Assembly: GCA_026397015.1 (NCBI GenBank) | Contig: JAPLVR010000005.1 | Span: forward strand, 32,001-96,000 | Length of the DNA stretch: 64,000 nucleotides | DNA from: Candidatus Iainarchaeum sp. | GTDB taxonomy: Archaea; Iainarchaeota; Iainarchaeia; Iainarchaeales; JAAZKV01 | Reading direction: 5' to 3' | Shown: positions 1 through 64,000 of the stretch, in pieces | How the letters are laid out: every line of letters starts with the position of its first letter | Numbering within the stretch: the stretch's first letter is position 1 | Notes under the pieces: generated by a model | What the model was told of the DNA's origin: nothing | Databases searched by the model: none | Seen by the model: only the letters and a program-made list of their open reading frames with translations | Program-made: the position numbers and the translations under genes

Positions 1-2
1 TT

Positions 3-3000
3 CAAGATGATCATGTGAGAATTATAAAGGGTGGAGTGATACAAACTTCTGCTGATGATAAAGCTAGTGGCACACATTACACAACTAGTGACGTTAGTGC
101 TATTTATGGTGGAGCAACAGACTCATGGGATGCAGGGTTAACTACCACTGACATAAAAGCCTCAAACTTTGGTATTGCTCTCGTTTCTGAAAAAGCTAAT
201 GACGACAGTGGTAGCAGAACAGTTTCCGTCGATTATATTGCTGTTACAGTAACCTACACAATCCCGCACACAATTACAGCTTCTGCTGACGCGGGCGGAA
301 CTATTTCGCCGAGTGGCGCAGTCTCGGTTGCGGACGGCACAAGCAAAACCTTTACAATTACTCCTACTTCGGGGAATGTTGTTTCGGACGTTCTTGTCGA
401 CAGCGCTTCACAAGGACGAAGCAACAGTTATACATTCACCAATGTCACTACCGACCACACAATAGCGGCGAGTTTTGACGACGGATGGTATGCTCCGAAT
501 GCGAATGTAAATAGTACGTTTGAGTATGCGGGTAGAGCGTATATATCAAACGATAGTTATGCCGACACGGACCATAGCAATAGAATTGTTGAATACACTA
601 CATTTAACATTCCAGCAATTCCTGTCGGTGCCACAATCAACGGTATTGAAGTGGCTCTTGAAGGAAAAACAACTGGAAGAAATTTGACTGTTGCGCTCTC
701 AAAGAATGGAGGCAGTTCATATGGAGCTACCACCTACAATACTGTGTTCGCATCTACCGATAAAACTGTAATTATAGGAAACCCATCGACTACATGGGGC
801 CAAAGTTGGATATCGAATAATTTTACTGATGCTAATTTCAGAGTAAAGATCACGTCAGGAAGTGGTAGTTCGAGTACTGTTTCGTTGGATCAACTCCAAG
901 TGAAAGTTTATTACACTTCGGACGCAACTCCTCCAACTATTGATCATGTTGATGACATAGTTGCGGAAGCCACAAGCGCGGAAGGCGCTTTGGTTACAAT
1001 TACTCCTCCGATGTCTCACGACGACGTGGATGGAGATATTCCATCATCTTGTGATTATGCAACGGGAACGTTCCCTTTGGGGACAACAACTGTTACTTGT
1101 CAAAAAACAGACAGTGCCGGAAACGGGCCAGTTTTTGAAATATTTACCGTAACGGTGCAGGATACTACAGATCCTGTTTTGACCGTTCCTTCTGATATTA
1201 CTGAAGAGGCGGTTTCTGCTGCAGGAAACAATGTTTCGTTTTCAGTGAGTGCGACGGATCTTGTTGATTCTAGCGTAAGTATTGTTTGCAGTGCCAACAG
1301 CGGAGATTTGTTCCCTATTGGAACAACAACTGTAATTTGCACGGCAACAGATGATTATGCAAATTCAACAATAGAAACATTTGATATAATAGTGCAACAC
1401 TTAGCGGGGCCGGAGATCACGGTTCCTTTCGATATAACCGTTGAAGCGGATTCGTTAGGCGGCGGCACAATAGTTAATTTTAGTGCCAGCGCAAACGATG
1501 TTGTAGATGGCTCGGCAACAGTTAGCTGTGTGCCTGCTTCAGGATCAGTATTCCCGCTTGGAACGACAGTTGTTTCATGCGATTCGACTGATTTACACGG
1601 CAATACTTCAGTAAAAAAATTTAGTGTAATTGTTCAGGACACTAGCGCTCCGGTATTAGTAATCCCTGGGGACATTACTGAGGAAGCAACCTCATCAGCA
1701 GGTGCTGATGTAATATATGTTGTTACTGCGGTTGATGTGGTAGATGGTTCAACTGTGGTTGACTGTGTGCCTCTTTCAGGATCAACATTTTCTTTAGGAA
1801 CTACTACAGTAGATTGTTCAACAAGTGATGCAGCATTAAACACTGCAACAGGATCGTTTAAAGTAACAGTTGAAGACACAACTGCGCCTGACTTAACTGT
1901 TCCTGCGGATATTGTTGAAGAAGCAACTTCTCCGTTGGGGAATAATGTTTCATTCATAGTAACGGCAACGGATCTTGTTGATGATAGTGTGGATATTATT
2001 TGCACTCCAGCTAGTGGGGATTTATTTGCTATTGCAACTACTTTGGTGAGTTGTACTGCAACAGACGATTATGCAAATCCAGTAACAAAAACATTCAACG
2101 TAACCGTGCAAGATACTATTGCACCGGTTTCATACATTACTAATCCAACAGGAATCAAAACGGTTCTTGATGGAAAAGTTATAATTTCCGGAACGGCTGA
2201 GGACAGCGGTTCTGGAATAAACAGGGTTCTCATCCAGATAATGGAAGACGGCGTTTTTGTTCATTCAGGAATAGCTGACGGAACAGCCGATTGGGCATAT
2301 ACTTGGGATGCAAGAGGCCTTGCAAACGGAAAAAGTTATTTGATTAAATCGGTTGCGGTTGATAATGCAACTAACGTAGAGCCAGACGCGAACGTGTTGA
2401 TATTCAAACTTGATTATTCAACACCGACAATAGATAATGTGTATCACACAGTTGCGGGAACGAAATATGTTTTGGTTTCAGGATATCTTGATTTCCAAAA
2501 TGTTGATTACGATGTAGAAATAGTTGATTCGACAAATATCGACGGGTCTGCATTGTACACATTCCCTGTAACAACCGATGAAAACGGTTTCTTTTCAGTT
2601 GACATCGACACAAGCGCGTGGGATTTAAGCAATCTCTATATTGCAAAGGCTGTTGGGGGAGAAAAATACGTTTCTCCGACAGAATTGACAGGATTGTATC
2701 TGAGCTATCAAGTAGAAGCGTTGAATGCAAGAATTGATGTAACGAACGCAAGGCTTGACTTGGCAGATGCGAACATAGTCGATTTGTGGCAGTTAGCAAA
2801 AGATTTGAATGCTGTTGACCAGAATTTGCAGGATCAGATTGACGCATTGAGCGCAAGAGTGAATGACCTGAGCGGCGAAATAATAATTATTCAGGGTCAG
2901 ATTGCGGACATGAGCGTCGAAATCGGCGAGATTCAAGCTCACTTGGATTTAGTTGATGCGGATCTTACGGGAATTTGGAGTGAGATAGTAAATATTAAAG

Positions 3001-5921
3001 ATCAAATAGAAGCGATGAATCATGGAACAGTTAACATTGAATTTAGGCAGAATACAATGAAATTGGATGTTTCCGGTGAAGCTCCGATTGGTTCAACAAC
3101 AGTAACATTGAAATTTTTTAAATCAACCAGCCCTTCAACACAATATGGTTCGGCATATACGACTCCGGTTGTAACTAGCGGGGCAAATGGTAATGCGTAT
3201 CTTTTTACGCAAGCGAATGGAAATGCTATCAATGTATCTGCTTTCGATCCGGCAATCTACAACCTAGAAGTGTCATTTGGAATGCCCGGCGGAGGATACT
3301 TGGTTTACACGGTATTCAGTGAACTTTTGCTAATCGAAACTGAATCAAGGACAACGCAGTTGGAAATTGATGTGGACACAATCAATCAGCAAATAACTGA
3401 TTTAAATGAACAAGACGCTAATTTCCAAATACAACTAAACAATGTTTACGCGCAGTTGGCAGTTCATGACCAAAATATAATCGATTTAGCGCAATCAATT
3501 AGCGACATCAATACGGCTCTTAATTCACGAATCGATGATTTGAATTTAGAGCTAATCGCGCAGGTGGCAAGGCTCGATGCACGAATCGATGCGCTTGATG
3601 CGAGACTAACAGCATTAGAAAATATTGTAGATGCGATGAATCACGGAACAATTTCACTGAATTACAGAAAAGATTTAGACAGATTAAGAGTTAAAGGTGA
3701 GGCTCCGGAAGGCGCTGTAACCGCGATAATTCACATAAGGGATTTGGACGGGACAACTGTTCAATCAGATGTTTCTGTGACGGTTGATACGACTGACAAT
3801 TCATACACAAAGGATATTGATGTTAGTTCGTGGTCGGCGCAGGTTTACGACATCGGAGTCGAATTCAAAGACTCTGGAGACGCAACAATAGGGCAATGGG
3901 TTAATGCGCAATTTTATGCATTGGCTGTTCTTGCGGATTTCCAGGGATTTGGCTTCATTGAAGACAAAACTTTCGAGTATTTCTTGGTGTTGCCAAACAC
4001 AAGAGCAATTGCCTTTGACTTTGGGGCAATAACCGAAGGTCAATATGATTTCAATTTAGTTCTGAGCAACGGAATATCAGTAAGCCAAATGCTTTTGAGT
4101 TCGCACGTTGCGAAGTACAGCGGGCAGGAATTTAACACAAGGTTTGTGCTTCCCGAGAAAGGAAACTATTCCGCGAATTTAATTGCATATAATGGGGACA
4201 CGGCGGAAACTATTGTAAGCAACGACTTCAACATTGAAATTGTTGATATGTTCGATGCGTTAAAAGGAGAAATAAATATTTCTTCTCCGGCTTACAACGA
4301 TAACGTGTATTCAGCGCAAGCGAATACGTTCTACACAAATGAGGACTTTAATTTAGCTGCGGTAATTGGGACAACAAATCTTGGTTCCTATTGTGCAGTG
4401 AGATTAGTCGGAAATGATGAGCAATTCTTGGCCGTGCCGTCAATTGCAAACTATGTTTGTTCAACCATGGCGTTCAAAAATAGAATGCTTGGAGATCTTG
4501 AAGGGCTTTTCTTAATTTCAGTTGAAAGTCCTGTGAACAATCTTGTAAAAGCGGATTTCAATTTGGGGATTGATTATACGAAACCAAGTTTCCCAGATTC
4601 AAACGCAGAAGCAATAATGCCAGCTATTGGTGCTTTCAGCGGAGTATTGCACATTGATGTAAATACTTGGGACACTTTGTCAGGTGTTGACACGGTAGTA
4701 ATTGAAATGATTGACAAAGATACTGACGCAGTCGTTTCTTCGGCATATGCCGATTATAATGCTGCTACTGGTTTTTGGAATCACGATTTCAACACAGTAT
4801 TTTTGGGAATACCTGATGGGGCTTACGACATAAAGACAATAGTGACCGATGTTGCAGGAAACTCTGATAATAGGATTGTTGATCCGGGTGTTGACAATAC
4901 CAAGCCGGTAATCAATTCAATCGTGTTTTCAAGTAACCCAATATTAAGAAATTCAACGGTAACAGTTGACGCAAATGTTAGTGACAACTTTGCAGGGGTA
5001 AAAGAAGTTAAGGCAGTTATTACTGATGGAAGTACTGTCCAGAATTTGGTTCTTTCGAGAACAAGCGGCAGTATTTTGAGCGGTATTTGGTCTGCAGACT
5101 TTAACGTAGATACAACTTGGGATGCGGGAATATACACTATTGTTGTGGATGCAAATGATTTTGCAATACCATCAAATAGTGCTATGTCCTTGTCCGGGAA
5201 TGTAAACGTGTTGAAGAACTATTACTTCAACGTTTCCGACCAGAGCAAACAAATTGCTTCCGAAACTACCACAACATTTGCTGTTGATGGCAACTTCAGG
5301 GACGATTTGGGAAATGTTCCTGCTGCGAACACAATCTTGATAACAAGCAATGTTGTTTCCGCTGTAAGTGTTCAGTTCGACGGGAATGGTTTGTTCACAA
5401 TAACCACAAATAGTTTAAATGTGGGAACATACTACGTTGATTTGAACTACAATACAAATGATTACAACTACACTGCAAGAGCCACTTTGAGTGTAAGCAA
5501 TCCTGCTCAACCGGCAGAAACTGGCGGTGCAGGCGGAGGCAGTGGCGGGATACCATCAGCTCAAACATGCGCATCATTCACATATTCGGATTGGGGTGCG
5601 TGTAGTGCAAACGGACAACAGACAAGAACTGTTGTTTCTGCTTTGCCAAATGGGTGCGTAGATGGGGCTCCTGTACTAATACAGTTATGCACGCCTCCGG
5701 CAACTGGGGGAACAACTCCTGTGACTGGCGGAGAAACAACTCCGACTGGTGGAGAGACCACTCCTACTGGTGGAGAAACAACTCCTCCGGTAGCAGCTCC
5801 TCCAACCGGGCCGACTGGTCTCTTTGAATTGGGCGCCAATGCGGAAACCCTTGGAATAGGCGCACTTGCAGTGATACTGCTCGGCGGCATAGGGTATTTT
5901 GTCTGGAAAAAGAAAAAATAG
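3..5921 (+). CDS. Giant cell-surface/adhesin-like protein, 5'-truncated by the window: beta-sandwich domains, InlB-B/Flg_new-like repeat, 5 HYR domains, Ig-like domains, two coiled-coil + globular modules, Cys module, Pro/Thr/Gly linker, C-terminal TM + KKKK
   Basis: Frame is open from base 3 (QDDHVRIIK). HYR-type repeats 'DTTAP.L.VP.DI..EATS..G..V.F...A.D.VD....C.P.SG..F.LGTT.V.C.ATD'. Heptad-rich segments. Ends 'LGIGALAVILLGGIGYFVWKKKK'. Confidence 0.85.
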   Translation, partial: QDDHVRIIKGGVIQTSADDKASGTHYTTSDVSAIYGGATDSWDAGLTTTDIKASNFGIALVSEKANDDSGSRTVSVDYIAVTVTYTIPHTITASADAGGTISPSGAVSVADGTSKTFTITPTSGNVVSDVLVDSASQGRSNSYTFTNVTTDHTIAASFDDGWYAPNANVNSTFEYAGRAYISNDSYADTDHSNRIVEYTTFNIPAIPVGATINGIEVALEGKTTGRNLTVALSKNGGSSYGATTYNTVFASTDKTVIIGNPSTTWGQSWISNNFTDANFRVKITSGSGSSSTVSLDQLQVKVYYTSDATPPTIDHVDDIVAEATSAEGALVTITPPMSHDDVDGDIPSSCDYATGTFPLGTTTVTCQKTDSAGNGPVFEIFTVTVQDTTDPVLTVPSDITEEAVSAAGNNVSFSVSATDLVDSSVSIVCSANSGDLFPIGTTTVICTATDDYANSTIETFDIIVQHLAGPEITVPFDITVEADSLGGGTIVNFSASANDVVDGSATVSCVPASGSVFPLGTTVVSCDSTDLHGNTSVKKFSVIVQDTSAPVLVIPGDITEEATSSAGADVIYVVTAVDVVDGSTVVDCVPLSGSTFSLGTTTVDCSTSDAALNTATGSFKVTVEDTTAPDLTVPADIVEEATSPLGNNVSFIVTATDLVDDSVDIICTPASGDLFAIATTLVSCTATDDYANPVTKTFNVTVQDTIAPVSYITNPTGIKTVLDGKVIISGTAEDSGSGINRVLIQIMEDGVFVHSGIADGTADWAYTWDARGLANGKSYLIKSVAVDNATNVEPDANVLIFKLDYSTPTIDNVYHTVAGTKYVLVSGYLDFQNVDYDVEIVDSTNIDGSALYTFPVTTDENGFFSVDIDTSAWDLSNLYIAKAVGGEKYVSPTELTGLYLSYQVEALNARIDVTNARLDLADANIVDLWQLAKDLNAVDQNLQDQIDALSARVNDLSGEIIIIQGQIADMSVEIGEIQAHLDLVDADLTGIWSEIVNIKDQIEAMNHGTVNIEFRQNTMKLDVSGEAPIGSTTVTLKFFKSTSPSTQYGSAYTTPVVTSGANGNAYLFTQANGNAINVSAFDPAIYNLEVSFGMPGGGYLVYTVFSELLLIETESRTTQLEIDVDTINQQITDLNEQDANFQIQLNNVYAQLAVHDQNIIDLAQSISDINTALNSRIDDLNLELIAQVARLDARIDALDARLTALENIVDAMNHGTISLNYRKDLDRLRVKGEAPEGAVTAIIHIRDLDGTTVQSDVSVTVDTTDNSYTKDIDVSSWSAQVYDIGVEFKDSGDATIGQWVNAQFYALAVLADFQGFGFIEDKTFEYFLVLPNTRAIAFDFGAITEGQYDFNLVLSNGISVSQMLLSSHVAKYSGQEFNTRFVLPEKGNYSANLIAYNGDTAETIVSNDFNIEIVDMFDALKGEINISSPAYNDNVYSAQANTFYTNEDFNLAAVIGTTNLGSYCAVRLVGNDEQFLAVPSIANYVCSTMAFKNRMLGDLEGLFLISVESPVNNLVKADFNLGIDYTKPSFPDSNAEAIMPAIGAFSGVLHIDVNTWDTLSGVDTVVIEMIDKDTDAVVSSAYADYNAATGFWNHDFNTVFLGIPDGAYDIKTIVTDVAGNSDNRIVDPGVDNTKPVINSIVFSSNPILRNSTVTVDANVSDNFAGVKEVKAVITDGSTVQNLVLSRTSGSILSGIWSADFNVDTTWDAGIYTIVVDANDFAIPSNSAMSLSGNVNVLKNYYFNVSDQSKQIASETTTTFAVDGNFRDDLGNVPAANTILITSNVVSAVSVQFDGNGLFTITTNSLNVGTYYVDLNYNTNDYNYTARATLSVSNPAQPAETGGAGGGSGGIPSAQTCASFTYSDWGACSANGQQTRTVVSALPNGCVDGAPVLIQLCTPPATGGTTPVTGGETTPTGGETTPTGGETTPPVAAPPTGPTGLFELGANAETLGIGALAVILLGGIGYFVWKKKK
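920..2115 (+). repeat. Five tandem HYR-domain repeats (~80 aa each) in the giant surface protein; boundaries approximate
   Basis: Repeated SGxxFPxGTTxVxC motif in the translation. Confidence 0.8.
5704..5790 (+). repeat. 21-nt coding tandem repeat (TGGETTP)x3-4, low-complexity linker
   Basis: actggcggagaaacaactccg / actggtggagagaccactcct / actggtggagaaacaactcct. Confidence 0.85.
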
Positions 5922-5932
5922 TTATTTAAAAC

Positions 5933-6030
5933 GATGAAGGGGGTCGGGTTTTCCGCCCTTTCATTTCTCTTTTTTTAATTAATTTCTTTCCTTTTTTTTA
6001 ATTGTTTTTTTCTTGTTCTTCTTAGTTTTT
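5933..6030 (+). terminator. Hairpin plus long T-rich tract after the giant surface gene
   Basis: atgaagggggtcgg-gttt-tccgcccttttcat followed by several oligo-T runs. Confidence 0.55.
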
Positions 6031-6181
6031 TTTAATTGCGCTTCTTTTTTTGGGGGTTACAAGGTGTAACCAAACGGAGATGAATAAAATGTCCGGTACA
6101 AATTGTACATGCCCTTTCAGTTGATACGGGGGGGAACCTTATTTTGGGACGGGTAGAGTTTGGCAGGCGCCAAAAGGTTTT

Positions 6182-6200
6182 TATATACGCAGAGTATATA
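6182..6200 (+). promoter_or_regulatory. Inverted-repeat operator overlapping the TATA box of the TA operon
   Basis: TATATAC-gcaga-GTATATA perfect 7-bp IR, ~20 nt before ATG 6222. Confidence 0.55.
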
Positions 6201-6221
6201 TTGAATGTATGGTGGTGTTGT

Positions 6222-6461
6222 ATGGTACAGGCAATGGTAGATATCCCGAAAGAAGCGAATCAGATTTTGAATATTGTTAAGGCAAGGCATAACTTGAAGA
6301 CGAAAAGCGACGCGATTTCATTGGTGGTCAAGGAGTATGGTGCGAATCTGCTTGAATCTAATCTTCGGCCGGATTATTTAGAAAAACTTGCAAATTTTGA
6401 GGCAGAAAAGGGAGTTGCTTTTAAAAATATCGGCGGGCTAAAGAAATTGATTGAGGGATAA
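6222..6461 (+). CDS. Antitoxin, DUF2683-like
   Basis: MVQAMVDIPKEANQILNIVKARHNLKTKS...LRPDYLEKL; GGTGGTG RBS; directly upstream of a RelE-like gene. Confidence 0.75.
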   Translation: MVQAMVDIPKEANQILNIVKARHNLKTKSDAISLVVKEYGANLLESNLRPDYLEKLANFEAEKGVAFKNIGGLKKLIEG

Positions 6462-6464
6462 GGC

Positions 6465-6731
6465 ATGCGCTCTTATGAAATTCTTCCTTCGCTGCTTAAA
6501 ACGCTTCAGAAATTATCCAAAAAGAATAATTCGTTATATCTGCAAGTCATGAAAAAGATCGAAGAGATTATTGAAACGGCGGATGTTGAGCATTACAAAA
6601 ACCTTCGGCACGACATGAAAGAATTGAAACGCGTGCATGTGGGACATTTTGTGCTGGTTTTTGAGTACAAGAAATGGGAAGATAAAATAATTTTTAAAGA
6701 TTTTGACCACCACGACAACATTTATTGTTGA
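6465..6731 (+). CDS. RelE/ParE-family toxin
   Basis: 88 aa basic protein, 'YKNLRHDMKELKRVHVGHFVLVF...DFDHHDNIY'. Confidence 0.85.
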   Translation: MRSYEILPSLLKTLQKLSKKNNSLYLQVMKKIEEIIETADVEHYKNLRHDMKELKRVHVGHFVLVFEYKKWEDKIIFKDFDHHDNIYC

Positions 6732-7061
6732 TTATTTTTAATTACTCCTTTTTTTGCGGGTTGAAACTTTTTTCGTCGCTTGGCGTAAATTTGGGTTGGT
6801 TTAAAACGGGCAAAAGCCTTTTCCTTTTTTGATGCGCAAAAAGCCCAAACTTGTTCTGTGTAAGAAGTAAGCCAAATCAAAGACTATTTACACAATGCTA
6901 TCGCGAGAGGCTTTGCACTTTTATTTGGTTTTGAGCCGGCGCGCATTGTAGTTTGAACGAAAACGACATGACGGTTTGATACTTTTTTGCGTTGAAAAAT
7001 AATTTAGGTGCAAAGCCATCGCGAGAGTAATAATTAAATACTTCTATTCCCTCTTCTTATA

Positions 7062-8366
7062 ATGCCTGAACAATTTTCAGCTGACTTTTCGGAAGAGGAG
7101 GCCGTGCTTGGAAGGGATTTGAAGGACCTTGAGCAGTACGGCAGCAAGGGGACCGCCTATTTGGGGAAGGTCGTTTTGTCTTCCGGGGAAAAGCCGGTTT
7201 TGGGAAGAAAGGTTGTTGTCGACTTGGCGAAGCCGCACCTGATGCTTATTTGCGGAAAGAGGGGCGCCGGAAAGTCGCATTCATTAACAGTTCTGATGGA
7301 GGAAATGGCAAGGCTTGACCCGAGCGTCAAGATGAGGATTTCAGCGATTGCAATCGACACTGTTGGAATTTTTTGGGGTTTAAAGATTCCGAGAAAGGAT
7401 ACTGCCGAGCTTGAGGGCTGGGATTTGGTTCCCGAAAAAACAGATGCAAGAGTTTATGTTCCGAAGGGGCAGCTTGCATTCTATCAGGAAAAAAATATGC
7501 CTGTGGACGGGGCATTCACTTTGAAGTGTTCCGAATTGGAGGAAACCGAGTGGATGGCTTTGTTCAAATTGAAGTGGACTGATCCTGAAGGAGTTTTGAT
7601 TTCGAGGGTCGTGCAGAGAGTGAGGGAAAAAATCGGCACCTATTATGGAATTGACGATTTGATTTCTGCTGCAAAAAGTGATGATGAAGCTCAGTCGGTT
7701 GCGAAGCAGGCGGTAGTAAACCGTTTTCAAGTCGCAAAATCATGGGGCTTAATCGAAAAGGAGGGAACGAAAATACTTGACTTGGCTGCTCCGGGGATAA
7801 TTACTTTGATTGATGTTTCTTCTTACAGGCAGACGCTTGGCACCGAGGGGATAAAGGATATTGTGGTCGCGCTTATTGGAAAAAAATTGTTCGAGCAGAG
7901 GATGCTTTTCAGGAAGGAAGAGGAAATAAAATTGATTCAGGAGAACAGGAGGAGCAGCAAGATGCCCCTTGTTTGGCTTTTGATTGATGAAGCGCACATG
8001 TTCATGCCCCGCGATGAAAGCAGTATCGCGCTGAACATTTTGCTGGAATGGGTTCGCGTTGGAAGGCAGCCCGGCCTCGGATTGATTCTCGCAACACAGC
8101 GCCCTGAAAGAATTCATCCGGATGCGATTTCCCAGTGCGATATTTTTATTTCCCACAGAATGACTTCGCAGCCTGACATTGCGGCAGTAGGGGCCTTGAG
8201 GCCGAGTTATTTGCACATGGATTTTGATAAATTATTCGCCGAGATGCCGCGCCAGCAGGGCTTCGCTTTGGTGATTGATGACAATACTGAAAAAACCTGG
8301 ATGATTAAGACGAGGCCGAGGCTCTCGTGGGATTCGAGCGTCACTGCGACCGCGTTCATTATTTAA
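7062..8366 (+). CDS. HerA/FtsK-superfamily ATPase (DUF87)
   Basis: Walker A GKRGAGKS, Walker B LLIDEAH, 'GRQPGLGLILATQRP'. Confidence 0.85.
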   Translation: MPEQFSADFSEEEAVLGRDLKDLEQYGSKGTAYLGKVVLSSGEKPVLGRKVVVDLAKPHLMLICGKRGAGKSHSLTVLMEEMARLDPSVKMRISAIAIDTVGIFWGLKIPRKDTAELEGWDLVPEKTDARVYVPKGQLAFYQEKNMPVDGAFTLKCSELEETEWMALFKLKWTDPEGVLISRVVQRVREKIGTYYGIDDLISAAKSDDEAQSVAKQAVVNRFQVAKSWGLIEKEGTKILDLAAPGIITLIDVSSYRQTLGTEGIKDIVVALIGKKLFEQRMLFRKEEEIKLIQENRRSSKMPLVWLLIDEAHMFMPRDESSIALNILLEWVRVGRQPGLGLILATQRPERIHPDAISQCDIFISHRMTSQPDIAAVGALRPSYLHMDFDKLFAEMPRQQGFALVIDDNTEKTWMIKTRPRLSWDSSVTATAFII

Positions 8367-8411
8367 CTTTTTTTGTTTTATTTATTTAATGCCGAACAAA
8401 GTTAGGCATTT

Positions 8412-8453
8412 GGCGGCGTTTTTTCGCCAGCCTTTTTTCGAAAAAAGGCTGAT
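8412..8453 (+). repeat. Dispersed palindromic element, copy A
   Basis: ggcggcgttttttcgcCAGCCTTTTTTCGAAAAAAGGCTGat; related copies at 24184-24210 and 49536-49573 (reverse). Confidence 0.8.
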
Positions 8454-8537
8454 GCACGGGTTGGGGAGCGGTCAAACCCGCCAGGCTTAGGACCTGGTCG
8501 CTTAGTGCGTTCGGCGGTTCGAGTCCGCCCCCGTGCA
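8454..8537 (+). tRNA. tRNA-Leu(TAG), intronless, CCA not encoded
   Basis: Acceptor GCACGGG/CCCGTGC-A, anticodon arm CCAGG-CT-TAG-GA-CCTGG, long variable arm, T-loop TTCGAGT. Confidence 0.95.
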
Positions 8538-8769
8538 TTTTTTTTCACCGGCATTGACCTCTGAAAAAACTTATATCTCCTTCGATTTTTTTGATTTCTT
8601 TGGATGCCGGTTATTGTTTTTGAAAAGAAGAAGCCTCCTGATGGTGCCCAAAACCCGAGTATTCTGGAATAACGATACAGGTATGCTAAAAAATTTTTTT
8701 CTTTTAGGCGGGTTTATTAACTTTTTTCAGCCTGTTATTTGGGTTTAATTTTTTGTAGGTGAAATCTGA

Positions 8770-11439
8770 ATGGTTACAAATGAGTATGGTGGGAAGAATG
8801 CAAATGCAAAATTCGTTTACATGTTTGAGGAAGGAAAAAAGGAAATGAAAATGCTCCTCGGAGGAAAGGGGGCGAATTTGGCGGAGATGACAAACACTGG
8901 CCTTCCCGTGCCCTACGGTTTCACCATTACCACTGATGTCTGCAAATATTATTATGCCAATAAAAAAACTTACCCTAAAGGTTTGGATGAACAGATTTTG
9001 GTTGCAATTAAAAAAATGGAATCCAAAACCGGGAAAAAATTCGGTGATAAAAAGAATCCGCTGCTTGTTTCTGTGCGCTCTGGTGCTCCCGCTTCGATGC
9101 CCGGAATGATGGACACGATCCTGAATCTTGGAATCAACGATGTTGTTGTAGGAACAATTTCAAAAAAATCGAACAATGAGAGATTTGCTTGGGACGCTTA
9201 CAGAAGATTTATCACAATGTTTGGAAACGTTGTAATGGGAATAAAACATTCAAAGTTTGAAGAAATAATGGATGAGATTAAGCGCAAATACAAGAAGAAA
9301 CTTGATACTGAGTTAAGCGCGGAAATGTTGAAGGAAATGGTTGCGGAGCAAAAGAAACTTTACAAAAAAGAAACAAAAGAAGAATTTCCAACCGAGCCCT
9401 TGAAACAACTTGAAAGATCGATGGGTGCTGTTTTCGAATCGTGGAATACAGAAAGAGCCGTCATCTACAGACGCCTAAATAATGTGCCGAACGATTGGGG
9501 CACCGCAGTTAACGTCCAAGAAATGGTTTTCGGAAATATGGGAAATGATTCAGGAACCGGCGTTGCTTTTACCAGAAACCCTTCAAACGGAGAAAACAAA
9601 TTTTACGGCGAATTCCTGATGAATGCGCAGGGCGAAGACGTTGTAGCCGGAATAAGAACGCCGAAACCGATTCACGAGCTCGGCAAAATTTTGCCAAAGG
9701 CTTACAAGCAATTGGTTGAAATAAGGGGCAGGCTTGAAAAACATTACAAGGACATGCAGGACTTTGAATTTACGATTGAAAATCAGAAACTTTTCATGCT
9801 GCAGACAAGGAACGGAAAGAGAACTGCGCACGCCGCGGTGAAAGTCGCAGTAGATATGGAAAAAGAAAAATTAATTTCAAAAGAAGAAGCTGTTCTAAGA
9901 GTTGATCCTTCCTCTTTAGACCAATTACTTCACAGGCAGTTTGACCCGAAGCACAAATATGCTGCACTAACAGAAGGGCTTCCTGCTTCTCCGGGCGCTG
10001 CTGTTGGAAAAGTTGTTTTCACCGCAGAGCATGCAAAAATGCTTGCGGAGGAAGGGGAAAAAGTTATTTTGGTTCGCATTGAAACCTCGCCAGAAGATAT
10101 TGAGGGAATGCATTCGGCGCAAGGCATTTTAACCGCGCGCGGAGGAATGACTTCTCACGCCGCAGTTGTGGCGCGAGGAATGGGAAAGTGCTGCGTCGCA
10201 GGCGCGGACGAAATTGTGGTTGATGAAAAGGCGAAGCATTTTACCTGCAAAGAAACAGTTGTAAAAGAACTTGATGTTATTTCGCTGAATGGCTCCACAG
10301 GAGAAGTGATTGTGGGAGAATTGCCCACTGTCGAGCCGACCCTTTCTGGCGATTTCGGAACGTTAATGGAATGGGCCGACGGTTTTAGGAAATTGAGGAT
10401 AAGGACGAATGCCGACACGCCGCACGATGCAAAGGTTGCGCGCGGCTTTGGCGCGGAGGGAATCGGCTTGGCGCGAACAGAGCACATGTTTTTTGAGGCG
10501 AGCAGAATAAAGGCCGTGAGAAAAATGATTCTCTCAAAAACTTTGGAGGAAAGAAAAGCGGCGCTTGCGGAAATTGAGCCTTTCCAGCGCGAGGATTTTG
10601 AGGGAATTTTCAAGGAGATGGATGGCCTGCCCGTAATAATAAGAATGCTTGACCCGCCCCTGCACGAATTTTTGCCGAAGGAAGAAAGGGAAATAAACGA
10701 GCTTGCGGATGAGATGGGCATTGAGGCGAAAAAAATCAGGGAAACGATTGAGGCGCTTCATGAATTCAACCCGATGCTCGGTTTCAGGGGTTGCAGGCTT
10801 GCGATTGTTTATCCAGAAATTATGGAGATGCAGGTGCGCGCAATATTTTCCGCCGCCCTTAATGTTCAAAAGAAAGGAATAAAGCCGCTGCCTGAAATCG
10901 AAGTTCCTTTGGCAGGCGCAGTGAAAGAATATGCTCCGCTCCGCGATTTGGTGAAAAAAGTCTCAAAAGAAATCGGCGCGGAAGGAAAAGTGCATTACAA
11001 AGTTGGAACGATGATTGAGGTGCCGCGTGCCGCCCTTACTGCAGAAGAATTTGCGAAGGAAGCGGAGTTCATGTCTTTTGGGACAAATGACTTAACTCAA
11101 ATGACCTGCGGCTTTTCAAGAGACGACGCCGGAAAATTTTTGGGGCCTTATGTCGAGAAAGGAATTTATTTGAGGGATCCTTTCCAAACGATTGACCAGG
11201 AAGGCGTCGGCATGCTGATGAAAATGTGCGTCGAGAAGGCGCGCTCAATAAATCCGAAAATCAATATCGGGATTTGCGGCGAGCACGGTGGCGACCCGGC
11301 CTCGGTCGAATTTTGCCACAGAATCGGAATGGACAACGTCAGCTGTTCCCCTTACAGGGTCCCGATTGCCAGGCTTGCCGCGGCGCAGGCTGTGATAAGG
11401 GAAAAAATTTTGGGAAAAAAGAACGTAAAGAAAAAGTAG
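8770..11439 (+). CDS. ppdK: Pyruvate, phosphate dikinase
   Basis: GGKGANLAEM, LLVSVRSGA, GGMTSHAAVVARG (phospho-His), SFGTNDLTQ. Confidence 0.98.
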   Translation: MVTNEYGGKNANAKFVYMFEEGKKEMKMLLGGKGANLAEMTNTGLPVPYGFTITTDVCKYYYANKKTYPKGLDEQILVAIKKMESKTGKKFGDKKNPLLVSVRSGAPASMPGMMDTILNLGINDVVVGTISKKSNNERFAWDAYRRFITMFGNVVMGIKHSKFEEIMDEIKRKYKKKLDTELSAEMLKEMVAEQKKLYKKETKEEFPTEPLKQLERSMGAVFESWNTERAVIYRRLNNVPNDWGTAVNVQEMVFGNMGNDSGTGVAFTRNPSNGENKFYGEFLMNAQGEDVVAGIRTPKPIHELGKILPKAYKQLVEIRGRLEKHYKDMQDFEFTIENQKLFMLQTRNGKRTAHAAVKVAVDMEKEKLISKEEAVLRVDPSSLDQLLHRQFDPKHKYAALTEGLPASPGAAVGKVVFTAEHAKMLAEEGEKVILVRIETSPEDIEGMHSAQGILTARGGMTSHAAVVARGMGKCCVAGADEIVVDEKAKHFTCKETVVKELDVISLNGSTGEVIVGELPTVEPTLSGDFGTLMEWADGFRKLRIRTNADTPHDAKVARGFGAEGIGLARTEHMFFEASRIKAVRKMILSKTLEERKAALAEIEPFQREDFEGIFKEMDGLPVIIRMLDPPLHEFLPKEEREINELADEMGIEAKKIRETIEALHEFNPMLGFRGCRLAIVYPEIMEMQVRAIFSAALNVQKKGIKPLPEIEVPLAGAVKEYAPLRDLVKKVSKEIGAEGKVHYKVGTMIEVPRAALTAEEFAKEAEFMSFGTNDLTQMTCGFSRDDAGKFLGPYVEKGIYLRDPFQTIDQEGVGMLMKMCVEKARSINPKINIGICGEHGGDPASVEFCHRIGMDNVSCSPYRVPIARLAAAQAVIREKILGKKNVKKK

Positions 11440-11467
11440 TTATACTTCTTTGTCTGCAAATATCTGT

Positions 11468-12067
11468 ATGAATCCGAAGCGGAGGCCTATTTTTGGAAAG
11501 CCGCGGAAGGCGAAAACTTCCATTAATTTGGTCGGCAAAATTATTCCAATTGTCAGGCGCAGGAAGTATCGTTTGCTTGAAAACTCTTTTTCAATGCGGG
11601 ATGCGCTAATAGTCAGGGATGCGATGAAGTACCTTCTCAAAATTGGGGCGAGGGTTCCAACCATCAGTGATATAGGCCTTTTTAAGAATCAGCCAAAAAC
11701 TATTCATGAGGTTGTTAAAATGAATACTTTGCCGAAGGTAATGTCCTATGATTTAATTAGAAGTGTGGCGCCGCAGGCCAGCAAAAAGTGTTTTAGGGCA
11801 GTGGATTTGTTTGCCCATTTTGGGGTGCATTCGCATTTGGGTTTGTTCAGGGAAATGGGTTATCCCGAATTCACGCTTCAATATTTGGAGGGCGAGGGGT
11901 ATCTTGAACACCGGCGGAAGGATTTTGTGATTCCTGCGGAGGAAAGGCTTCTCAAGGACGCGCTGGCAAGCGCCGAAAAAAAATACGGGAGAAAAAAAAT
12001 TGGCGAGTTCAAGAAGCGGTTTGAAATAGTCGAGTTTTACGACCAAATTTCCACCGGTCGTTCCTAA
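11468..12067 (+). CDS. Basic hypothetical protein, paralog 1 of a tandem pair
   Basis: Shares MKY..K.G...PTI..IGLFK..P, MGYPEFTLQ and EKKYG.K blocks with the next ORF; ATG 11468 chosen as start. Confidence 0.7.
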   Translation: MNPKRRPIFGKPRKAKTSINLVGKIIPIVRRRKYRLLENSFSMRDALIVRDAMKYLLKIGARVPTISDIGLFKNQPKTIHEVVKMNTLPKVMSYDLIRSVAPQASKKCFRAVDLFAHFGVHSHLGLFREMGYPEFTLQYLEGEGYLEHRRKDFVIPAEERLLKDALASAEKKYGRKKIGEFKKRFEIVEFYDQISTGRS

Positions 12068-12080
12068 AGAGGTTTTTGTT

Positions 12081-12716
12081 ATGAAAAAAATTTTTAAAGT
12101 CGGGGCGAAAAAAATTTCCATAAAGGTGCGCCAAACAAAATCGAACGCGGCTTCAATAAGAAACGCGGCTTCGAGGAGAATCGCGGCTTTAAGGAGAAAC
12201 AAAATGGTCATTGTTCCGGTTTTGGGGCGCAAAAATTACGGATTGTCTTCAGAAACAGTTGATTTGTTGAAGCGCACAATGAAATATTCAATTAAACTTG
12301 GAATGAAGATGCCTACAATAAAAAATATCGGGCTTTTCAAAGACAATCCGATTACGCATTTTAATATCGCTTCGACTGGAAAGTTTCCGAAACTGATTAA
12401 TCTTCCTGTTTTGTACGAGTTTGCGGAAAAAATGCCTGCGCGTTCTTCAAAAATGGTTCGCATGATTGGCAACATGGAGGATGAACTTCTTAGAGGCCTA
12501 ACCAAAATGGGTTATCCTGAATTTACTTTGCAGAATCTGTTTGACAGGGGCTATTTTGAAAAAAGAAAATCCGGATGGGCGTCTGTTTCGGAAGAGGCTA
12601 TGCTGAAGCAGTCATTGATTGATTTGGAAAAGAAATATGGGAAAAAAGAAGTTGTCAAGCTCAAAAAGAGGCTTGGCATCGGAAAAATATTTGAAGAAAT
12701 TCTGCGAAGCCACTAA
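12081..12716 (+). CDS. Basic hypothetical protein, paralog 2 of a tandem pair
   Basis: Same shared blocks as paralog 1; GAGG RBS. Confidence 0.75.
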   Translation: MKKIFKVGAKKISIKVRQTKSNAASIRNAASRRIAALRRNKMVIVPVLGRKNYGLSSETVDLLKRTMKYSIKLGMKMPTIKNIGLFKDNPITHFNIASTGKFPKLINLPVLYEFAEKMPARSSKMVRMIGNMEDELLRGLTKMGYPEFTLQNLFDRGYFEKRKSGWASVSEEAMLKQSLIDLEKKYGKKEVVKLKKRLGIGKIFEEILRSH

Positions 12717-12727
12717 AAAAAAGTTTC

Positions 12728-12748
12728 GCCGGACCGGAAAGGCCCGGC
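12728..12748. terminator. GC-rich hairpin between convergent genes
   Basis: gccggaccggaaaggcccggc. Confidence 0.4.
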
Positions 12749-12774
12749 TTCAAATAATTTAAATGGAAGAAATT

Positions 12775-12933
12775 TTACTTTCCCGCCAATTTGTTTTTCT
12801 TTACGTATGCCCAGATTCTCTTTGTCATTTCGCTTGGTGCGATTTTTGTTGAGCCGAATACGCTTTCAACGCTGTCTTCACAGCCCTTGAAACATATGGA
12901 GTATCCTCCGAATGCTGCTTTTTTTGCTACCAT
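12775..12933 (-). CDS. 52-aa SWIB/MDM2-like small protein (absent from ORF track)
   Basis: Own translation MVAKKAAFGGYSICFKGCEDSVESVFGSTKIAPSEMTKRIWAYVKKNKLAGK; GGGGGGA RBS; 'EMTKRIWAYVKKNKL' matches the SWIB helix. Confidence 0.7.
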   Translation of the reverse strand: MVAKKAAFGGYSICFKGCEDSVESVFGSTKIAPSEMTKRIWAYVKKNKLAGK

Positions 12934-13050
12934 TTAATCTTCCCCCCTTTGAAAAGTTTTTTTCTAAATTTAGTAAATTAGCTTGTTTATTTAAACTTAA
13001 TCGTTTGGCCGATGCAAACATTTAAACTATATTCTGCAAAACAGTCTTTC

Positions 13051-13106
13051 GGGCAGTGATGAGGTAAATTCCAATAGCCCTTATGGGGTTATAAAATCTG
13101 ATTCTT
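13051..13106 (+). ncRNA. Box C/D-like sRNA 1
   Basis: Box C GTGATGA 13056-13062, box D CTGA 13098-13101, internal hairpin, TTTAAA at 13021; 5' part similar to sRNAs 2 and 3. Confidence 0.55.
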
Positions 13107-13120
13107 CCGTGAAGCAGGGG

Positions 13121-13160
13121 TAAGTAAATTAAGCGAATTTGTTTTTTGGCCGGTCGGAGT
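13121..13160 (+). repeat. 40-bp direct repeat, left copy (34/40 identical to 14500-14539)
   Basis: taagtaaattaagcgaatttgttttttggccggtcggagt. Confidence 0.75.
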
Positions 13161-13278
13161 ATTTTTTAAAAATATTTGTGGGCGCGCCAATTTTCTTTTT
13201 CCACCTCGCATTTATAAAAGATTTCTGCAGGGTCGCGAAATAAATAGCAATAAATACCAGTTATTTATTTTATGCCGT

Positions 13279-13377
13279 GTGAAGCGTCTTCTTATTGTAT
13301 TGTTTTTGCTTGCCTTTCTTGGCACGGTTTTTTCCGCCAATGAGTCTACGGCGGGATTAGGATTTTTAGAAAAATAA
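13279..13377 (+). pseudogene. Signal-peptide-only remnant of a secreted protein gene
   Basis: GTG start, MKRLLIVLFLLAFLGTVFSANESTAGLGFLEK*; frame continues for 13 codons past the TAA. Confidence 0.35.
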
Positions 13378-13462
13378 ATTTTTTCCGAAAAGTGCAATGG
13401 ACTGTTCATTATGGGCTGAACAAGTCTGCCTGATTTCCGGATTCGTGTATAAAAAGTTGGTT

Positions 13463-14290
13463 TTATTTCTTTTTTTTGATAAGTAACGACAGCTGTTTTT
13501 CTATTTTTCTCAGCTTTGTGGAAAGCTGTCTTTCTCTCATTGCGTCTTCATCGAGATAATTTTTCATCTGTTCCGGGCTGTTCAATTTGTCCATGGCTTT
13601 GCTCATGTTGCCCACTATTATTCCGAGGAAAAGGTTCATGATTACCATTGTTGCAATTATTATAAATGAAATAAAATACAATGGGCCGCCTACAGGGTAG
13701 GCCGCATTTGCTGGCACCATTATTGTGTTCCAATTTTCAAGTGTAAGTATCTGAAACATTGTGAACCCCCCTTTCCAAATCGAACCAAAGTGTTCAGGAT
13801 CAGCTGTGTTGAATAATGAAACCCCTATTACGGTGTAAATGTAAATGATTACAAAAAGAAGCAGCGCAACGAATACCACTGAAGAGATGCTTTCAATAAG
13901 CCCCTTAACCACCGGTCTGATATTCGGGAATGCTCTGAAAAGTCTGAATGTCCTTATCACCCTCACCAATCGGAGAACATAAATCGCCTTGTCTTTGAGC
14001 GGGATAAAGCAGGCCAAAACGATTGCAAAATCAAAAAGATTCCAGGAGTCTTTAAAAAAATTAAATGGTTTTTCTTCGGCAAAAATTCTAGTGATTATTT
14101 CAATACAAAAAATGGTAAGAATCGCCCCCTCAAGCAAATTAACGGTTGGGTACCATGGAGAATCTAATGGCATGTTAAGACTGAACCCGACAAGTATTGC
14201 GGAAAAAATGATTACGGAAAGAACTGTGTAATTGAATGCCTTGGAATCAACTATTGGTTTTAACTTTGCCGACAAAGACTTCCTGTTCAT
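13463..14290 (-). CDS. Voltage-gated cation channel (BacNav/NaChBac-like 6TM ion transporter)
   Basis: S3 'WNLFDF', S4 'RLVRVIRTFRLFR', pore 'FQILTLENW', S6 'MNLFLGIIV', C-terminal coiled coil. Confidence 0.92.
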   Translation of the reverse strand: MNRKSLSAKLKPIVDSKAFNYTVLSVIIFSAILVGFSLNMPLDSPWYPTVNLLEGAILTIFCIEIITRIFAEEKPFNFFKDSWNLFDFAIVLACFIPLKDKAIYVLRLVRVIRTFRLFRAFPNIRPVVKGLIESISSVVFVALLLFVIIYIYTVIGVSLFNTADPEHFGSIWKGGFTMFQILTLENWNTIMVPANAAYPVGGPLYFISFIIIATMVIMNLFLGIIVGNMSKAMDKLNSPEQMKNYLDEDAMRERQLSTKLRKIEKQLSLLIKKKK

Positions 14291-14499
14291 GCCGTGTTAA
14301 TTTTGTTTGAAGTTGGTATTAAACCTTTTGGTAGGACAGGATGTTTGCCGTAAACCTTTGGGCATTTCATAGTAAATGCATCTAAACTTGTGTTTTTTCG
14401 TGTTTTGTGGGTTTATCCATTTTTAATAAATTATGTCTGCATAATATATTCAAAAGCCTTTTGGGGTACATTTTTTTTAGTTGTCTTGTTAAGCAGAAT

Positions 14500-14539
14500 T
14501 AAGCAAATTAAACAAATTTGTTTTACGGCCGGTCGGGGT
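14500..14539 (+). repeat. 40-bp direct repeat, right copy
   Basis: taagcaaattaaacaaatttgttttacggccggtcggggt. Confidence 0.75.
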
Positions 14540-14582
14540 GTTTAACAAAGTCCTTTTTATTGTTTTTCCCTCAGTATTATTT

Positions 14583-14654
14583 TGTGTTTTCGTGATGAAG
14601 TAAATCCCTGATGAGCGTAAGCTGTGATTATTTAATCCAACTCTGAAAAACACA
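14583..14654 (+). ncRNA. Box C/D guide sRNA 2
   Basis: Terminal stem TGTGTTTT/AAAACACA, C GTGATGA 14592-98, guide AGTAAATCCCTG, D'-like ATGA, GC-GTAA-GC, C'-like GTGATTA, guide TTTAATCCAACT, D CTGA 14643-46. Confidence 0.8.
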
Positions 14655-14692
14655 TAAGGCTTAAAGAATTAGAGTTTTATAAAAACCTACAA

Positions 14693-14763
14693 GGGTTTTC
14701 GGATTTAATGAAGTAAATCCCTGCGGGGCGGAGGCTGTGACGATTTAATCCAACCCTGAGCCC
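14693..14763 (+). ncRNA. Box C/D guide sRNA 3 (paralog of sRNA 2)
   Basis: C-like TTAATGA, identical guide AGTAAATCCCTG, C'-like GTGACGA, guide TTTAATCCAACC, D CTGA 14756-59; TTTTATAAA ~25 nt upstream. Confidence 0.72.
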
Positions 14764-14812
14764 ATAATTTTTGTTTCAGGCAGTTCATCCGATTAGGGAG
14801 ATTATTTTCGAA

Positions 14813-14920
14813 TTAGCGTTTATTTTCTTCTTGGAGCTTTCGGGCTTTGCTGGCTGAAGGCTTTTCTAAAAAAGTCTTTGGTGTTTTCCCACCAGTAGCG
14901 GAGCCTTCGCTTCTTGCCAT
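14813..14920 (-). CDS. Possible 35-aa basic peptide
   Basis: MARSEGSATGGKTPKTFLEKPSASKARKLQEENKR*, with GTGGGT upstream; no family recognised. Confidence 0.25.
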   Translation of the reverse strand: MARSEGSATGGKTPKTFLEKPSASKARKLQEENKR

Positions 14921-15000
14921 TTGGACCCACGGTGTAATATTTGCGTCTTCTAAACATTCAGATATTGCTGCCTTCGAAATTTAAAAAGCTTTCGCAGGCC

Positions 15001-15753
15001 TCACAAAAACAGTTTTTTAAAACTTATTTCCTGTGCCCTTCCAATTTCCTCGATTGGGATTTTTTTCAATTCCGCGACCTTTGAGACGATGTCCAATAAT
15101 TTGTGCGGGAATGCCTGTTCATTGTTGAAGCGGAAGGGCGAATCCGTTTCAAAGAGCAGGTTTTCAAGCGGAAATCGCGTAATGTCCTTTTGGATTTGGT
15201 TGTTTTCAAGGATTGCGAGTCCGACCGAAACGAAGTAGCCGTTCCCGGCGGCGCGTTTCATGAGCCTTTCCGAATCTACAAACGAATGCAGAACTGCCTT
15301 CTCCGCCTTTTCCGCTTCAAGCGTTTCAAGGACTTGTTTTTGTGCGAATCTTGAATGGATGATGAGCGGTTTTCCGGTTTCGTTTGAAAGTTCGATGAAT
15401 TTCCTAAAAATTTCGATTTGTTTTTTTTGCTGCTCCGCTTTTTTTGCGAATTTGAAATCCAGCCCGACTTCCCCTACTGCAATGGAAGTTTCCTCTTTTA
15501 TTTTCGACTTGAAAAAAGAAAAAGCCTTTTTCAGTTCTTCATCGTTTAGTTCCATCGCTTCCAGCGGGTACAATCCGATAGCCGCTTTTATTTCTGGAAA
15601 CATTTTTGCGAGCGCAAGATTTCTGGCATTTGAGTCGAAGCTCGTGGAGCAGGAAATTATTTGCGAAATATTGTTTTGTTCCGCTTTTTGGAGCGCCTCC
15701 TTCAGCTCCTTTTCGGAGAGCATATCAAGGTGGCAATGGACATCGTAGAACAT
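15001..15753 (-). CDS. tatD: TatD-family nuclease
   Basis: DVHCHLD, AVGEVGLDF, IIHSR, LFETDSP. Confidence 0.93.
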   Translation of the reverse strand: MFYDVHCHLDMLSEKELKEALQKAEQNNISQIISCSTSFDSNARNLALAKMFPEIKAAIGLYPLEAMELNDEELKKAFSFFKSKIKEETSIAVGEVGLDFKFAKKAEQQKKQIEIFRKFIELSNETGKPLIIHSRFAQKQVLETLEAEKAEKAVLHSFVDSERLMKRAAGNGYFVSVGLAILENNQIQKDITRFPLENLLFETDSPFRFNNEQAFPHKLLDIVSKVAELKKIPIEEIGRAQEISFKKLFL

Positions 15754-15840
15754 TTCATCTTCCTCGGCCGATTTTAGGCATATTCGTCAATTAACTTGCA
15801 AAGCAAAACAATAAAAAACTCTTTCAATTCAACCTTCTTT

Positions 15841-16392
15841 ATGCATGTGAAAAAAACACTTATTTTTTCGGCGGTTTTTGCGCTTTTCCTGATTGCGGGG
15901 TGCGTGCAGTTTAAGGAAAATTTTTGCCAGAGCAGCAGCGGCAGTGATGATGTTTGCGGGGAAAAAACCGAAGTTTATTTTTGCCCGGAAGATGATTGTG
16001 CAAACAGGCTGATTGAAAAAATAAATTCCTCGAATGAAACAATCAACATAGCGATTTATTCCTTTACATTGGATTCGGTTGCGGCTTCGCTTGTTGCGGC
16101 AAAGCAGCGCGGCGTGCAGGTCAAGGTTTTGTTTGACGACAGCCAGATTACCGAAAAATCTGAGGATACAACGCTTCTGAACGCGGGAATTCCGGTAAAA
16201 CGGAAAAAGAGTTCCGCTTACATGCACAACAAATTTTGTATAATCGACGGAAAACTTGTCGGAACAGGTTCTTTCAATTATTCGAAGAACGGGCAGACTG
16301 AGAATGACGAAAATTTGATTTTTATTTTGAGCAAAAAAATTGCAGGGCAGTATCAGGATGAGTTTGACGAGCTGTGGCAGGAGACGGATTAA
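15841..16392 (+). CDS. Phospholipase D-family (Nuc-like) nuclease with lipoprotein-type signal
   Basis: HNKFCIIDG..TGSFNYS...NDEN (single HKD); N-terminal hydrophobic stretch ending LIAGC. Confidence 0.88.
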   Translation: MHVKKTLIFSAVFALFLIAGCVQFKENFCQSSSGSDDVCGEKTEVYFCPEDDCANRLIEKINSSNETINIAIYSFTLDSVAASLVAAKQRGVQVKVLFDDSQITEKSEDTTLLNAGIPVKRKKSSAYMHNKFCIIDGKLVGTGSFNYSKNGQTENDENLIFILSKKIAGQYQDEFDELWQETD

Positions 16393-16393
16393 C

Positions 16394-16984
16394 ATGGCGT
16401 GCGGCAAATTGCTTTTCGGGAAAAAGACGGCTGAAGATGCGCGGGAGATTTACGAGCCGCACGAGGACTCATTCCTTTTGGAGGGCGCCATTTTGAGGGA
16501 AAATTTGGCGGGAAAGAAATGCCTCGATTTGGGGTGCGGTTCCGGAATCCAGTCGAAGGCAATGTTCAGGGCGGGCGCGCATGAAGTTTTGGCGGTTGAT
16601 ATCAACAAAGTTGCGCTGAAAGAAACAAAAAGAAACACACATTTTCTTGGACAGCGCCCTAAAACCCTTCGCAGCAATTTATTTTCCAAGGTTAGAAAAA
16701 AATTCGATTTCATAGCCTTCAACCCGCCTTACGTGCCGAGCGAGGCTATTATGTGGAAAGATGTTGACGGCGGCGAGCGCGGAAGGAAAATAATAGACCG
16801 CTTTTTGGCGCAGGTGGAAAAGCACATTAATCCGAAGGGAGTTTTGCTTTTGGTCGTTTCCTCCCTTAATGATGAACGTGAAATTGTCGAAATTTTGCGG
16901 AAAATGAAATTTGAGGTGAGTTTTGCCGCCGGACAGAAGATTTTTTTTGAAACGATTTTTGTGTTGCGGGCGGTCAAAAAATAG
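16394..16984 (+). CDS. HemK2/PrmC-like protein methyltransferase
   Basis: IYEPHEDSFLL, LDLGCGSG, FNPPY, DGGERGR. Confidence 0.88.
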   Translation: MACGKLLFGKKTAEDAREIYEPHEDSFLLEGAILRENLAGKKCLDLGCGSGIQSKAMFRAGAHEVLAVDINKVALKETKRNTHFLGQRPKTLRSNLFSKVRKKFDFIAFNPPYVPSEAIMWKDVDGGERGRKIIDRFLAQVEKHINPKGVLLLVVSSLNDEREIVEILRKMKFEVSFAAGQKIFFETIFVLRAVKK

Positions 16985-17016
16985 ATTTTTTAAGGATTTA
17001 AAAGTGTGTGAATGTT

Positions 17017-18090
17017 ATGCCTTCAAATGTTTCTTTCGAATTTGCGCTGGCGCAAAAAAAATATGACGCTGCAAGAACTCCCGAGGAAAAACTGATTGCG
17101 CTGCAGGAAATGAAATCAGCCGCCCCCTCGCATAAGGGTGCGGAGAATTTGCGTTCCGAAATAAACAGGCAGCTTTCTTCTTTGCGCGCAAAAATGGAGC
17201 GCCAAAAGAGCCAGTCCAAGCGCGGCTCCGCGCCGACAATTTACGTTAAGAAGGAAGGAGTGGGGCAGATTGTTCTTGTCGGCCCGCCTAACGGCGGCAA
17301 GAGCTGGCTCCTTAACAAGATTGTCGGAAGGGAAATTGCGGAAGTTACGCCATATCCTTTTGCGACAAAAATTCCAGTGCCCGCAATGTTGGATTATGCG
17401 GGCGGCAAAGTTCAGATTGTCGAGGTGCCCGCAATAATTCAGGGTTCCGCGCAGGGCAGGGCGCAGGGAAAAGAAATTCTCTCAATAATAAGGACCGCCG
17501 ATTCAGTCGTTCTTGTCTGTTCGGAAGAGGAGAGGCAGATGCTTGTGAATGAATTGGCGCTTTCAAATATTGTTGTGGGGCGCGACCGCCCGAGAATAGA
17601 AGTCAAACATTCCGAGTTTCAGGGAATCCAGATTTCCGGAAAACGTTTTTTGAATTTTCCTATCGGGCAGCTCGAAGGCTACCTGAAAAACATAGGGTAC
17701 TCGAATTCCAGCGTCATAATTTCCGGTCCGATAAATTCCCTTACGGATGTTTCCGAGGCGATGAATGAAAGGCTTACATATAAGCCGTGTCTTGTAGTAA
17801 ATCCAAATAAAATTTCCGACCATGATTTGCTTGATTTGCGCGACCAGCTTTTCCTTTCCCTTAATAAAATTCTTGTTTACACAAAAAAACCGGGGCATGA
17901 TGCCGAGATGACCGCTCCGCTTTCGATGCAGAAGGGTTCAACGGTAACGGATTTGGCAAAATCGCTGCACAAGGATTTTGCAAGAAATCTGAAGTTTGCG
18001 CGCGTCTGGGGCTCCGCCAAATTTCCTGGCCAGCGCGTCGGTCCAGAATACGTTCTGAAGCACCGCGATATAGTTGAAATTTCAATTTAA
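17017..18090 (+). CDS. DRG/OBG-family GTP-binding protein with TGS domain
   Basis: GPPNGGKS, YPFAT, C-terminal 'ARVWGSAKFPGQRVG..YVLKHRDIVEI'. Confidence 0.88.
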   Translation: MPSNVSFEFALAQKKYDAARTPEEKLIALQEMKSAAPSHKGAENLRSEINRQLSSLRAKMERQKSQSKRGSAPTIYVKKEGVGQIVLVGPPNGGKSWLLNKIVGREIAEVTPYPFATKIPVPAMLDYAGGKVQIVEVPAIIQGSAQGRAQGKEILSIIRTADSVVLVCSEEERQMLVNELALSNIVVGRDRPRIEVKHSEFQGIQISGKRFLNFPIGQLEGYLKNIGYSNSSVIISGPINSLTDVSEAMNERLTYKPCLVVNPNKISDHDLLDLRDQLFLSLNKILVYTKKPGHDAEMTAPLSMQKGSTVTDLAKSLHKDFARNLKFARVWGSAKFPGQRVGPEYVLKHRDIVEISI

Positions 18091-18164
18091 GCCGATTTTG
18101 CAATTTGAGTTGTTTTGCTGAAATGATTTGAAGATGCTGGGCCGGGTTGAAGATTTCGGTGCGG

Positions 18165-19010
18165 TTATTTGGCGCTGCCACTTACTTTTTCTCCTTTGCC
18201 CTGGCTGATGTAAAGAAACGCCGCTATTATGAAGATGACCGCCCCTATCGCCGCAAACAAAACGGAATAATCCGGTTCGAAGAATACGCTCAATTTTTTT
18301 TCGAAATAGTGCGGTCCGCTCTCGTCCATGTATCCATAAGCGAGGAATATTTTTTGTTCGCCTGAAATGTTTTGCGGCGCAACCGCCTCGAAGTTCGCGC
18401 CCCTTTCCCCTTTTTCTCCGAGATCCTCAAATGTTGCAGCCTGGCTTTTCAGCGTGAATCCCTGTGGCACTCTGAGCTCCGCCATTATTTTTTTCACGTT
18501 TTTTTCCTGCGGCGCGGAAATCATGAAATCGACAAAAACCCCTTGTCCCTCCGGAAAATTTTTTTTGCTTGCAGTTCCCTTTACCGAAACAGCGCTTTCT
18601 TTTGCCGTTACGACTGTTCCGATTACGTTTTCAAGCGGCTCCTTTTCCCCGTAGTAAACAAATATGTTTGATTTGCTTTCATCGAGCGAAATTATTTTTA
18701 CTTTTAATGCAAGCTCTTTTGTTTCCCCCGCCCCGATTGGGCTGATTGTTTTTACCATCGAACTCTGTTCTTCAGGGTCATTTTCATTCAGGAATCTCAG
18801 TGTTTTTCCGCTTTCCATTTTTAGGAAAATCTTTTCAATTTCCGCGCCCGAGTCGTTATGGACTTTTATTTTTAATATTCCTATTTCATTAATCAGCAGT
18901 TCTTTCCTGTCGGTTGAGAGGCTTATGAGGATTTCCGCGTTTGCGAAACCGATCAGCATTAAAAGCGCTACCGCCGGCAAAAGAATTCTTGCGCTAAAAT
19001 TCCTCTTCAT
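18165..19010 (-). CDS. Membrane-anchored surface protein (Ig-like/CARDB-like)
   Basis: Signal peptide 'MKRNFSARILLPAVALLMLIGFANA', beta-rich body, C-terminal TM. Confidence 0.7.
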   Translation of the reverse strand: MKRNFSARILLPAVALLMLIGFANAEILISLSTDRKELLINEIGILKIKVHNDSGAEIEKIFLKMESGKTLRFLNENDPEEQSSMVKTISPIGAGETKELALKVKIISLDESKSNIFVYYGEKEPLENVIGTVVTAKESAVSVKGTASKKNFPEGQGVFVDFMISAPQEKNVKKIMAELRVPQGFTLKSQAATFEDLGEKGERGANFEAVAPQNISGEQKIFLAYGYMDESGPHYFEKKLSVFFEPDYSVLFAAIGAVIFIIAAFLYISQGKGEKVSGSAK

Positions 19011-20298
19011 TTTCCCCTTCCTCTTTCTTTTTTTTCTTAAGGTAGAATGTTTCAAAAATGTACAGGCCGAACAGCGCCACCGCCAGAATTATTATTGCTT
19101 GTATTATTAATTCTTGCGGGAACTCCTGTGCCTGTTCTTCGATGCCCTGTTTCAATATTTCCAAAACATTTTTTTTCGCCTTTGCCGCCGCAATTTTTGC
19201 CTCGTCGTATCTTCCGCCGTTGTAATTGCTTACCGCATTTTTCCAGCTGGTTTTGAGCTGTTCAACTTCATCCTTTGCGACCCAGAAGCTTACATTTTCT
19301 TCAAGGAGTATGCTTTCAGCCGCCTTGTCAAGGGTTTGAAAGTTCTGGTTCGCCTTTGTTATGTCCTTGTCGCTGTTGTACATCAATTGCCACGCCTCGT
19401 TCCTTTTGAGCCTTGTCTGCAGCGTGGAATAGTATGTGTCGGCTTTGCTTGTCGAACTGAAAACCCCGTTTACTTGGTCCTTTATCAGGTCGCTTGCGCT
19501 GAACACCGAGTCGAGCACCCTCGCCCTTATCGGCATATCGAGGTTGCTGTTCAATGCGCTTTTTGTCGAGATGTCGATGCTTGTCAGCGGGCTTATCCCT
19601 TCTTTGAGCGAATTTATTTTTGAATTTAAATTTTCGTAATTCTCCTTCAGGCTTTCAACCTCCGTAAAGAATTCCTCGTATTTTTTTTGGTATTCGGAAA
19701 TCTGGTCCGTTGCGGGCTTTTCAAGGAATTCGGATTCAAATGCCATCGATTCCTCAACCCTTTTTGAAAGTTCGTTGCTTTGTTCCGCGACGCTTTCATA
19801 GCTCCCCATCAGCGCATCGGCGGGGCTCATAAGTTTTCTCGCTTCGTTGTCGCTTACTTTTTCAAGTTCGGTTTTCACCATGAGCACTTTTGCGGGCATT
19901 GCCGACAGCTCCTTTGCCGCGTCGTTCAGCTCGCTTTTTGTTGTTGTTGAAAAGCCCCAGCTTGCGCTGTAATTGTTTCTCAAATCAGCCATGCCTATTT
20001 TTACAATTGCTGCCTTTATCAGGTTCCTTGTTTTCACGGCGCCCGATTCGATGCTTCCGTCCGAACTCTTTACAGGGATATATGCATTTGTGCTGTTTTC
20101 AACAGTCGCTATTACAACCCAGTAGTCGGCTCCCGAGTCGATTACCTTCACCGCCTGTGTTGATTCTCCGCTCGAGATTAAATTGTTTGTAACTGAAACA
20201 ATATTGAACGCCTCTTCGAATGAAATCGCATAACAGGCGCCGCCCAGCACGAAAATCATCGTGATTATCAGCGCGATTTGGGCAATTTTCCTTTCCAA
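18994..20298 (-). CDS. Secreted coiled-coil protein with C-terminal TM anchor
   Basis: Signal peptide, long heptad helices, TM followed by KKKKKEEGENEEEF. Confidence 0.75.
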   Translation of the reverse strand: MERKIAQIALIITMIFVLGGACYAISFEEAFNIVSVTNNLISSGESTQAVKVIDSGADYWVVIATVENSTNAYIPVKSSDGSIESGAVKTRNLIKAAIVKIGMADLRNNYSASWGFSTTTKSELNDAAKELSAMPAKVLMVKTELEKVSDNEARKLMSPADALMGSYESVAEQSNELSKRVEESMAFESEFLEKPATDQISEYQKKYEEFFTEVESLKENYENLNSKINSLKEGISPLTSIDISTKSALNSNLDMPIRARVLDSVFSASDLIKDQVNGVFSSTSKADTYYSTLQTRLKRNEAWQLMYNSDKDITKANQNFQTLDKAAESILLEENVSFWVAKDEVEQLKTSWKNAVSNYNGGRYDEAKIAAAKAKKNVLEILKQGIEEQAQEFPQELIIQAIIILAVALFGLYIFETFYLKKKKKEEGENEEEF

Positions 20299-20373
20299 TT
20301 AAACCACGTATAAGAAATGGCTTCCTTATTATTAAAACCTTTCTTAGCTGCTTTCGCAGTCTTTTTTTTGCGG

Positions 20374-22776
20374 CTAAATTGTTATTTTTGTTTTTCCGTA
20401 TGATATTTTTTGTATGTTGTGCATCAGTTTCAGTTCTGCTTCCAGATTCTTCAGGGTTTGCGGCGCAACCGCTTCCTTTGTCGCGTCTTTGAGCGACAGG
20501 TTCGCGTCCTTTTTCGCCTTCCATATTGCTGAATTGAATTCTTCCAATTCTTTTCCAGATATTTTTGATTTGAATTCTTTTGTTTCCGGAAATTTTTGTT
20601 CGTGAATATTTTTTCCGAACAATTCTTTGTAAATGAACTGGTTTATTGCCGGATTTATGGGCGCCATTATTTCAAGCACTATTTTCAAAACCCCGCGAAG
20701 CGTTTTTACCGCAGCGTTTCTTTCCGCTTCGCTGAATTTCACCTTCGCATCATTGTTGTACGCCCTTCTCTTTACCACTTCAACGTAGTGCGAAGCAAAC
20801 TCATTTTTCACAAAATTTGTTATCCTTACAGCCGGGTTGTGGAAGTCGTACTTCGCGTACCTCTCCCTTGAAAATTTCTCGAGTTCGTGCGCCTCTGAGA
20901 GTATCCACTTGTCGATTTCCATGCGCTCCGCGTTTTTTTCCTGCGCGGGCGTAAGCTCAAACATCGAAATGAATTTTGAAACGTTCCACAGCTTTACAAG
21001 AACCGTCCCCGCATTTTCAATTCTCTCAAAAGAGCACCTGAAATCGGTTTTTTCCAGGTTTCCTTCAACCGCCGCCCATAACCTGAAAGGTTCCGCCCCG
21101 AATTTTTCAAGGATGTCGTGCGGGTCTATTCCGTTGCCCCTGCTCTTGCTCATCTTGTACCCTTTTTCATCAACTATATGGTAATTTATCCAAGCGTCCC
21201 TGAAAATTACTTTTCCCGTGAGCAGATAATCTTTCAGCAGGGTGTAGTACAGCCACGTTCTTACAATTTCTTTTCCCTGCGGCCTTAATGTGCACGGCGA
21301 ATTCTTTTCAAAGAATTTCGGCACCCTTTCATAACCCAGTATGTAAAGCGGCGTTATGCTCGAATCGAACCAAGTATCAAACACCCTTTCCTCGCCCCTG
21401 AATTCCGTTCCCCCGCATTTCTTGCACTTCCCGTTATACTTTTCCTTCCAGGGTTGCACGTATTTTCCTTTTTCCGCCAGTGCCGCCTCCCCGCATTTTT
21501 TGCAGTACCACAGCGGAATTTCCGTCGCGTAATACCTTCTCCTCGAAATGGGCCAGTCAATTGCAACCGAATCAATCCAATCCAACAGTATTTGCCTCGA
21601 CTTCGGCGCAAAGAATTTTACTTTCTTTGCAATTTCCTTCATTTTTTCCTTGAATTCAAGTTGTTTCAGATAAAATTCGGGCATCTCAATAAATTCCACG
21701 GCTGTCCCGCTTCTTTCGCTTACCGGCGTCCTGTGTTCGTTTGTGGGCGTAACCTTTTTCAGCAGCCCTTTGCTCCGCAATTCTTCAACCATTTTTTCCC
21801 TTGCTTCCGCAATCTTCATCCCTTTCAAAAATCCTGCGTTCTCGTTCATCGTTCCGTCTTTTCCAATTGTCACAATTCCTTTCAGTTTTTGTTCGATGAA
21901 AAACCTTATGTCCGTTAAATCCCCGTATGAGCACATCATCACGAGCCCCGTTCCTTTTTCCATTTCTGCTGCGGTGTGCGCCTTGCACGGCACCTCTTTG
22001 TTGAAAATCGGCGTGATTAGTGTTTTTCCGTTCAGGTGTTTGTATCTCCTGTCCTTCGGGTGGAATATTACCATCGCGCATGTGCAAATCAGTTCCGGCC
22101 TTGTCGTCGCGATTATTACTTCTCCCTCTTTCCCCGGCACCCCTTTTACCCTGAATACTACTTCGTAGAATTTTCCCGCCCTGTTTTCGTAAACGATTTC
22201 CGAATCAGCGATTGTCGTCTGCAGTTTCGGGTCCCAGTTTGTTGCTTTTTCATCTTCGTATACGAGCCCCTTTTTGTACAAATCAATGAATGTCGCCTGC
22301 GTCACCGCCCTATAGCTCGGCGAATCCGTTTCATAAACTTCGCCTATTTTTTCCCCTTTTTTCCAGCTGTTGAAAGAGATTCCGCATTTGAAGAACGAGT
22401 CCATGCTTTCCATTGATGACTCTTCCAGGAGCTTGTGGCAGTATTCGGTCGCCGCTTCCCTAGAAATTTTTGTGAAATCAACATTGAATTTTTTTTCCGC
22501 CCCTATTTCTATCGGCAGGCCGTTCCTGTCTAACCCAAGCGGGAACAGCACCTCGTGCCCCGTCATCCTCCTGTATCTTGCAAAGAAATCCATCAGTACG
22601 TATCCAGTCACCTGCCCTATGTGCACCGGCGTATTTACATACGGCGGAGGCGTGTCGATGGAATAAACCGGTAATCCGCTGTCTTCCTTGAAGTTGTAGC
22701 AGCCGCTGTTCCTCCACTCCGCGAATATTTTTTCGCCCATTTCTTTCGTGAAATTCTTTTCCTTTATGATTCCCAT
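20374..22776 (-). CDS. valS: Valyl-tRNA synthetase (archaeal type)
   Basis: IDTPPPY, HIGQ, ATTRPEL, GTGLVMMCSYGD, DWPISRRRYYAT, KMSKS. Confidence 0.95.
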   Translation of the reverse strand: MGIIKEKNFTKEMGEKIFAEWRNSGCYNFKEDSGLPVYSIDTPPPYVNTPVHIGQVTGYVLMDFFARYRRMTGHEVLFPLGLDRNGLPIEIGAEKKFNVDFTKISREAATEYCHKLLEESSMESMDSFFKCGISFNSWKKGEKIGEVYETDSPSYRAVTQATFIDLYKKGLVYEDEKATNWDPKLQTTIADSEIVYENRAGKFYEVVFRVKGVPGKEGEVIIATTRPELICTCAMVIFHPKDRRYKHLNGKTLITPIFNKEVPCKAHTAAEMEKGTGLVMMCSYGDLTDIRFFIEQKLKGIVTIGKDGTMNENAGFLKGMKIAEAREKMVEELRSKGLLKKVTPTNEHRTPVSERSGTAVEFIEMPEFYLKQLEFKEKMKEIAKKVKFFAPKSRQILLDWIDSVAIDWPISRRRYYATEIPLWYCKKCGEAALAEKGKYVQPWKEKYNGKCKKCGGTEFRGEERVFDTWFDSSITPLYILGYERVPKFFEKNSPCTLRPQGKEIVRTWLYYTLLKDYLLTGKVIFRDAWINYHIVDEKGYKMSKSRGNGIDPHDILEKFGAEPFRLWAAVEGNLEKTDFRCSFERIENAGTVLVKLWNVSKFISMFELTPAQEKNAERMEIDKWILSEAHELEKFSRERYAKYDFHNPAVRITNFVKNEFASHYVEVVKRRAYNNDAKVKFSEAERNAAVKTLRGVLKIVLEIMAPINPAINQFIYKELFGKNIHEQKFPETKEFKSKISGKELEEFNSAIWKAKKDANLSLKDATKEAVAPQTLKNLEAELKLMHNIQKISYGKTKITI

Positions 22777-22855
22777 TCTACAACACTACTGCTTTTTCAA
22801 TTAAAAACCTAATCCTCGAAACAAATATAAACTCTGTTTGCGTATTCGGTTGCGG

Positions 22856-23983
22856 ATGAATAAGAGATTGCTTTTGTTGTTGCTTATTGTGTTGGCAGCA
22901 TTCCCTTTCGCATTTGCAAACCCTATTAGCATTACAGACCCTATTTTTCTTGCCTCGGGCTTGATATTAGTAATTTTTGCAATTGATTTTTGCGGGGATT
23001 TTGTTGCTGCATTTTTTGCAAGCAAACTTCTCGGCGAAAAAAGAATTTTCGAAGAAGTTTCTATAAAGCAAATGTTCTCAATGCTGCTTGCAATAGCAAT
23101 TCTTGGGCTAATTGTAGATTTTATCGCAATGATTATTATTAGCTCTTTTAGCATTTGTAATCTTATGGCCCCGCAGCAGTGTCTTTTGCCTTATGAAAAT
23201 GGACTGATCGGGTTTATTTTTTCTTTTGGCATCGCTTTTGTGCTCTTATTTGTAACTGATTTTTGTATAATAAAGACTGCGAAAAAAATAAGTGTAAAAA
23301 AAGCGATTAAGTATTCTGTTATTTTAGCAATTTTAACAAATCCAGTGATTGCCGGGACTATTTTTTCAACCGGTTTTTTTATTATTAGCGCAGTGGTTAT
23401 CGTTGCGTTGTTTGGTTGGGTGTTTGAAAATCAAAAAAAACTGGCGAGTAATGATGAGTCCAGAATTTTTTCTAAGTGGGGCTGGATTATTTTTATTTTA
23501 CTTATTGCAGGAGTGTTTTTGTTTTTTGTCTCGCCTATTCCATCACCTCCTAATGTTGGTTCAGCGAGAGATAATATTGCGAATACTTTGAATGCCACCA
23601 AAAATGGCGGTTCTCAAACAAGCCAAAATTTTGCTCTTGTAAAAGGAGATGCTCTTACAGGTAAAGATTTTAGCAAATGGGGGTTTGACCAGCATTCATT
23701 GGTTTTTGCGACTCGTGGAATTCCTGAAGGTTTGATAGAAGTTGCGACTGCTTTTGGGGATGAAGGATTTTCACAATTTACTTATAAGAGCCCGACAAAA
23801 TTTAATGCAAAAGCGGCCGTTTATTGTGAGGCGACAGGCAACGTTTTGAAAGACGTGATAGAGGATAATAATTTGAATGCCGGTGGAGATATTGTTGGTT
23901 TAGATGGAATTTCGCTTTGTGGAATTGATGAGAATGGGGGTATGTATCAGCCCTGTTGTCTGGTTGTAATTAAGCGCGCCTAA
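22856..23983 (+). CDS. Multi-TM membrane protein with C-terminal extracellular Cys-containing domain
   Basis: 6-7 hydrophobic segments, then a soluble domain ending 'QPCCLVVIKRA'. Confidence 0.7.
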   Translation: MNKRLLLLLLIVLAAFPFAFANPISITDPIFLASGLILVIFAIDFCGDFVAAFFASKLLGEKRIFEEVSIKQMFSMLLAIAILGLIVDFIAMIIISSFSICNLMAPQQCLLPYENGLIGFIFSFGIAFVLLFVTDFCIIKTAKKISVKKAIKYSVILAILTNPVIAGTIFSTGFFIISAVVIVALFGWVFENQKKLASNDESRIFSKWGWIIFILLIAGVFLFFVSPIPSPPNVGSARDNIANTLNATKNGGSQTSQNFALVKGDALTGKDFSKWGFDQHSLVFATRGIPEGLIEVATAFGDEGFSQFTYKSPTKFNAKAAVYCEATGNVLKDVIEDNNLNAGGDIVGLDGISLCGIDENGGMYQPCCLVVIKRA

Positions 23984-24070
23984 AACAAGTTTCCTTTTTC
24001 GCCTTTTCCCCACTGTTTTTAAAGAAAACGCCTTCAACGTATTTATTGGATTTCTATCAGCTCTCATCGG

Positions 24071-24210
24071 AAAACGTTTTTGCCGAAGGCAATCTCTGTC
24101 GCGCAAAGCGAAGGCAGGGCTCTTAACCAGCCTCTAAAAAGGTTTTGCGTAGCAAAATCCATCGAGCATCAGCGAAGATGGATTTTTTCGCCAGCCTTTC
24201 TAAAAGGCTG
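24071..24210. repeat. Cluster of mini-hairpins ending in palindromic element copy B
   Basis: TTGCC-GAA-GGCAA, CGC-AAA-GCG, TTTTGC-GTA-GCAAAA, AAAATCCATC...GATGGATTTT, CAGCCTTT-CTA-AAAGGCTG. Confidence 0.65.
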
Positions 24211-24280
24211 GGGTTATAGTGTAGCGGTATCACGGTTGGCTCCAGACCAACAAACCGGGGTTCGAGTCCCCGTAACCCCA
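24210..24280 (+). tRNA. tRNA-Trp(CCA), intronless
   Basis: Acceptor GGGGTTA/TAACCCC-A, anticodon arm GTTGG-CT-CCA-GA-CCAAC, T-arm CGGGG-TTCGAGT-CCCCG. Confidence 0.93.
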
Positions 24281-24296
24281 CTTCAATTTTTTTGTT

Positions 24297-25082
24297 TTAA
24301 GTTATGAGATAATATTGTTCCCTTCTCCTTTCCAGCAGTTCGCCGCCCTCTTTCAAAAATTCGCACACGGCTTTTGTAAATACTTTTGAAGTTTTAATGT
24401 TTTTTGCCAGTTCCTCAAGCTTCTGGTTCGGATTCTTTTTGAACGATTCGAGCGCCTTTTTCATTATTCTGTTCAGCAGCCATCCTTCCATGATGTAGTA
24501 GTTTCCGTCGAAGCTCTTTACCCCCCTCAGTTTTCCTTCCTTTATTTCCCTTTCATTTTCCATGCAGAACTGCCTGACCGTCTCGTCATTTCTCACTACC
24601 AGTATTCCGTCCTTTTCGAGGCTGTATTCCTTCTGGTCCTTTTCAATGCCCGCCCGCTCTTCAATTTCTTTTTTTATTTTTGAAATTTCTTCCGTGTTCC
24701 CTTTCCCTTCTCCCGCACCCTCATCCCTGACCCTGTAGACGCCTTTCTGATAGCTCTCATTTAATTTGAACACAAATATTTTTCCTTCCGCAACCGATTG
24801 CAGTAAAGCTTTTTTTTGTTTTTCGTTCAGCCTTCTCTCGAACTTTCCTTCGACCAGTTCGCCCAGGTTTTTTTCTTTTTTTACCAGCCCGATTACCTGC
24901 TCTTTTTCTTCCGCGAGTCCATCGATTTTTTTCTCTTTTTGTTTTTCCTTTCCCTCGATTTCCTTGTCTATGAGCAAAAAAATCCCTTCGTTATTCGGTA
25001 TCAGCGAGTATTCCTTTCCTTCTTTCAGGAATTCTGTTTCCTCTTCGTTCAGAATGAGTTTCCCGTTTTCCAGCTTTGCCAT
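24297..25082 (-). CDS. Hypothetical charged protein, possible C-terminal winged helix
   Basis: 261-aa K/E-rich ORF, ends 'LEELAKNIKTSKVFTKAVCEFLKEGGELLERRREQYYL'. Confidence 0.7.
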   Translation of the reverse strand: MAKLENGKLILNEEETEFLKEGKEYSLIPNNEGIFLLIDKEIEGKEKQKEKKIDGLAEEKEQVIGLVKKEKNLGELVEGKFERRLNEKQKKALLQSVAEGKIFVFKLNESYQKGVYRVRDEGAGEGKGNTEEISKIKKEIEERAGIEKDQKEYSLEKDGILVVRNDETVRQFCMENEREIKEGKLRGVKSFDGNYYIMEGWLLNRIMKKALESFKKNPNQKLEELAKNIKTSKVFTKAVCEFLKEGGELLERRREQYYLIT

Positions 25083-25362
25083 GTTAAATTAACTAAATTG
25101 AAGAGGTTATTTAAATATCTCTAAACTTTCGTCTTTTGCTGTGGGAACTGCGGCGCGGTTGAAAGCAGCGAACCGGAGATTTGCAGGGGCATACTTGATG
25201 CGATACGCAGGCGGTTTGACGGGGTGTCTGCAGTCAATCCCGAGCCGGCAAATAGAATTGCCGGCGTAAGGGAGGTAGTTTATTTTGGCTGGCGGAATGG
25301 CCGCTGATTGCGGTCGAAACCATTAAATACTTGTTTTGGTCTATTTGTTATTAGCGGTTCTT

Positions 25363-25935
25363 ATGACATTTGACAAGAAAATTGTTTTTGCTTTGGTTGC
25401 TGTTTTGGCTCTTTCTGTTTTTGTTTACGCCACTGTTCAGGCGCCCGCTGCCGGAAGTTCTGTTGAGAAATGGTTTGCGTATTTGAATGCGCGGATTGTT
25501 GAACTTTCCACAAATGGTGGAAGCGTTGTCCCCGTGGATTCTGGGGACAATTCTGCAGTTGTCATTCAAGTAAAATGCACTGGTTGGGATGGCAGCCAGA
25601 AGTTTTGCGGGACGACCAAGGACGTTGGTTTAAAGGAACATAATGTTTGTTTTACCTGCAGTACCGAGTCAAGTTCCAGAAATATTTTAGCTTCGCTGGA
25701 TGGGGTCAAACTGGATTGTAGCTGGGATCCTCTTATCGATGGAATAAAGCCCTTTGATTTTACATCTGCACAGTGCAATGATGCATCAACCACTTTTGGG
25801 AATATGTTGCTTTATATTTCGCTAGTTGGAAATCCGATAATCCATACAGTTGGTGAAGGGGATAGTGAGCAAATAAACGATGTTACTATGTCTATAAAGG
25901 CGGTTCATTATTCCTATTATAATCAAGGCGACTAG
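25363..25935 (+). CDS. Secreted Cys-containing hypothetical protein
   Basis: Signal peptide 'MTFDKKIVFALVAVLALSVFVYA', six Cys; TATA at ~25322. Confidence 0.7.
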   Translation: MTFDKKIVFALVAVLALSVFVYATVQAPAAGSSVEKWFAYLNARIVELSTNGGSVVPVDSGDNSAVVIQVKCTGWDGSQKFCGTTKDVGLKEHNVCFTCSTESSSRNILASLDGVKLDCSWDPLIDGIKPFDFTSAQCNDASTTFGNMLLYISLVGNPIIHTVGEGDSEQINDVTMSIKAVHYSYYNQGD

Positions 25936-26145
25936 AAGAGCGCCCGTAATGAGCCATTTTTGGCTCGTTTTTTGCCCAATCGCAACCTTTATAAACCTTG
26001 AACGCACCAATATATGCGCAAGATAACTTTGATTAATTAAGAAGTTAATTAAGCCCCTTTGTGTGGGTTGGGGGCTTTTTTGGATTAACCAAGGGTTGTT
26101 TTTGTTGTTTGAATTGGTTTTTTTATTGTGCGGGAAATGGGTTTT

Positions 26146-26649
26146 ATGGGTAAAAGATTTGCAGCGCTTGCGGTTTTGCTTTTCGCATTAATCCTTGCCG
26201 GCGGGGCGCACGCTTTCATCGTTAAAGTTCCAGGAGAAATCGAAGTCATCGATCAATCCGCAATAAAGATTGAAGTAATAAACGATTCAAGTGAAACGAA
26301 GGATTTGTTGGTTAATTTTTTCGCAGCCGGTTTGGCTTCAAATGAAGTCGAAATAAAGGCGCCTATCGAAGTTCAGGACAATTCAAACGGAATAGTTTAT
26401 GTGAGGGTTTCAAATCCGTCAAATGATTCAAGAAGGGTGAGCGCAAGGCTTGAAGTTCACTTGGGAAACGATGTTGTGAAACGCGACATTATACTGATTT
26501 TCCCTGAAAAAGCGGTTGGTGAAAACGGCACATTCACAGGTTTTTTCGGCCTCTGGGGCGGCGGATTTTTGAACGCAATTGCAACATTGCTTGCAACAAT
26601 TTTTATTATTTTGCTTTTAGTTGCAATCGCGATAAAGGTGGCAGAGTAG
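26146..26649 (+). CDS. Small membrane-anchored surface protein (single Ig-like domain)
   Basis: Signal peptide, 'FTGFFGL' before the C-terminal TM. Confidence 0.75.
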   Translation: MGKRFAALAVLLFALILAGGAHAFIVKVPGEIEVIDQSAIKIEVINDSSETKDLLVNFFAAGLASNEVEIKAPIEVQDNSNGIVYVRVSNPSNDSRRVSARLEVHLGNDVVKRDIILIFPEKAVGENGTFTGFFGLWGGGFLNAIATLLATIFIILLLVAIAIKVAE

Positions 26650-26697
26650 TTTTGGTAATAAAAGTTTTTGGTGTTGGAAAATAAAGGGGTTGTTTTT

Positions 26698-29439
26698 ATG
26701 GAAAGAAAAAGTTTTTTGAGGATTGGAGTTTTGCTTTTGGTTTTGATTATATTGCCCCTAATTGTGAATGGCTGGACTTGCGGGCCCACTTCACAAGGTT
26801 ATAGTGGTTATTGTGACTGTTTTGCAGATGGATCCAATATAGGTGGGACGGCAAGGTCAGATAGGGTCGTTTGGCCATCTGCAATAAATCAAAAATGCAC
26901 ATATTTTGGTGTTACAGCGGGATCCGCAAAATGCTTGCTCGCGCTGCCTAGTGCTGTACAATCCGCGGCTAAGACTTATTTTGGCCTTACTACATTGTGT
27001 GGATATGGACTTGGCTGTGATACCCCTGATGTGGGTGAAGGCCCTCCATCCTACCTCTGCACAAATAGAACATATAATGCCGCATGCGGGTATATTGGGT
27101 ATCCTAGTATTTGTTGCCAGCCTGGATCTATCGGTACACAATCGTGTGGGAATTGGAACACTGGTACTCAATCAAGAACATGCAGTTCTGATGGGGCCGG
27201 TTGGGGTGATTGGGGTCCCTGCCTGAATCAGGGTGTTTGCACTCCTGGCAGTGCTGAGACGAGGAATTGTTCAGTAGGAATCGGAATCCAGTCAAGAATA
27301 TGTAATTCTTCTTACCAGTGGGGTTCATGGACAGGAAATTGCACTCAACCGGTTTGCACTCCCGGCGCTGTTGAAAATAGGAATTGTCCAGTTGGAGTAG
27401 GCACTCAATCAAGAACATGTAATTCTTCTCATCAATGGGGTTCATGGGTAGGTTATTGTAATACTGATATTTGTGTTTCGGGGCAGATACAGACAGTTGC
27501 CTGCGATAATGGCAGTTCAAAATCTAGAACTTGCCAGTCAAACGGGCAGTGGGGGGTATTTGGGGATTGCACGGGCGGAGCGGTTACTCTTGTTCCTGAA
27601 GTGAACAATATTTGTCTTCCTCGGAAAGACAGCTACGGAATTGAATTAAAATTGGGCAACGACAGCGGCGAAAGGAAATGCTACGATTTCGAGGCCGAAA
27701 CAGAGCCCTACCTTGACGCTACGCTTTCTCCAAATGAAACCGTTTGTGTTAATAACCATGAAACAAGAACAATGACTCTCTCAATAAACACATGGGATGC
27801 GGATGAAGACGATTACAACATTTCGGTTTTCGCCGAGGGCGATTCAAGCTTGTCTCTTCATTTTGATGTAAGGGTCGGCGACTGCGAGGACGGAAACTTT
27901 GATTTAACCTGGAATTCAAGAAACCTTTGCAGGGGCGAAAAGGAAACAGTAAGGGCAACGGTTGAAAACAACTCAAACTTTTCAAGAGTTGTAAAGCTTT
28001 ATGCCGAAAACGAAATGATGCTCCCTTACTTTTCAAGAGAAACAGTTACCGTTCCTGCAAACGGAGAAAAGGAAGTTGATTTGATACTTAATGCAAGGTT
28101 TGCGCCTCTCGGAAAAAAAACTATTTTCCTGCGCGCGACTTCTGGGAATGTTCACATAGAAAAATCCTGGGACACGGAAGTGGTTGACTGTTCCGGCATC
28201 ACAAGAAAAACTTTTTTTGTGGAAGCCCCTTTTGGATGTTTTGACGTGCAGAAGGGAAATGATTTCAGCAGCCGCTTTGCAGTAAGGAAAACCTCCGAAA
28301 ATTGCAGCGAAAGGCAGCAGCTTTTCTTTTATCTAACAGGAATGGGCAATGTGCTTTCCGCAAATGCCGCGTGGTTCGGCTGCGGTGAATCAAAAACAAT
28401 TGATTTCAAAATAAGCGTTCCGGTTGATGCTGAAGCCGGCAAACAATATCTCGTTGCAAAGGCAACCGACGGAACCTTTTCGGACGAAAAACAGATTTGC
28501 ATAAATGTTGTCGGTGCGAGCAATGCCGAGCTTTTGCTTAAGGAAGATTCGAAGAATGTTGTTAAGGGCTTTTCAGGAATATTCGAATTGGAAGCGAGAA
28601 ATACCGGCGATTTCAACGAAACGTTTTCGCTTGAATTGCTTGAAATTCCAAGCCAGGTAAGTGCAGTCCTTTCGGAAACGAATTTTTCCCTTTTGAGGGG
28701 AAATTCAAAAGCAATTTATCTTACGATAACTCCGAGCGATTCGGTTTTCCTCGGCCTTCACAAGCTTAAAGTGAAACTGAAGACGCCGGTTGCAAAAATT
28801 ATCGAAGTTCATTTTAACGTGGTTGAGCGCGCCTCGCTGCAGGAGCTTGAAATATTAAGCTACTCGCAGGAGCTCTCCCTTGAATCTTTCGGAAGCGCAA
28901 GATATGAATTGATTCTCAGAAACAATTCTGCGGGCACATTGCGCGATATAAATATTTCTTTTGAAAATGTTCCGCGCGACATAAACATTAACGGGGCATT
29001 GATTTCAGAGCTTCCAAGCGGCCGGCTGGCGGATGCGGCAGGAATCGTAAAAGCGGGCGATATTAACGGAAGCTTCGAAGTAAACGTGGTTGCAAAAACA
29101 GGCAACCTCATTGTCAGAAAGAAAATTCTTCTTTCAATAAAGCCGGTTGAGAGGATCGAGCAAGTCGTGCAGGATCAGAATCGAGACACTTGGCAAAACC
29201 CTTTGGCGGGCCTCTTTACTCTTAGCTTTTTGGGTGACAACGCAGGGCCTTTCGCAGGCGTTTTCATAATCCTGCTTTTGATTTTAATAATTATTTTGGG
29301 CATTGCGCTTTTCCTTGACACGCAGGTTTATGCACAGCAGGAAATTTTTATGCTCGCATTCGAAGAGCCGAGCGCCAACGCCAAAAGGAACAACTCAAAT
29401 TCGGGGAGAAACCAGCCCTGGGTTGATAACACCAACTAA
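26698..29439 (+). CDS. Large surface protein: Cys-rich TSP1-like repeats + several NEW3/CARDB-like Ig domains + TM
   Basis: Four 'C..G....C...G.QSR.C....WG.W..C' repeats; 'NTGDFNETFSL' Ig motif; TM near the C-terminus. Confidence 0.8.
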   Translation: MERKSFLRIGVLLLVLIILPLIVNGWTCGPTSQGYSGYCDCFADGSNIGGTARSDRVVWPSAINQKCTYFGVTAGSAKCLLALPSAVQSAAKTYFGLTTLCGYGLGCDTPDVGEGPPSYLCTNRTYNAACGYIGYPSICCQPGSIGTQSCGNWNTGTQSRTCSSDGAGWGDWGPCLNQGVCTPGSAETRNCSVGIGIQSRICNSSYQWGSWTGNCTQPVCTPGAVENRNCPVGVGTQSRTCNSSHQWGSWVGYCNTDICVSGQIQTVACDNGSSKSRTCQSNGQWGVFGDCTGGAVTLVPEVNNICLPRKDSYGIELKLGNDSGERKCYDFEAETEPYLDATLSPNETVCVNNHETRTMTLSINTWDADEDDYNISVFAEGDSSLSLHFDVRVGDCEDGNFDLTWNSRNLCRGEKETVRATVENNSNFSRVVKLYAENEMMLPYFSRETVTVPANGEKEVDLILNARFAPLGKKTIFLRATSGNVHIEKSWDTEVVDCSGITRKTFFVEAPFGCFDVQKGNDFSSRFAVRKTSENCSERQQLFFYLTGMGNVLSANAAWFGCGESKTIDFKISVPVDAEAGKQYLVAKATDGTFSDEKQICINVVGASNAELLLKEDSKNVVKGFSGIFELEARNTGDFNETFSLELLEIPSQVSAVLSETNFSLLRGNSKAIYLTITPSDSVFLGLHKLKVKLKTPVAKIIEVHFNVVERASLQELEILSYSQELSLESFGSARYELILRNNSAGTLRDINISFENVPRDININGALISELPSGRLADAAGIVKAGDINGSFEVNVVAKTGNLIVRKKILLSIKPVERIEQVVQDQNRDTWQNPLAGLFTLSFLGDNAGPFAGVFIILLLILIIILGIALFLDTQVYAQQEIFMLAFEEPSANAKRNNSNSGRNQPWVDNTN
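27115..27572 (+). repeat. Four Cys/Trp-rich coding repeats (~117-nt period)
   Basis: gtttgcactcctggc (27235) and gtttgcactcccggc (27352); tgtaattcttct and tggggttcatgg repeated. Confidence 0.8.
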
Positions 29440-29529
29440 TTCGGTGGTTTTTCTGCCAAAGGCACTTTTTTAATACTTTTTTTCTCTTTCTTTTTTATTC
29501 CTTTTTTGGTTTTGGCGGGCGGTGCAAAC

Positions 29530-29982
29530 ATGCTTGAAGATTTCCTTGAACAAAATTGTCTCGACGCAGAATTTTTTTCCTTTGAAGACGGCGTTTCTTT
29601 CAAAAAGGCTCTTTTTGAAATGCACACTCCTGCCTCGTCGGCGGTAAAAATAGAATTTTTTCTCGCAAATTCGGGCGAAGGGCTCCTGCTAATTTTTCCG
29701 CACAATTCAAAACCGGATCTTCAAAAGATTAAGAGGATTGCGGGTTGCGAAAGCATTAGCCATGCCAGTGCGGATGAAACGCTCGAATTTGCCGGTTATG
29801 AAAAAGGTTTTCTTCCGCCGGTTTCGATTTACGGCGTGAAAGTTTTTTTGGAAAAATCCCTTCAGGGGAAAGAATTCCTGTTCTGCAAAGTGGGCGAAAA
29901 CGATTACCTGAAGATTTCTCCCGATTCTGTGGCCGAGGCAAATGAAGACATAAAAATAGAATCTTTTTCAAAGCCCGTGTAA
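29530..29982 (+). CDS. YbaK/ProX-like aminoacyl-tRNA editing domain protein
   Basis: 'ASADETLEFAGYEKGFLPPVS' and overall length. Confidence 0.75.
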   Translation: MLEDFLEQNCLDAEFFSFEDGVSFKKALFEMHTPASSAVKIEFFLANSGEGLLLIFPHNSKPDLQKIKRIAGCESISHASADETLEFAGYEKGFLPPVSIYGVKVFLEKSLQGKEFLFCKVGENDYLKISPDSVAEANEDIKIESFSKPV

Positions 29983-30020
29983 AACCCTGCTTCAAAAAAT
30001 TATCCAAAGGCGCCCAAAAA

Positions 30021-31241
30021 TTATCCGAAAGTGCCCAATATTTCTTTTATCGTTTTCGAAAGCAGCTTTATTTCCTCTTCAGTGTTGTAAAAATAGAAGC
30101 TCGCCCTCGCCAGTCCCTCGCTGTTGAGCGATGACACAATTGGTTCCGCGCAGTGCATTCCGCTCCTTACACAGATGTTTTCCATCTCGCTCAGCGCCAA
30201 AGCCAAATCGTGGGGCGAAACCCTGCTCGAATTGAAAAGCACGATTGCGCCCTGCTTCCCTTCATCTTTCGGGCAATAAAGTTTAATCGATTCAACCGCT
30301 TCCAGCTCTTCAAGCGCAATTTTTGTGAGGCCCTTCTCCCTCTTTTCAATTTTCCTCATCCCGATTTTTTTCAGGTAATCAATCGCCGCTCCGAAACCGT
30401 ACGCCCCCCCTATATTAGGGGTGCCCGCTTCGAATTTGTAGGGCAGTTCATTCCAGCTCGCCTCGTGCCACGAAACGCTGTGTATCATGTCCCCCCCATA
30501 CATAAAAGGTTCCAGTTCTTTCAGCAGCTTTTCCTTCGCCACCAGCGCCCCGATTCCGGTCGGCCCGAGCATTTTATGCGCCGAGAATGCCAAGAAGTCC
30601 GCCTTCATCGCTCCGAAATTCACTTCCTTGTGCGGAACCAGTTGCGCCCCGTCAATGCAAAGCAGCGCGCCCTCTTTGTGCGCCTTTTTTTCAATTTCCC
30701 TTATGTCCGGGAATGTTGCGACAGTGTTGCTCGCCCCGGTTACCGAAACCAGTTTTGCCCCCCTGACTTTTTCCTCAAAATCTTTCATGTCAATTTCATA
30801 ATTTTCGTCCAACCTGGCATACTCAAGCTTAACGCCAATTTTCTTTTCCAGAAATTGCCACGGCACGATGTTGCTGTGGTGCTCCATTTTTGAAACAACT
30901 ATTTTGTCGCCGCGCTTGAAATAATTCGAATTCATCAGGGAATACATCACGAGGTTCATTCCTTCTGTAGTGTTTTTTGTGAAAATTGTTTCGTTCTTCC
31001 TTGCGCCCACGAATTGTGCGACCTTTTTGTGCGCTTCCTCATATGCTCTTGTCGCCTCCTCGCTCAACTTGTGCAGACCCCGGTGAATGTTCGCGCCAAC
31101 ATTCGAGTAATAATAATCCACCGCTTCAATTACTTGTTTCGGCTTCAATGATGTCGCCGCATTGTCCAGGTAAACGATTTTTTTGCCGTTGATTTTTCTT
31201 TTGAGGAGCGGGAAATCTTCCCTTATTTTTTCAACATTCAT
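30021..31241 (-). CDS. sufS: Cysteine desulfurase, SufS/CsdA type
   Basis: YLDNAATS, MEHHSN, SAHKMLGPTGIG, EAGTPN, RSGMHCA. Confidence 0.95.
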   Translation of the reverse strand: MNVEKIREDFPLLKRKINGKKIVYLDNAATSLKPKQVIEAVDYYYSNVGANIHRGLHKLSEEATRAYEEAHKKVAQFVGARKNETIFTKNTTEGMNLVMYSLMNSNYFKRGDKIVVSKMEHHSNIVPWQFLEKKIGVKLEYARLDENYEIDMKDFEEKVRGAKLVSVTGASNTVATFPDIREIEKKAHKEGALLCIDGAQLVPHKEVNFGAMKADFLAFSAHKMLGPTGIGALVAKEKLLKELEPFMYGGDMIHSVSWHEASWNELPYKFEAGTPNIGGAYGFGAAIDYLKKIGMRKIEKREKGLTKIALEELEAVESIKLYCPKDEGKQGAIVLFNSSRVSPHDLALALSEMENICVRSGMHCAEPIVSSLNSEGLARASFYFYNTEEEIKLLSKTIKEILGTFG

Positions 31242-31294
31242 AGCATAAAATGTGGGCAATAGAGCTTTAAAATCTTAATCACTCATTTTTATTT

Positions 31295-31966
31295 ATGCTT
31301 TTTGATTTGCACCTGCATTCGCGGTACAGCTTGGATGCGCTTACCAAGCCCGAAACCATAATAAGGATTTGCAAAAAAAACGGCTGGGGGGTTTCAATTA
31401 CCGACCACTGTTCGATGGATTCCTATGAAGGTGCCGGCGGTGCCGCAAAAACCGCAAAAAAGAAAGGGGTTTTTCTCATTCCTGGGGAAGAAATACTTGT
31501 CTTTGAAGATGGAAAGATTAAGGGTGAAGTAATCGCTTATTTTTTGAATTCTCCAATCGAATCGAAAAGCTTTGCCGAAATCGTTGATGATGTGAAATCG
31601 CAGGGCGCACTGCTCTCATGCCCCCACCCATTTGACTGGCCGAGGCGCAATTTCAAGGAGTTCCCGAAACACTGGAAAAAATTCGCCTGCATGGAAACCT
31701 TCAATGCCCGTGCCTACTATAATCATTTAAATAAAAAATCCGAGGAATTCGCCGAAGGAAAAAAAATTGCGCAGCTTGGCGTAAGCGACGCGCACATCCC
31801 CGAAGAAATAGGCAACGGCCTCACTGAAATGAACGCCGGAACGGAAAACGAGTTCAGGAAAGAATTAAAAAAGCAAAGAACCAAGGTAATTGTTAATGAT
31901 TTTGCAACAGTGTGGCACCATTTCCAGACGCAGTTGGCGAGAAGAAAAATTGTTTCGCCAAGGTGA
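31295..31966 (+). CDS. PHP-domain phosphoesterase
   Basis: DLHLHSRYSLD, ITDH, PGEE, PHPF, SDAH. Confidence 0.9.
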   Translation: MLFDLHLHSRYSLDALTKPETIIRICKKNGWGVSITDHCSMDSYEGAGGAAKTAKKKGVFLIPGEEILVFEDGKIKGEVIAYFLNSPIESKSFAEIVDDVKSQGALLSCPHPFDWPRRNFKEFPKHWKKFACMETFNARAYYNHLNKKSEEFAEGKKIAQLGVSDAHIPEEIGNGLTEMNAGTENEFRKELKKQRTKVIVNDFATVWHHFQTQLARRKIVSPR

Positions 31967-31999
31967 AAATAAAAATTAAATTTAATTGGCGGATAAAAG

Positions 32000-32629
32000 A
32001 TGATTTCAAGGTTGAGGCCGAAAATGGGTTTTCTTCAAAATGTTCTTGCGGCGCCTTTTATTTTTCTCGGAATCGACCCTAATTTGATTTCTGTGTTCGG
32101 TTTGGTGTTTGCCGTTATCGGCGCTTATTTTGTTTATTCCCAGCAGTGGCTTTTCGCCCTTGTTTTTTTCATTCTTGCCCCTTCGATTGATTTGATTGAC
32201 GGAACAGTTGCGCGTGCGCTGAGAAAAGCCTCCCCGTGGGGGAATTATTTCGAAACGATGCTCGACCGTTTTGTTGAGTTCGTTCTTCTCGGTTCGTTCG
32301 TTTTCATTTTTCCTCTCGCCTCTCTTCTCGCTCTCGGTTTTTCCATGCTTGTGAGCTACGCCAAGCCGCGTGTCGGCCTCATAATTATTACCGATAACCG
32401 CGATTGGCCCGGTGTCGGAGACCACGCGGACAAATTGTTATTGATGATGTTCGGTCTGGTTTGTGCTTCTTTTGGTTTCGTTTTTGTGATTGAGTATGTG
32501 CTTTACATTATTGCAACAGTTTCGCTTGTAGGTGTCGTTCAAAGAATGGCTTATGCGAATAAATTGATTAAAGAAGCTGAAAAAAAAGGAACGCTTCTTC
32601 CTTACATAAAGAAGGGAAAATCACGTTAA
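32000..32629 (+). CDS. CDP-alcohol phosphatidyltransferase
   Basis: DLIDGTVAR...G.YFETMLDR. Confidence 0.9.
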   Translation: MISRLRPKMGFLQNVLAAPFIFLGIDPNLISVFGLVFAVIGAYFVYSQQWLFALVFFILAPSIDLIDGTVARALRKASPWGNYFETMLDRFVEFVLLGSFVFIFPLASLLALGFSMLVSYAKPRVGLIIITDNRDWPGVGDHADKLLLMMFGLVCASFGFVFVIEYVLYIIATVSLVGVVQRMAYANKLIKEAEKKGTLLPYIKKGKSR

Positions 32630-32677
32630 AGATTGAAAAGTGTTGTTTATGTTTGTTTGTTTTTTGGAGTGGTAAAA

Positions 32678-33004
32678 ATGGAGTTGTCTTTTGGCGATTG
32701 GCAGAATGTTGATTTGCGCGTCGGCCTCATTGAGAAAGCCGAACACATAGAGGGAAAATCCAAGCTCTATAAGCTTACCGTGAGTTTCGGCGCGGAAAAA
32801 AGAACTGCAGTCGCGGGAATAAAGCCCTATTATTCGATTGAAGGGCTTGAAGGAAAAAAAGCGGTTTTTGTTTTCAATTTGGCGCCCGCAACAATCGCCG
32901 GTTTGCAAAGCACCGCAATGATTCTCGCGGTTCAAACCGCCGACAAAACCTACAAAGCAATTTTTGTTGATGATGCGGTAAAAGAAGGAGCCCGATTGGA
33001 ATAA
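32678..33004 (+). CDS. tRNA-binding OB-fold protein (Trbp111/CsaA/MetRS C-terminal type)
   Basis: VDLRVGLI, KLYKLTV, NLAPATIAGLQSTAMILA; GGAGTGG RBS. Confidence 0.9.
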   Translation: MELSFGDWQNVDLRVGLIEKAEHIEGKSKLYKLTVSFGAEKRTAVAGIKPYYSIEGLEGKKAVFVFNLAPATIAGLQSTAMILAVQTADKTYKAIFVDDAVKEGARLE

Positions 33005-33049
33005 TCGCGTGTAGTGCCCACGTTTTTTTGAATAACTTTTTTTATTGCC

Positions 33050-34204
33050 TTATGCAAGAATCGAAACCAGATACGGGAGCGCTACTAATGTTCCGATTGT
33101 CGCTCCAAGGTTTGTAAGCGCCGCAACTATGAGCAGGTGCGTAACTTTGTTTTTGTAAAATCCGCTTATTGAAGAGATGTTTGAAAGATTTTCAAAGTCA
33201 ATCACTTTTGGCGGATTGAATCTTGTTTCCGCCAGCGCACTAAACCAGCCCGCGGCAAGAAGCGGATGGAGGGTAGTAAACGGCGCCGCCAAAAAGGCGG
33301 TTATTATTGAGAGCGGATGCGCCCTTGCAAGCAGCGCCCCTATTGCAGAGCATCCGCCTGTAACAAGAAACCATGCTGCCAAAACGCTTACCGTTGTTTC
33401 AATTCCCTTCACCCAGAATGCGTATGCGACCATCGAGATAAACAAAAACGGAATTAGGTATCCTATAATTGCGAAATAGTTTGTCTTTTTCGGCGTGGTT
33501 TCAAGCTCAGTAAGATTTACCTTTTTGTCCTCCAAAATCGTTTCTTTTATCCCTTTCAGATGCCCTGCCCCCACAACTGCAACAATTTTTTTTGCAGGGC
33601 TTCTCTTTATCATTTCAGCGATATACAAGTCCCTTTCATCAACCAGCACGTGTTTTATCGAAGGCAGCTGCCCCCCGAGTTCCTTCATTAATTTATTCAT
33701 CACGTCTTCCTGTTTCAATTCCTCTATTTTTTCGGCCGTTATTTTTTCTCCATAACCAAACATTCCCGCAATTATGGAATAGCCGAGCTTCAATTTTTCG
33801 ATAAGTTTCATTCCGTCAAAAGCCCTTTTCAGCGTTATCCTAACATCCCTGTCAAGCAGCTGTATAGGGATTTTTTTTTCCTGCGCTTTTCTCACGGCCA
33901 CAAGCATTTCCGCGCCGGGCTTCACCCCTACCTTAATTCCGAGCTGCTTCTGTATGTTCGAGAGCAAAACATTCAGCAAAAAAAGATGTGTTTTTCCGCT
34001 TTTTACCACTTCAACAATGTTCATTTGCTCCCATTTCTGCCCGGAAAGCAGTTGTTGTATCCTTTCCTTGTCGAGTTCAATCCCTATTATGTCCGGATTT
34101 TCCTTGTCAATGGTTTCCTCGACAAGTTTTATCGATTCCTTTGAAATGTGCGCAGTTCCAACAAGTATTATTTCCCTGTCTTTCAGTTTTATTCTCTCAA
34201 TCAT
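33050..34204 (-). CDS. TraB/PrgY (pheromone shutdown) family protein
   Basis: LVGTAHIS, IELD, PGAEM, DRD, ERD, VVGAGH, C-terminal TMs. Confidence 0.92.
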   Translation of the reverse strand: MIERIKLKDREIILVGTAHISKESIKLVEETIDKENPDIIGIELDKERIQQLLSGQKWEQMNIVEVVKSGKTHLFLLNVLLSNIQKQLGIKVGVKPGAEMLVAVRKAQEKKIPIQLLDRDVRITLKRAFDGMKLIEKLKLGYSIIAGMFGYGEKITAEKIEELKQEDVMNKLMKELGGQLPSIKHVLVDERDLYIAEMIKRSPAKKIVAVVGAGHLKGIKETILEDKKVNLTELETTPKKTNYFAIIGYLIPFLFISMVAYAFWVKGIETTVSVLAAWFLVTGGCSAIGALLARAHPLSIITAFLAAPFTTLHPLLAAGWFSALAETRFNPPKVIDFENLSNISSISGFYKNKVTHLLIVAALTNLGATIGTLVALPYLVSILA

Positions 34205-34236
34205 CGAATAATAAAAAACATGCAACTCTTTTTAAA

Positions 34237-34335
34237 TCATCTAATTTTTTTGAGCCACCCCGCCACAAGCGGGTTCAGCATTTTGTAGATTTCCTCGTTG
34301 CTGTGCTTTTCTTCTGACAAAGTATAATAAGGAAG
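34237..34335 (-). pseudogene. Remnant resembling the N-terminus of archaeal Lhr helicase
   Basis: Own translation (LPYYT)LSEEKHSNEEIYKMLNPLVAGWLKKIR*; resembles from memory the Lhr start 'Y.DEEI...L.P.V..WFK.KF'. Confidence 0.4.
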
Positions 34336-34411
34336 CTTCTTTGAAGAAGGATTAAAAATCAGTCCGCGCGGCTCAAAGCATTTGCGGGAATTCGCGCGCA
34401 ATAAGACTTTT

Positions 34412-34573
34412 TCAGTTATTGCGGCTGTTTAATATTATGAGCGCAATTCCCGCTATTACGAAAATTATCCATGCCTGGGGAAAACTCTTTACCGGCTCCG
34501 GCAAAAGGCTCGATATTGTCGGGCCTATTCCAAGTCCGATTAAGAATAATCCCGTTTGTAGTTTAACCGTCAT
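34412..34573 (-). CDS. 53-aa two-TM membrane protein (absent from ORF track)
   Basis: MTVKLQTGLFLIGLGIGPTISSLLPEPVKSFPQAWIIFVIAGIALIILNSRNN*; TTTTATA ~25 nt upstream (leaderless-like). Confidence 0.6.
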   Translation of the reverse strand: MTVKLQTGLFLIGLGIGPTISSLLPEPVKSFPQAWIIFVIAGIALIILNSRNN

Positions 34574-34744
34574 GCCACAATAAACGCAAAAGTAGTATAA
34601 AAGCTTGTTGGCTTTAAAAATTTTCCCGAATTTTTCCGGTTTGATTTTATTTTTTTCCGCAAAGGCACTCTTTTAAACACTCTTTTTTTATGATTCAATT
34701 AGCAGCATCATGGAGTGATGTTTTTTATTCTTTGGAGTGGTTGA

Positions 34745-35656
34745 ATGGCTTTGTTGAGGGGAAGAAATTTTTCCGGAAGGGATTCTGTTCCGGTTTCCGG
34801 GTTGATTGTGCCGCTGCTTACCCCCATGAACGAGGATTTTACCGTTGATTTGTTCGGGTTGAAGAATCACGTTTCAAAGCTGATGAACAGCGGAGTGAAA
34901 AATTTTTTGACCGCGAGCACGGTCGGCGAATTCAAAAATATTTCTTTGAATGAAGAATTGGAAATAATTGAGAATGTTGTCTCAACGGTCGGTTCGAAAG
35001 GAATCGTTATTGCGGGCTGCTGTTCCGACACAACTGAAAGCATAGTTGAAAGGGTTCAGGCGGCTGAGAGAGAGGGCGCCTATGCCTGCGCCGTTAATGT
35101 CCCCCTTACCGCCCTCACAAACGAGGTTTTTTTTATTGATTTTTTTGACGAACTTTTTACCCAGACGCATGCAAAAATTTTTCTTTACAACGATCCCTTT
35201 GTTTTCAGGCGCAACATTCCGATTCTCGGCCTCAACAAGCTCGTGAATTGGGAGCGCCTTCTCGGCGTAATAGATTTTTCAAACAGCCAGCCTTACTTCA
35301 GGGAGCTTTGCAATTTGCAGGGCATGAAAATTTTTCAGGGCAATGACACCCTTTCCTTTGAGTCGCTGCGCGGGAATTGTTCCGGCCTGGCTTCTCCGAT
35401 GTCAAACGTTCATCCGCAGCTTTTTCTCGGCATAGTTAAGGATTTCCGAAGCCTTGATATGGTGTCAATGATTCGCCAGCAGGGCGAAATAAATTCTCTC
35501 GCGGAAAATTATTTTCCCGCGCAGAAAAAAATTCAGGCGTACAAGTATGCCCTTTCCCTGAAAGGGATAATGAAGGAATGCCACTCGAAAGGGCTCGAAC
35601 CGCTGACCGTGAATGAAAAAGAAAAAATGGAAGAATATGTGAGGCAGTTCGCCTGA
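34745..35656 (+). CDS. DapA/NAL-family TIM-barrel protein, catalytic Lys apparently replaced
   Basis: GLIVPLLTPM, STVGEF, FLYNDP, LLGVIDFS, IFQGND. Confidence 0.85.
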   Translation: MALLRGRNFSGRDSVPVSGLIVPLLTPMNEDFTVDLFGLKNHVSKLMNSGVKNFLTASTVGEFKNISLNEELEIIENVVSTVGSKGIVIAGCCSDTTESIVERVQAAEREGAYACAVNVPLTALTNEVFFIDFFDELFTQTHAKIFLYNDPFVFRRNIPILGLNKLVNWERLLGVIDFSNSQPYFRELCNLQGMKIFQGNDTLSFESLRGNCSGLASPMSNVHPQLFLGIVKDFRSLDMVSMIRQQGEINSLAENYFPAQKKIQAYKYALSLKGIMKECHSKGLEPLTVNEKEKMEEYVRQFA

Positions 35657-35819
35657 GGCAAATTTATTTGATAGAAATTCGCCCAAGGGAAATTTGGACG
35701 CCGAAATTTTGCCGACCGCATGATTCGATTAAATGTTCATAATTTTTTGTGCGGACGCAAACATTTAATACAACTTAATTCCTACTATTATTTGTTCTTA
35801 TTGCAAGTGAAGTGTGGGT

Positions 35820-37088
35820 ATGTACGAAATAAAGGCTGTTGGCGCTAGGCAGATTTTTGATTCCCGCGGCAATCCGACCGTTGAGTGCGTTATAAAAACC
35901 GGTTTTGGCCGTTTCAAGGCTTCCGTTCCTTCCGGCGCCTCAACAGGAACAAGAGAAGCGGTTGAGTTGCGCGATGGCGGAAAAGAATTCAACGGTTTGG
36001 GTGTTTCCCGCGCTGTTCAAAATGTGAATGAAATTTTGAGTGTTGTTGTTAAGGGCAGGGATTGCAGGCGCCAAAAAGAAATAGACTCTCTTCTTGTGAA
36101 AGAGGATGGCACGCCAAACAAATCCAAGTTGGGCGCGAATGCGCTGCTTTCGGTTTCGCTCGCTGCCGCGAAAGCGGGCGCCGCCGCCGAGAATATGGAA
36201 CTTTACGACTATATTTCGGAACTTTCTTCCCGCAATCCGCTGATGCCAGTTCCCGCCCTGAATATTATTAACGGCGGCAAGCACGCAGGAAACTCTCTTG
36301 ACTTTCAGGAATATCAAGTCCTTCCCGTCGGCTTCAAATCTTTCAAGGAAGCCTTTTCCGCGGGCGTCGAAGTTTTCCACCAGCTTAAAAAAAATTTGGA
36401 AAAAAATTACGGAAGAAGCGCGATTAATGTGGGCGATGAGGGCGGCTTCGCTCCGCAGTTGAGAAAAGTGGAGGAGCCCATTGACGAGATTTTGAAAGCG
36501 GTTGAATCCGTCGGGTATGCGAAAGAAATGGTGATTGGTTTGGATGTCGCGGCATCCTCTTTTTTTATGGGCGGAAAATATTTGATTGAGAAAAAATCGC
36601 TCGGCATCGTTTCAATGCTCGAAGAATACGAAACCCTTTTGAAATACTATCCGATTGCTTCGATAGAAGACCCTTTTGCAGAAAGCGATTACCATGCTTG
36701 GGAAGAAATTGTGAAGAAGTTGGGGAAGCGTGTCCAGATTTTGGCGGATGACTTAACTGTTTCCCAGGAAGCATTGGTTGCCGAAGCAATTCGGCGCAAC
36801 AGGGCGAATGCCCTTCTCCTGAAAGTTAATCAGGTCGGAACTCTCACGGAGGCTTTGGAATCCGCCGCCCTTGCGCACAATTCAAATTGGAATGTCCAGG
36901 TTTCCCACAGGAGCGGCGAAACCAACGGCACTTTCATTGCGGATTTGGCGGTTGGAATCGGCTGCGGCCAGATAAAGTCCGGTGCGCCGTGCAGGGGCGA
37001 GCGCCTGGCGAAATATAACCGTTTGCTTGAAATCGAGGAATCTTCCGGCGCCCTCTTCGCCGGCAGGAAAGCGTTCAAACCGAAATAA
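35820..37088 (+). CDS. eno: Enolase
   Basis: DSRGNPTVE, VPSGASTG, GDEGGFAP, LLKVNQVGT, SHRSGET. Confidence 0.98.
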   Translation: MYEIKAVGARQIFDSRGNPTVECVIKTGFGRFKASVPSGASTGTREAVELRDGGKEFNGLGVSRAVQNVNEILSVVVKGRDCRRQKEIDSLLVKEDGTPNKSKLGANALLSVSLAAAKAGAAAENMELYDYISELSSRNPLMPVPALNIINGGKHAGNSLDFQEYQVLPVGFKSFKEAFSAGVEVFHQLKKNLEKNYGRSAINVGDEGGFAPQLRKVEEPIDEILKAVESVGYAKEMVIGLDVAASSFFMGGKYLIEKKSLGIVSMLEEYETLLKYYPIASIEDPFAESDYHAWEEIVKKLGKRVQILADDLTVSQEALVAEAIRRNRANALLLKVNQVGTLTEALESAALAHNSNWNVQVSHRSGETNGTFIADLAVGIGCGQIKSGAPCRGERLAKYNRLLEIEESSGALFAGRKAFKPK

Positions 37089-37200
37089 TTAAAAATTCTC
37101 AAGCTGAAGTAATTGATTTATTAATTTAAAGTACTTAATTTGTCGGGCCAGAATAAAAGGGTTATTTTGTGAAAAGTTTTTTTGTAAAGGAGTTTTTTTT

Positions 37201-37572
37201 ATGACAAATATTAAAGCCAGAACATCAAAGTTATTTTATGTGAAAAAAAGCTATCTTGGAATAATGCTCGGAATCGTGGCAGGAATCATTGATGTAATTC
37301 TAATGCTTGTTCAAGGTCTTACCTGGAATGCAAATCTTTCCGCGTTTTCCCTTTGGGTTGTTTCCGGTTTTTTGATTGCAACCTCTGACATTGAATTTAA
37401 GGATTTTAAGATTAGGGGCGGTGCAAAGGGGGTGCTTATTTCATTCCTGGTTTTGTTGCCATCCGCAATCCTTATCGGCTGGAAAGAACCCTTTTCTCTT
37501 ATCCCAATTTTTGTGATGACCTTAATTTTAGGTGCCTTGTCGGGTTTTATTATTGACAAATACGGCAAATAA
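37201..37572 (+). CDS. Four-TM membrane protein
   Basis: Hydrophobic 123-aa ORF with AGGAG RBS. Confidence 0.75.
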   Translation: MTNIKARTSKLFYVKKSYLGIMLGIVAGIIDVILMLVQGLTWNANLSAFSLWVVSGFLIATSDIEFKDFKIRGGAKGVLISFLVLLPSAILIGWKEPFSLIPIFVMTLILGALSGFIIDKYGK

Positions 37573-37822
37573 AACTGCCAATTTTTTTGATTTTCTTTGT
37601 AAGAATGGCAGGAATTAAATTAGTGGAAGTTATTTAATCACCAAAGTTTATTTGTCTAAAGTGCTGGTGACGTTTGACGAAAAGAAGCTCTTAATTTTGC
37701 TGTTTTTAAGCCATTTGGGGCGCAAATACGCGCTTTTTTTCGTCGATTGCCTTTTTTCAGTTTGACGGTAATGCTTATATATGGCTTTGCTCCTTCTGCT
37801 TTCAAAGGGAGGGGTTGTAACT

Positions 37823-38197
37823 ATGGCCTCACAGAAAATTGGAAACTATGCTTTCCTGATAGGTATCGTCATCGCTTTGGTGATGGGTATCGCAGGTGGC
37901 TTAGGATTGCTTCAAAGCGTTGGAGCATACGTTCCATTAGTAATGGTAGTCCTAGGTTTGATAATAGGGCTAATGAATATACACGACAAGCATATCTCCG
38001 ACTTCCTGATAGCAACTGTTGCTATCATAATGGTTGGAAGCACGGCTGCAGGCTTGCTCACACTCAACGAAGTGGTTACTCCACTTGGAACCATCTGCCA
38101 AATGATAGTTGGTTACATCGTTGCGTTAGCGGCTCCGGCAGCACTGGTAGTTGGCTTAAAGCAGATCTTCAATTTAGCCAAAGATCAGGTTGCTTAA
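37823..38197 (+). CDS. Four-TM small membrane protein
   Basis: GGAGGGG RBS, TATA at ~37776, 'LGLIIGLMNI...FLIA...APAALVVGLK'. Confidence 0.8.
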   Translation: MASQKIGNYAFLIGIVIALVMGIAGGLGLLQSVGAYVPLVMVVLGLIIGLMNIHDKHISDFLIATVAIIMVGSTAAGLLTLNEVVTPLGTICQMIVGYIVALAAPAALVVGLKQIFNLAKDQVA

Positions 38198-38292
38198 ATC
38201 AGTAAATAATAAGGTTATAGGCGCGCAAGGGCCTCTTCGGATTCCTGCCGCCTCACCTTTCTTTTTTTATTTTCTTTATTTCTTTCTCTTCC

Positions 38293-39339
38293 ATGCCCAG
38301 GTGCCTAAAGTCAAGAAAATACCATTCTTTTGCCGAAATTTCCCCTCCGAGTAAAGGTTCCAAATCCTTTTCATTTGATTCCTACCCGATTCAAGAATTG
38401 CTTAAAACCATCCAAATCCTCGCTTTCGGAAAGGACTTCCAAGCCTTCTCCGTAACGGTTTCCTGGCCAAAAAAAGTCTCTCTAACTGATGCTGCCATTG
38501 CTCACCTAAGGCGCACCGTTCAGTGTGGACTTGTGAAGGAAGCAGAGCAAAAACTGGGCAAAAAGGCTGATTTTCGCTCATTTGAGGCTGAATTTTTGAT
38601 AGATTTCAACAAAAATAGGGCATTTTTGCGCCTCTCTCCCCTATATATTGAAGGGAAATACCTCAAGTTTTCCCGTAAAATCGCCAACACTTCCAAGCCC
38701 GGTTTCGAAAGCGTCGAATCCCTTCTCTCCTCCATCATTCTTCCCGCTTTCAAATCCCAGTTTGGCATCCTCCACGGCGCCGGCAGGGAGGATATTGATG
38801 TGCTTATGCTCGGTTCCGGCCGCCCTTTTATTATTGAGCTTCTTCAACCCGAAATTAGAAATGGAAATTTGAAAAAATTGGAAAAATTGGAGAAAGAAAT
38901 TAACTCGAAATTCGAAGGAAAAATTGCAGTAAATTCTCTAAAATTCGTTTCAAAATCAGAGGTCGCGCTTCTCAAAAACACCCAGCACGAAAAAATTTAT
39001 TCCGCACTCGTTTCCTGCTCCCAAAAGCCCGACCTAAAAAAACTTGAAATTCTGCTTAATAAAAAAATTGAAATTTCTCAGCGCACCCCGCTTCGCGTTT
39101 CAAAGAGGAGAAGCGATTTGGTGCGAAAGAAAGAAGTCGAGCTGTTGGAAATCAAAAAAATTGGCGATAAAAAAAATGATAAGAAAAATTTTAATTTTAA
39201 ACTAAAATTGAAAACTTCACACGGCACGTATGTAAAGGAATTTATTTCGGGCGACGGCGGCCGCACAAGTCCGAGTGTTTCTTCTATTCTTGATTCGAAG
39301 TGCGCATGCGCGCAGTTGGATGTACTTGAAATTTTGTAA
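38293..39339 (+). CDS. pus10: tRNA pseudouridine(54/55) synthase Pus10, reduced form
   Basis: YIEGKYLKFSR, HGAGREDIDVLMLGSGRPF, QRTPLRVSKRR, GTYVKEFISGDGGRT. Confidence 0.9.
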   Translation: MPRCLKSRKYHSFAEISPPSKGSKSFSFDSYPIQELLKTIQILAFGKDFQAFSVTVSWPKKVSLTDAAIAHLRRTVQCGLVKEAEQKLGKKADFRSFEAEFLIDFNKNRAFLRLSPLYIEGKYLKFSRKIANTSKPGFESVESLLSSIILPAFKSQFGILHGAGREDIDVLMLGSGRPFIIELLQPEIRNGNLKKLEKLEKEINSKFEGKIAVNSLKFVSKSEVALLKNTQHEKIYSALVSCSQKPDLKKLEILLNKKIEISQRTPLRVSKRRSDLVRKKEVELLEIKKIGDKKNDKKNFNFKLKLKTSHGTYVKEFISGDGGRTSPSVSSILDSKCACAQLDVLEIL

Positions 39340-39461
39340 TATTAGTAAAAATTTAGGGGTTTCAAAATTCAAAAAAATTCCCAATATATATATACCAGTT
39401 ATTGCAACCATATTAATGTAAATGAAAGCATTTTTTTGCTTTCAAAAAAGGAGGACTTAAA

Positions 39462-39659
39462 TTGAACAAAATTTTGATTTTGCTGGTTGTTGCGGTTCTT
39501 GCTTTCACAATGATTTTCGGCTGTACAGGCACTGGAGCAAACACAGACAACAACACGGCAAATAATGGGGGAACAACTCCGACAGGAAACAATTCAAGCA
39601 ATCCGGTTAATGGTGCAGGCACTGGGGAAATTCCGACGCCGCCAGCTTTGCCGGAGTAA
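39462..39659 (+). CDS. Small lipoprotein, N/T/G-rich, ends PPALPE
   Basis: AGGAGG RBS + TTG, lipobox-like IFGC. Confidence 0.75.
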   Translation: MNKILILLVVAVLAFTMIFGCTGTGANTDNNTANNGGTTPTGNNSSNPVNGAGTGEIPTPPALPE

Positions 39660-39672
39660 GGGGGAATGAAGA

Positions 39673-40974
39673 ATGATGAAAAAAATTATTTTTGGGTTAT
39701 TAGTATTGATGTTGGCAAATATGGTTTTTGCCGCAGAGTATATGGTTACAGTAAAGGGAAGGCTTGTTACCCTCACAGGGGAGACGGACATTCCATATGG
39801 TCTTAGTGCAAGTGTGAACGGGGTTAATCAGTACCCTGAATCAGGAACGAATTTGAATGAGGACAGGTCGTTTGAGTTCAAGGATATTTCATTTAAAGAT
39901 GGCGATAATTTTACAATTTATCTGATGAGCAGTTGTTCATACCATCTTTTCAAAATAGAAAATCAAAACGGGGAGTTTGTTGTTAGTGATATTGAGGATT
40001 CTCCGAAAGAAGTAAAAAGAACAAGTTCTTCAACGATTGATTTGGGGAACCTTGTTGAAGATAAGTCTGGAAGAATACAATTCAATTCAGACGTAGTGGC
40101 TTCGGTTTATTTGCCTGCTGCCGGTGGAACTTCGGCAGGATATACTGGGTACCTGTCTAATGCCTTAATACCTGGGAAAAGTTATGAAGCTGAAATTTAT
40201 GATGATGCAGGAAATTTAATTATTACAAAAACTATTATGAGCAGCCCAGATTATTGTAAAACAACACTTTTAACAAAAAGTGGCAATGACATAACAGTGA
40301 GTTATTGTGATAATGATCAATGCGGCACATCATCTTCAGAATACTTTGATGTTTTAATAAAAAAGGGCTGGAATCTTCTAAATATGCAAAGACTTGATTT
40401 TAGTCAAACAAACAGTTGTTCAGCAAGTATTTTGGGAATGGCTTTGTACGCAAAAAGCCTTCCAGGGTATGTAATAATCAATACTCCAGAAGGACTTACT
40501 TACACTAGTGGAACTGTGTACAGGTATACGCCTGCCAATGGGGCGGAAATAATTCAAAAAGAATTTGCTTTAGACACATACTCTGCAAAGTCTCCGGGAG
40601 CTTGGTTATATTCAAATGCAGACTGTACTGTAAAAGCAAGAAAAATAAAGGCTCCTGAAATATCGGTTTCTGACTTGTCTAAGTATGAACTGACTACTGG
40701 CTGGAATCTAATTGGGGTAGACAGGTGGATGATTGGAAAGAATTTGCGGATAATATTTTCCAAGTGCGATTTGAAAGCGGTAAATGTTTGGAATGAAAAT
40801 ACTCAAAATTGGATTTCTCCCTCAAGCACTGTCGCGGTGAATGATCCGGCTATGATGGACTCAACATTATATGAAAGCGCACTTAACAGGGTGATTGTTG
40901 CAAAGGTTGCGGCGGGTTGCTACTTGACTGATTTTATTGAGAATTCTATAAGCCCGCCGGCATTGCCTCAATAA
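39673..40974 (+). CDS. Secreted surface protein with GWNL repeats, ends PPALPQ
   Basis: Signal peptide; KKGWNLL and TTGWNLI; paired Cys. Confidence 0.8.
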   Translation: MMKKIIFGLLVLMLANMVFAAEYMVTVKGRLVTLTGETDIPYGLSASVNGVNQYPESGTNLNEDRSFEFKDISFKDGDNFTIYLMSSCSYHLFKIENQNGEFVVSDIEDSPKEVKRTSSSTIDLGNLVEDKSGRIQFNSDVVASVYLPAAGGTSAGYTGYLSNALIPGKSYEAEIYDDAGNLIITKTIMSSPDYCKTTLLTKSGNDITVSYCDNDQCGTSSSEYFDVLIKKGWNLLNMQRLDFSQTNSCSASILGMALYAKSLPGYVIINTPEGLTYTSGTVYRYTPANGAEIIQKEFALDTYSAKSPGAWLYSNADCTVKARKIKAPEISVSDLSKYELTTGWNLIGVDRWMIGKNLRIIFSKCDLKAVNVWNENTQNWISPSSTVAVNDPAMMDSTLYESALNRVIVAKVAAGCYLTDFIENSISPPALPQ

Positions 40975-40983
40975 TTAATCAGA

Positions 40984-41020
40984 AGCGTCCCTTTTGGGGC
41001 GCTTTTTTCTTTTTTTATTT
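40984..41020 (+). terminator. Hairpin + T-run
   Basis: agcgtccc-tttt-ggggcgct followed by T tracts. Confidence 0.55.
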
Positions 41021-41055
41021 TTAACTTTTTTCATGAAAAATAGGTTTAAATATTT

Positions 41056-41075
41056 TGTCATACAAGCGTATTACA
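41056..41075 (+). promoter_or_regulatory. Imperfect IR operator just downstream of TATA (TTTAAATA)
   Basis: TGTCATAC-aagc-GTATTACA (7/8 match). Confidence 0.45.
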
Positions 41076-41102
41076 GCAAAAAGTTTTGTTTCGGGTGTTT
41101 TG

Positions 41103-41348
41103 ATGGAAACGGTTATTGTTCAGGCGAGGCTTCCGAATGGTTTGGTAAAGCAGGTTGACAGTTTGGTTTCGGGCGGGCACTACTTAAACAAATCCGAAGC
41201 GGTAAGGGACGCTTTGAGAAAATTGGTTCTCGAAAAACAGGTCGGCTCCATTCCCAATACTGGAAATTCGGTAAAAGAAGTCAGGGAAATGCGGAAAAAG
41301 CTTTCAAAAAAGAAAATTTCTTTGAAAGAATTGAATTCGTTGTATTAG
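41103..41348 (+). CDS. Ribbon-helix-helix (CopG/Arc/MetJ) protein
   Basis: VQARLP..LVKQVDSLVSGGHYLNKSEAVRDALR. Confidence 0.85.
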   Translation: METVIVQARLPNGLVKQVDSLVSGGHYLNKSEAVRDALRKLVLEKQVGSIPNTGNSVKEVREMRKKLSKKKISLKELNSLY

Positions 41349-42109
41349 CAGTTGTATTCATGTATCTTCCTCTGGCTTTTCCCTATCCCCTTTATTTTGC
41401 TTTTCTCCCTTTCCGAATCTATTTCAAAATCGTAATGAAAATATTCGAGTTTGTAATTGTGCAATAATTCAAGCGCATTTTTTCTTATCGTCGGCGCCAA
41501 AAGGATTCCGCGTGTTTCCTTTCCCTTTATTTTCTTCACCTGTTCCATATACCGCTTCAATTGCGTCACGGCGCCATAATCCGCCTCGCGCCGCTTCAGC
41601 TCAATTACCACGAGCCTTCCTTCCGCATCCTCCGCAATGATGTCGCAAATCCCCTTCCTGAATACCTCTTGCTGATTTACAGGTTTCAATCCGGGTTCCA
41701 GGAAGGAAAGGTCGTCCATCAGCGCGTCATTTAATTCCTTCTCCGAGCCGCTCAGCCTCAAATCGTTGCTTTGCGGCAAATCGTAATTTTGAACATCTTC
41801 AATTGAGTAAAAGAAAGCGTTCAGCCTTTCCTTCGGTTTGAGTTTTGTCGCACCGAGAACCAGAATATTTTTTTCCGCATCGGCTTCGCAGGAGATTTTC
41901 GCGTTCATCATATAATTCGTCGGCCTTATGAGCCTGTTTTCGTGGATTGAAACCGAATCATCTGATTTAATTAGCACAAGCCTTTTTCCGCGTGGCAGTT
42001 TTGATGATGCCCTTCCTTTATATTCGACGTAGCATTCTCCAACAATAGTACAGAGATGCTTGTTTCTCAGCGAATCAGAAATTTTTTTCTGCGCTTCTTC
42101 GAGTTCCAC
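41345..42109 (-). CDS. nucS: Mismatch endonuclease NucS/EndoMS
   Basis: CYVEYKGRASS, LIKSDDSVSIH, DIIAED...VVIELKR, QLKRY. Confidence 0.93.
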   Translation of the reverse strand: MELEEAQKKISDSLRNKHLCTIVGECYVEYKGRASSKLPRGKRLVLIKSDDSVSIHENRLIRPTNYMMNAKISCEADAEKNILVLGATKLKPKERLNAFFYSIEDVQNYDLPQSNDLRLSGSEKELNDALMDDLSFLEPGLKPVNQQEVFRKGICDIIAEDAEGRLVVIELKRREADYGAVTQLKRYMEQVKKIKGKETRGILLAPTIRKNALELLHNYKLEYFHYDFEIDSEREKSKIKGIGKSQRKIHEYNC

Positions 42110-42171
42110 AAAATCAACTTCTTTTTCGGATAATTAACTTTAAAGTTTGATTTGTGAAGTTGGGAATTTTT

Positions 42172-43125
42172 TCACTTTCTTTTTATCCTTTTGAATCCGG
42201 AGCATTCAATTAGGTTTAGCTTTGCCTTTTTTTCAACCTTGTCAAGCAGAAGGTTCATTCCCAAATTGTCTGATGGGATGTGCCCGGCTATTACTATATT
42301 CATGTGATTTTTTTCAGCTTCTTTTTTCATTTCTTTACCAACGTGCATCGCAACAACTGTTCCTATTCCTTTTTCCGCCAGTTTCTTGTATGCGTCCTGG
42401 TGGCTTTCCGTTCCGCCAGTAACGTCCACGTAAATTTTTCCGCATAAGCTTTCCTCGCTTCCGACAAAAATTAACGGCCCGATTTTTTGCTTCATTCCTT
42501 CCTTGTATTCCGGAACCTCCTTCAGCGCCTTTATTATTTCTCCCAGCGTTTCCGGTTTCTTTTTTTCCAGAAGCCTTGTCAGGTATTCCTGTACATGGTT
42601 GTCCGCGGGTGTGTGCGTGTTGAAGTAAGGTATTCCAAGCAATTTTGTCGCCTGCTCTATCCTTTCCGCGTTAAGCGCCGAAAGGTTCTCGCCCACTTCC
42701 TTAATCCTTTCCCTCATTATGGCTTCCGCCTGATTTACGGGAACGCCCGCCATTGTGAGCGTGTCAATCTGCAGGTGCATTACCTCGTCCAGCCCCATTA
42801 ACGCCCTTCCTTCCGGATGGTGCGCCCAAATAACATCAATTTTTTTTCCCTGTTTGTTCAGTTCGTTCGCAAGAAGTATTTCCCCTTCCTCCATATCAAT
42901 TCCAATAAGGGCCGTTTTCACTTCTTTTTCGGTGTCGTAAAGTATCCTTGAATCATCGTACGGGTTCCATAGTGTTTCCTTGTCGAAGTATCCCTTGTCC
43001 TCTTTCTCCATTTTTTCAAAAGCTTTCTTTCTTTTCTCAAGCATCTGTTTTATTTTTTTCTCCCCTCGCGGGTCCGCGTTTATGCCCTCTTTTACGCATA
43101 ATTCAAAAATTTGCTTTACTTTCAT
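42172..43125 (-). CDS. NIF3-like (NGG1p interacting factor) metal-binding protein
   Basis: NPYDDSRIL, GID, AHHPEG, HTPADN, TGGTE, AGHIPSDNLG. Confidence 0.88.
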   Translation of the reverse strand: MKVKQIFELCVKEGINADPRGEKKIKQMLEKRKKAFEKMEKEDKGYFDKETLWNPYDDSRILYDTEKEVKTALIGIDMEEGEILLANELNKQGKKIDVIWAHHPEGRALMGLDEVMHLQIDTLTMAGVPVNQAEAIMRERIKEVGENLSALNAERIEQATKLLGIPYFNTHTPADNHVQEYLTRLLEKKKPETLGEIIKALKEVPEYKEGMKQKIGPLIFVGSEESLCGKIYVDVTGGTESHQDAYKKLAEKGIGTVVAMHVGKEMKKEAEKNHMNIVIAGHIPSDNLGMNLLLDKVEKKAKLNLIECSGFKRIKRK

Positions 43126-43242
43126 TTTCCCACCTTTCCTTCCGCTGCCAATCCAGTTAATAAGAAAGTGGCAGCGAAACCCTATAAAAAGTATCTATTT
43201 CGCTGCGTTCTTGGATTAAAATTTTTATTAGGTTAAAATTTT

Positions 43243-43410
43243 TTATTCTTCCCTTTTCAGCATCGGCAGCCCGGTTGTCTGATTTTCAATTACCTTGTAT
43301 CCTGCCGGAAGTTCTATTCCGTCTTCACTTTTTGAGGAAAAGAAAAACAGCCTTCCTCTTGAATGCAAATAATATTTTTTTCCCCTTGAATTTGTGTGTT
43401 CATAACCCAT
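43243..43410 (-). CDS. 55-aa small protein (absent from ORF track)
   Basis: MGYEHTNSRGKKYYLHSRGRLFFFSSKSEDGIELPAGYKVIENQTTGLPMLKREE*; GGGTGA RBS, TATA upstream. Confidence 0.75.
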   Translation of the reverse strand: MGYEHTNSRGKKYYLHSRGRLFFFSSKSEDGIELPAGYKVIENQTTGLPMLKREE

Positions 43411-43521
43411 TATTATCACCCGAATAGATTAGTTTGTCCGCCTTTAAAATCCTTTTGTTCCTACTAATATTTTTAAGTCCTTTGGTTTTGTTCGGGCAAT
43501 TTTTTGGGCGGGGGTGTTTTG

Positions 43522-44601
43522 ATGGAAATTCTTTCAAAGTTGAAGAAAAAAACAACCGTGCAAATCAGAAACGAAATTATTCGTTTCCTCAACCTGGAAA
43601 TGCCACAGCGCATTGCAATAATTTCCGACAGCGACGAGGACGGCATTACCTCCGCCGTTCAAATGAAAAAGTTCCTCGATTCACAAAAGCACATTTCAGA
43701 GGTTTTCTTTTATGACCATTATGCTGATTGGAATTCGGGCGTCGCAGATGAACTCTCCGCTTTCTCTCCCCAAAAAACAATTTTTTTGGATTTGGCGGAT
43801 GATGTTGTTTCAGGCATACTTGCGGGCGCCGGCTCTTACACCGGAAAATTTGTTACTCTCGACCATCATCAGCGCAGGCAGATAAAAAATAATAAATTTG
43901 ATTTTATTTTCTTCAAGCCGGATGATTTTTCCGAGGTTGAAACTTCTAAGTATTCAACTTCAAAAATTGTCCACGATTTATTTGGAGGAGTTGATTGGAT
44001 TTGTGCGATTGGCGTAATAGGGGATTATGCTTTTGTTCAATGGAAGGATTTTTTGGAAAAGATTCAGAAAAAATATTCCCTTTCTTTTGAAGACCTTTCG
44101 AATTTGGCGGGGTTTGTTGCAGCCACAGAACTAATGCATACAAAAAGAAAGCCTGAGCTTTTTTCCCTGCTTTGCAACGCCAACTCTCCAAAAGAAATTT
44201 TTGATTCCGAAATGTTCAATATTAAAAAAGAATATGACGGCGAAATGAAGAAATTGATGCGCAGGTATAAAGAGGATTCCGTGTCCTTTGTTTCGCTCGA
44301 CCTTGTTTTTTTCGAGGCAGACAAACGCCTTTCCAGCAAATTCATAAATATTCTTTCGGGCGCAGACCCCCACACCACTTTTGTAATCTATGAAAAACCC
44401 GATGTAGAATATAAGGCTTCTTTCCGTCGCGGCGATTTTAAGGTTAATTGTGCCGAGCTTGCGCGCTTTTCGGTTTCAGAGTCAAGGAATGGGCGGGGCG
44501 GCGGCCACATTCCAGCCGCTGGCGCAACTTTTTCCCCAGATTATTTGGAGGAGTTCAAGGGAAGGGTGAAGCAGTTTTTGCGCGAGAATTATAAAAAATG
44601 A
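43522..44601 (+). CDS. DHH/DHHA1 phosphoesterase (RecJ/NrnA-like)
   Basis: DSDEDG, FLD, LDHH, IGVIGD, GGGHIPAAG. Confidence 0.88.
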   Translation: MEILSKLKKKTTVQIRNEIIRFLNLEMPQRIAIISDSDEDGITSAVQMKKFLDSQKHISEVFFYDHYADWNSGVADELSAFSPQKTIFLDLADDVVSGILAGAGSYTGKFVTLDHHQRRQIKNNKFDFIFFKPDDFSEVETSKYSTSKIVHDLFGGVDWICAIGVIGDYAFVQWKDFLEKIQKKYSLSFEDLSNLAGFVAATELMHTKRKPELFSLLCNANSPKEIFDSEMFNIKKEYDGEMKKLMRRYKEDSVSFVSLDLVFFEADKRLSSKFINILSGADPHTTFVIYEKPDVEYKASFRRGDFKVNCAELARFSVSESRNGRGGGHIPAAGATFSPDYLEEFKGRVKQFLRENYKK

Positions 44602-44643
44602 TATTGACTAAGTTCTTTGCAGATATTTTTTTGGAGGGATTTT

Positions 44644-44952
44644 ATGGGAAGAAAAAAGGTTTTGAAAAAAGTTGATGAAAATGATGAGCCGATAGTTGAT
44701 TCGGCCGAGAGCAAATCAGAAAGCAAAGAGCTTTCGGACGATATTTATGATGAAAAGCAGTCGGAAGCGCAACTCGAAGAAGACGAAATAAGCCCTGAAG
44801 AAGCAGGCTTTATGGAGGGCTATGAAAGTCCAAACATGATTCACTGCAAAAAGTGCAAGAAAAAATTGAAAGCAGTTGACTTGGAACACTGCAAAGAAGT
44901 TGTTGAGGGCGGCGAAACCGTTTGGCTCTGCAGCGAGTGTTGTGAAAATTAG
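44644..44952 (+). CDS. Acidic protein with C-terminal TRASH-like Cys cluster
   Basis: EDEISPEEAGFMEGY; CKKC...CSECC. Confidence 0.75.
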   Translation: MGRKKVLKKVDENDEPIVDSAESKSESKELSDDIYDEKQSEAQLEEDEISPEEAGFMEGYESPNMIHCKKCKKKLKAVDLEHCKEVVEGGETVWLCSECCEN

Positions 44953-44959
44953 CGGTCTT

Positions 44960-45391
44960 TTATTCGATCGCGGTGTCCCGCCAATTTTCTTTTATCCATC
45001 TTTCCGCTCGCCCCATGACTTCCCCCCAGCCCAGCCTTTCCAGTTCTTTTTCAACCACTTTTCCTTTGTGGGGATACTTTGATTTTTGCGCATGATTAGA
45101 GCCGAAGCCCTGAAAGTAATGGACCAGTTCGTGCATCAAAACATAATCCAAAACATATTCAGGCACATCAACGGATTTCAGGCGCGAATTTATTTCTATT
45201 ATTGAGCCGTATTCCTTGTCCTTCAGCGGCTTTATTTTTCCAAGCACGCTTTTTGACTTTCTTCCCCATCTTATTACAAATAAATTTGTTACGGCTTTTT
45301 CCGGAAAGTTTTCCCTCACGAGCGCCGCCACTTTGCGCGCCAGATAAGAATCATAATCCGCGGACGACACCATGCACAATTTTTTTGGCAC
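44960..45391 (-). CDS. SprT/YgjP-like zinc metallopeptidase domain protein
   Basis: VPEYVLDYVLMHELVH...PH. Confidence 0.8.
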   Translation of the reverse strand: MPKKLCMVSSADYDSYLARKVAALVRENFPEKAVTNLFVIRWGRKSKSVLGKIKPLKDKEYGSIIEINSRLKSVDVPEYVLDYVLMHELVHYFQGFGSNHAQKSKYPHKGKVVEKELERLGWGEVMGRAERWIKENWRDTAIE

Positions 45392-45413
45392 AGTTGTTTT
45401 AAAAATCGGCCTT

Positions 45414-45911
45414 TTATGGCGTGATTATTTCGAGCTTTGTTTTCTTTTCCCCAAGGTCCGTTTTGATTGAAATAGTATAGCTGCCGGAAAATACTGTTGC
45501 GTTCGGATTGGCTCTGACAATACAGTTCGCTTTTCTGTAATCGCCCGGAGCCACATTCGGGAAAGTCCCCGTTGAAGGATAAATCAGTATTTCCTCAGAA
45601 TTTGTGTCAACATTGAAAGTGATGTCCGCGGTTTCTTTTGAAATATTTGTAAGAGTAAGTCTCAGCAATGCCTCTCCTGTCGAATCTTTAGTCAAATCAA
45701 GCGGATTGTTTGTCCAATCAGCCCTTATTGGCTCTGAGAATATTCCGCCGTTTTGCGATTCAAAGAAAGAAAAAAGCAGGAAGAGAATTATTGCCACAAC
45801 AATCATCGCGATTATTGCCACTATCGGATTTTTCAGCCTGTCAAAATCGATATCCGGCAGCGTCGGCACCGGTATTGTCGGCAACGCAAATTTCGGACCG
45901 TACAGAGACAT
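45414..45911 (-). CDS. Membrane-anchored Ig-like protein
   Basis: N-proximal TM followed by a beta-rich domain. Confidence 0.7.
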   Translation of the reverse strand: MSLYGPKFALPTIPVPTLPDIDFDRLKNPIVAIIAMIVVAIILFLLFSFFESQNGGIFSEPIRADWTNNPLDLTKDSTGEALLRLTLTNISKETADITFNVDTNSEEILIYPSTGTFPNVAPGDYRKANCIVRANPNATVFSGSYTISIKTDLGEKKTKLEIITP

Positions 45912-45966
45912 TCTAAAAATAGGCTTTTGGCTTATTTAAACCTTGCCCTTCCCCCGATTTTTTCTT

Positions 45967-47043
45967 TTAAGGCAGCGTGAATAGCTGGTCGTCTTCGGCG
46001 TAAAATATTTTTGCCCTTACTCCCGCGTCAAGCCATGCGTGCGCGTATGAAAAACTCGCCAGCGCGGTAAGAAAATCGCCCTTTCCCCTGAAGTGCTTTC
46101 CGTCACTGAAGTAGTTCTTTGCCATCCCCAAAAAGTCTTCCCCTATTTTTTTTTCCCTTTCCGAAAGCTCCTGCGCGAATTTTATTTTTTCGAGCGCCTT
46201 CGCGGTAATCATCTCGTATTTTTCCGTCTTTTCCTCAAGGCGGTTTTTTTGTATTCTGTTTGAAAGTTTTCCACTGTGTAAAACTTGCAGCGCCTCCTTT
46301 TCCTTTTCAGTAAGCTTTCCGCAGACTATTAAGCTCTGCGGGAACAATTTTTTCACTTCTTTTGCCCCTTCGATGTTTTCCTTTCCGATTATTATTTTCT
46401 CATTTTCGGCGCCGAGGGCCAGTAGCGCAACGAAACTCCAACCAATTTTTTCATTTTTGCCTGAAGCGATTTTTTCCAATACCTCAATCGCTTCCGCGCA
46501 GTTCATCAGCCTTTTTTCCTTTTCATCGTTTTTGATGTCAAGCAGGCAGACCGTGTGCAATCCGATTGACTGGTTCTGCTTTATTTGTTCGTAAAATGAA
46601 TCCGGCTCGAAATTTTTTGCGTGATAGCAAACCGTTGCGGTTCTTCCAAACCTGTATTCGTCAAGCCCGCTTTTTGAAATCAAATTTGTGATGGAAATTC
46701 CGGGAATCACTTTTGTTTCGACTTTTTTTTCTTTCGCGTCAATCAAAAGTTGGACATGGGTGGTTGCGGTAAGGGGGTTTCCAAACACAATGAGCGCGAC
46801 TTTTTTTTTCTTCGCCGAATCGGATGAAAAGTCGAAACCGGTTTCAACACTTTCCCTGCTTAAGATTTCTATTTTTTTATTTCGGCCGATTTTCTTTTTC
46901 AATTCGGCAAGCGTGCCTTCGCAGTATTGGGAGGTGTATTCCTCTGCGAATATTTTGTCGCATTTTTTCAGGGTTTCAACCGCTTCCGCTGTGATGTGCC
47001 CCGGTTTCAATCCTATTCCAATCAGGTAAAACATTTTTTTCAC
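45967..47043 (-). CDS. dph5: Diphthine synthase fused to a C-terminal DUF357 domain
   Basis: LIGIGL, EEYTS, GNPLTATTH, YRFGRTAT, GLHTVCLLDI; tail 'FLGMAKNYFSDGKHF..KGD..TALASFSYAHAWLDAG'. Confidence 0.88.
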   Translation of the reverse strand: MKKMFYLIGIGLKPGHITAEAVETLKKCDKIFAEEYTSQYCEGTLAELKKKIGRNKKIEILSRESVETGFDFSSDSAKKKKVALIVFGNPLTATTHVQLLIDAKEKKVETKVIPGISITNLISKSGLDEYRFGRTATVCYHAKNFEPDSFYEQIKQNQSIGLHTVCLLDIKNDEKEKRLMNCAEAIEVLEKIASGKNEKIGWSFVALLALGAENEKIIIGKENIEGAKEVKKLFPQSLIVCGKLTEKEKEALQVLHSGKLSNRIQKNRLEEKTEKYEMITAKALEKIKFAQELSEREKKIGEDFLGMAKNYFSDGKHFRGKGDFLTALASFSYAHAWLDAGVRAKIFYAEDDQLFTLP

Positions 47044-47062
47044 CGCAAAATTTTACACTCAT

Positions 47063-47920
47063 TTATATTATTCCGAGCTTGAACAGGCTCGCCAGCCCGG
47101 TTGCAAACCCTATAATTGCAATAATCACTTTTACAAATCCGACAACATTTTTTCTTTTTCCGTTTTCCTTCAGGTAATCGTCAAGGCTCCAGCAGATTAG
47201 AACGGCTATCGCCAGCTTTACTGCGACAAATAAAATCGGGCTGATTTGGATTATGGCGTTTGAAACGAAGTGCTGTTCGCTGAAATTGAAGAATGTTATT
47301 GCGACAGTGCTCGCGATTCCGTCAATCGCCTGTCCTCCCACTATTAAGAGGTTCATTTTGTCCGAAAGTATTTTGTATTTCGTGAATTTGTTTATCACGA
47401 AACAAATCGAGTAAGCCGCAATCGGAATAATTATTGCAGTTGCAATGAAAGCAGGCCAGTTGTTGAATCTGCTTAGGTTGAAAAGCAACGGTGCGGCGCA
47501 AATCACGGCCCCAAAAATAAAAACCCTTTTTTCGTCCAATTTTTTCCAAACTGTCCCGATTGCAAGCCCCGCAAGAACAAGCGCGAATGTAAGAAGCCAT
47601 ATTCCGGGGGTAAAAAACCAAAAGCCCAATTCGAACGGATTTGCGGTTTTTGTTATTCCCTCGATAACAAGCATTCCCGATTCGATTTGGTGCATTACGA
47701 CGCGCAGCGAAATGCCGAACAGTATGTAGGGCAGCATCGCTGTAAAGAATTTTTCGCCAAATTTTATTTTTTTTCTGAAAATAAGGTAGATTGTGATGCA
47801 CGTGAGCGCAAGCAGTGCGATGTAAATGCTTGTGTTAACTATGTTGTACCCCTGAATTTCGGGGTTCATTACAGGGGTTATGAAATACTGGTTGAGAAAT
47901 TCGCCGGGATTGAAATCCAT
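47063..47920 (-). CDS. DUF63-family membrane protein
   Basis: GYNIVNTSIY, PYILFG..LRV, TPGIW, AIDG...EQH. Confidence 0.8.
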   Translation of the reverse strand: MDFNPGEFLNQYFITPVMNPEIQGYNIVNTSIYIALLALTCITIYLIFRKKIKFGEKFFTAMLPYILFGISLRVVMHQIESGMLVIEGITKTANPFELGFWFFTPGIWLLTFALVLAGLAIGTVWKKLDEKRVFIFGAVICAAPLLFNLSRFNNWPAFIATAIIIPIAAYSICFVINKFTKYKILSDKMNLLIVGGQAIDGIASTVAITFFNFSEQHFVSNAIIQISPILFVAVKLAIAVLICWSLDDYLKENGKRKNVVGFVKVIIAIIGFATGLASLFKLGII

Positions 47921-47958
47921 AATTAGGTTTAAATTAGCACCTTTATTTAATTGTTTTT

Positions 47959-48783
47959 ATGGACCTGAAGGATGCTCTTGCAAAGGGCCTCTCAAATAAA
48001 GAAATGGGCTTTGCGCCCCGCGCCTTCGATTCTTTCGGCAATATTGCGGTAATTGAGGTCCCAAAACAATTGAGGAAAAAGAAGAGATTGATTGGCGAGG
48101 CTCTGTTGGAGGCGAATCCGCGCTTCGAAACCGTTTGCTCGATTGAAAGCGATCACGCCGGAAAATACAGGGTGCAAAAAGTCAAAGTTATTGCCGGTAA
48201 GAAGAATACGATTGCGACTTACAGGGAGAGCGGCTGCGCTTTTCTCGTTCCGCTCGGAAAGGTTTTTTTCTCGCCGCGCCTCGGCGCCGAGCGCCTGCGG
48301 ATTGCGGGGCAGATAAAAGACGGCGAGTTTGTCGGTTGCTGGTTTTCCGGCGTTGCGCCGTATCCGGTTGTTTTTGCGAAGCGTTCAAAAATGGGGCGTG
48401 CGGTTGCAATTGAATTGAACCCTGTTGCGCACGCCTATGCAAAAAAAAATTTGTTGCTGAACAAGGTTAAGAATGTTGAATTGGTTAAGGGCGATGTCAA
48501 GAAGCAGTACAAAAAATTTTCCAAATCATTTGACAGAATCGCGATGCCGCTCCCCCACACGGGATATCAGTTTTTGAAGGAGGCTTTTTTCGCAATTAAG
48601 AGGGGCGGCACAATTCATTTTTACGAGATTGTTGAAAAGGAAAATTTTGCGTTGCCCGAGAAGCAAATTTTTGCCGCGGCGAAGAAAGCGAAAAGAAAGG
48701 CAAAAATTGTTTTCAAAAAGCGCGTGAGGGTTTTTTCGCCTTCAAAGGAACAGGTTGTTTTTGACATAAGAGTTTTAAACTAA
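47959..48783 (+). CDS. Trm5/Taw2-family tRNA methyltransferase
   Basis: FDSFGNIAV, ESGC.F, KVFFSPRLGAER, IELNP, DRIAMPLP. Confidence 0.88.
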   Translation: MDLKDALAKGLSNKEMGFAPRAFDSFGNIAVIEVPKQLRKKKRLIGEALLEANPRFETVCSIESDHAGKYRVQKVKVIAGKKNTIATYRESGCAFLVPLGKVFFSPRLGAERLRIAGQIKDGEFVGCWFSGVAPYPVVFAKRSKMGRAVAIELNPVAHAYAKKNLLLNKVKNVELVKGDVKKQYKKFSKSFDRIAMPLPHTGYQFLKEAFFAIKRGGTIHFYEIVEKENFALPEKQIFAAAKKAKRKAKIVFKKRVRVFSPSKEQVVFDIRVLN

Positions 48784-48802
48784 ATCGCGCTTTCTTTTTC
48801 TT

Positions 48803-49477
48803 ATGGCTTTGAATTTGGTCTTTCTGGGCCCCCCAGGCGCGGGAAAAGGCAGCATTGCCGAGGCAATAGTGAAAAAATACGGGCTGGCGCACATATCCAC
48901 CGGCGAGCTTATACGCGCAGAAGTCGCCGCCAAAACAGCTTTGGGAAAAAGGCTTGAAAAAATAATTAACGCTGGAAATTTAGTTTCAAATGAGGATGCG
49001 AAAAGCCTTGTGGAAAATAAGGTAGGAGGATTGAAAAAGAAAGGAAATTTCAAAGGGATAATTTTTGACGGTTATCCGCGTTCGCTTGTTCAGGCGGGAG
49101 GGTTTGAAGAGTTGCTTGGCAAGTTTAATGAAAAAATTTCGGCGGTTGTTTATATTGAGAGTTCCGAAGAACAGATAGTAAAAAGGCTTTCCGCGCGCTG
49201 GCACTGCCCAAAATGCAAAAAGGATTATAATATGATTTTTGGTCCTCCGAAATTGAAAGGCAAGTGCGACATTGATGGCGCAAAGATTGTCAGGCGCGAG
49301 GATGACGAGCCGGAAATAATAAAGAAACGCTACAGGGTATTTTTAGAGGAAACCGCGCCGGTAATCGGATTTTTTGAAAAAAAAGGTTTGCTGAAGAAGT
49401 ACGACGGAAATGCGCCGCTTCGGGAAAGCATAGCGAGGGCGGAAAAAATTGTTGCGCCGCTTCTTATGCAGCCCTGA
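48803..49477 (+). CDS. adk: Adenylate kinase (bacterial type, Zn-lid)
   Basis: GPPGAGKG, HISTG, DGYPRS, CPKC...CDID, RREDD. Confidence 0.93.
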   Translation: MALNLVFLGPPGAGKGSIAEAIVKKYGLAHISTGELIRAEVAAKTALGKRLEKIINAGNLVSNEDAKSLVENKVGGLKKKGNFKGIIFDGYPRSLVQAGGFEELLGKFNEKISAVVYIESSEEQIVKRLSARWHCPKCKKDYNMIFGPPKLKGKCDIDGAKIVRREDDEPEIIKKRYRVFLEETAPVIGFFEKKGLLKKYDGNAPLRESIARAEKIVAPLLMQP

Positions 49478-49495
49478 ACTTTTTCAGATTAAAAC

Positions 49496-49529
49496 TTTTG
49501 TGAAAAAAGAGTTTTTGTGAAAAAAGAGT
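49496..49529 (+). repeat. Perfect 17-bp tandem duplication
   Basis: ttttgtgaaaaaagagt x2. Confidence 0.85.
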
Positions 49530-49535
49530 TTCTTT

Positions 49536-49573
49536 ATCAGCCTTTTGGCAAAAGGCTGGCGAAAACCGCCGCC
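49536..49573 (-). repeat. Dispersed palindromic element, copy C
   Basis: Reverse complement ggcggcggttttcgcCAGCCTTTT-gcc-AAAAGGCTGat. Confidence 0.8.
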
Positions 49574-49651
49574 TTCAGGCATCGGATGAAGCTTGTTGGC
49601 TTCTGTCCTTAAACCAACAGAAGCCGCACACTTTAGTGCGCGGTAATTCAC
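49561..49651 (+). mobile_element. Miniature non-coding IS200/IS605-like element (PATE-like)
   Basis: Left hairpin AAACCGCCGCC-TTCA-GGCATCGGATGAA; right hairpin AAGCCGCACAC-TTTA-GTGCGCGG followed by TAATTCAC, the pattern typical of IS605/IS1341 ends. Confidence 0.6.
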
Positions 49652-50358
49652 TGCACGGCATCCCACAGAACATTGTCTTTTGCGTTTATTACAAATCCTT
49701 CAGCCGTTATGTTTGCAGGGTGTATGTTCTTGCTGTGGTCGGATCCGCGCATTTTTCTGATAAATATGCTTCTGTTTGGCGGCGTGAAATATAGTGCGAT
49801 TACGCCGTCGGCGACGAATTCTTCGACTCCGTAGGCGGAAAAAACCGATTTTTTTGGTTTTGTTTCTGCAGTTAGCAGTGTGGTGCACCCGAATGCTTTC
49901 AGCCTGTCGCAGAACTGAAATAATGTAGTTCTCAGGATGCTCGCGTCTATGTAGGCGCCAAAAACGGTTGTTGAATCTACCACCAGCCTTTTCGCCTTGA
50001 TTTCCTCAACTCTTTTTTCAATTTCCCTCAACTGTTCATCAATCCTGTTTTCAGTAAGGTCCTTGTTTTTTATGTACCCCAAATTCAGCCTGTAAATATT
50101 GAAAAGCCCTTCGTCCTGAAGTTTTTTTATGTCCCACTGGAAGCTTTCCATGTTCCAGCTTATGTCGCGGACGCTTCCTTCAAGTGTTACAAAAAGCCCG
50201 GCTTCGTTGTATTGGCTCGCGCCATTGTATAAATATTGTGTTGTAAAAATGGTTTTGCCAGTTCCTGTCCCGCCCGAGATCAGCACGTTGCTTCCTTTCG
50301 GGATTCCCCCCTGTATCAGCTGATCCAGCCCCGAAATTCCCGTTTTTACCCTTTCCAA
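49648..50358 (-). CDS. KaiC/RAD55-family RecA-superfamily ATPase
   Basis: TGISGLD..IQGG.P, GGTGTGKT, RLVVDS, EEFVADGVI, RKMRGSDH. Confidence 0.9.
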   Translation of the reverse strand: MERVKTGISGLDQLIQGGIPKGSNVLISGGTGTGKTIFTTQYLYNGASQYNEAGLFVTLEGSVRDISWNMESFQWDIKKLQDEGLFNIYRLNLGYIKNKDLTENRIDEQLREIEKRVEEIKAKRLVVDSTTVFGAYIDASILRTTLFQFCDRLKAFGCTTLLTAETKPKKSVFSAYGVEEFVADGVIALYFTPPNRSIFIRKMRGSDHSKNIHPANITAEGFVINAKDNVLWDAVQ

Positions 50359-50506
50359 AAAGACACCCTGATATTTTCCAGATTTTTTACTTTTTCCTTT
50401 TTCTGCCTTGAGAATAATGGATTAAGTAGTATTTAATCCTTACTAACTTTGCCGGCGGGCGCCTGCAAAGAATTAAAAATAATGGTAATTGTAATCATTG
50501 TTGAAT

Positions 50507-51361
50507 ATGGTGAAAAGGAAGCTGGCGAAAAAGGAAAAAAGGGGTTCCCGTACGGCGAAAGAAAATGCAATCGCTTCAACTAAAGAAAGCAGGATGGCGC
50601 GGGCATCAAGAAATGATTCCGTTGAAGTTGAAAATGCGGCGGCATCCGGCGAAGAAGAAACATTTGAACGTGATTATTCCCAAATGGATTTGGTTGACCT
50701 GATTGACCAGCCGGCTTGGAAAACAATTCTTATCGACTTGGTTAGGACCGAAAAAATGGATCCGTGGGATATTGATGTTGCCGAGCTCGCCGAAAAATAT
50801 TTGAAAAAAATAAATGAACTTGAGCAAAGCAATTTGCGCGTTCCGGCAAACGCCATTCTCGCCTGCGCAATTCTGTTGAAAACAAAAAGCAAGTATCTGC
50901 ACCTCGGTCCGATTGAGGATGAAGAGGATGAGAAGCCTCTCTCCGAACAGCAAAGAACGCTGATGCTCGGAGAAATCCCCGATTTGATGGCGAATCGCGC
51001 CTTCAGGGAGGGAAAAGTTACTCTTGACGAGTTGGTTGCAAGCATTGAAGGAATAATAAACAGCAGCAGGGCCGGAAGAAATGCAGCAAGGCAAATACCA
51101 CGGATAGAACTAAATTTTGACACGAGCACGATAGAAGAAAGGGTTTCCGAGATACTTGAAAAGATAAGGCAAAAAGCGGATTCACAAGGGGTCGTGATGT
51201 TCCGCAATCTTCTGGGCGGATCGGATGCCAGCACAATTGTTGATACTTTTGTTCCGGTCCTTTTTCTGGTGAACAGCGGAAAAATAATTGCGTATCAGGA
51301 AGAATTTTTCGGCGACATTTTTATACAGCTCATTCCTGAAAGCGAGTGGCGCAAAAAATGA
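50507..51361 (+). CDS. scpA: Segregation/condensation protein A (kleisin)
   Basis: MDPWDIDV, NAILACAILLKTKS, VTLDELV, FVPVLFL...QEEFFGDI. Confidence 0.9.
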   Translation: MVKRKLAKKEKRGSRTAKENAIASTKESRMARASRNDSVEVENAAASGEEETFERDYSQMDLVDLIDQPAWKTILIDLVRTEKMDPWDIDVAELAEKYLKKINELEQSNLRVPANAILACAILLKTKSKYLHLGPIEDEEDEKPLSEQQRTLMLGEIPDLMANRAFREGKVTLDELVASIEGIINSSRAGRNAARQIPRIELNFDTSTIEERVSEILEKIRQKADSQGVVMFRNLLGGSDASTIVDTFVPVLFLVNSGKIIAYQEEFFGDIFIQLIPESEWRKK

Positions 51362-51423
51362 TTTAATTTTCAGTTCCCATTAACAGGCAAAATATTAAAT
51401 ACTTCAATTGCCTTACATCTGGC

Positions 51424-52074
51424 ATGGTTTCAAAAAAAAAGCGCGCCAGGCGTTCATTCAGAAGGGCGCCGGCAAAATCGAAAGAAACTGTGCGCGTGAA
51501 AACTTTTATCGTTGAAAAGCCCGTTTACATTAAATCCAAGGGAATGATAGGGGATGACGACGACCCTCCGGGAAAATACGATTCAAAATGGAGCAGGTAT
51601 TTCCGCAAAAGGATGCCTCCATTTGCAAGGGCTCCAAAGGGAAGGGGCGGCGAAAATTTTGCGGAAGAAGATGATATCGGATCTGATGAAGCCGAGGGTA
51701 GTCCGGAAGGTAGCACAGAAGAATATCCTGAAGATGGCGCCGGAGAACCAGGCAATAATGAAATGGCGGAAGATGAAGGCGGTGTAGAAGATTTTGCCGG
51801 CGAGGACATTCCAGAGGGGGATGTTGAGGATGCGCTAAATCCGCCTTCTTCCAGGCACAAGCGCAGCCATGGATTGTTCCAAAACAAGTGGTGGCTGAAA
51901 GGGATTTTGAAAGGGGTTGCCGTTTGGCTGATAATTCTTATTCTCGCTTATATGATGGATTTTTTGAAAATGGTTAATGTGGAAGGGTGGAAGAGCTGGT
52001 TCGGCTTCCTAATTTTCCTTATCATAGTCTTCCTGGTTTATGAAAAGTTTTTGAAGGGGAAAGCAAACATTTAA
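51424..52074 (+). CDS. Hypothetical protein: basic N-terminus, acidic disordered middle, two C-terminal TMs
   Basis: Composition of the translation; TATA at ~51394. Confidence 0.7.
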   Translation: MVSKKKRARRSFRRAPAKSKETVRVKTFIVEKPVYIKSKGMIGDDDDPPGKYDSKWSRYFRKRMPPFARAPKGRGGENFAEEDDIGSDEAEGSPEGSTEEYPEDGAGEPGNNEMAEDEGGVEDFAGEDIPEGDVEDALNPPSSRHKRSHGLFQNKWWLKGILKGVAVWLIILILAYMMDFLKMVNVEGWKSWFGFLIFLIIVFLVYEKFLKGKANI

Positions 52075-52082
52075 GTCGCGCC

Positions 52083-52352
52083 TTAAATTTTTTTAGTTTC
52101 ATAGCTACTTTGATTCTTGGATTTTTTTAGCGCTTCCTCGATTCTGCCCTGGTCAAAGCCGGATATTATTTCGCCGTCAATTTCTATTACCGGCACGCGC
52201 ACCTGCCCGCTTTTCTCAATCATTTCTTCCGCCTTTTTTCTGTCGGTCCCGACATCGAAGTCTTCGAATTTTATTTTTTTGTCTCTAAGCCAGTTTTTCG
52301 CCATTATGCAGTACGGGCAGGTCTTGGTTGAATAAACTTTTATTTTTGCCAT
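52083..52352 (-). CDS. Glutaredoxin (NrdH/YruB-like)
   Basis: CPYC, SGQ..VPVI, GFD. Confidence 0.92.
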   Translation of the reverse strand: MAKIKVYSTKTCPYCIMAKNWLRDKKIKFEDFDVGTDRKKAEEMIEKSGQVRVPVIEIDGEIISGFDQGRIEEALKKSKNQSSYETKKI

Positions 52353-52394
52353 TAAGCCACCTTCTTTTGCCTGAATAGTCGGGTTCGTTTGGTA

Positions 52395-53195
52395 TTAAAA
52401 ACTTTTTGAATTTTTTTCGTTTTTCTTTCCGACCATTACAAAGAACGCGTTTTCCTTCTTGAAGAGCCATTTTATTTCGTCGATAAGCGGTTTTTTGAAT
52501 TTTGGTTTTGAATTAACAAATTCAATCCCGTTTTCGCGGAACCATTCGAGCACCTCTCCGACAGAATGGTAGCTTTCATGCACCTGCCCGTACTTGTCCG
52601 CAATCCATGTTTCGTTTTCCGGTCCACCAAAATATTTTTTTCCAAATTCTACTCTCTTTCCGATATTGTTGCCGCAAAAAAAACCAATAAATGTCCTTTT
52701 CATCCTCAGCCGCAGCCGCGAATATTTGTTGTACAATCCCACAATAATTATCCCGCCGTCTTTCAGGTTTTCGGCGCATATTTTGAATGCGCGTTTTGCA
52801 TCGATTGTGTGATGCAGTGAGCCGAGCGCAATCACCACATCAAACTTTTTTTTGCTTTTGAATTCAAAAACATTTTTTTCCTCGAATTTTGCGCCGCTTT
52901 TAACAGTCTTTTCCAATTTTTTTGCCCGCCCTATTGACGCGCCGCTGAAATCTATTCCCAGAACTTTGGCGTCCTGCAGGGCAATTGAATTTGCAAGTTC
53001 GCCGGTGCCGCACCCTACGTCAAATACTTTTTTTTCTTTCCAAAAGTTTTTTTCCGTCGTAAAAATTTTTGAAACCCATTTGTGGTATTTTGAAAGCATT
53101 TCTCCAGACCCGATTTCTCTGGAAGGGTAGGGCCATTTTTCGTATAACTCCCTTACAAGCCCTTCAGCGGCTTTTTCATTTTTCCCGTATTGCAT
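52395..53195 (-). CDS. Class I SAM-dependent methyltransferase
   Basis: LYEKWPYP, FDVGCGTGE, GIDFS, GSLHHT. Confidence 0.85.
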   Translation of the reverse strand: MQYGKNEKAAEGLVRELYEKWPYPSREIGSGEMLSKYHKWVSKIFTTEKNFWKEKKVFDVGCGTGELANSIALQDAKVLGIDFSGASIGRAKKLEKTVKSGAKFEEKNVFEFKSKKKFDVVIALGSLHHTIDAKRAFKICAENLKDGGIIIVGLYNKYSRLRLRMKRTFIGFFCGNNIGKRVEFGKKYFGGPENETWIADKYGQVHESYHSVGEVLEWFRENGIEFVNSKPKFKKPLIDEIKWLFKKENAFFVMVGKKNEKNSKSF

Positions 53196-53256
53196 GGTAA
53201 TGATTATTGGGTTGTCCATAAAAATATAAAACCGTTCAGACAACTGATTTTTAGCC

Positions 53257-53907
53257 ATGCGAACCAAGGAAAGAGCGCTGAAAATTCTTTCTCTTCTGGA
53301 GAAAAATTATCCCCGTGTGCCGAAGCTTTTTCTTTCACACGAAACTGACGCACAAATGCTCTGCGCGATTATTCTTTCCGCACGCAACACTGACAAACAA
53401 ACCAACAAGGTAACTTCAAAACTTTTCAAAAAGTATAAAATTGTTTCAGATTTTGCGGGCGCAAACGCGGCAGTTTTTATGAATGAGATTTCATCAATCG
53501 GCCTTTACAAGTCAAAATCAAAAAATATTATTTCTTCGTTTAAAAAAATAAGGGATGATTTTGACGGAAAGATTCCCCAGAAAATGGAAGAGTTGCTGCA
53601 GCTGCCCGGCGTCGGAAGAAAAACGGCAAATCTTGTTCTAGTTTCGCTTGGAAAAATCGAGGGCATTGCAGTTGACACCCATGTTGCGCGCCTCTCCTGT
53701 CGCTTTGGCTTGTCGAAAAGCAGAAATCCCGATGTGATTGAAAGGGACTTGGTGAAAATTTATCCGCGGAACAAGTGGTCGAAGATAAACGGGCTTTTTA
53801 TTTCCCATGGCAGAGCAGTTTGCACCGCGCGGAATCCTAAATGCGGCGAATGTTTCCTAAATAGGGCAGGGCTTTGCCCGCGCATCGGCCTCGCCGACCC
53901 AATTTGA
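53257..53907 (+). CDS. nth: Endonuclease III
   Basis: LPGVGRKTAN, VDTHV, C..RNPKCGEC.L....C. Confidence 0.95.
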   Translation: MRTKERALKILSLLEKNYPRVPKLFLSHETDAQMLCAIILSARNTDKQTNKVTSKLFKKYKIVSDFAGANAAVFMNEISSIGLYKSKSKNIISSFKKIRDDFDGKIPQKMEELLQLPGVGRKTANLVLVSLGKIEGIAVDTHVARLSCRFGLSKSRNPDVIERDLVKIYPRNKWSKINGLFISHGRAVCTARNPKCGECFLNRAGLCPRIGLADPI

Positions 53908-53961
53908 GGTATTTAAGCAATAATATTTAACCTGTGCGGACGAAAAATTAATGCGATTCGA

Positions 53962-54447
53962 ATGATTAGAAAAGAAGATTTGTTGGAGGAAATAATCGGG
54001 AAGAATCCAGAAGTTCTTCCCGTGTTGGCTCAAGCGGGCCTTCACTGCATCGGCTGCCATCTTTCTGCAAGCGAAACGCTTGAAGGAGGTTGCAAAGCGC
54101 ACGGAATGAACGATTCTGAAATACGCGGGCTCGTTACAAAAGTGAACAAAGAAGTTTCTAATTTTGAAAAAAAGCCGAGGGTTGAATTCACAAAAAACGC
54201 TGTTGCAGAACTTGAGAGGCGCGTGAACGAGAACGGCAAAAAATATGTGCGGGTTGTGCAGCTCTTTGGCGGCGAATTTGATTTTGATGCCGTCGACGAA
54301 AAAGACGGCGAGGATATCGAGTTAAAACCCGGTTCAGGTGTTGTTGTTCTGCTTGGCCCGCGTACGGAAAAATTTTTGAGGGAAATAAAAATCGACTACG
54401 ATAAAGGAGTAAAGGATTTTGTTGCGGCAAGGGCTGCGAAAAAATAA
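53962..54447 (+). CDS. DUF1858-like domain fused to a degenerate HesB/IscA-like domain
   Basis: GLHCIGC..S..ETLE.GC.AHG; C-terminal 'VEFTKNAV...VRV...IDY'. Confidence 0.7.
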   Translation: MIRKEDLLEEIIGKNPEVLPVLAQAGLHCIGCHLSASETLEGGCKAHGMNDSEIRGLVTKVNKEVSNFEKKPRVEFTKNAVAELERRVNENGKKYVRVVQLFGGEFDFDAVDEKDGEDIELKPGSGVVVLLGPRTEKFLREIKIDYDKGVKDFVAARAAKK

Positions 54448-54486
54448 GGCGCTTTTCTAAAAATTTTTTGTTTTCCGCTGCTTTTT

Positions 54487-55389
54487 CTATTCGGTCTGCA
54501 GGAGTTCCAACGCGGTGTGTGCCGCTATCGCCCCTTCTCCGACAGCTGTGCTGATTTGGTTCAGCGGCTTTTCAATGCAATCGCCGGCCGCCAAAATTCC
54601 TTTTGTGCTTGTTTCCATTTTGTTGTTTACAATTATCTGCCCCTCGGCGCTTTTTTTCACATCAACGAATCCAGTGTTCGGTTCTTCACCCGCATAAATG
54701 AACGCCCCGTTTGCAGAAATCACTTTTTCTTCTTCATCAGGCAGTTTCAGGATAATTTTTTCCAAAAATTTTCCGCCTTTGAATTCCTTTACATTGGCGC
54801 CGAAAATGGTTTCTATTTTTTTCGCTTCAACAAATTCCCTTGCGGGCTTGTCTCCCTTAAGTTCATTTGATGTGCAAATAATCGTTACTTTTTTTGCAAT
54901 TTTTTCCATGTAAAGCGCTTCATTGAGCGCCATATTGTCGCAGCCGATTATCGCGACTTCCTTTCCAGCATAAACCGGCCCGTCGCAGGTTGCACAGTAA
55001 TGCACTCCCTTGTTCGTGAATTTTTTTTCTCCGGGCACATTCAGCCATTTGCTTTTCGAGCCCACAGCAACAATTACGACTCCGGCACGCACATTTTCTT
55101 TTTGTGTCAAAATTTCTTTCTCTTTTCCAAAGTCATTAATTTTTAGCACGATTTCCTGCATTATTTCGGCTCCGGCTTTTCTTGCCTGTTCCTTGAGCCT
55201 TTCCATTAGGTCTGCTCCGCTAATTTCTGAAAAACCCGGGTAGTTTCTTACCTTTCCTGCCAAATTTGCTTTTCCGCCGACTATTCCTCTTTCAATCACA
55301 AGTGTTTTTAGTCCGTAATTCGCGCAGTAAAGCGCTGCGCTCAAACCCGCCGGTCCGGACCCTATTATTGCCACATCAACTTGTTTCAT
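54487..55389 (-). CDS. trxB: Thioredoxin reductase-like flavoprotein
   Basis: IIGSGPAG, NYPG, GVHYCATCDG, GILAAGD, QISTAVGEGAIAA. Confidence 0.88.
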   Translation of the reverse strand: MKQVDVAIIGSGPAGLSAALYCANYGLKTLVIERGIVGGKANLAGKVRNYPGFSEISGADLMERLKEQARKAGAEIMQEIVLKINDFGKEKEILTQKENVRAGVVIVAVGSKSKWLNVPGEKKFTNKGVHYCATCDGPVYAGKEVAIIGCDNMALNEALYMEKIAKKVTIICTSNELKGDKPAREFVEAKKIETIFGANVKEFKGGKFLEKIILKLPDEEEKVISANGAFIYAGEEPNTGFVDVKKSAEGQIIVNNKMETSTKGILAAGDCIEKPLNQISTAVGEGAIAAHTALELLQTE

Positions 55390-55414
55390 AAGGGAGGTTG
55401 GGTGGAAAGTGCTT

Positions 55415-55990
55415 TTATTTCTTGCCTCTTGCGAACCAGCCAATTGTCAACCCGAAAATAAGTGTTACCGCCACTATTTCCGCAAGCAGCGAAGGATCAA
55501 TAGTTTTTTCGGGCGGCAAAATGTTTGGGCATTCCGGAAGGGCGTTTGTGCTAAGCATTTTTTCTTCAACGGCTGTGGGAAGGGCTGCGCCGGTCAAGTC
55601 TTTGTTCGCGCTCAAAACATTTCCGCCCTGCGTTTCGAGTGTTGTTTGCGACTGCAGCAAAATGAAAAGAAATGCCGAAAATGCCAATGCGCCGATGCAG
55701 AGCATCACCAAAATTTTCGCCTCTTCAAACTGCTGCGGCGCAATTATTTGTTGCCCCTTTTTTGTAAGAGAATAATATTTCCATTTTCTTCCTTCGTCTG
55801 TTAAATCAATCAGCCCCGCATTTCTAAGGATGTCGCAGTGTTCCTTTACTGTTGAGGCTCCGAGAGAGAGTTGGCGGCTCAACTCGCTGAGCGTTTTTCT
55901 CCTTTCGCGCAAAGTTTTCATGATGCTTACCCTGCTCCCGGCGGCAAGCGCCTTGAAACTGATTCCATCGAGAACTATTTTTTGGTCCAT
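55415..55990 (-). CDS. ArsR-type wHTH regulator with two C-terminal TM segments
   Basis: FKALAAGSRVSI, TLSELS, EGRKWKYYSLT followed by TMs. Confidence 0.85.
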   Translation of the reverse strand: MDQKIVLDGISFKALAAGSRVSIMKTLRERRKTLSELSRQLSLGASTVKEHCDILRNAGLIDLTDEGRKWKYYSLTKKGQQIIAPQQFEEAKILVMLCIGALAFSAFLFILLQSQTTLETQGGNVLSANKDLTGAALPTAVEEKMLSTNALPECPNILPPEKTIDPSLLAEIVAVTLIFGLTIGWFARGKK

Positions 55991-56063
55991 CTCAATCCGG
56001 TCCTTTATTGCAGAAACATTCTGTCTTTTTGTGTTTTTAAGGGTTTTGATTTTGTTCGGTTTT

Positions 56064-57056
56064 TTAAGCGGTTTCCGGCTTTTTTCCGGGATAAATTAAA
56101 GTTATGAGCGCGTAGTAAATCCCCGCGAGGTTTCCCGTAACAAGCCCGGAAACAAAAAGCACGAAAAGGAAAGCGACTATGGGATAAATTATCCACGCAT
56201 AAGGCGCAATTTTTTTCAGCGGCAGTGCGTTTTCAATCGCACTCGCCATGTCCCCGCTGCCGGCATTTTTTGCGAGTTCGTTTTGCATCGCAGTCGTCAA
56301 AGTAGCCCTGTATTCATCGGAATTTATTTGTTCATTTATTGCATCCGCCATTGCAACGTAAGCAATCGTGTCCGCGTCTGTTTTTTCTCGTAGAACGTTA
56401 AATTGTTGTGTGCTTCCAAGTTGATTGAGAAGCGCTTTTTGTGTTTGTATTGTCGCATCGATTTGCGCGTTCATTATTTGCTCTTTCAAATTTCCCTGGT
56501 CGCCGACAGTTGCATTGATTAAATCGGAAGTGAAATTCGCTTCATACTCCTTGCTGTTTGCGGAATTTATTACTATTAAATAAATGAAGAAGCCTATTGC
56601 GGCAAACAGCGCGATTTTTCCCGCGGCTTCGCTTCCTGCCCTGAAACTCACAAATACCTTCAATTCCTTTTCCCTTGCTTCAAGAAGTTTTATTCCGATT
56701 GGGATTCCTATGCATATGAAAAGCGCCGGCACCAAAAAATCCGTTAACTTGAAAATTATTGCCCCGATTGCGGCGCCGGCAATGAAGCCCGTTTCCGCAA
56801 ATATTGTTGCATAAAAAAATGAGTTGTTTTTGCCGAAAAATTTTTTCGCAATCATGAGAATTATTGCAATAGACAGTGCGCTTATCAGGAGGAATATTCC
56901 AAAGTTCGCGCTGAATGTCAGCTGGGTCAGCGGAATGACGTTGAGCGTGTTAAAATTGCTTATTTTTATTCCTGTTAGGGAAAAAGTGAAAGCGGAAACA
57001 ATCAGCGTTATCGCCAGAACCGCCGACAGGATAGCGCCCTCAATTTTTTGTTCCAT
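56064..57056 (-). CDS. Multi-TM membrane protein
   Basis: About 6 hydrophobic segments and a helical loop. Confidence 0.7.
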   Translation of the reverse strand: MEQKIEGAILSAVLAITLIVSAFTFSLTGIKISNFNTLNVIPLTQLTFSANFGIFLLISALSIAIILMIAKKFFGKNNSFFYATIFAETGFIAGAAIGAIIFKLTDFLVPALFICIGIPIGIKLLEAREKELKVFVSFRAGSEAAGKIALFAAIGFFIYLIVINSANSKEYEANFTSDLINATVGDQGNLKEQIMNAQIDATIQTQKALLNQLGSTQQFNVLREKTDADTIAYVAMADAINEQINSDEYRATLTTAMQNELAKNAGSGDMASAIENALPLKKIAPYAWIIYPIVAFLFVLFVSGLVTGNLAGIYYALITLIYPGKKPETA

Positions 57057-57156
57057 GCAAAGAATATTGCTTACCTCTATTTAAGGTTTTTTCTTGCAGG
57101 TTTCTCCTTGGCAAAGAACGCTTAAAAATTCTTTGCCCCAGAAATTCTTGTTGTTT

Positions 57157-59868
57157 ATGGCTGCGAAAAAATCTTCAAAACGAACTGGCTCCGCGAAGGA
57201 AAAAAAGGAAAACGCGGGTAAAGCGCCGGTCGCGGAAAAAAAATTTGATTTTGCATCGGTTGAAAAAAAATGGCAGTCGGAATGGGAAAAAGCCGGCGTT
57301 TTTAAAACCGAAGAAAATTCGAAGAAGCCGAAAATCTACGTTCTTGAAATGTTTCCGTATCCTTCCGGTTCCGGTCTTCACATGGGGCATACACTGAATT
57401 ACACAATAGGAGATGTTTTTGCGCGCTTCAAGCGCATGAACGGTTTCAACGTTTTGTACCCGATGGGTTATGACGCCTTCGGCCTTCCGGCGGAGAACGC
57501 GGCGATTAAAGCAGGAGTTCATCCAAAAAAATATACTGAAGAGTCGATACAAACTTTCATGAAACAGCAAAAGGGATTGGGCCTAAGCTATGATTGGAGC
57601 AAGCTGCTCGCGACCTGCAATCCTGATTATTATAAGTGGAACCAGTATTTTTTCCTCAAATTTTTTGAGAAAGGCCTCGCTTACAGAAAAAAGGCGGCTG
57701 TTAATTGGTGTCCAGATTGCGAAACAGTTTTAGCCAATGAGCAGGTTCATTCAGGAAAATGTTGGCGTCATGAAGAAACAGATGTTGAGATAAGGCACCT
57801 CGAACAGTGGTTTCTAAAAACGACATCTTACTCGGACGAATTGCTTGAATGCATTCCTAAACTTCAGTGGCCCGCGCGCATAAAATCTATACAGGAGAAC
57901 TGGATTGGAAAAAGTTTTGGGACTGAAATTTTGTTCGAGATAAATGGAAAAAAGTGGCCGATTTTTACAACGCGCCCGGACACAATCTTCGGCGTCACTT
58001 TTATGGTTGTTTCTGCGCAACACCCGCGCTTGAATGGACTTGTTACTGCGGCACAGAAAAGAGAAGTCGATGATTTTTTGAGGAAAATAAAATCCACAAG
58101 CGAAAAAGACACTACTGAATTGGAAAAAGAAGGCGCATTCACCGGCAGCTATGCGACAAATCCTCTTACAAATGAGAATGTTCCGATTTACGCCGGCAAC
58201 TTTGTTGTCGCGGATTACGGCAGCGGGATGGTGATGGCCGTTCCCGCCCACGACCAGCGCGACTTCGAGTTCGCAAAGAAGTATAATATTCCAGTTAAGG
58301 TTGTGATTCAGCCGAAGGGAAAAAATATTTCTGCGGAATTAATAGGGGAAGCTTTTGTTGATGAAGGCGTTTTGGTTAATTCCACAAAGTTTTCCGGCTT
58401 GGAGAGCAAAAAATCAATTGAAGAAATCACCGAACATTTGGAAAAAATCGGTTTGGGAAAGAAAACAGTAAATTACAAGTTCCGTGACTGGCTCATTTCG
58501 AGGCAGCGCTACTGGGGTACGCCAATTCCAGTTGTGTATTGTGAAAAGTGCGGGATTGTTCCAGTTCCAGAAAAGGATTTGCCCGTTTTGTTGCCTGAAA
58601 AAGTTGAATTCGGAAAGGGAAATCCTCTTCTTTCGAATAAAGAATTTGTAAATGTTAAGTGCCCGAAGTGCGGCGGCACGTCGAGAAGGGAAACCGACAC
58701 GATGGACACTTTCTTTGACAGCAGCTGGTACTTTTTGCGCTACTGCGACAACAAAAACTCAAAGGTACCTTTCGATAAGAAGAAGATTGAATATTGGATG
58801 CCTGTCGACCAGTACATCGGCGGTGCAGAGCACGCGTGCATGCACCTAATTTATGCCCGTTTTTTTACAAAGGCTCTTCGCGACTTAGGGTTTGTTTCTT
58901 TTGACGAGCCTTTTACAAAACTTTTCAATCAGGGAATGCTTCACGGTTCCGACGGGCACGTGATGTCGAAGTCGCGGGGCAATATCGTTCTCCCGGAAGA
59001 AGTAAGCAAAAAATACGGGATTGATACCGCAAGGCTGTTTTTGCTTTCTCAGGCCGCCCCAGACAAGGATATGGGGTGGAAGGAGGAAGGAATTGAAGGA
59101 AGCCTGCGCGCAGTTATGAAAATAGTTTCTTATTTTGAAAATCCGCGCCCCGGCAAATCCAGCAGGAAAATTGAAAGCAAGATTCACAGGGCAATACGCA
59201 ACATTACTTCAGATATAGAAAATTTCCGCTACAATTTTGCGATAATAAACCTGAGAAAATTGTTTGATGCTATCGAGGGCGAGGAAAAAGTTTCAAAGGA
59301 GCATCTCGAAATTTTCTTGAAGCTGTTGCATCCGATATGCCCGCACATTACCGAAGAATTGTGGCGCGCAATCGGAAATAAGGCTCTTGTTGCGTCTGAA
59401 AAATGGCCTGAGTGTGATGCAAAGCTGATTGATGAAAATTTGGAAAGGATTGAAGCTGCTGTTAGTTCGCTTCGCCTCGATATTTTGCGCATCAAAGAAC
59501 TGGCGAAGCTTGAAAAGGTTTCGAAGGTGAGAATTTTCGTGGCGCAGGAGTGGAAGTGGAAAGCGCTAAAAATAATTGTTTCTGTATGCGATGGCAGACC
59601 CGATTTCGGCGCGGCAATGAAAGCTCTTATGGCGGACCCTGAAATAAAACAACATTCCTCCGAAATCCAGCCCTTCATTAAGGGCGCGCTTTCGAGATTG
59701 GGCGAGCTTTCAATGCTTGAAAAGTTCGACGAGGTTTCGGTTTTGAAGGAAGCGGCGCCTGTGCTAGAAAAAGAATTTGGAAAAATCGAAATAATGAAGT
59801 CCGAGGAATCGGCAGAACCAAAGGCAAGGAACGCTTTTCCGGGAAAGCCGGCGCTGATTATCGAATAA
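57157..59868 (+). CDS. leuS: Leucyl-tRNA synthetase (bacterial-type core)
   Basis: MFPYPSG..LHMGH, GYDAFGLPAENAA, FTTRPDT, VPAHDQRD, YIGGAEHA, MSKS. Confidence 0.96.
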   Translation: MAAKKSSKRTGSAKEKKENAGKAPVAEKKFDFASVEKKWQSEWEKAGVFKTEENSKKPKIYVLEMFPYPSGSGLHMGHTLNYTIGDVFARFKRMNGFNVLYPMGYDAFGLPAENAAIKAGVHPKKYTEESIQTFMKQQKGLGLSYDWSKLLATCNPDYYKWNQYFFLKFFEKGLAYRKKAAVNWCPDCETVLANEQVHSGKCWRHEETDVEIRHLEQWFLKTTSYSDELLECIPKLQWPARIKSIQENWIGKSFGTEILFEINGKKWPIFTTRPDTIFGVTFMVVSAQHPRLNGLVTAAQKREVDDFLRKIKSTSEKDTTELEKEGAFTGSYATNPLTNENVPIYAGNFVVADYGSGMVMAVPAHDQRDFEFAKKYNIPVKVVIQPKGKNISAELIGEAFVDEGVLVNSTKFSGLESKKSIEEITEHLEKIGLGKKTVNYKFRDWLISRQRYWGTPIPVVYCEKCGIVPVPEKDLPVLLPEKVEFGKGNPLLSNKEFVNVKCPKCGGTSRRETDTMDTFFDSSWYFLRYCDNKNSKVPFDKKKIEYWMPVDQYIGGAEHACMHLIYARFFTKALRDLGFVSFDEPFTKLFNQGMLHGSDGHVMSKSRGNIVLPEEVSKKYGIDTARLFLLSQAAPDKDMGWKEEGIEGSLRAVMKIVSYFENPRPGKSSRKIESKIHRAIRNITSDIENFRYNFAIINLRKLFDAIEGEEKVSKEHLEIFLKLLHPICPHITEELWRAIGNKALVASEKWPECDAKLIDENLERIEAAVSSLRLDILRIKELAKLEKVSKVRIFVAQEWKWKALKIIVSVCDGRPDFGAAMKALMADPEIKQHSSEIQPFIKGALSRLGELSMLEKFDEVSVLKEAAPVLEKEFGKIEIMKSEESAEPKARNAFPGKPALIIE

Positions 59869-59925
59869 ATTATTAAGGTGGTTTGCTTTTAATGGATTAT
59901 TTTGTGGATAATAAAAGTGGTTGCA

Positions 59926-60435
59926 ATGGCTGATGAGGGCGATGTTGAGGAAGTTTTGCTTCCGAGGATTGAGCGCGAAAAAATTTTGGAGGCGGCGCTT
60001 TTCATGTCTCCGAAGCCCATCTCCCTGGAAGAGCTGAATAAAATAGCTGAAGTGAATTCGCGGCTTGAAACCAAAGCCATGCTCGATGAACTGATTCACT
60101 TTTACTCCACCAGGAAAACCGCGCTTGAAATTGTGGAGCTTCCGATAGGATACCAGATGCGCGTGAAGCCAAATTATGAATCAAAAGTACAGCATTTGGC
60201 ACAGGATTCAATGTTCCATAAGGGAATAATGAAGACGCTCGGGCTTATTGCATACAAACAGCCGATTACGCAGGCGACCGTCATAAAGTATAGGAACAAC
60301 AAGGCTTACGATCACCTGAAGGCGCTTGTTGAAAACGGTTTTGTAAAGAAAGAGCCGCAGGGGCGCACCTTCATCCTGACAACGACTACAAAATTCATTG
60401 AATATTTTGGAAAAGATTTTAGCGGAAAGAATTAG
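59926..60435 (+). CDS. scpB: Segregation/condensation protein B
   Basis: LEAALFMS, TLGLIAYKQPIT, TTTKFIEYFG. Confidence 0.92.
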   Translation: MADEGDVEEVLLPRIEREKILEAALFMSPKPISLEELNKIAEVNSRLETKAMLDELIHFYSTRKTALEIVELPIGYQMRVKPNYESKVQHLAQDSMFHKGIMKTLGLIAYKQPITQATVIKYRNNKAYDHLKALVENGFVKKEPQGRTFILTTTTKFIEYFGKDFSGKN

Positions 60436-60461
60436 GGTTTGATTTTTAAAGAATTATTTTT

Positions 60462-61112
60462 TTAAAACAGTTTTTTTTGGTGCGCCTTTTTCAGCGCGGC
60501 TTCGCAGTTTTTCCAGAAAATTCTTGAGAACGGCGGAAGCTTTTTGTGCTTCTCGACGTATTCATTCAAATATTTCTGGGTTTTCGGGTCCGCAGGATAT
60601 CCCGAGCCGATGTCCCCGAATTTTTTTGAGAGTTTTTCAATTTCATTGTCGCGCTTAACTTTCGCTAAGATGCTTGCCGCCCCGACAACGACATATTTCG
60701 AATCCGCCTTGTTTTCCGCGGTTATTTTTATTTTTTTGCCGGTGTATCTTCTTATGCGCGCCTCAAAACTTCCTTCGACCGTATCGGGGCTGTCAATGAA
60801 AATAATTTCCGGTTTGTGTTTCAGGGAATTAATCATTTTTCCGATTTGCATCGCTTCGATTTCATTTAACGAATAGCGCACCATCAAATCGTTTATTTCA
60901 ATCGGCTTCAGCACAATTGTTTTGTGTTCGGCGGATTTTTTTTTCACAATCTTTTCCAGTTTTTTCCTTTTGTTGGGAAGCAGCTCTTTTGAGTCCCTCA
61001 CCCCCTCCTCTCGCAACTCCTCCTCCGCCCCCTTTTCCATTACCACGATGCTCAGCGTCATCGGGCCGAAGCACGGCCCCCTTCCCGCCTCATCCACTCC
61101 TGCTATTAACAT
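60462..61112 (-). CDS. rnhB: Ribonuclease HII
   Basis: GVDEAGRGP, DSK, AASILAKV.RD, GSGYPADP. Confidence 0.96.
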   Translation of the reverse strand: MLIAGVDEAGRGPCFGPMTLSIVVMEKGAEEELREEGVRDSKELLPNKRKKLEKIVKKKSAEHKTIVLKPIEINDLMVRYSLNEIEAMQIGKMINSLKHKPEIIFIDSPDTVEGSFEARIRRYTGKKIKITAENKADSKYVVVGAASILAKVKRDNEIEKLSKKFGDIGSGYPADPKTQKYLNEYVEKHKKLPPFSRIFWKNCEAALKKAHQKKLF

Positions 61113-61212
61113 TCAACCACTTTTTGCACGGCTTAAAGTAAGTGATGCGGTTGTTAATAAAAAAGAAGTCGTTGATAAAAAGAAATGTTAAATAAGCAGA
61201 GTGATTTTCTGT

Positions 61213-61512
61213 TTATTCGATTCTTCCGAGCGTGTCTTTCAGCTTCGCAACTTCCCTGTCGCAGCCGTTGCATGCGTCGATTGCGTCGAGGCAAGCACCC
61301 CTGTTTATTTTGTTTCTTTCTATTGCCGCTGAAGAGCCGTTTTTAGTTCTCAATTCGTGGAACTCTGCCTTGTAGTAATCGTAAGCCCTTTTTGTTGCAT
61401 CCAAAGCGTTGCCCCTTTCTCTGTCGCTGGCCTTAAAGCCCTTGTACAGATTGCACAACCCGCAGTTTTTTCTCGCGATGACCAAAAGGTCTGTTATGTT
61501 CTGGGCTCTCAT
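61213..61512 (-). CDS. Hypothetical Cys-containing protein
   Basis: 99 aa, CGLC and C..AIDACNGC; TATA ~25 nt upstream. Confidence 0.65.
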   Translation of the reverse strand: MRAQNITDLLVIARKNCGLCNLYKGFKASDRERGNALDATKRAYDYYKAEFHELRTKNGSSAAIERNKINRGACLDAIDACNGCDREVAKLKDTLGRIE

Positions 61513-61669
61513 AATAACTCTAGATTATGATAAAGTAATATAAATCCTGCAGATGAGGCGAAATCTGCTGAATAAAGTCGGTTGGTGTGGCTGGTTGTTT
61601 TGGTCAAAATTTTTTTTAGGGGCGTTCGAAAACCAAATGGTTAAAAATTATGCCGTAGGCTTTGATGTT

Positions 61670-62050
61670 ATGGCTGAACCGGATTTTTCAAAACTTGGGG
61701 GCTTGGTGCCTGTTGTGGTCCAGGATTACAAAACCAAGGAAGTTTTGATGGTCGCTTTTATGAATCAGGGGGCTTGGCAAAAAACTCTTGAAACGGGAAA
61801 AGCACATTTCTTCAGCAGGTCAAGGAACAAGCTCTGGCTTAAGGGGGAAACTTCTGGGAATTTTCAGATAGTTAAGGAAATCCTGGTTGATTGCGATTTG
61901 GACACCGTTTTGCTTAAGGTGGAGCAGTTCGGCGGCGCAGCTTGTCACACCGGATACAACAGTTGTTTTTACCAGAAATTAGCCGGCAAAGAATTTGAGA
62001 TTATTAAGAAGAAAAGGGTTTTTGACCCGAAAAAAGTTTATGGTGGTTGA
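61670..62050 (+). CDS. hisI: Phosphoribosyl-AMP cyclohydrolase
   Basis: [29 protein letters not shown]. Confidence 0.95.
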
Positions 62051-62051
62051 A

Positions 62052-62927
62052 ATGGCGGGAAAATTAAAGTTGGGAATACCTGCCGGGAGCCTGCAGGAAG
62101 CCACGATTCAGCTTTTCAAGAAAGCGGGCTTCAATATTGCCGTCAAGGAGCGTTCATATTATCCGAGCATTAATGACGATGAAATTGAATGTATTTTAAT
62201 CAGGGCGCAGGAAATACCGCGCTATGTTGAAGAGGGTGTTCTGGATTTGGGTTTGAGCGGGAAAGATTGGATAACCGAAAACAATTCCGATGTGGTAGAA
62301 GTCGCAGAATTAAAATATTCTAAAATAAGCAAGGGCCCGGTAAGGTTTGTTATCGCCGTTCCCGAAAATTCAAGCATCAGGTCTGTGAAAGACCTTGAGG
62401 GGAAAAGAATTGCAACCGAGCTTGTCAATGTTACAAAAAATTATCTGAAGAAAAATAAGGTGAATGCGGAGGTGGAGTTTTCGTGGGGCGCCACCGAGGT
62501 GAAGCCGCCGAGACTTGTAGACGCGATTGCCGAATTGACCGAAACTGGGAGTTCGCTTAGGGCGAACAACCTTAGGATAGTGGAAACGATTATGGAATCA
62601 ACTACAAGGCTCATAGCAAACAAAGAGAGCTATAAAGAGAAATGGAAAAAGGAAAAAATAGAAGATATCAGGTTGTTGCTGCAGGGCGCGCTTGATGCCG
62701 ATGAAAAAGTCGGGCTAAAAATGAATGTAAAAGAAAGCGATTTGGATAAAATAGTCGGCTTGTTGGATGGCATGAAGAGCCCAACTGTTTCTCACTTACG
62801 CCTAAAGGGTTGGCTCTCGATTGAAGTAATAATGTCCGAGAAAAGCGTAAGGGAGCTGATACCAAAATTGAAAAAGATGGGCGCGCAGGACATAATCGAG
62901 TATCCGCTGAACAAAGTAATCCATTAA
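62052..62927 (+). CDS. hisG: ATP phosphoribosyltransferase (long form)
   Basis: RAQEIP.YV..G..DLG.SG.DW, SWGATE, TETGSSL.AN.L, C-terminal regulatory domain. Confidence 0.95.
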
Positions 62928-62968
62928 AATGCGGTTCTGGCGCAGTAAAAAAAAGAAGGTTGCCGCCT

Positions 62969-63886
62969 TTACGCGGCAACATCTATGTTTAATCTTTTCT
63001 TCAGTTCCCTGTACCTATTTCTGATTGTTACTTCAGTAACACCCGCGACATTCGCGACTTCCTTTTGCGTTCTCCTTTCTCCCTTCAAGAGTCCGGCGAT
63101 GTAAACCGCTGCTGCCGCAACTCCTGTCGGGCCCCTTCCAGAAATTAGTCCTTTCTTTATCGCTTCTTCCAAAATTTTTCTTCCCTCTTCCTGCACTTCT
63201 CCGCTCAGGTTTAACTCAGAAGCAAATCTTGGAATGTAGTGAATAGGGTTTGTCAGTGGAACGCCCAAATTCAGTTCGCGTACAAGAAATCTGTATGTTC
63301 TTCCGATTTCTTTTTTTGTGAGTCCGCTTGCTTCTGCCATTTCGTTAAGCGTTCTTGGAACATGGTATGTTCTGCACACTGTGTACAGCACCGCTGCCAC
63401 AACCGCCTCAATCAGTCTTCCCCTAATGAGCCCCTTTTTTACGGTTTTTCTGTAAAGCAAGGCAGCAGCCTCAACCAGTGTTTCGGGTATGTTCAAATAT
63501 GAAGCAACCCTTCTCATTTCTGTAAGAGCGATTGAGAGGTTTCTCTGCATTGAGGATGAAATGCTTGCCCTCTTGTGCCACTTAATTAATCTGTACATTT
63601 GCGCCCTGCTTTTGCTCGAAAGTTTATTTCCCCTTAAATCTGTTCCGCGCCTGTCAATCATCGTTACAAGCCCTTTGTTTAATTTTACATATTTCATCGG
63701 GCTTCCAGTGCGCGCGCTCTTTTCCGTACTATCACCATCAAAGCTTCTCCACTCTTTTCCAGAATCAATCATTGCGTCTTCTGAAACTATGAGGCCGCAT
63801 TGCATACAAACCGCTTCTCCCTTAGAAGAGTCCACCTTTATTTTTTTGCTTCCGCACTCTGGGCATTCAAGAACCAAATATACCAT
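62969..63886 (-). CDS. tfb: Transcription initiation factor IIB
   Basis: CPECG...C..CG zinc ribbon, EWRSF, two cyclin repeats, VTEVTIRNRY. Confidence 0.97.
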   Translation of the reverse strand: MVYLVLECPECGSKKIKVDSSKGEAVCMQCGLIVSEDAMIDSGKEWRSFDGDSTEKSARTGSPMKYVKLNKGLVTMIDRRGTDLRGNKLSSKSRAQMYRLIKWHKRASISSSMQRNLSIALTEMRRVASYLNIPETLVEAAALLYRKTVKKGLIRGRLIEAVVAAVLYTVCRTYHVPRTLNEMAEASGLTKKEIGRTYRFLVRELNLGVPLTNPIHYIPRFASELNLSGEVQEEGRKILEEAIKKGLISGRGPTGVAAAAVYIAGLLKGERRTQKEVANVAGVTEVTIRNRYRELKKRLNIDVAA

Positions 63887-64000
63887 CCTCCTACCTGCTC
63901 ACCATCAAAGACTGACAAAAGTCACCAAATAGCGCTTAATTATAAAAACCCCTAGCAAGAAAGTTTATAAATGTTTCCAAATCGGGCCTTTTTTCGTCTC

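Follow-up and report, generated by a model that had tools for sequence, protein, structure and literature searches.

The nucleotide equivalent to Um2552 of the large-subunit rRNA is methylated by RlmE/FtsJ in bacteria and by snR52/Spb1 in yeast. In the field of mobile DNA, integrative elements use tRNA and tmRNA genes as insertion sites, with a piece of the gene left displaced, and MITE-like elements are known which carry inverted repeats. For five archaeal species, box C/D guides are predicted to act on the first A-loop nucleotide (Dennis et al. 2015, PMC4644070). The A loop is stated always to carry a modification at U2552 and/or G2553, and a growth defect is cited for the loss of Um2552 (PMC7994747). 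Integron cassette arrays have been described from Archaea as well (Ghaly et al. 2022, PMC9668308).

The locus described here lies in a 64,000-nt stretch of Candidatus Iainarchaeum DNA (the window). All coordinates are positions in the window, and LSU numbers are those of the organism's own 23S rRNA. A preliminary description had recognised three box C/D-like units at this locus, each with a C box followed by a guide-like stub (GTGATGA-GGTAAATTCC at 13056, GTGATGA-AGTAAATCCC at 14592 and TTAATGA-AGTAAATCCC at 14705), a CTGA end and an A/T-rich TATA-like box ~25 nt 5' of the unit, and all of these are where it had placed them (Table 1). In our reading, which we regard as probable, unit 2 is a functional guide and units 1 and 3 are the two parts of a resident copy, separated by a 1,643-bp insertion.

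Compared with the archaeal A-loop C/D sRNAs, unit 2 has the same C, D, C' and D' boxes and 12-nt guides, places its N+5 position on the first A-loop nucleotide, directs two guides to nearby sites of one rRNA and occurs in a genome with fibrillarin, Nop5 and L7Ae genes. It differs in that the target in its own family is G and not U, with a compensating C in the guide. The predicted target nucleotide and chemistry are also those of RlmE/FtsJ and snR52/Spb1, but RlmE is a stand-alone enzyme, whereas this organism would reach the site via a guide RNA. The proposed insertion in turn resembles the tRNA/tmRNA integrative and MITE-like elements in that a small-RNA gene would have been hit and a displaced fragment lies at the far end, and in its inverted terminal repeats, short direct repeat and apparent reuse of the site. 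Several points set it apart from such elements. It sits in a C/D sRNA gene, neither an integrase nor a transposase was found in the element or next to it, the tip of its repeat is similar to the target sequence that comes after the junction, and in one version the target gene is not rebuilt but accompanied by a complete spare. As in integron arrays, relatives of this organism have cassettes of small genes and ~85-nt palindromes with no recombinase inside the cassettes; in contrast to integrons, no IntI gene was noted next to these arrays, every cassette brings a TATA-like promoter of its own, and the array terminates at an sRNA gene rather than at an attI site.

Table 1. Features of the locus, with positions in the 64,000-nt window
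Feature	Position	Strand	Remarks
TATA-like box ATTTAAACTA	13020-13029	+	5' of unit 1; putative promoter of the disrupted resident gene
Resident C/D gene, putative 5' half	13051-13064	+	start of unit 1: GGGC, A, C box GTGATGA (13056-13062), GG
Left direct-repeat copy ATGAGG	13059-13064	+	
Left inverted-repeat arm	13065-13106	+	rest of unit 1
CTGA of unit 1	13098-13101		
Element E1	13109-13164	+	cargo; conserved non-coding element (core GGCCGGTCGG) in a diverged copy
65-aa ORF	13212-13409	-	no match to any family; possibly not a gene
Gene for 275-aa ion-transport channel protein	13463-14290	-	cargo; Pfam Ion_trans, E = 6.5e-41
Element E2	14440-14545	+	conserved ~105-nt non-coding element just 5' of the unit 2 promoter
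TATA-like box TTTTTATTG	14554-14562	+	~25 nt 5' of the unit 2 stem; putative promoter
Unit 2, dual-guide box C/D sRNA gene	14584-14653	+	boxes, stem covariation, model match, rRNA targets
Unit 2 5' stem GTGTTTT	14584-14590	+	
Unit 2 C box GTGATGA	14592-14598	+	
Unit 2 D' guide AGTAAATCCCTG	14599-14610	+	
Unit 2 D' box ATGA	14611-14614	+	
Unit 2 capped stem AGC-GTAA-GCT	14614-14623	+	
Unit 2 C' box GTGATTA	14624-14630	+	
Unit 2 D guide TTTAATCCAACT	14631-14642	+	
Unit 2 D box CTGA	14643-14646	+	
Unit 2 3' stem AAAACAC	14647-14653	+	
Right inverted-repeat arm	14664-14707	+	
Outward TATA-like box TTTTATAAAAA	14675-14685		in the right arm, facing unit 3
Right-arm tip GGATTTA	14701-14707		complementary to the guide start TAAATCC
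Resident C/D gene, putative 3' part	14708-14763	+	unit 3 minus its false C box
Right direct-repeat copy ATGAAG	14708-14713	+	putative remnant of the 3' half of the C box
Unit 3 D' guide	14712-14723	+	
Unit 3 D' box CGGG	14724-14727	+	
Unit 3 C' box GTGACGA	14737-14743	+	
Unit 3 D guide TTTAATCCAACC	14744-14755	+	
Unit 3 D box CTGA	14756-14759	+	
Unit 3 stem half GCCC	14760-14763	+	
TatD gene	15001-15753	-	3' of unit 3

In its sequence, unit 2 conforms to the canonical archaeal dual-guide box C/D sRNA. Its C-D' and C'-D spacers are both 12 nt long, and in an alignment of homologues all seven pairs of its 7-bp terminal stem show double changes; 79.6% of the cells of this stem are paired, a level which none of 500 shuffles reached. 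The TGA core of the C' box is invariant in the alignment, and D' reads NNGA in 22 of the 23 aligned homologues, the sole exception being unit 3. A motif, g(g/c)ctttttattg, is kept 5' of the long-stem copies in relatives. Genes for the partner proteins were identified in the same genome, namely fibrillarin (239 bits), the Nop domain of Nop5 (137 bits) and the L7Ae family (88.5 bits), those for fibrillarin and Nop5 being adjacent. An Rfam search of the region gave no family at gathering score. Only weak matches of snoRNA type were returned, on unit 2 to snoR12 (20.9 bits, E about 1), which is expected of models that are guide-specific.

A covariance model (R1), built from 23 homologues, matched 35 of the 38 genomes of the family and 101 of the 151 genomes sampled from the order (E <= 0.05). 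At the locus, R1 gave E = 1e-18 for unit 2 and 1.5e-14 for unit 3, so that the resemblance noted earlier between these two is far beyond chance; for unit 1 it gave E = 0.2. Home-made scans of the organism's own genome (0.9 Mb, from an 85%-complete assembly) for further C/D sRNAs returned units 1-3 and three weak candidates, two with R1 E > 5 and one from a box-and-stem scan at C6:60374. By these scans unit 2 is, tentatively, perhaps the sole canonical C/D sRNA of the genome. Pfam FtsJ gave borderline matches there, the best at 25.8 bits against a cut-off of 24.1; we rejected these as RlmE and read them as generic methyltransferase folds, and no clear RlmE is present in the assembly.

Searching the rRNA for complements of the guides, as the preliminary description had suggested, gave targets in the organism's own 23S for both guides of unit 2. 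The D' guide pairs with LSU 2577-2588 (10 Watson-Crick pairs, one G-U and one terminal mismatch; the G-U lies beside the target pair) and the D guide with LSU 2606-2617 (10 Watson-Crick pairs and two G-U). The N+5 nucleotides are LSU 2581, equivalent to E. coli U2552, the first A-loop nucleotide, and LSU 2610, equivalent to E. coli G2581; the two sites are 29 nt apart in the peptidyl-transferase region. Among 3000 shuffled guide pairs, equally good single matches were obtained 162 and 227 times and for both guides 9 times, and in none were both matches within 60 nt. No report of G2581 as a second C/D target was found in the excerpts of the literature on archaeal guides that were available to us.

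The target stretches are invariant in the recovered LSUs of the family (13 of 13 and 14 of 14), and covariation was seen at the level of the order, where the LSU was recovered for 7 of 10 genomes tried. Six of these genomes have U at 2552 and A at N+5 of the guide (GGTGTTAAC opposite GTTAACACC); the seventh (G042) has G at 2552, as in the organism's own family, and C at N+5. The pair predicted to be methylated thus changes from U:A to G:C across families. At the D site, target position 10 is changed from A to G in three genomes, and the guide is changed from T to C there. The preliminary description held that a perfect rRNA target would mark its RNAs as ordinary duplicated methylation guides; with the near-perfect targets found, the guides of unit 2 are, on the strength of pairing and covariation, ordinary rRNA methylation guides. 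Transcribed from its putative promoter and assembled with L7Ae, Nop5 and fibrillarin, unit 2 would direct 2'-O-methylation of LSU 2581 and 2610.

Units 1 and 3 do not share these properties. The repeat finder grouped the 17-nt box and stub into a family of three copies (D5; 100/88/76%) and paired units 2 and 3 over 52 nt (D2; 85%), and both 12-nt guides are common to units 2 and 3 with one difference, the last base of the D guide. The likeness of unit 1 to a C/D sRNA is limited to the C box and an 8-10-nt stub; there are 35 nt between its C box and CTGA, in which no C' box was seen by eye, and an element like unit 1 in a relative (G005) has no CTGA at that place. The stub could be paired with LSU 624-633 (9 Watson-Crick pairs and one G-U). 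We rejected this site as a guide target on two grounds: the stub is not followed by a D' box, and it forms the tip of a repeat arm. This left arm accounts for most of what was earlier described as unit 1: its tip (TAAATTCC) is the supposed guide, its quasi-palindrome (GCCCTTATGGGG) is the plain hairpin, it includes an outward TATA-like box (TTATAAAAT), and its CTGA had been taken for the D box. The hairpin, CCC-TTAT-GGG, is indeed present; together with the 'D box', it belongs to the repeat arm.

The tandem G-A pairs of the K-turn need the C-box G and the D' A. In unit 3 the C box is TTAATGA (G3 changed to A), the D' box is CGGG (A4 changed to G) and a terminal stem of only 2-3 bp is possible, with the D and C' boxes and both guides intact. 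What looks like a degenerate C box here is the place where the right repeat arm joins the unit. The box C/D identity assigned earlier to all three units therefore stands for unit 2, by its boxes, spacers and covarying stem, and fails for units 1 and 3 on their boxes.

The reading that fits best is that the sRNA gene had a second, resident copy, of which unit 1 is the putative 5' half and unit 3 the putative 3' half. An intact gene of a sister genome of the same genus (G001) combines the 5' end of unit 1 with the 3' part of unit 3: its 5' end (CGGGC.GTGATGAGGTAAAT.CC) matches 13051-13064, and it is the nearest relative of the unit 3 part (51 of 61 positions identical). The stem halves GGGC of unit 1 and GCCC of unit 3 are complementary, and by our reading of the aligned sequences such a stem occurs only in these two units and in G001. 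The TATA-like box of unit 1 lies ~26 nt from GGGC (13051), as in the intact genes of relatives. The TatD gene 3' of unit 3 is syntenic with the resident gene of two relatives (G018 and G029). None of eight proteins that flank the present locus was found within 1.5 kb of the G001 gene, whose neighbourhood is not syntenic, and G001 represents the 'empty site' by sequence only.

On this reading an insertion at 13065-14707 would have split the resident copy between its C box and its D' guide. The inserted stretch has inverted repeats of ~43 nt at both ends and is flanked by the 6-nt direct repeat ATGAGG/ATGAAG. Local alignment of one arm with the other, reverse-complemented, scored 40.5, which none of 2000 shuffles reached (mean 15.3, maximum 35.5). 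A repeat finder that allows no gaps missed the inverted repeat; the arms need gaps and are only about 75% matched. Unit 3 would be in early decay after a recent break, as its D' box suggests, and recency would also, we propose, account for the retention of both guides. The preliminary description confirmably noted kept guides and diverged boxes in unit 3, and argued from them for selection on pairing. This argument is weak, since a recent disruption explains the conservation equally well: unit 3 differs from the intact G001 gene at 2 of 24 guide positions and at 4 of 20 positions between D' and C' (own count), which is not significant.

The putative insertion carries the ion-channel gene, two copies (E1 and E2) of a conserved element E and, near its right end, unit 2, which could stand in for the broken resident gene. 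E1 is 80% identical to 14488-14543 within E2 (repeat D1), and E2 is 78-80% identical to stretches in three relatives (G029, G012 and G036). E2 has no Rfam match, and element E showed no supported fold on either strand, with at most one compensatory pair; a coding role for E1 and E2 was rejected by eye, since the frame of E1 is closed and the indels between copies are not multiples of three. No transposase or integrase was found within the insertion, whose cargo is the ion-channel gene and the unassigned 65-aa ORF. Tyrosine recombinase genes (PF00589) do occur in the organism's own genome and in five array-bearing relatives, but on other contigs or 27 kb or more from the arrays where this could be judged. 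The left end of the insertion is seen in this genome only, and in G029, G010 and G009 the contigs stop before reaching it; contigs of four sequencing runs compared with 12300-15800 gave no joints across the insertion and only relatives' fragments, which bear on neither an empty site nor an excised form. Stand-alone long-stem copies in five genomes have no repeat arm or remnant of a resident gene in the 190 nt downstream, and for this reason we can only infer that unit 2 arrived with the insertion.

Comparable arrangements recur in the family. Elements like unit 1 were found in 10 of the 38 family genomes, where such stubs stand in arrays with small accessory genes, 5' of the intact gene. In G004, for example, a conserved imperfect palindrome of ~85 nt separates units of one or two small accessory genes, toxin-antitoxin pairs among them. 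HicAB, PIN, NUDIX and hydrolase genes are examples of the accessory cargo. On the array separator, Rfam gave no more than a chance hairpin match. A repeat module homologous to the left arm (CTTATAGGGATTTATAA) is present in relatives at low copy number and, where placed, on contigs with the C/D gene or stub arrays. A counterpart of the right arm lies 5' of copies without a canonical C box in G029, G010 and G009 (56 nt aligned with 9 mismatches to the G009 arm), and between genomes the arm of one relative's stub and that of one relative's C-box-less copy match at 32 of 34 positions. Including unit 3, the C-box-less arrangement occurs in 4 of the 38 genomes, in three genera. The C boxes read TTAATGA, TTTATGA, TTAATAA and TTTATGA, the canonical G being gone in all, and each copy is closest to the intact gene of its own genus (51/61, 56/56, 53/55 and 48/57).

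From this recurrence we propose, tentatively and as a possibility only, that the junction of C box and guide (GTGA/TGAAG/TAAATCCC) is a recurrent site-specific landing pad for small promoter-bearing inverted-repeat cassettes in these small-genome archaea. With each insertion in turn, displaced 5' stubs would be pushed upstream to form integron-like arrays with accessory genes for toxin-antitoxin pairs, hydrolases, channels and the like, and one type of cassette would break the resident gene but carry a complete spare copy of it.

It would be rather unlikely, in our judgement, for unit 3 to be a working guide still, transcribed from the TATA-like box of the right arm (~26 nt 5' of 14706), perhaps with a shifted AUGAAGU as its C box, and adding to or tuning the same two sites. 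Its guides are intact and the arrangement is kept in three genera, and the C-box-less copy of G029 is identical to the working gene of a sister genome at 56 of 56 positions, which reach from near the TGAAG junction through the 3' flank. However, the canonical C-box G is lost from all four copies, unit 3 has the short terminal stem described above, and no other of the 23 sequences departs at the D' box. With an intact copy 113 nt upstream, selection on unit 3 should be relaxed, and in the predicted fold the repeat tip can sequester the start of the guide in a 7-bp hairpin.

We also doubt that the locus arose with no mobile element, through local tandem and inverted duplications of the promoter and 5' end, with stubs kept as their TATA-like module drives downstream genes. 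Several unit-1-like copies do have, by eye, a TATA-like module ~30 nt before an ATG, a distance which suits leaderless mRNAs; one module copy, in G025, occurs without a stub, no recombinase gene lies in or beside the arrays, and the module had 0 matches in a viral contig collection. Yet the identical junction (TGAAG) and the repeat arm recur in three genera, and with the nearest intact gene always in the same genus, duplication would need repeated events at one nucleotide. Inverted arms with a short direct repeat are a signature of insertion, and the accessory cargo genes are unrelated to the sRNA locus.

The proposal made earlier, of three independently working paralogous C/D-like RNAs forming an expanded orphan family with a non-rRNA target or a chaperone role, appears to us very improbable. 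The box and stub are common to the three units, each has its TATA-like box, unit-1-like elements are conserved in the 10 family genomes, and in an excerpt of PMC7994747 archaeal dual guides with nearby targets are proposed as rRNA folding aids; all of this has to be set against rRNA targets that are near-perfect, covary with the guides and were paired so closely by none of the shuffles. Unit 1 is marginal against R1, is too short for two guides and, besides its missing C' box, has as its CTGA a piece of repeat arm that the G005 homologue does not share, and unit 3 is without the two bases that the K-turn needs. To speak of a triad of paralogues is also misleading, since unit 1 and unit 3 have the look of a single disrupted gene in two pieces. 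Hardly credible is an sRNA split in trans on the model of the two-piece RNAs from split tRNA genes of Nanoarchaeum, in which transcripts of unit 1, with its own TATA-like box, and of the right arm with unit 3 would anneal via the complementary ~43-nt arms and GGGC/GCCC on the different pieces, since no bulge-helix-bulge motif was seen by eye (the junctions being direct repeats), joining would leave an extra ATGARG between C box and guide, the D' box of unit 3 is decayed, and the stubs of relatives sit beside intact genes which need no partner.

A functional unit 2 beside a resident copy split by an insertion is therefore the reading we retain, and the claim of an orphan guide family is closed: unit 2 is predicted to be an ordinary guide for a ribose methylation site that is among the most conserved of the ribosome. 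In the family of this organism the otherwise conserved A-loop U2552 is replaced by G, and since the guide has changed in step, it can be argued that the ribose methylation is what is conserved here, and not the base. A genome of 0.9 Mb keeps the fibrillarin-Nop5-L7Ae machinery for maybe very few guides, possibly one. The gene for this guide is an apparent repeated insertion site, at which sRNA-like stubs and C-box-less copies are left, and fragments made by insertion can pass for new RNA families in scans that use the sequence only. A full-text literature search found no report of a C/D sRNA gene as an attachment site in archaea, and if the landing pad holds this would be the first case found. 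Were that tentative reading true, a box C/D sRNA gene would have the role of attachment site which tRNA genes play elsewhere.

All of the sequence features that the preliminary description reported for the three box C/D-like units are present in the window. Each unit carries a start box, a CTGA and, approximately 25 nt upstream, a TATA-like A/T-rich box. A repeat finder paired units 2 and 3 over 52 nt at 85% identity and grouped the 17-nt stretch made up of start box plus guide stub into a three-copy family. Rfam contained no family for units 1-3 and returned weak snoRNA-type matches at most.

Positions of the three units, the proposed insertion and neighbouring features in the window
Feature	Position	Details
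tRNA-Leu	8453-8538	86 nt, anticodon TAG (ARAGORN); not reported by the Rfam tRNA model at gathering score, which gave only the tRNA at 24210-24280
889-aa open reading frame	8770-11439	
205-aa open reading frame	11450-12067	
211-aa open reading frame	12081-12716	
Unit 1, start box with adjoining sequence	from 13056	GTGATGA-GGTAAATTCC
Direct repeat outside left arm	13059-13064	ATGAGG
Proposed insertion	13065-14707	
Left arm	13065-13106	
Unit 1, CTGA	13098	
Conserved non-coding element, copy	13109-13164	
Conserved non-coding element, copy	14440-14545	
Unit 2, start box with adjoining sequence	from 14592	GTGATGA-AGTAAATCCC
Unit 2, CTGA	14643	
Right arm	14664-14707	
Unit 3, start box with adjoining sequence	from 14705	TTAATGA-AGTAAATCCC
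Direct repeat outside right arm	14708-14713	ATGAAG
Unit 3, CTGA	14756	
tRNA	24210-24280	Rfam tRNA model at gathering score

Homologues of unit 2 were gathered from related genomes by BLAST and pattern searches. They share the layout RTGATGA - AGTAAATCCCTN - NNGA - K-loop or short capped stem - C' box - TTTAATCCAACT - CTGA, the C' box being GTGANNA in most, and the guide cores do not vary in any of the 23 aligned sRNAs. The gene occurs in two flavours: one, to which unit 2 belongs, has a 7-bp terminal stem (GTGTTTT/AAAACAC, changing to GTACTTT/AAAGTAC in other genomes) and the other a short GCC/GGC stem. In the alignment of 23 sequences the terminal and internal stems were 79.6% paired, with both-sided changes in nine of the ten stem pairs, and none of 500 shuffles reached the observed score. 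A covariance model built from this alignment detected the sRNA gene in 35 of the 38 family genomes and, at E <= 0.05, in 101 of the 151 genomes sampled from the order, although some of the weakest of these matches could be other C/D RNAs; in all 14 order-level loci that were opened, the best match had the sRNA architecture and related guides. In G005 the intact C/D gene (L090:1494-1626) is 133 nt long in total, since some 60 additional nucleotides separate the D' box from the C' box, an internal insert that is unusually large for an archaeal C/D sRNA.

Both guides pair with the 23S rRNA (LSU) of the same genome. The D' guide matches LSU 2577-2588 with 10 Watson-Crick pairs, one G-U pair and one mismatch beside D', while the D guide matches 2606-2617 with 10 Watson-Crick pairs, two G-U pairs and no mismatch. 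In an alignment to E. coli 23S rRNA, the nucleotides opposite the fifth guide position correspond to 2552, the A loop's first nucleotide, and G2581. Yeast methylates two positions close by, the counterparts of E. coli 2577 and 2579. In 3000 shuffles, equally good single matches were obtained 162 and 227 times for the two guides and both guides matched nine times, but never within 60 nt of each other; the two predicted targets lie 29 nt apart. The target stretches were invariant in the LSU fragments recovered from the 38 family genomes (13/13 and 14/14).

Guide and target change together across the order, where LSU sequences were recovered from seven of ten genomes tried. In six order genomes position 2552 is the usual U (GGTGTTAAC) and the guides read GTTAACACC with A at the fifth position; the seventh, G042, combines target GGGGTTAAC with guide GTTAACCCC, and the family of the window combines target GGGGTTTAC with guide GTAAATCCC. 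At the D site, an A-to-G change at target position 10 is paired with a T-to-C change in the guide in three order genomes. The preliminary description had taken the units for a possible orphan family with a non-rRNA target or a chaperone role, a reading that is not supported by the pairing with the organism's own LSU, the shuffle control (0/3000) and the covariation across the order. An rRNA target was the description's own condition for regarding the units as ordinary methylation guides.

One study lists the first A-loop nucleotide as an archaeal C/D sRNA target predicted in five species (Dennis et al. 2015, PMC4644070), and another describes A-loop modification at U2552 and/or G2553 as always present (PMC7994747); in the portions of the literature covered, we found no mention of G2581 as a methylation site. 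Since the guides pair with the LSU of their own genome, change with it across the order and address a known A-loop target, unit 2 belongs to a known kind, the ordinary rRNA methylation guides, and is well conserved, with methylation predicted from sequence. The family's A loop itself (G000:C6, LSU 2576-2590 in its own numbering, outside the window) reads G-GGUUU-A, where U-G-U-U-C/A is usual. A G replaces U2552, conserved elsewhere, in all 13 family LSUs recovered and in G042, and U is retained in six further families of the order.

Unit 3 keeps the two guides along with its C' and D boxes, and has TTAATGA as its C box and CGGG as its D' box; it is the sole exception to D' = NNGA among the 23 aligned sequences. 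The two arms listed in the table, one forming the 3' portion of unit 1 and the other lying upstream of unit 3, are inverted copies, about 75% matched, which a gapless repeat finder missed; their gapped local alignment scored 40.5, a value reached by none of 2000 shuffles (mean 15.3, maximum 35.5). A direct repeat lies directly outside them. In G001, a genome of the same genus, there is one intact gene, whose 5' end (CGGGC.GTGATGAGGTAAAT.CC) matches unit 1 and the remainder unit 3; the stem halves GGGC/GCCC occur together in this gene only, and apart in units 1 and 3. The G001 gene has other neighbours: none of eight proteins flanking the units was found near it. Downstream of unit 3, the TatD gene shares synteny with the resident gene in G018 and in G029.

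On the strength of the inverted arms, direct repeat, intact sister gene, split stem, nearest relatives and synteny, units 1 and 3 are read as the halves of one resident gene; most likely they are what remains of a disrupted second copy. A 1,643-bp insertion would have split this sRNA gene; within it lie an ion-channel gene, a conserved, unexplained element in two copies and, ten nucleotides inside the right arm, unit 2. The left arm would then supply the "guide" of unit 1 from its tip, the "hairpin" from its palindromic core and the "D box" from a chance CTGA (CTAA in the right arm); the "degenerate C box" of unit 3 would be the right-arm tip joined to the leftover ATGA of the old C box. The insertion might have occurred by transposition with a 5-6-bp duplication, or by site-specific recombination at a TGAAG core with inverted half-sites on either side. 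Several findings weaken this account, among them the imperfect match of the arms and the different neighbours of the G001 gene. No transposase or integrase was found within or next to either the insertion or the arrays described below, and long-stem copies also stand alone in five genomes. The insertion's left end is visible in this genome only, and contigs from other runs gave only relatives' fragments, none with the joint across the insertion.

Copies without a C box occur just downstream of a long-stem copy in four of the 38 genomes (that of the window, G029, G010 and G009); in a fifth genome with two model matches, G005, a unit-1-like stub takes their place. The C box's critical G is missing from all four copies, which are preceded by the same ~45 nt (TTTTATAAATCCCTATAAGGGTTCAAGG...). 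At its end this stretch is complementary to the beginning of the D' guide, so that a 7-8-bp inverted repeat flanks ATGAAG. From about the TGAAG junction through the 3' flank, the nearest intact gene of unit 3 is that of G001 (51/61), and those of the G029, G009 and G010 copies are in G018 (56/56), G023 (53/55) and G031 (48/57). Each copy is thus closest to an intact gene of its own genus and none to another C-box-less copy, which argues for recent or independent events at the same nucleotide.

Unit 1 matched the family model no better than at E = 0.2. Together with two look-alikes encountered by chance in G005 and G007, it was used to build a second model, which gave strong matches in 10 of the 38 family genomes, with as many as four or more in a genome. 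The stubs run TATA-like box - ~25 nt spacer - GCC.GTGATGAAG - TAAAT.CC - T.GAACCCTTATAGGGATTTATAA - 30-60 nt spacer - start of a small, unrelated gene. Seven genomes have stubs on the strand of the intact sRNA gene, 0.6-6.5 kb upstream of it, and in G004 they alternate with units of one or two genes to form an array. Cargo in G004 and G007 includes NYN-domain, two alpha/beta hydrolase, SRPBCC-like and NUDIX proteins, a HicA/HicB pair and a PIN-domain protein. The 17-nt module has eight copies on a 4.4-kb G004 contig; overall it is low-copy (0-13 per genome; none at <=2 mismatches in 20 of the 38 genomes), and those of the listed copies that were placed fell on contigs bearing the sRNA gene or stub arrays as well. 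The composite of stub and module was found at 18 metagenome loci; at two of these the same strand has an intact sRNA gene 0.5-1.2 kb downstream. On that G004 contig (L221, G004:C3:1-4447), small accessory genes (NYN, two alpha/beta hydrolase, SRPBCC-like, NUDIX and HicA/HicB) form a dense array in which the same ~85-nt palindromic module stands between them.

The conserved non-coding element, which measures about 105 nt (core AAATTTGTT..GGCCGGTCGGGGT), has two copies in the window with 80% identity and is also present in G029, G012 and G036 at 78-80% identity, the G012 copy being on a different contig from the C/D gene. Its GGCCGGTCGG core in this context occurs nowhere else in the genome, and the element showed no Rfam match, open frame or supported fold. 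It may represent a small RNA gene or, with its palindrome AAACAAATTTGTTT, a site for protein binding. Upstream of unit 1, the 889-aa open reading frame looks by eye like a pyruvate phosphate dikinase; its best relatives (~60% identity) are mostly bacterial, which suggests gene transfer between domains, and they are joined by a Candidatus Iainarchaeum MAG with 75% identity across part of the protein. The adjacent 205-aa and 211-aa frames share motifs including MGYPEFTLQ and KKYG.K and look like tandem paralogues; the second had no Pfam match.

The genome is archaeal, 0.9 Mb in six contigs, with 42-43% G+C and 85% completeness; its small size and the relatives of the 889-aa protein point to a probable DPANN-type archaeon. 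It encodes adjacent fibrillarin and Nop5 genes as well as L7Ae. Home-made scans revealed no further canonical C/D sRNA beyond unit 2, and Pfam FtsJ gave borderline matches at best. If both results hold, the whole C/D machinery of this small genome may, tentatively, be kept chiefly for methylation of the A loop. What remains of interest is the joint change of U2552G and its guide, and the apparent repeated use of the sRNA gene as an insertion site.
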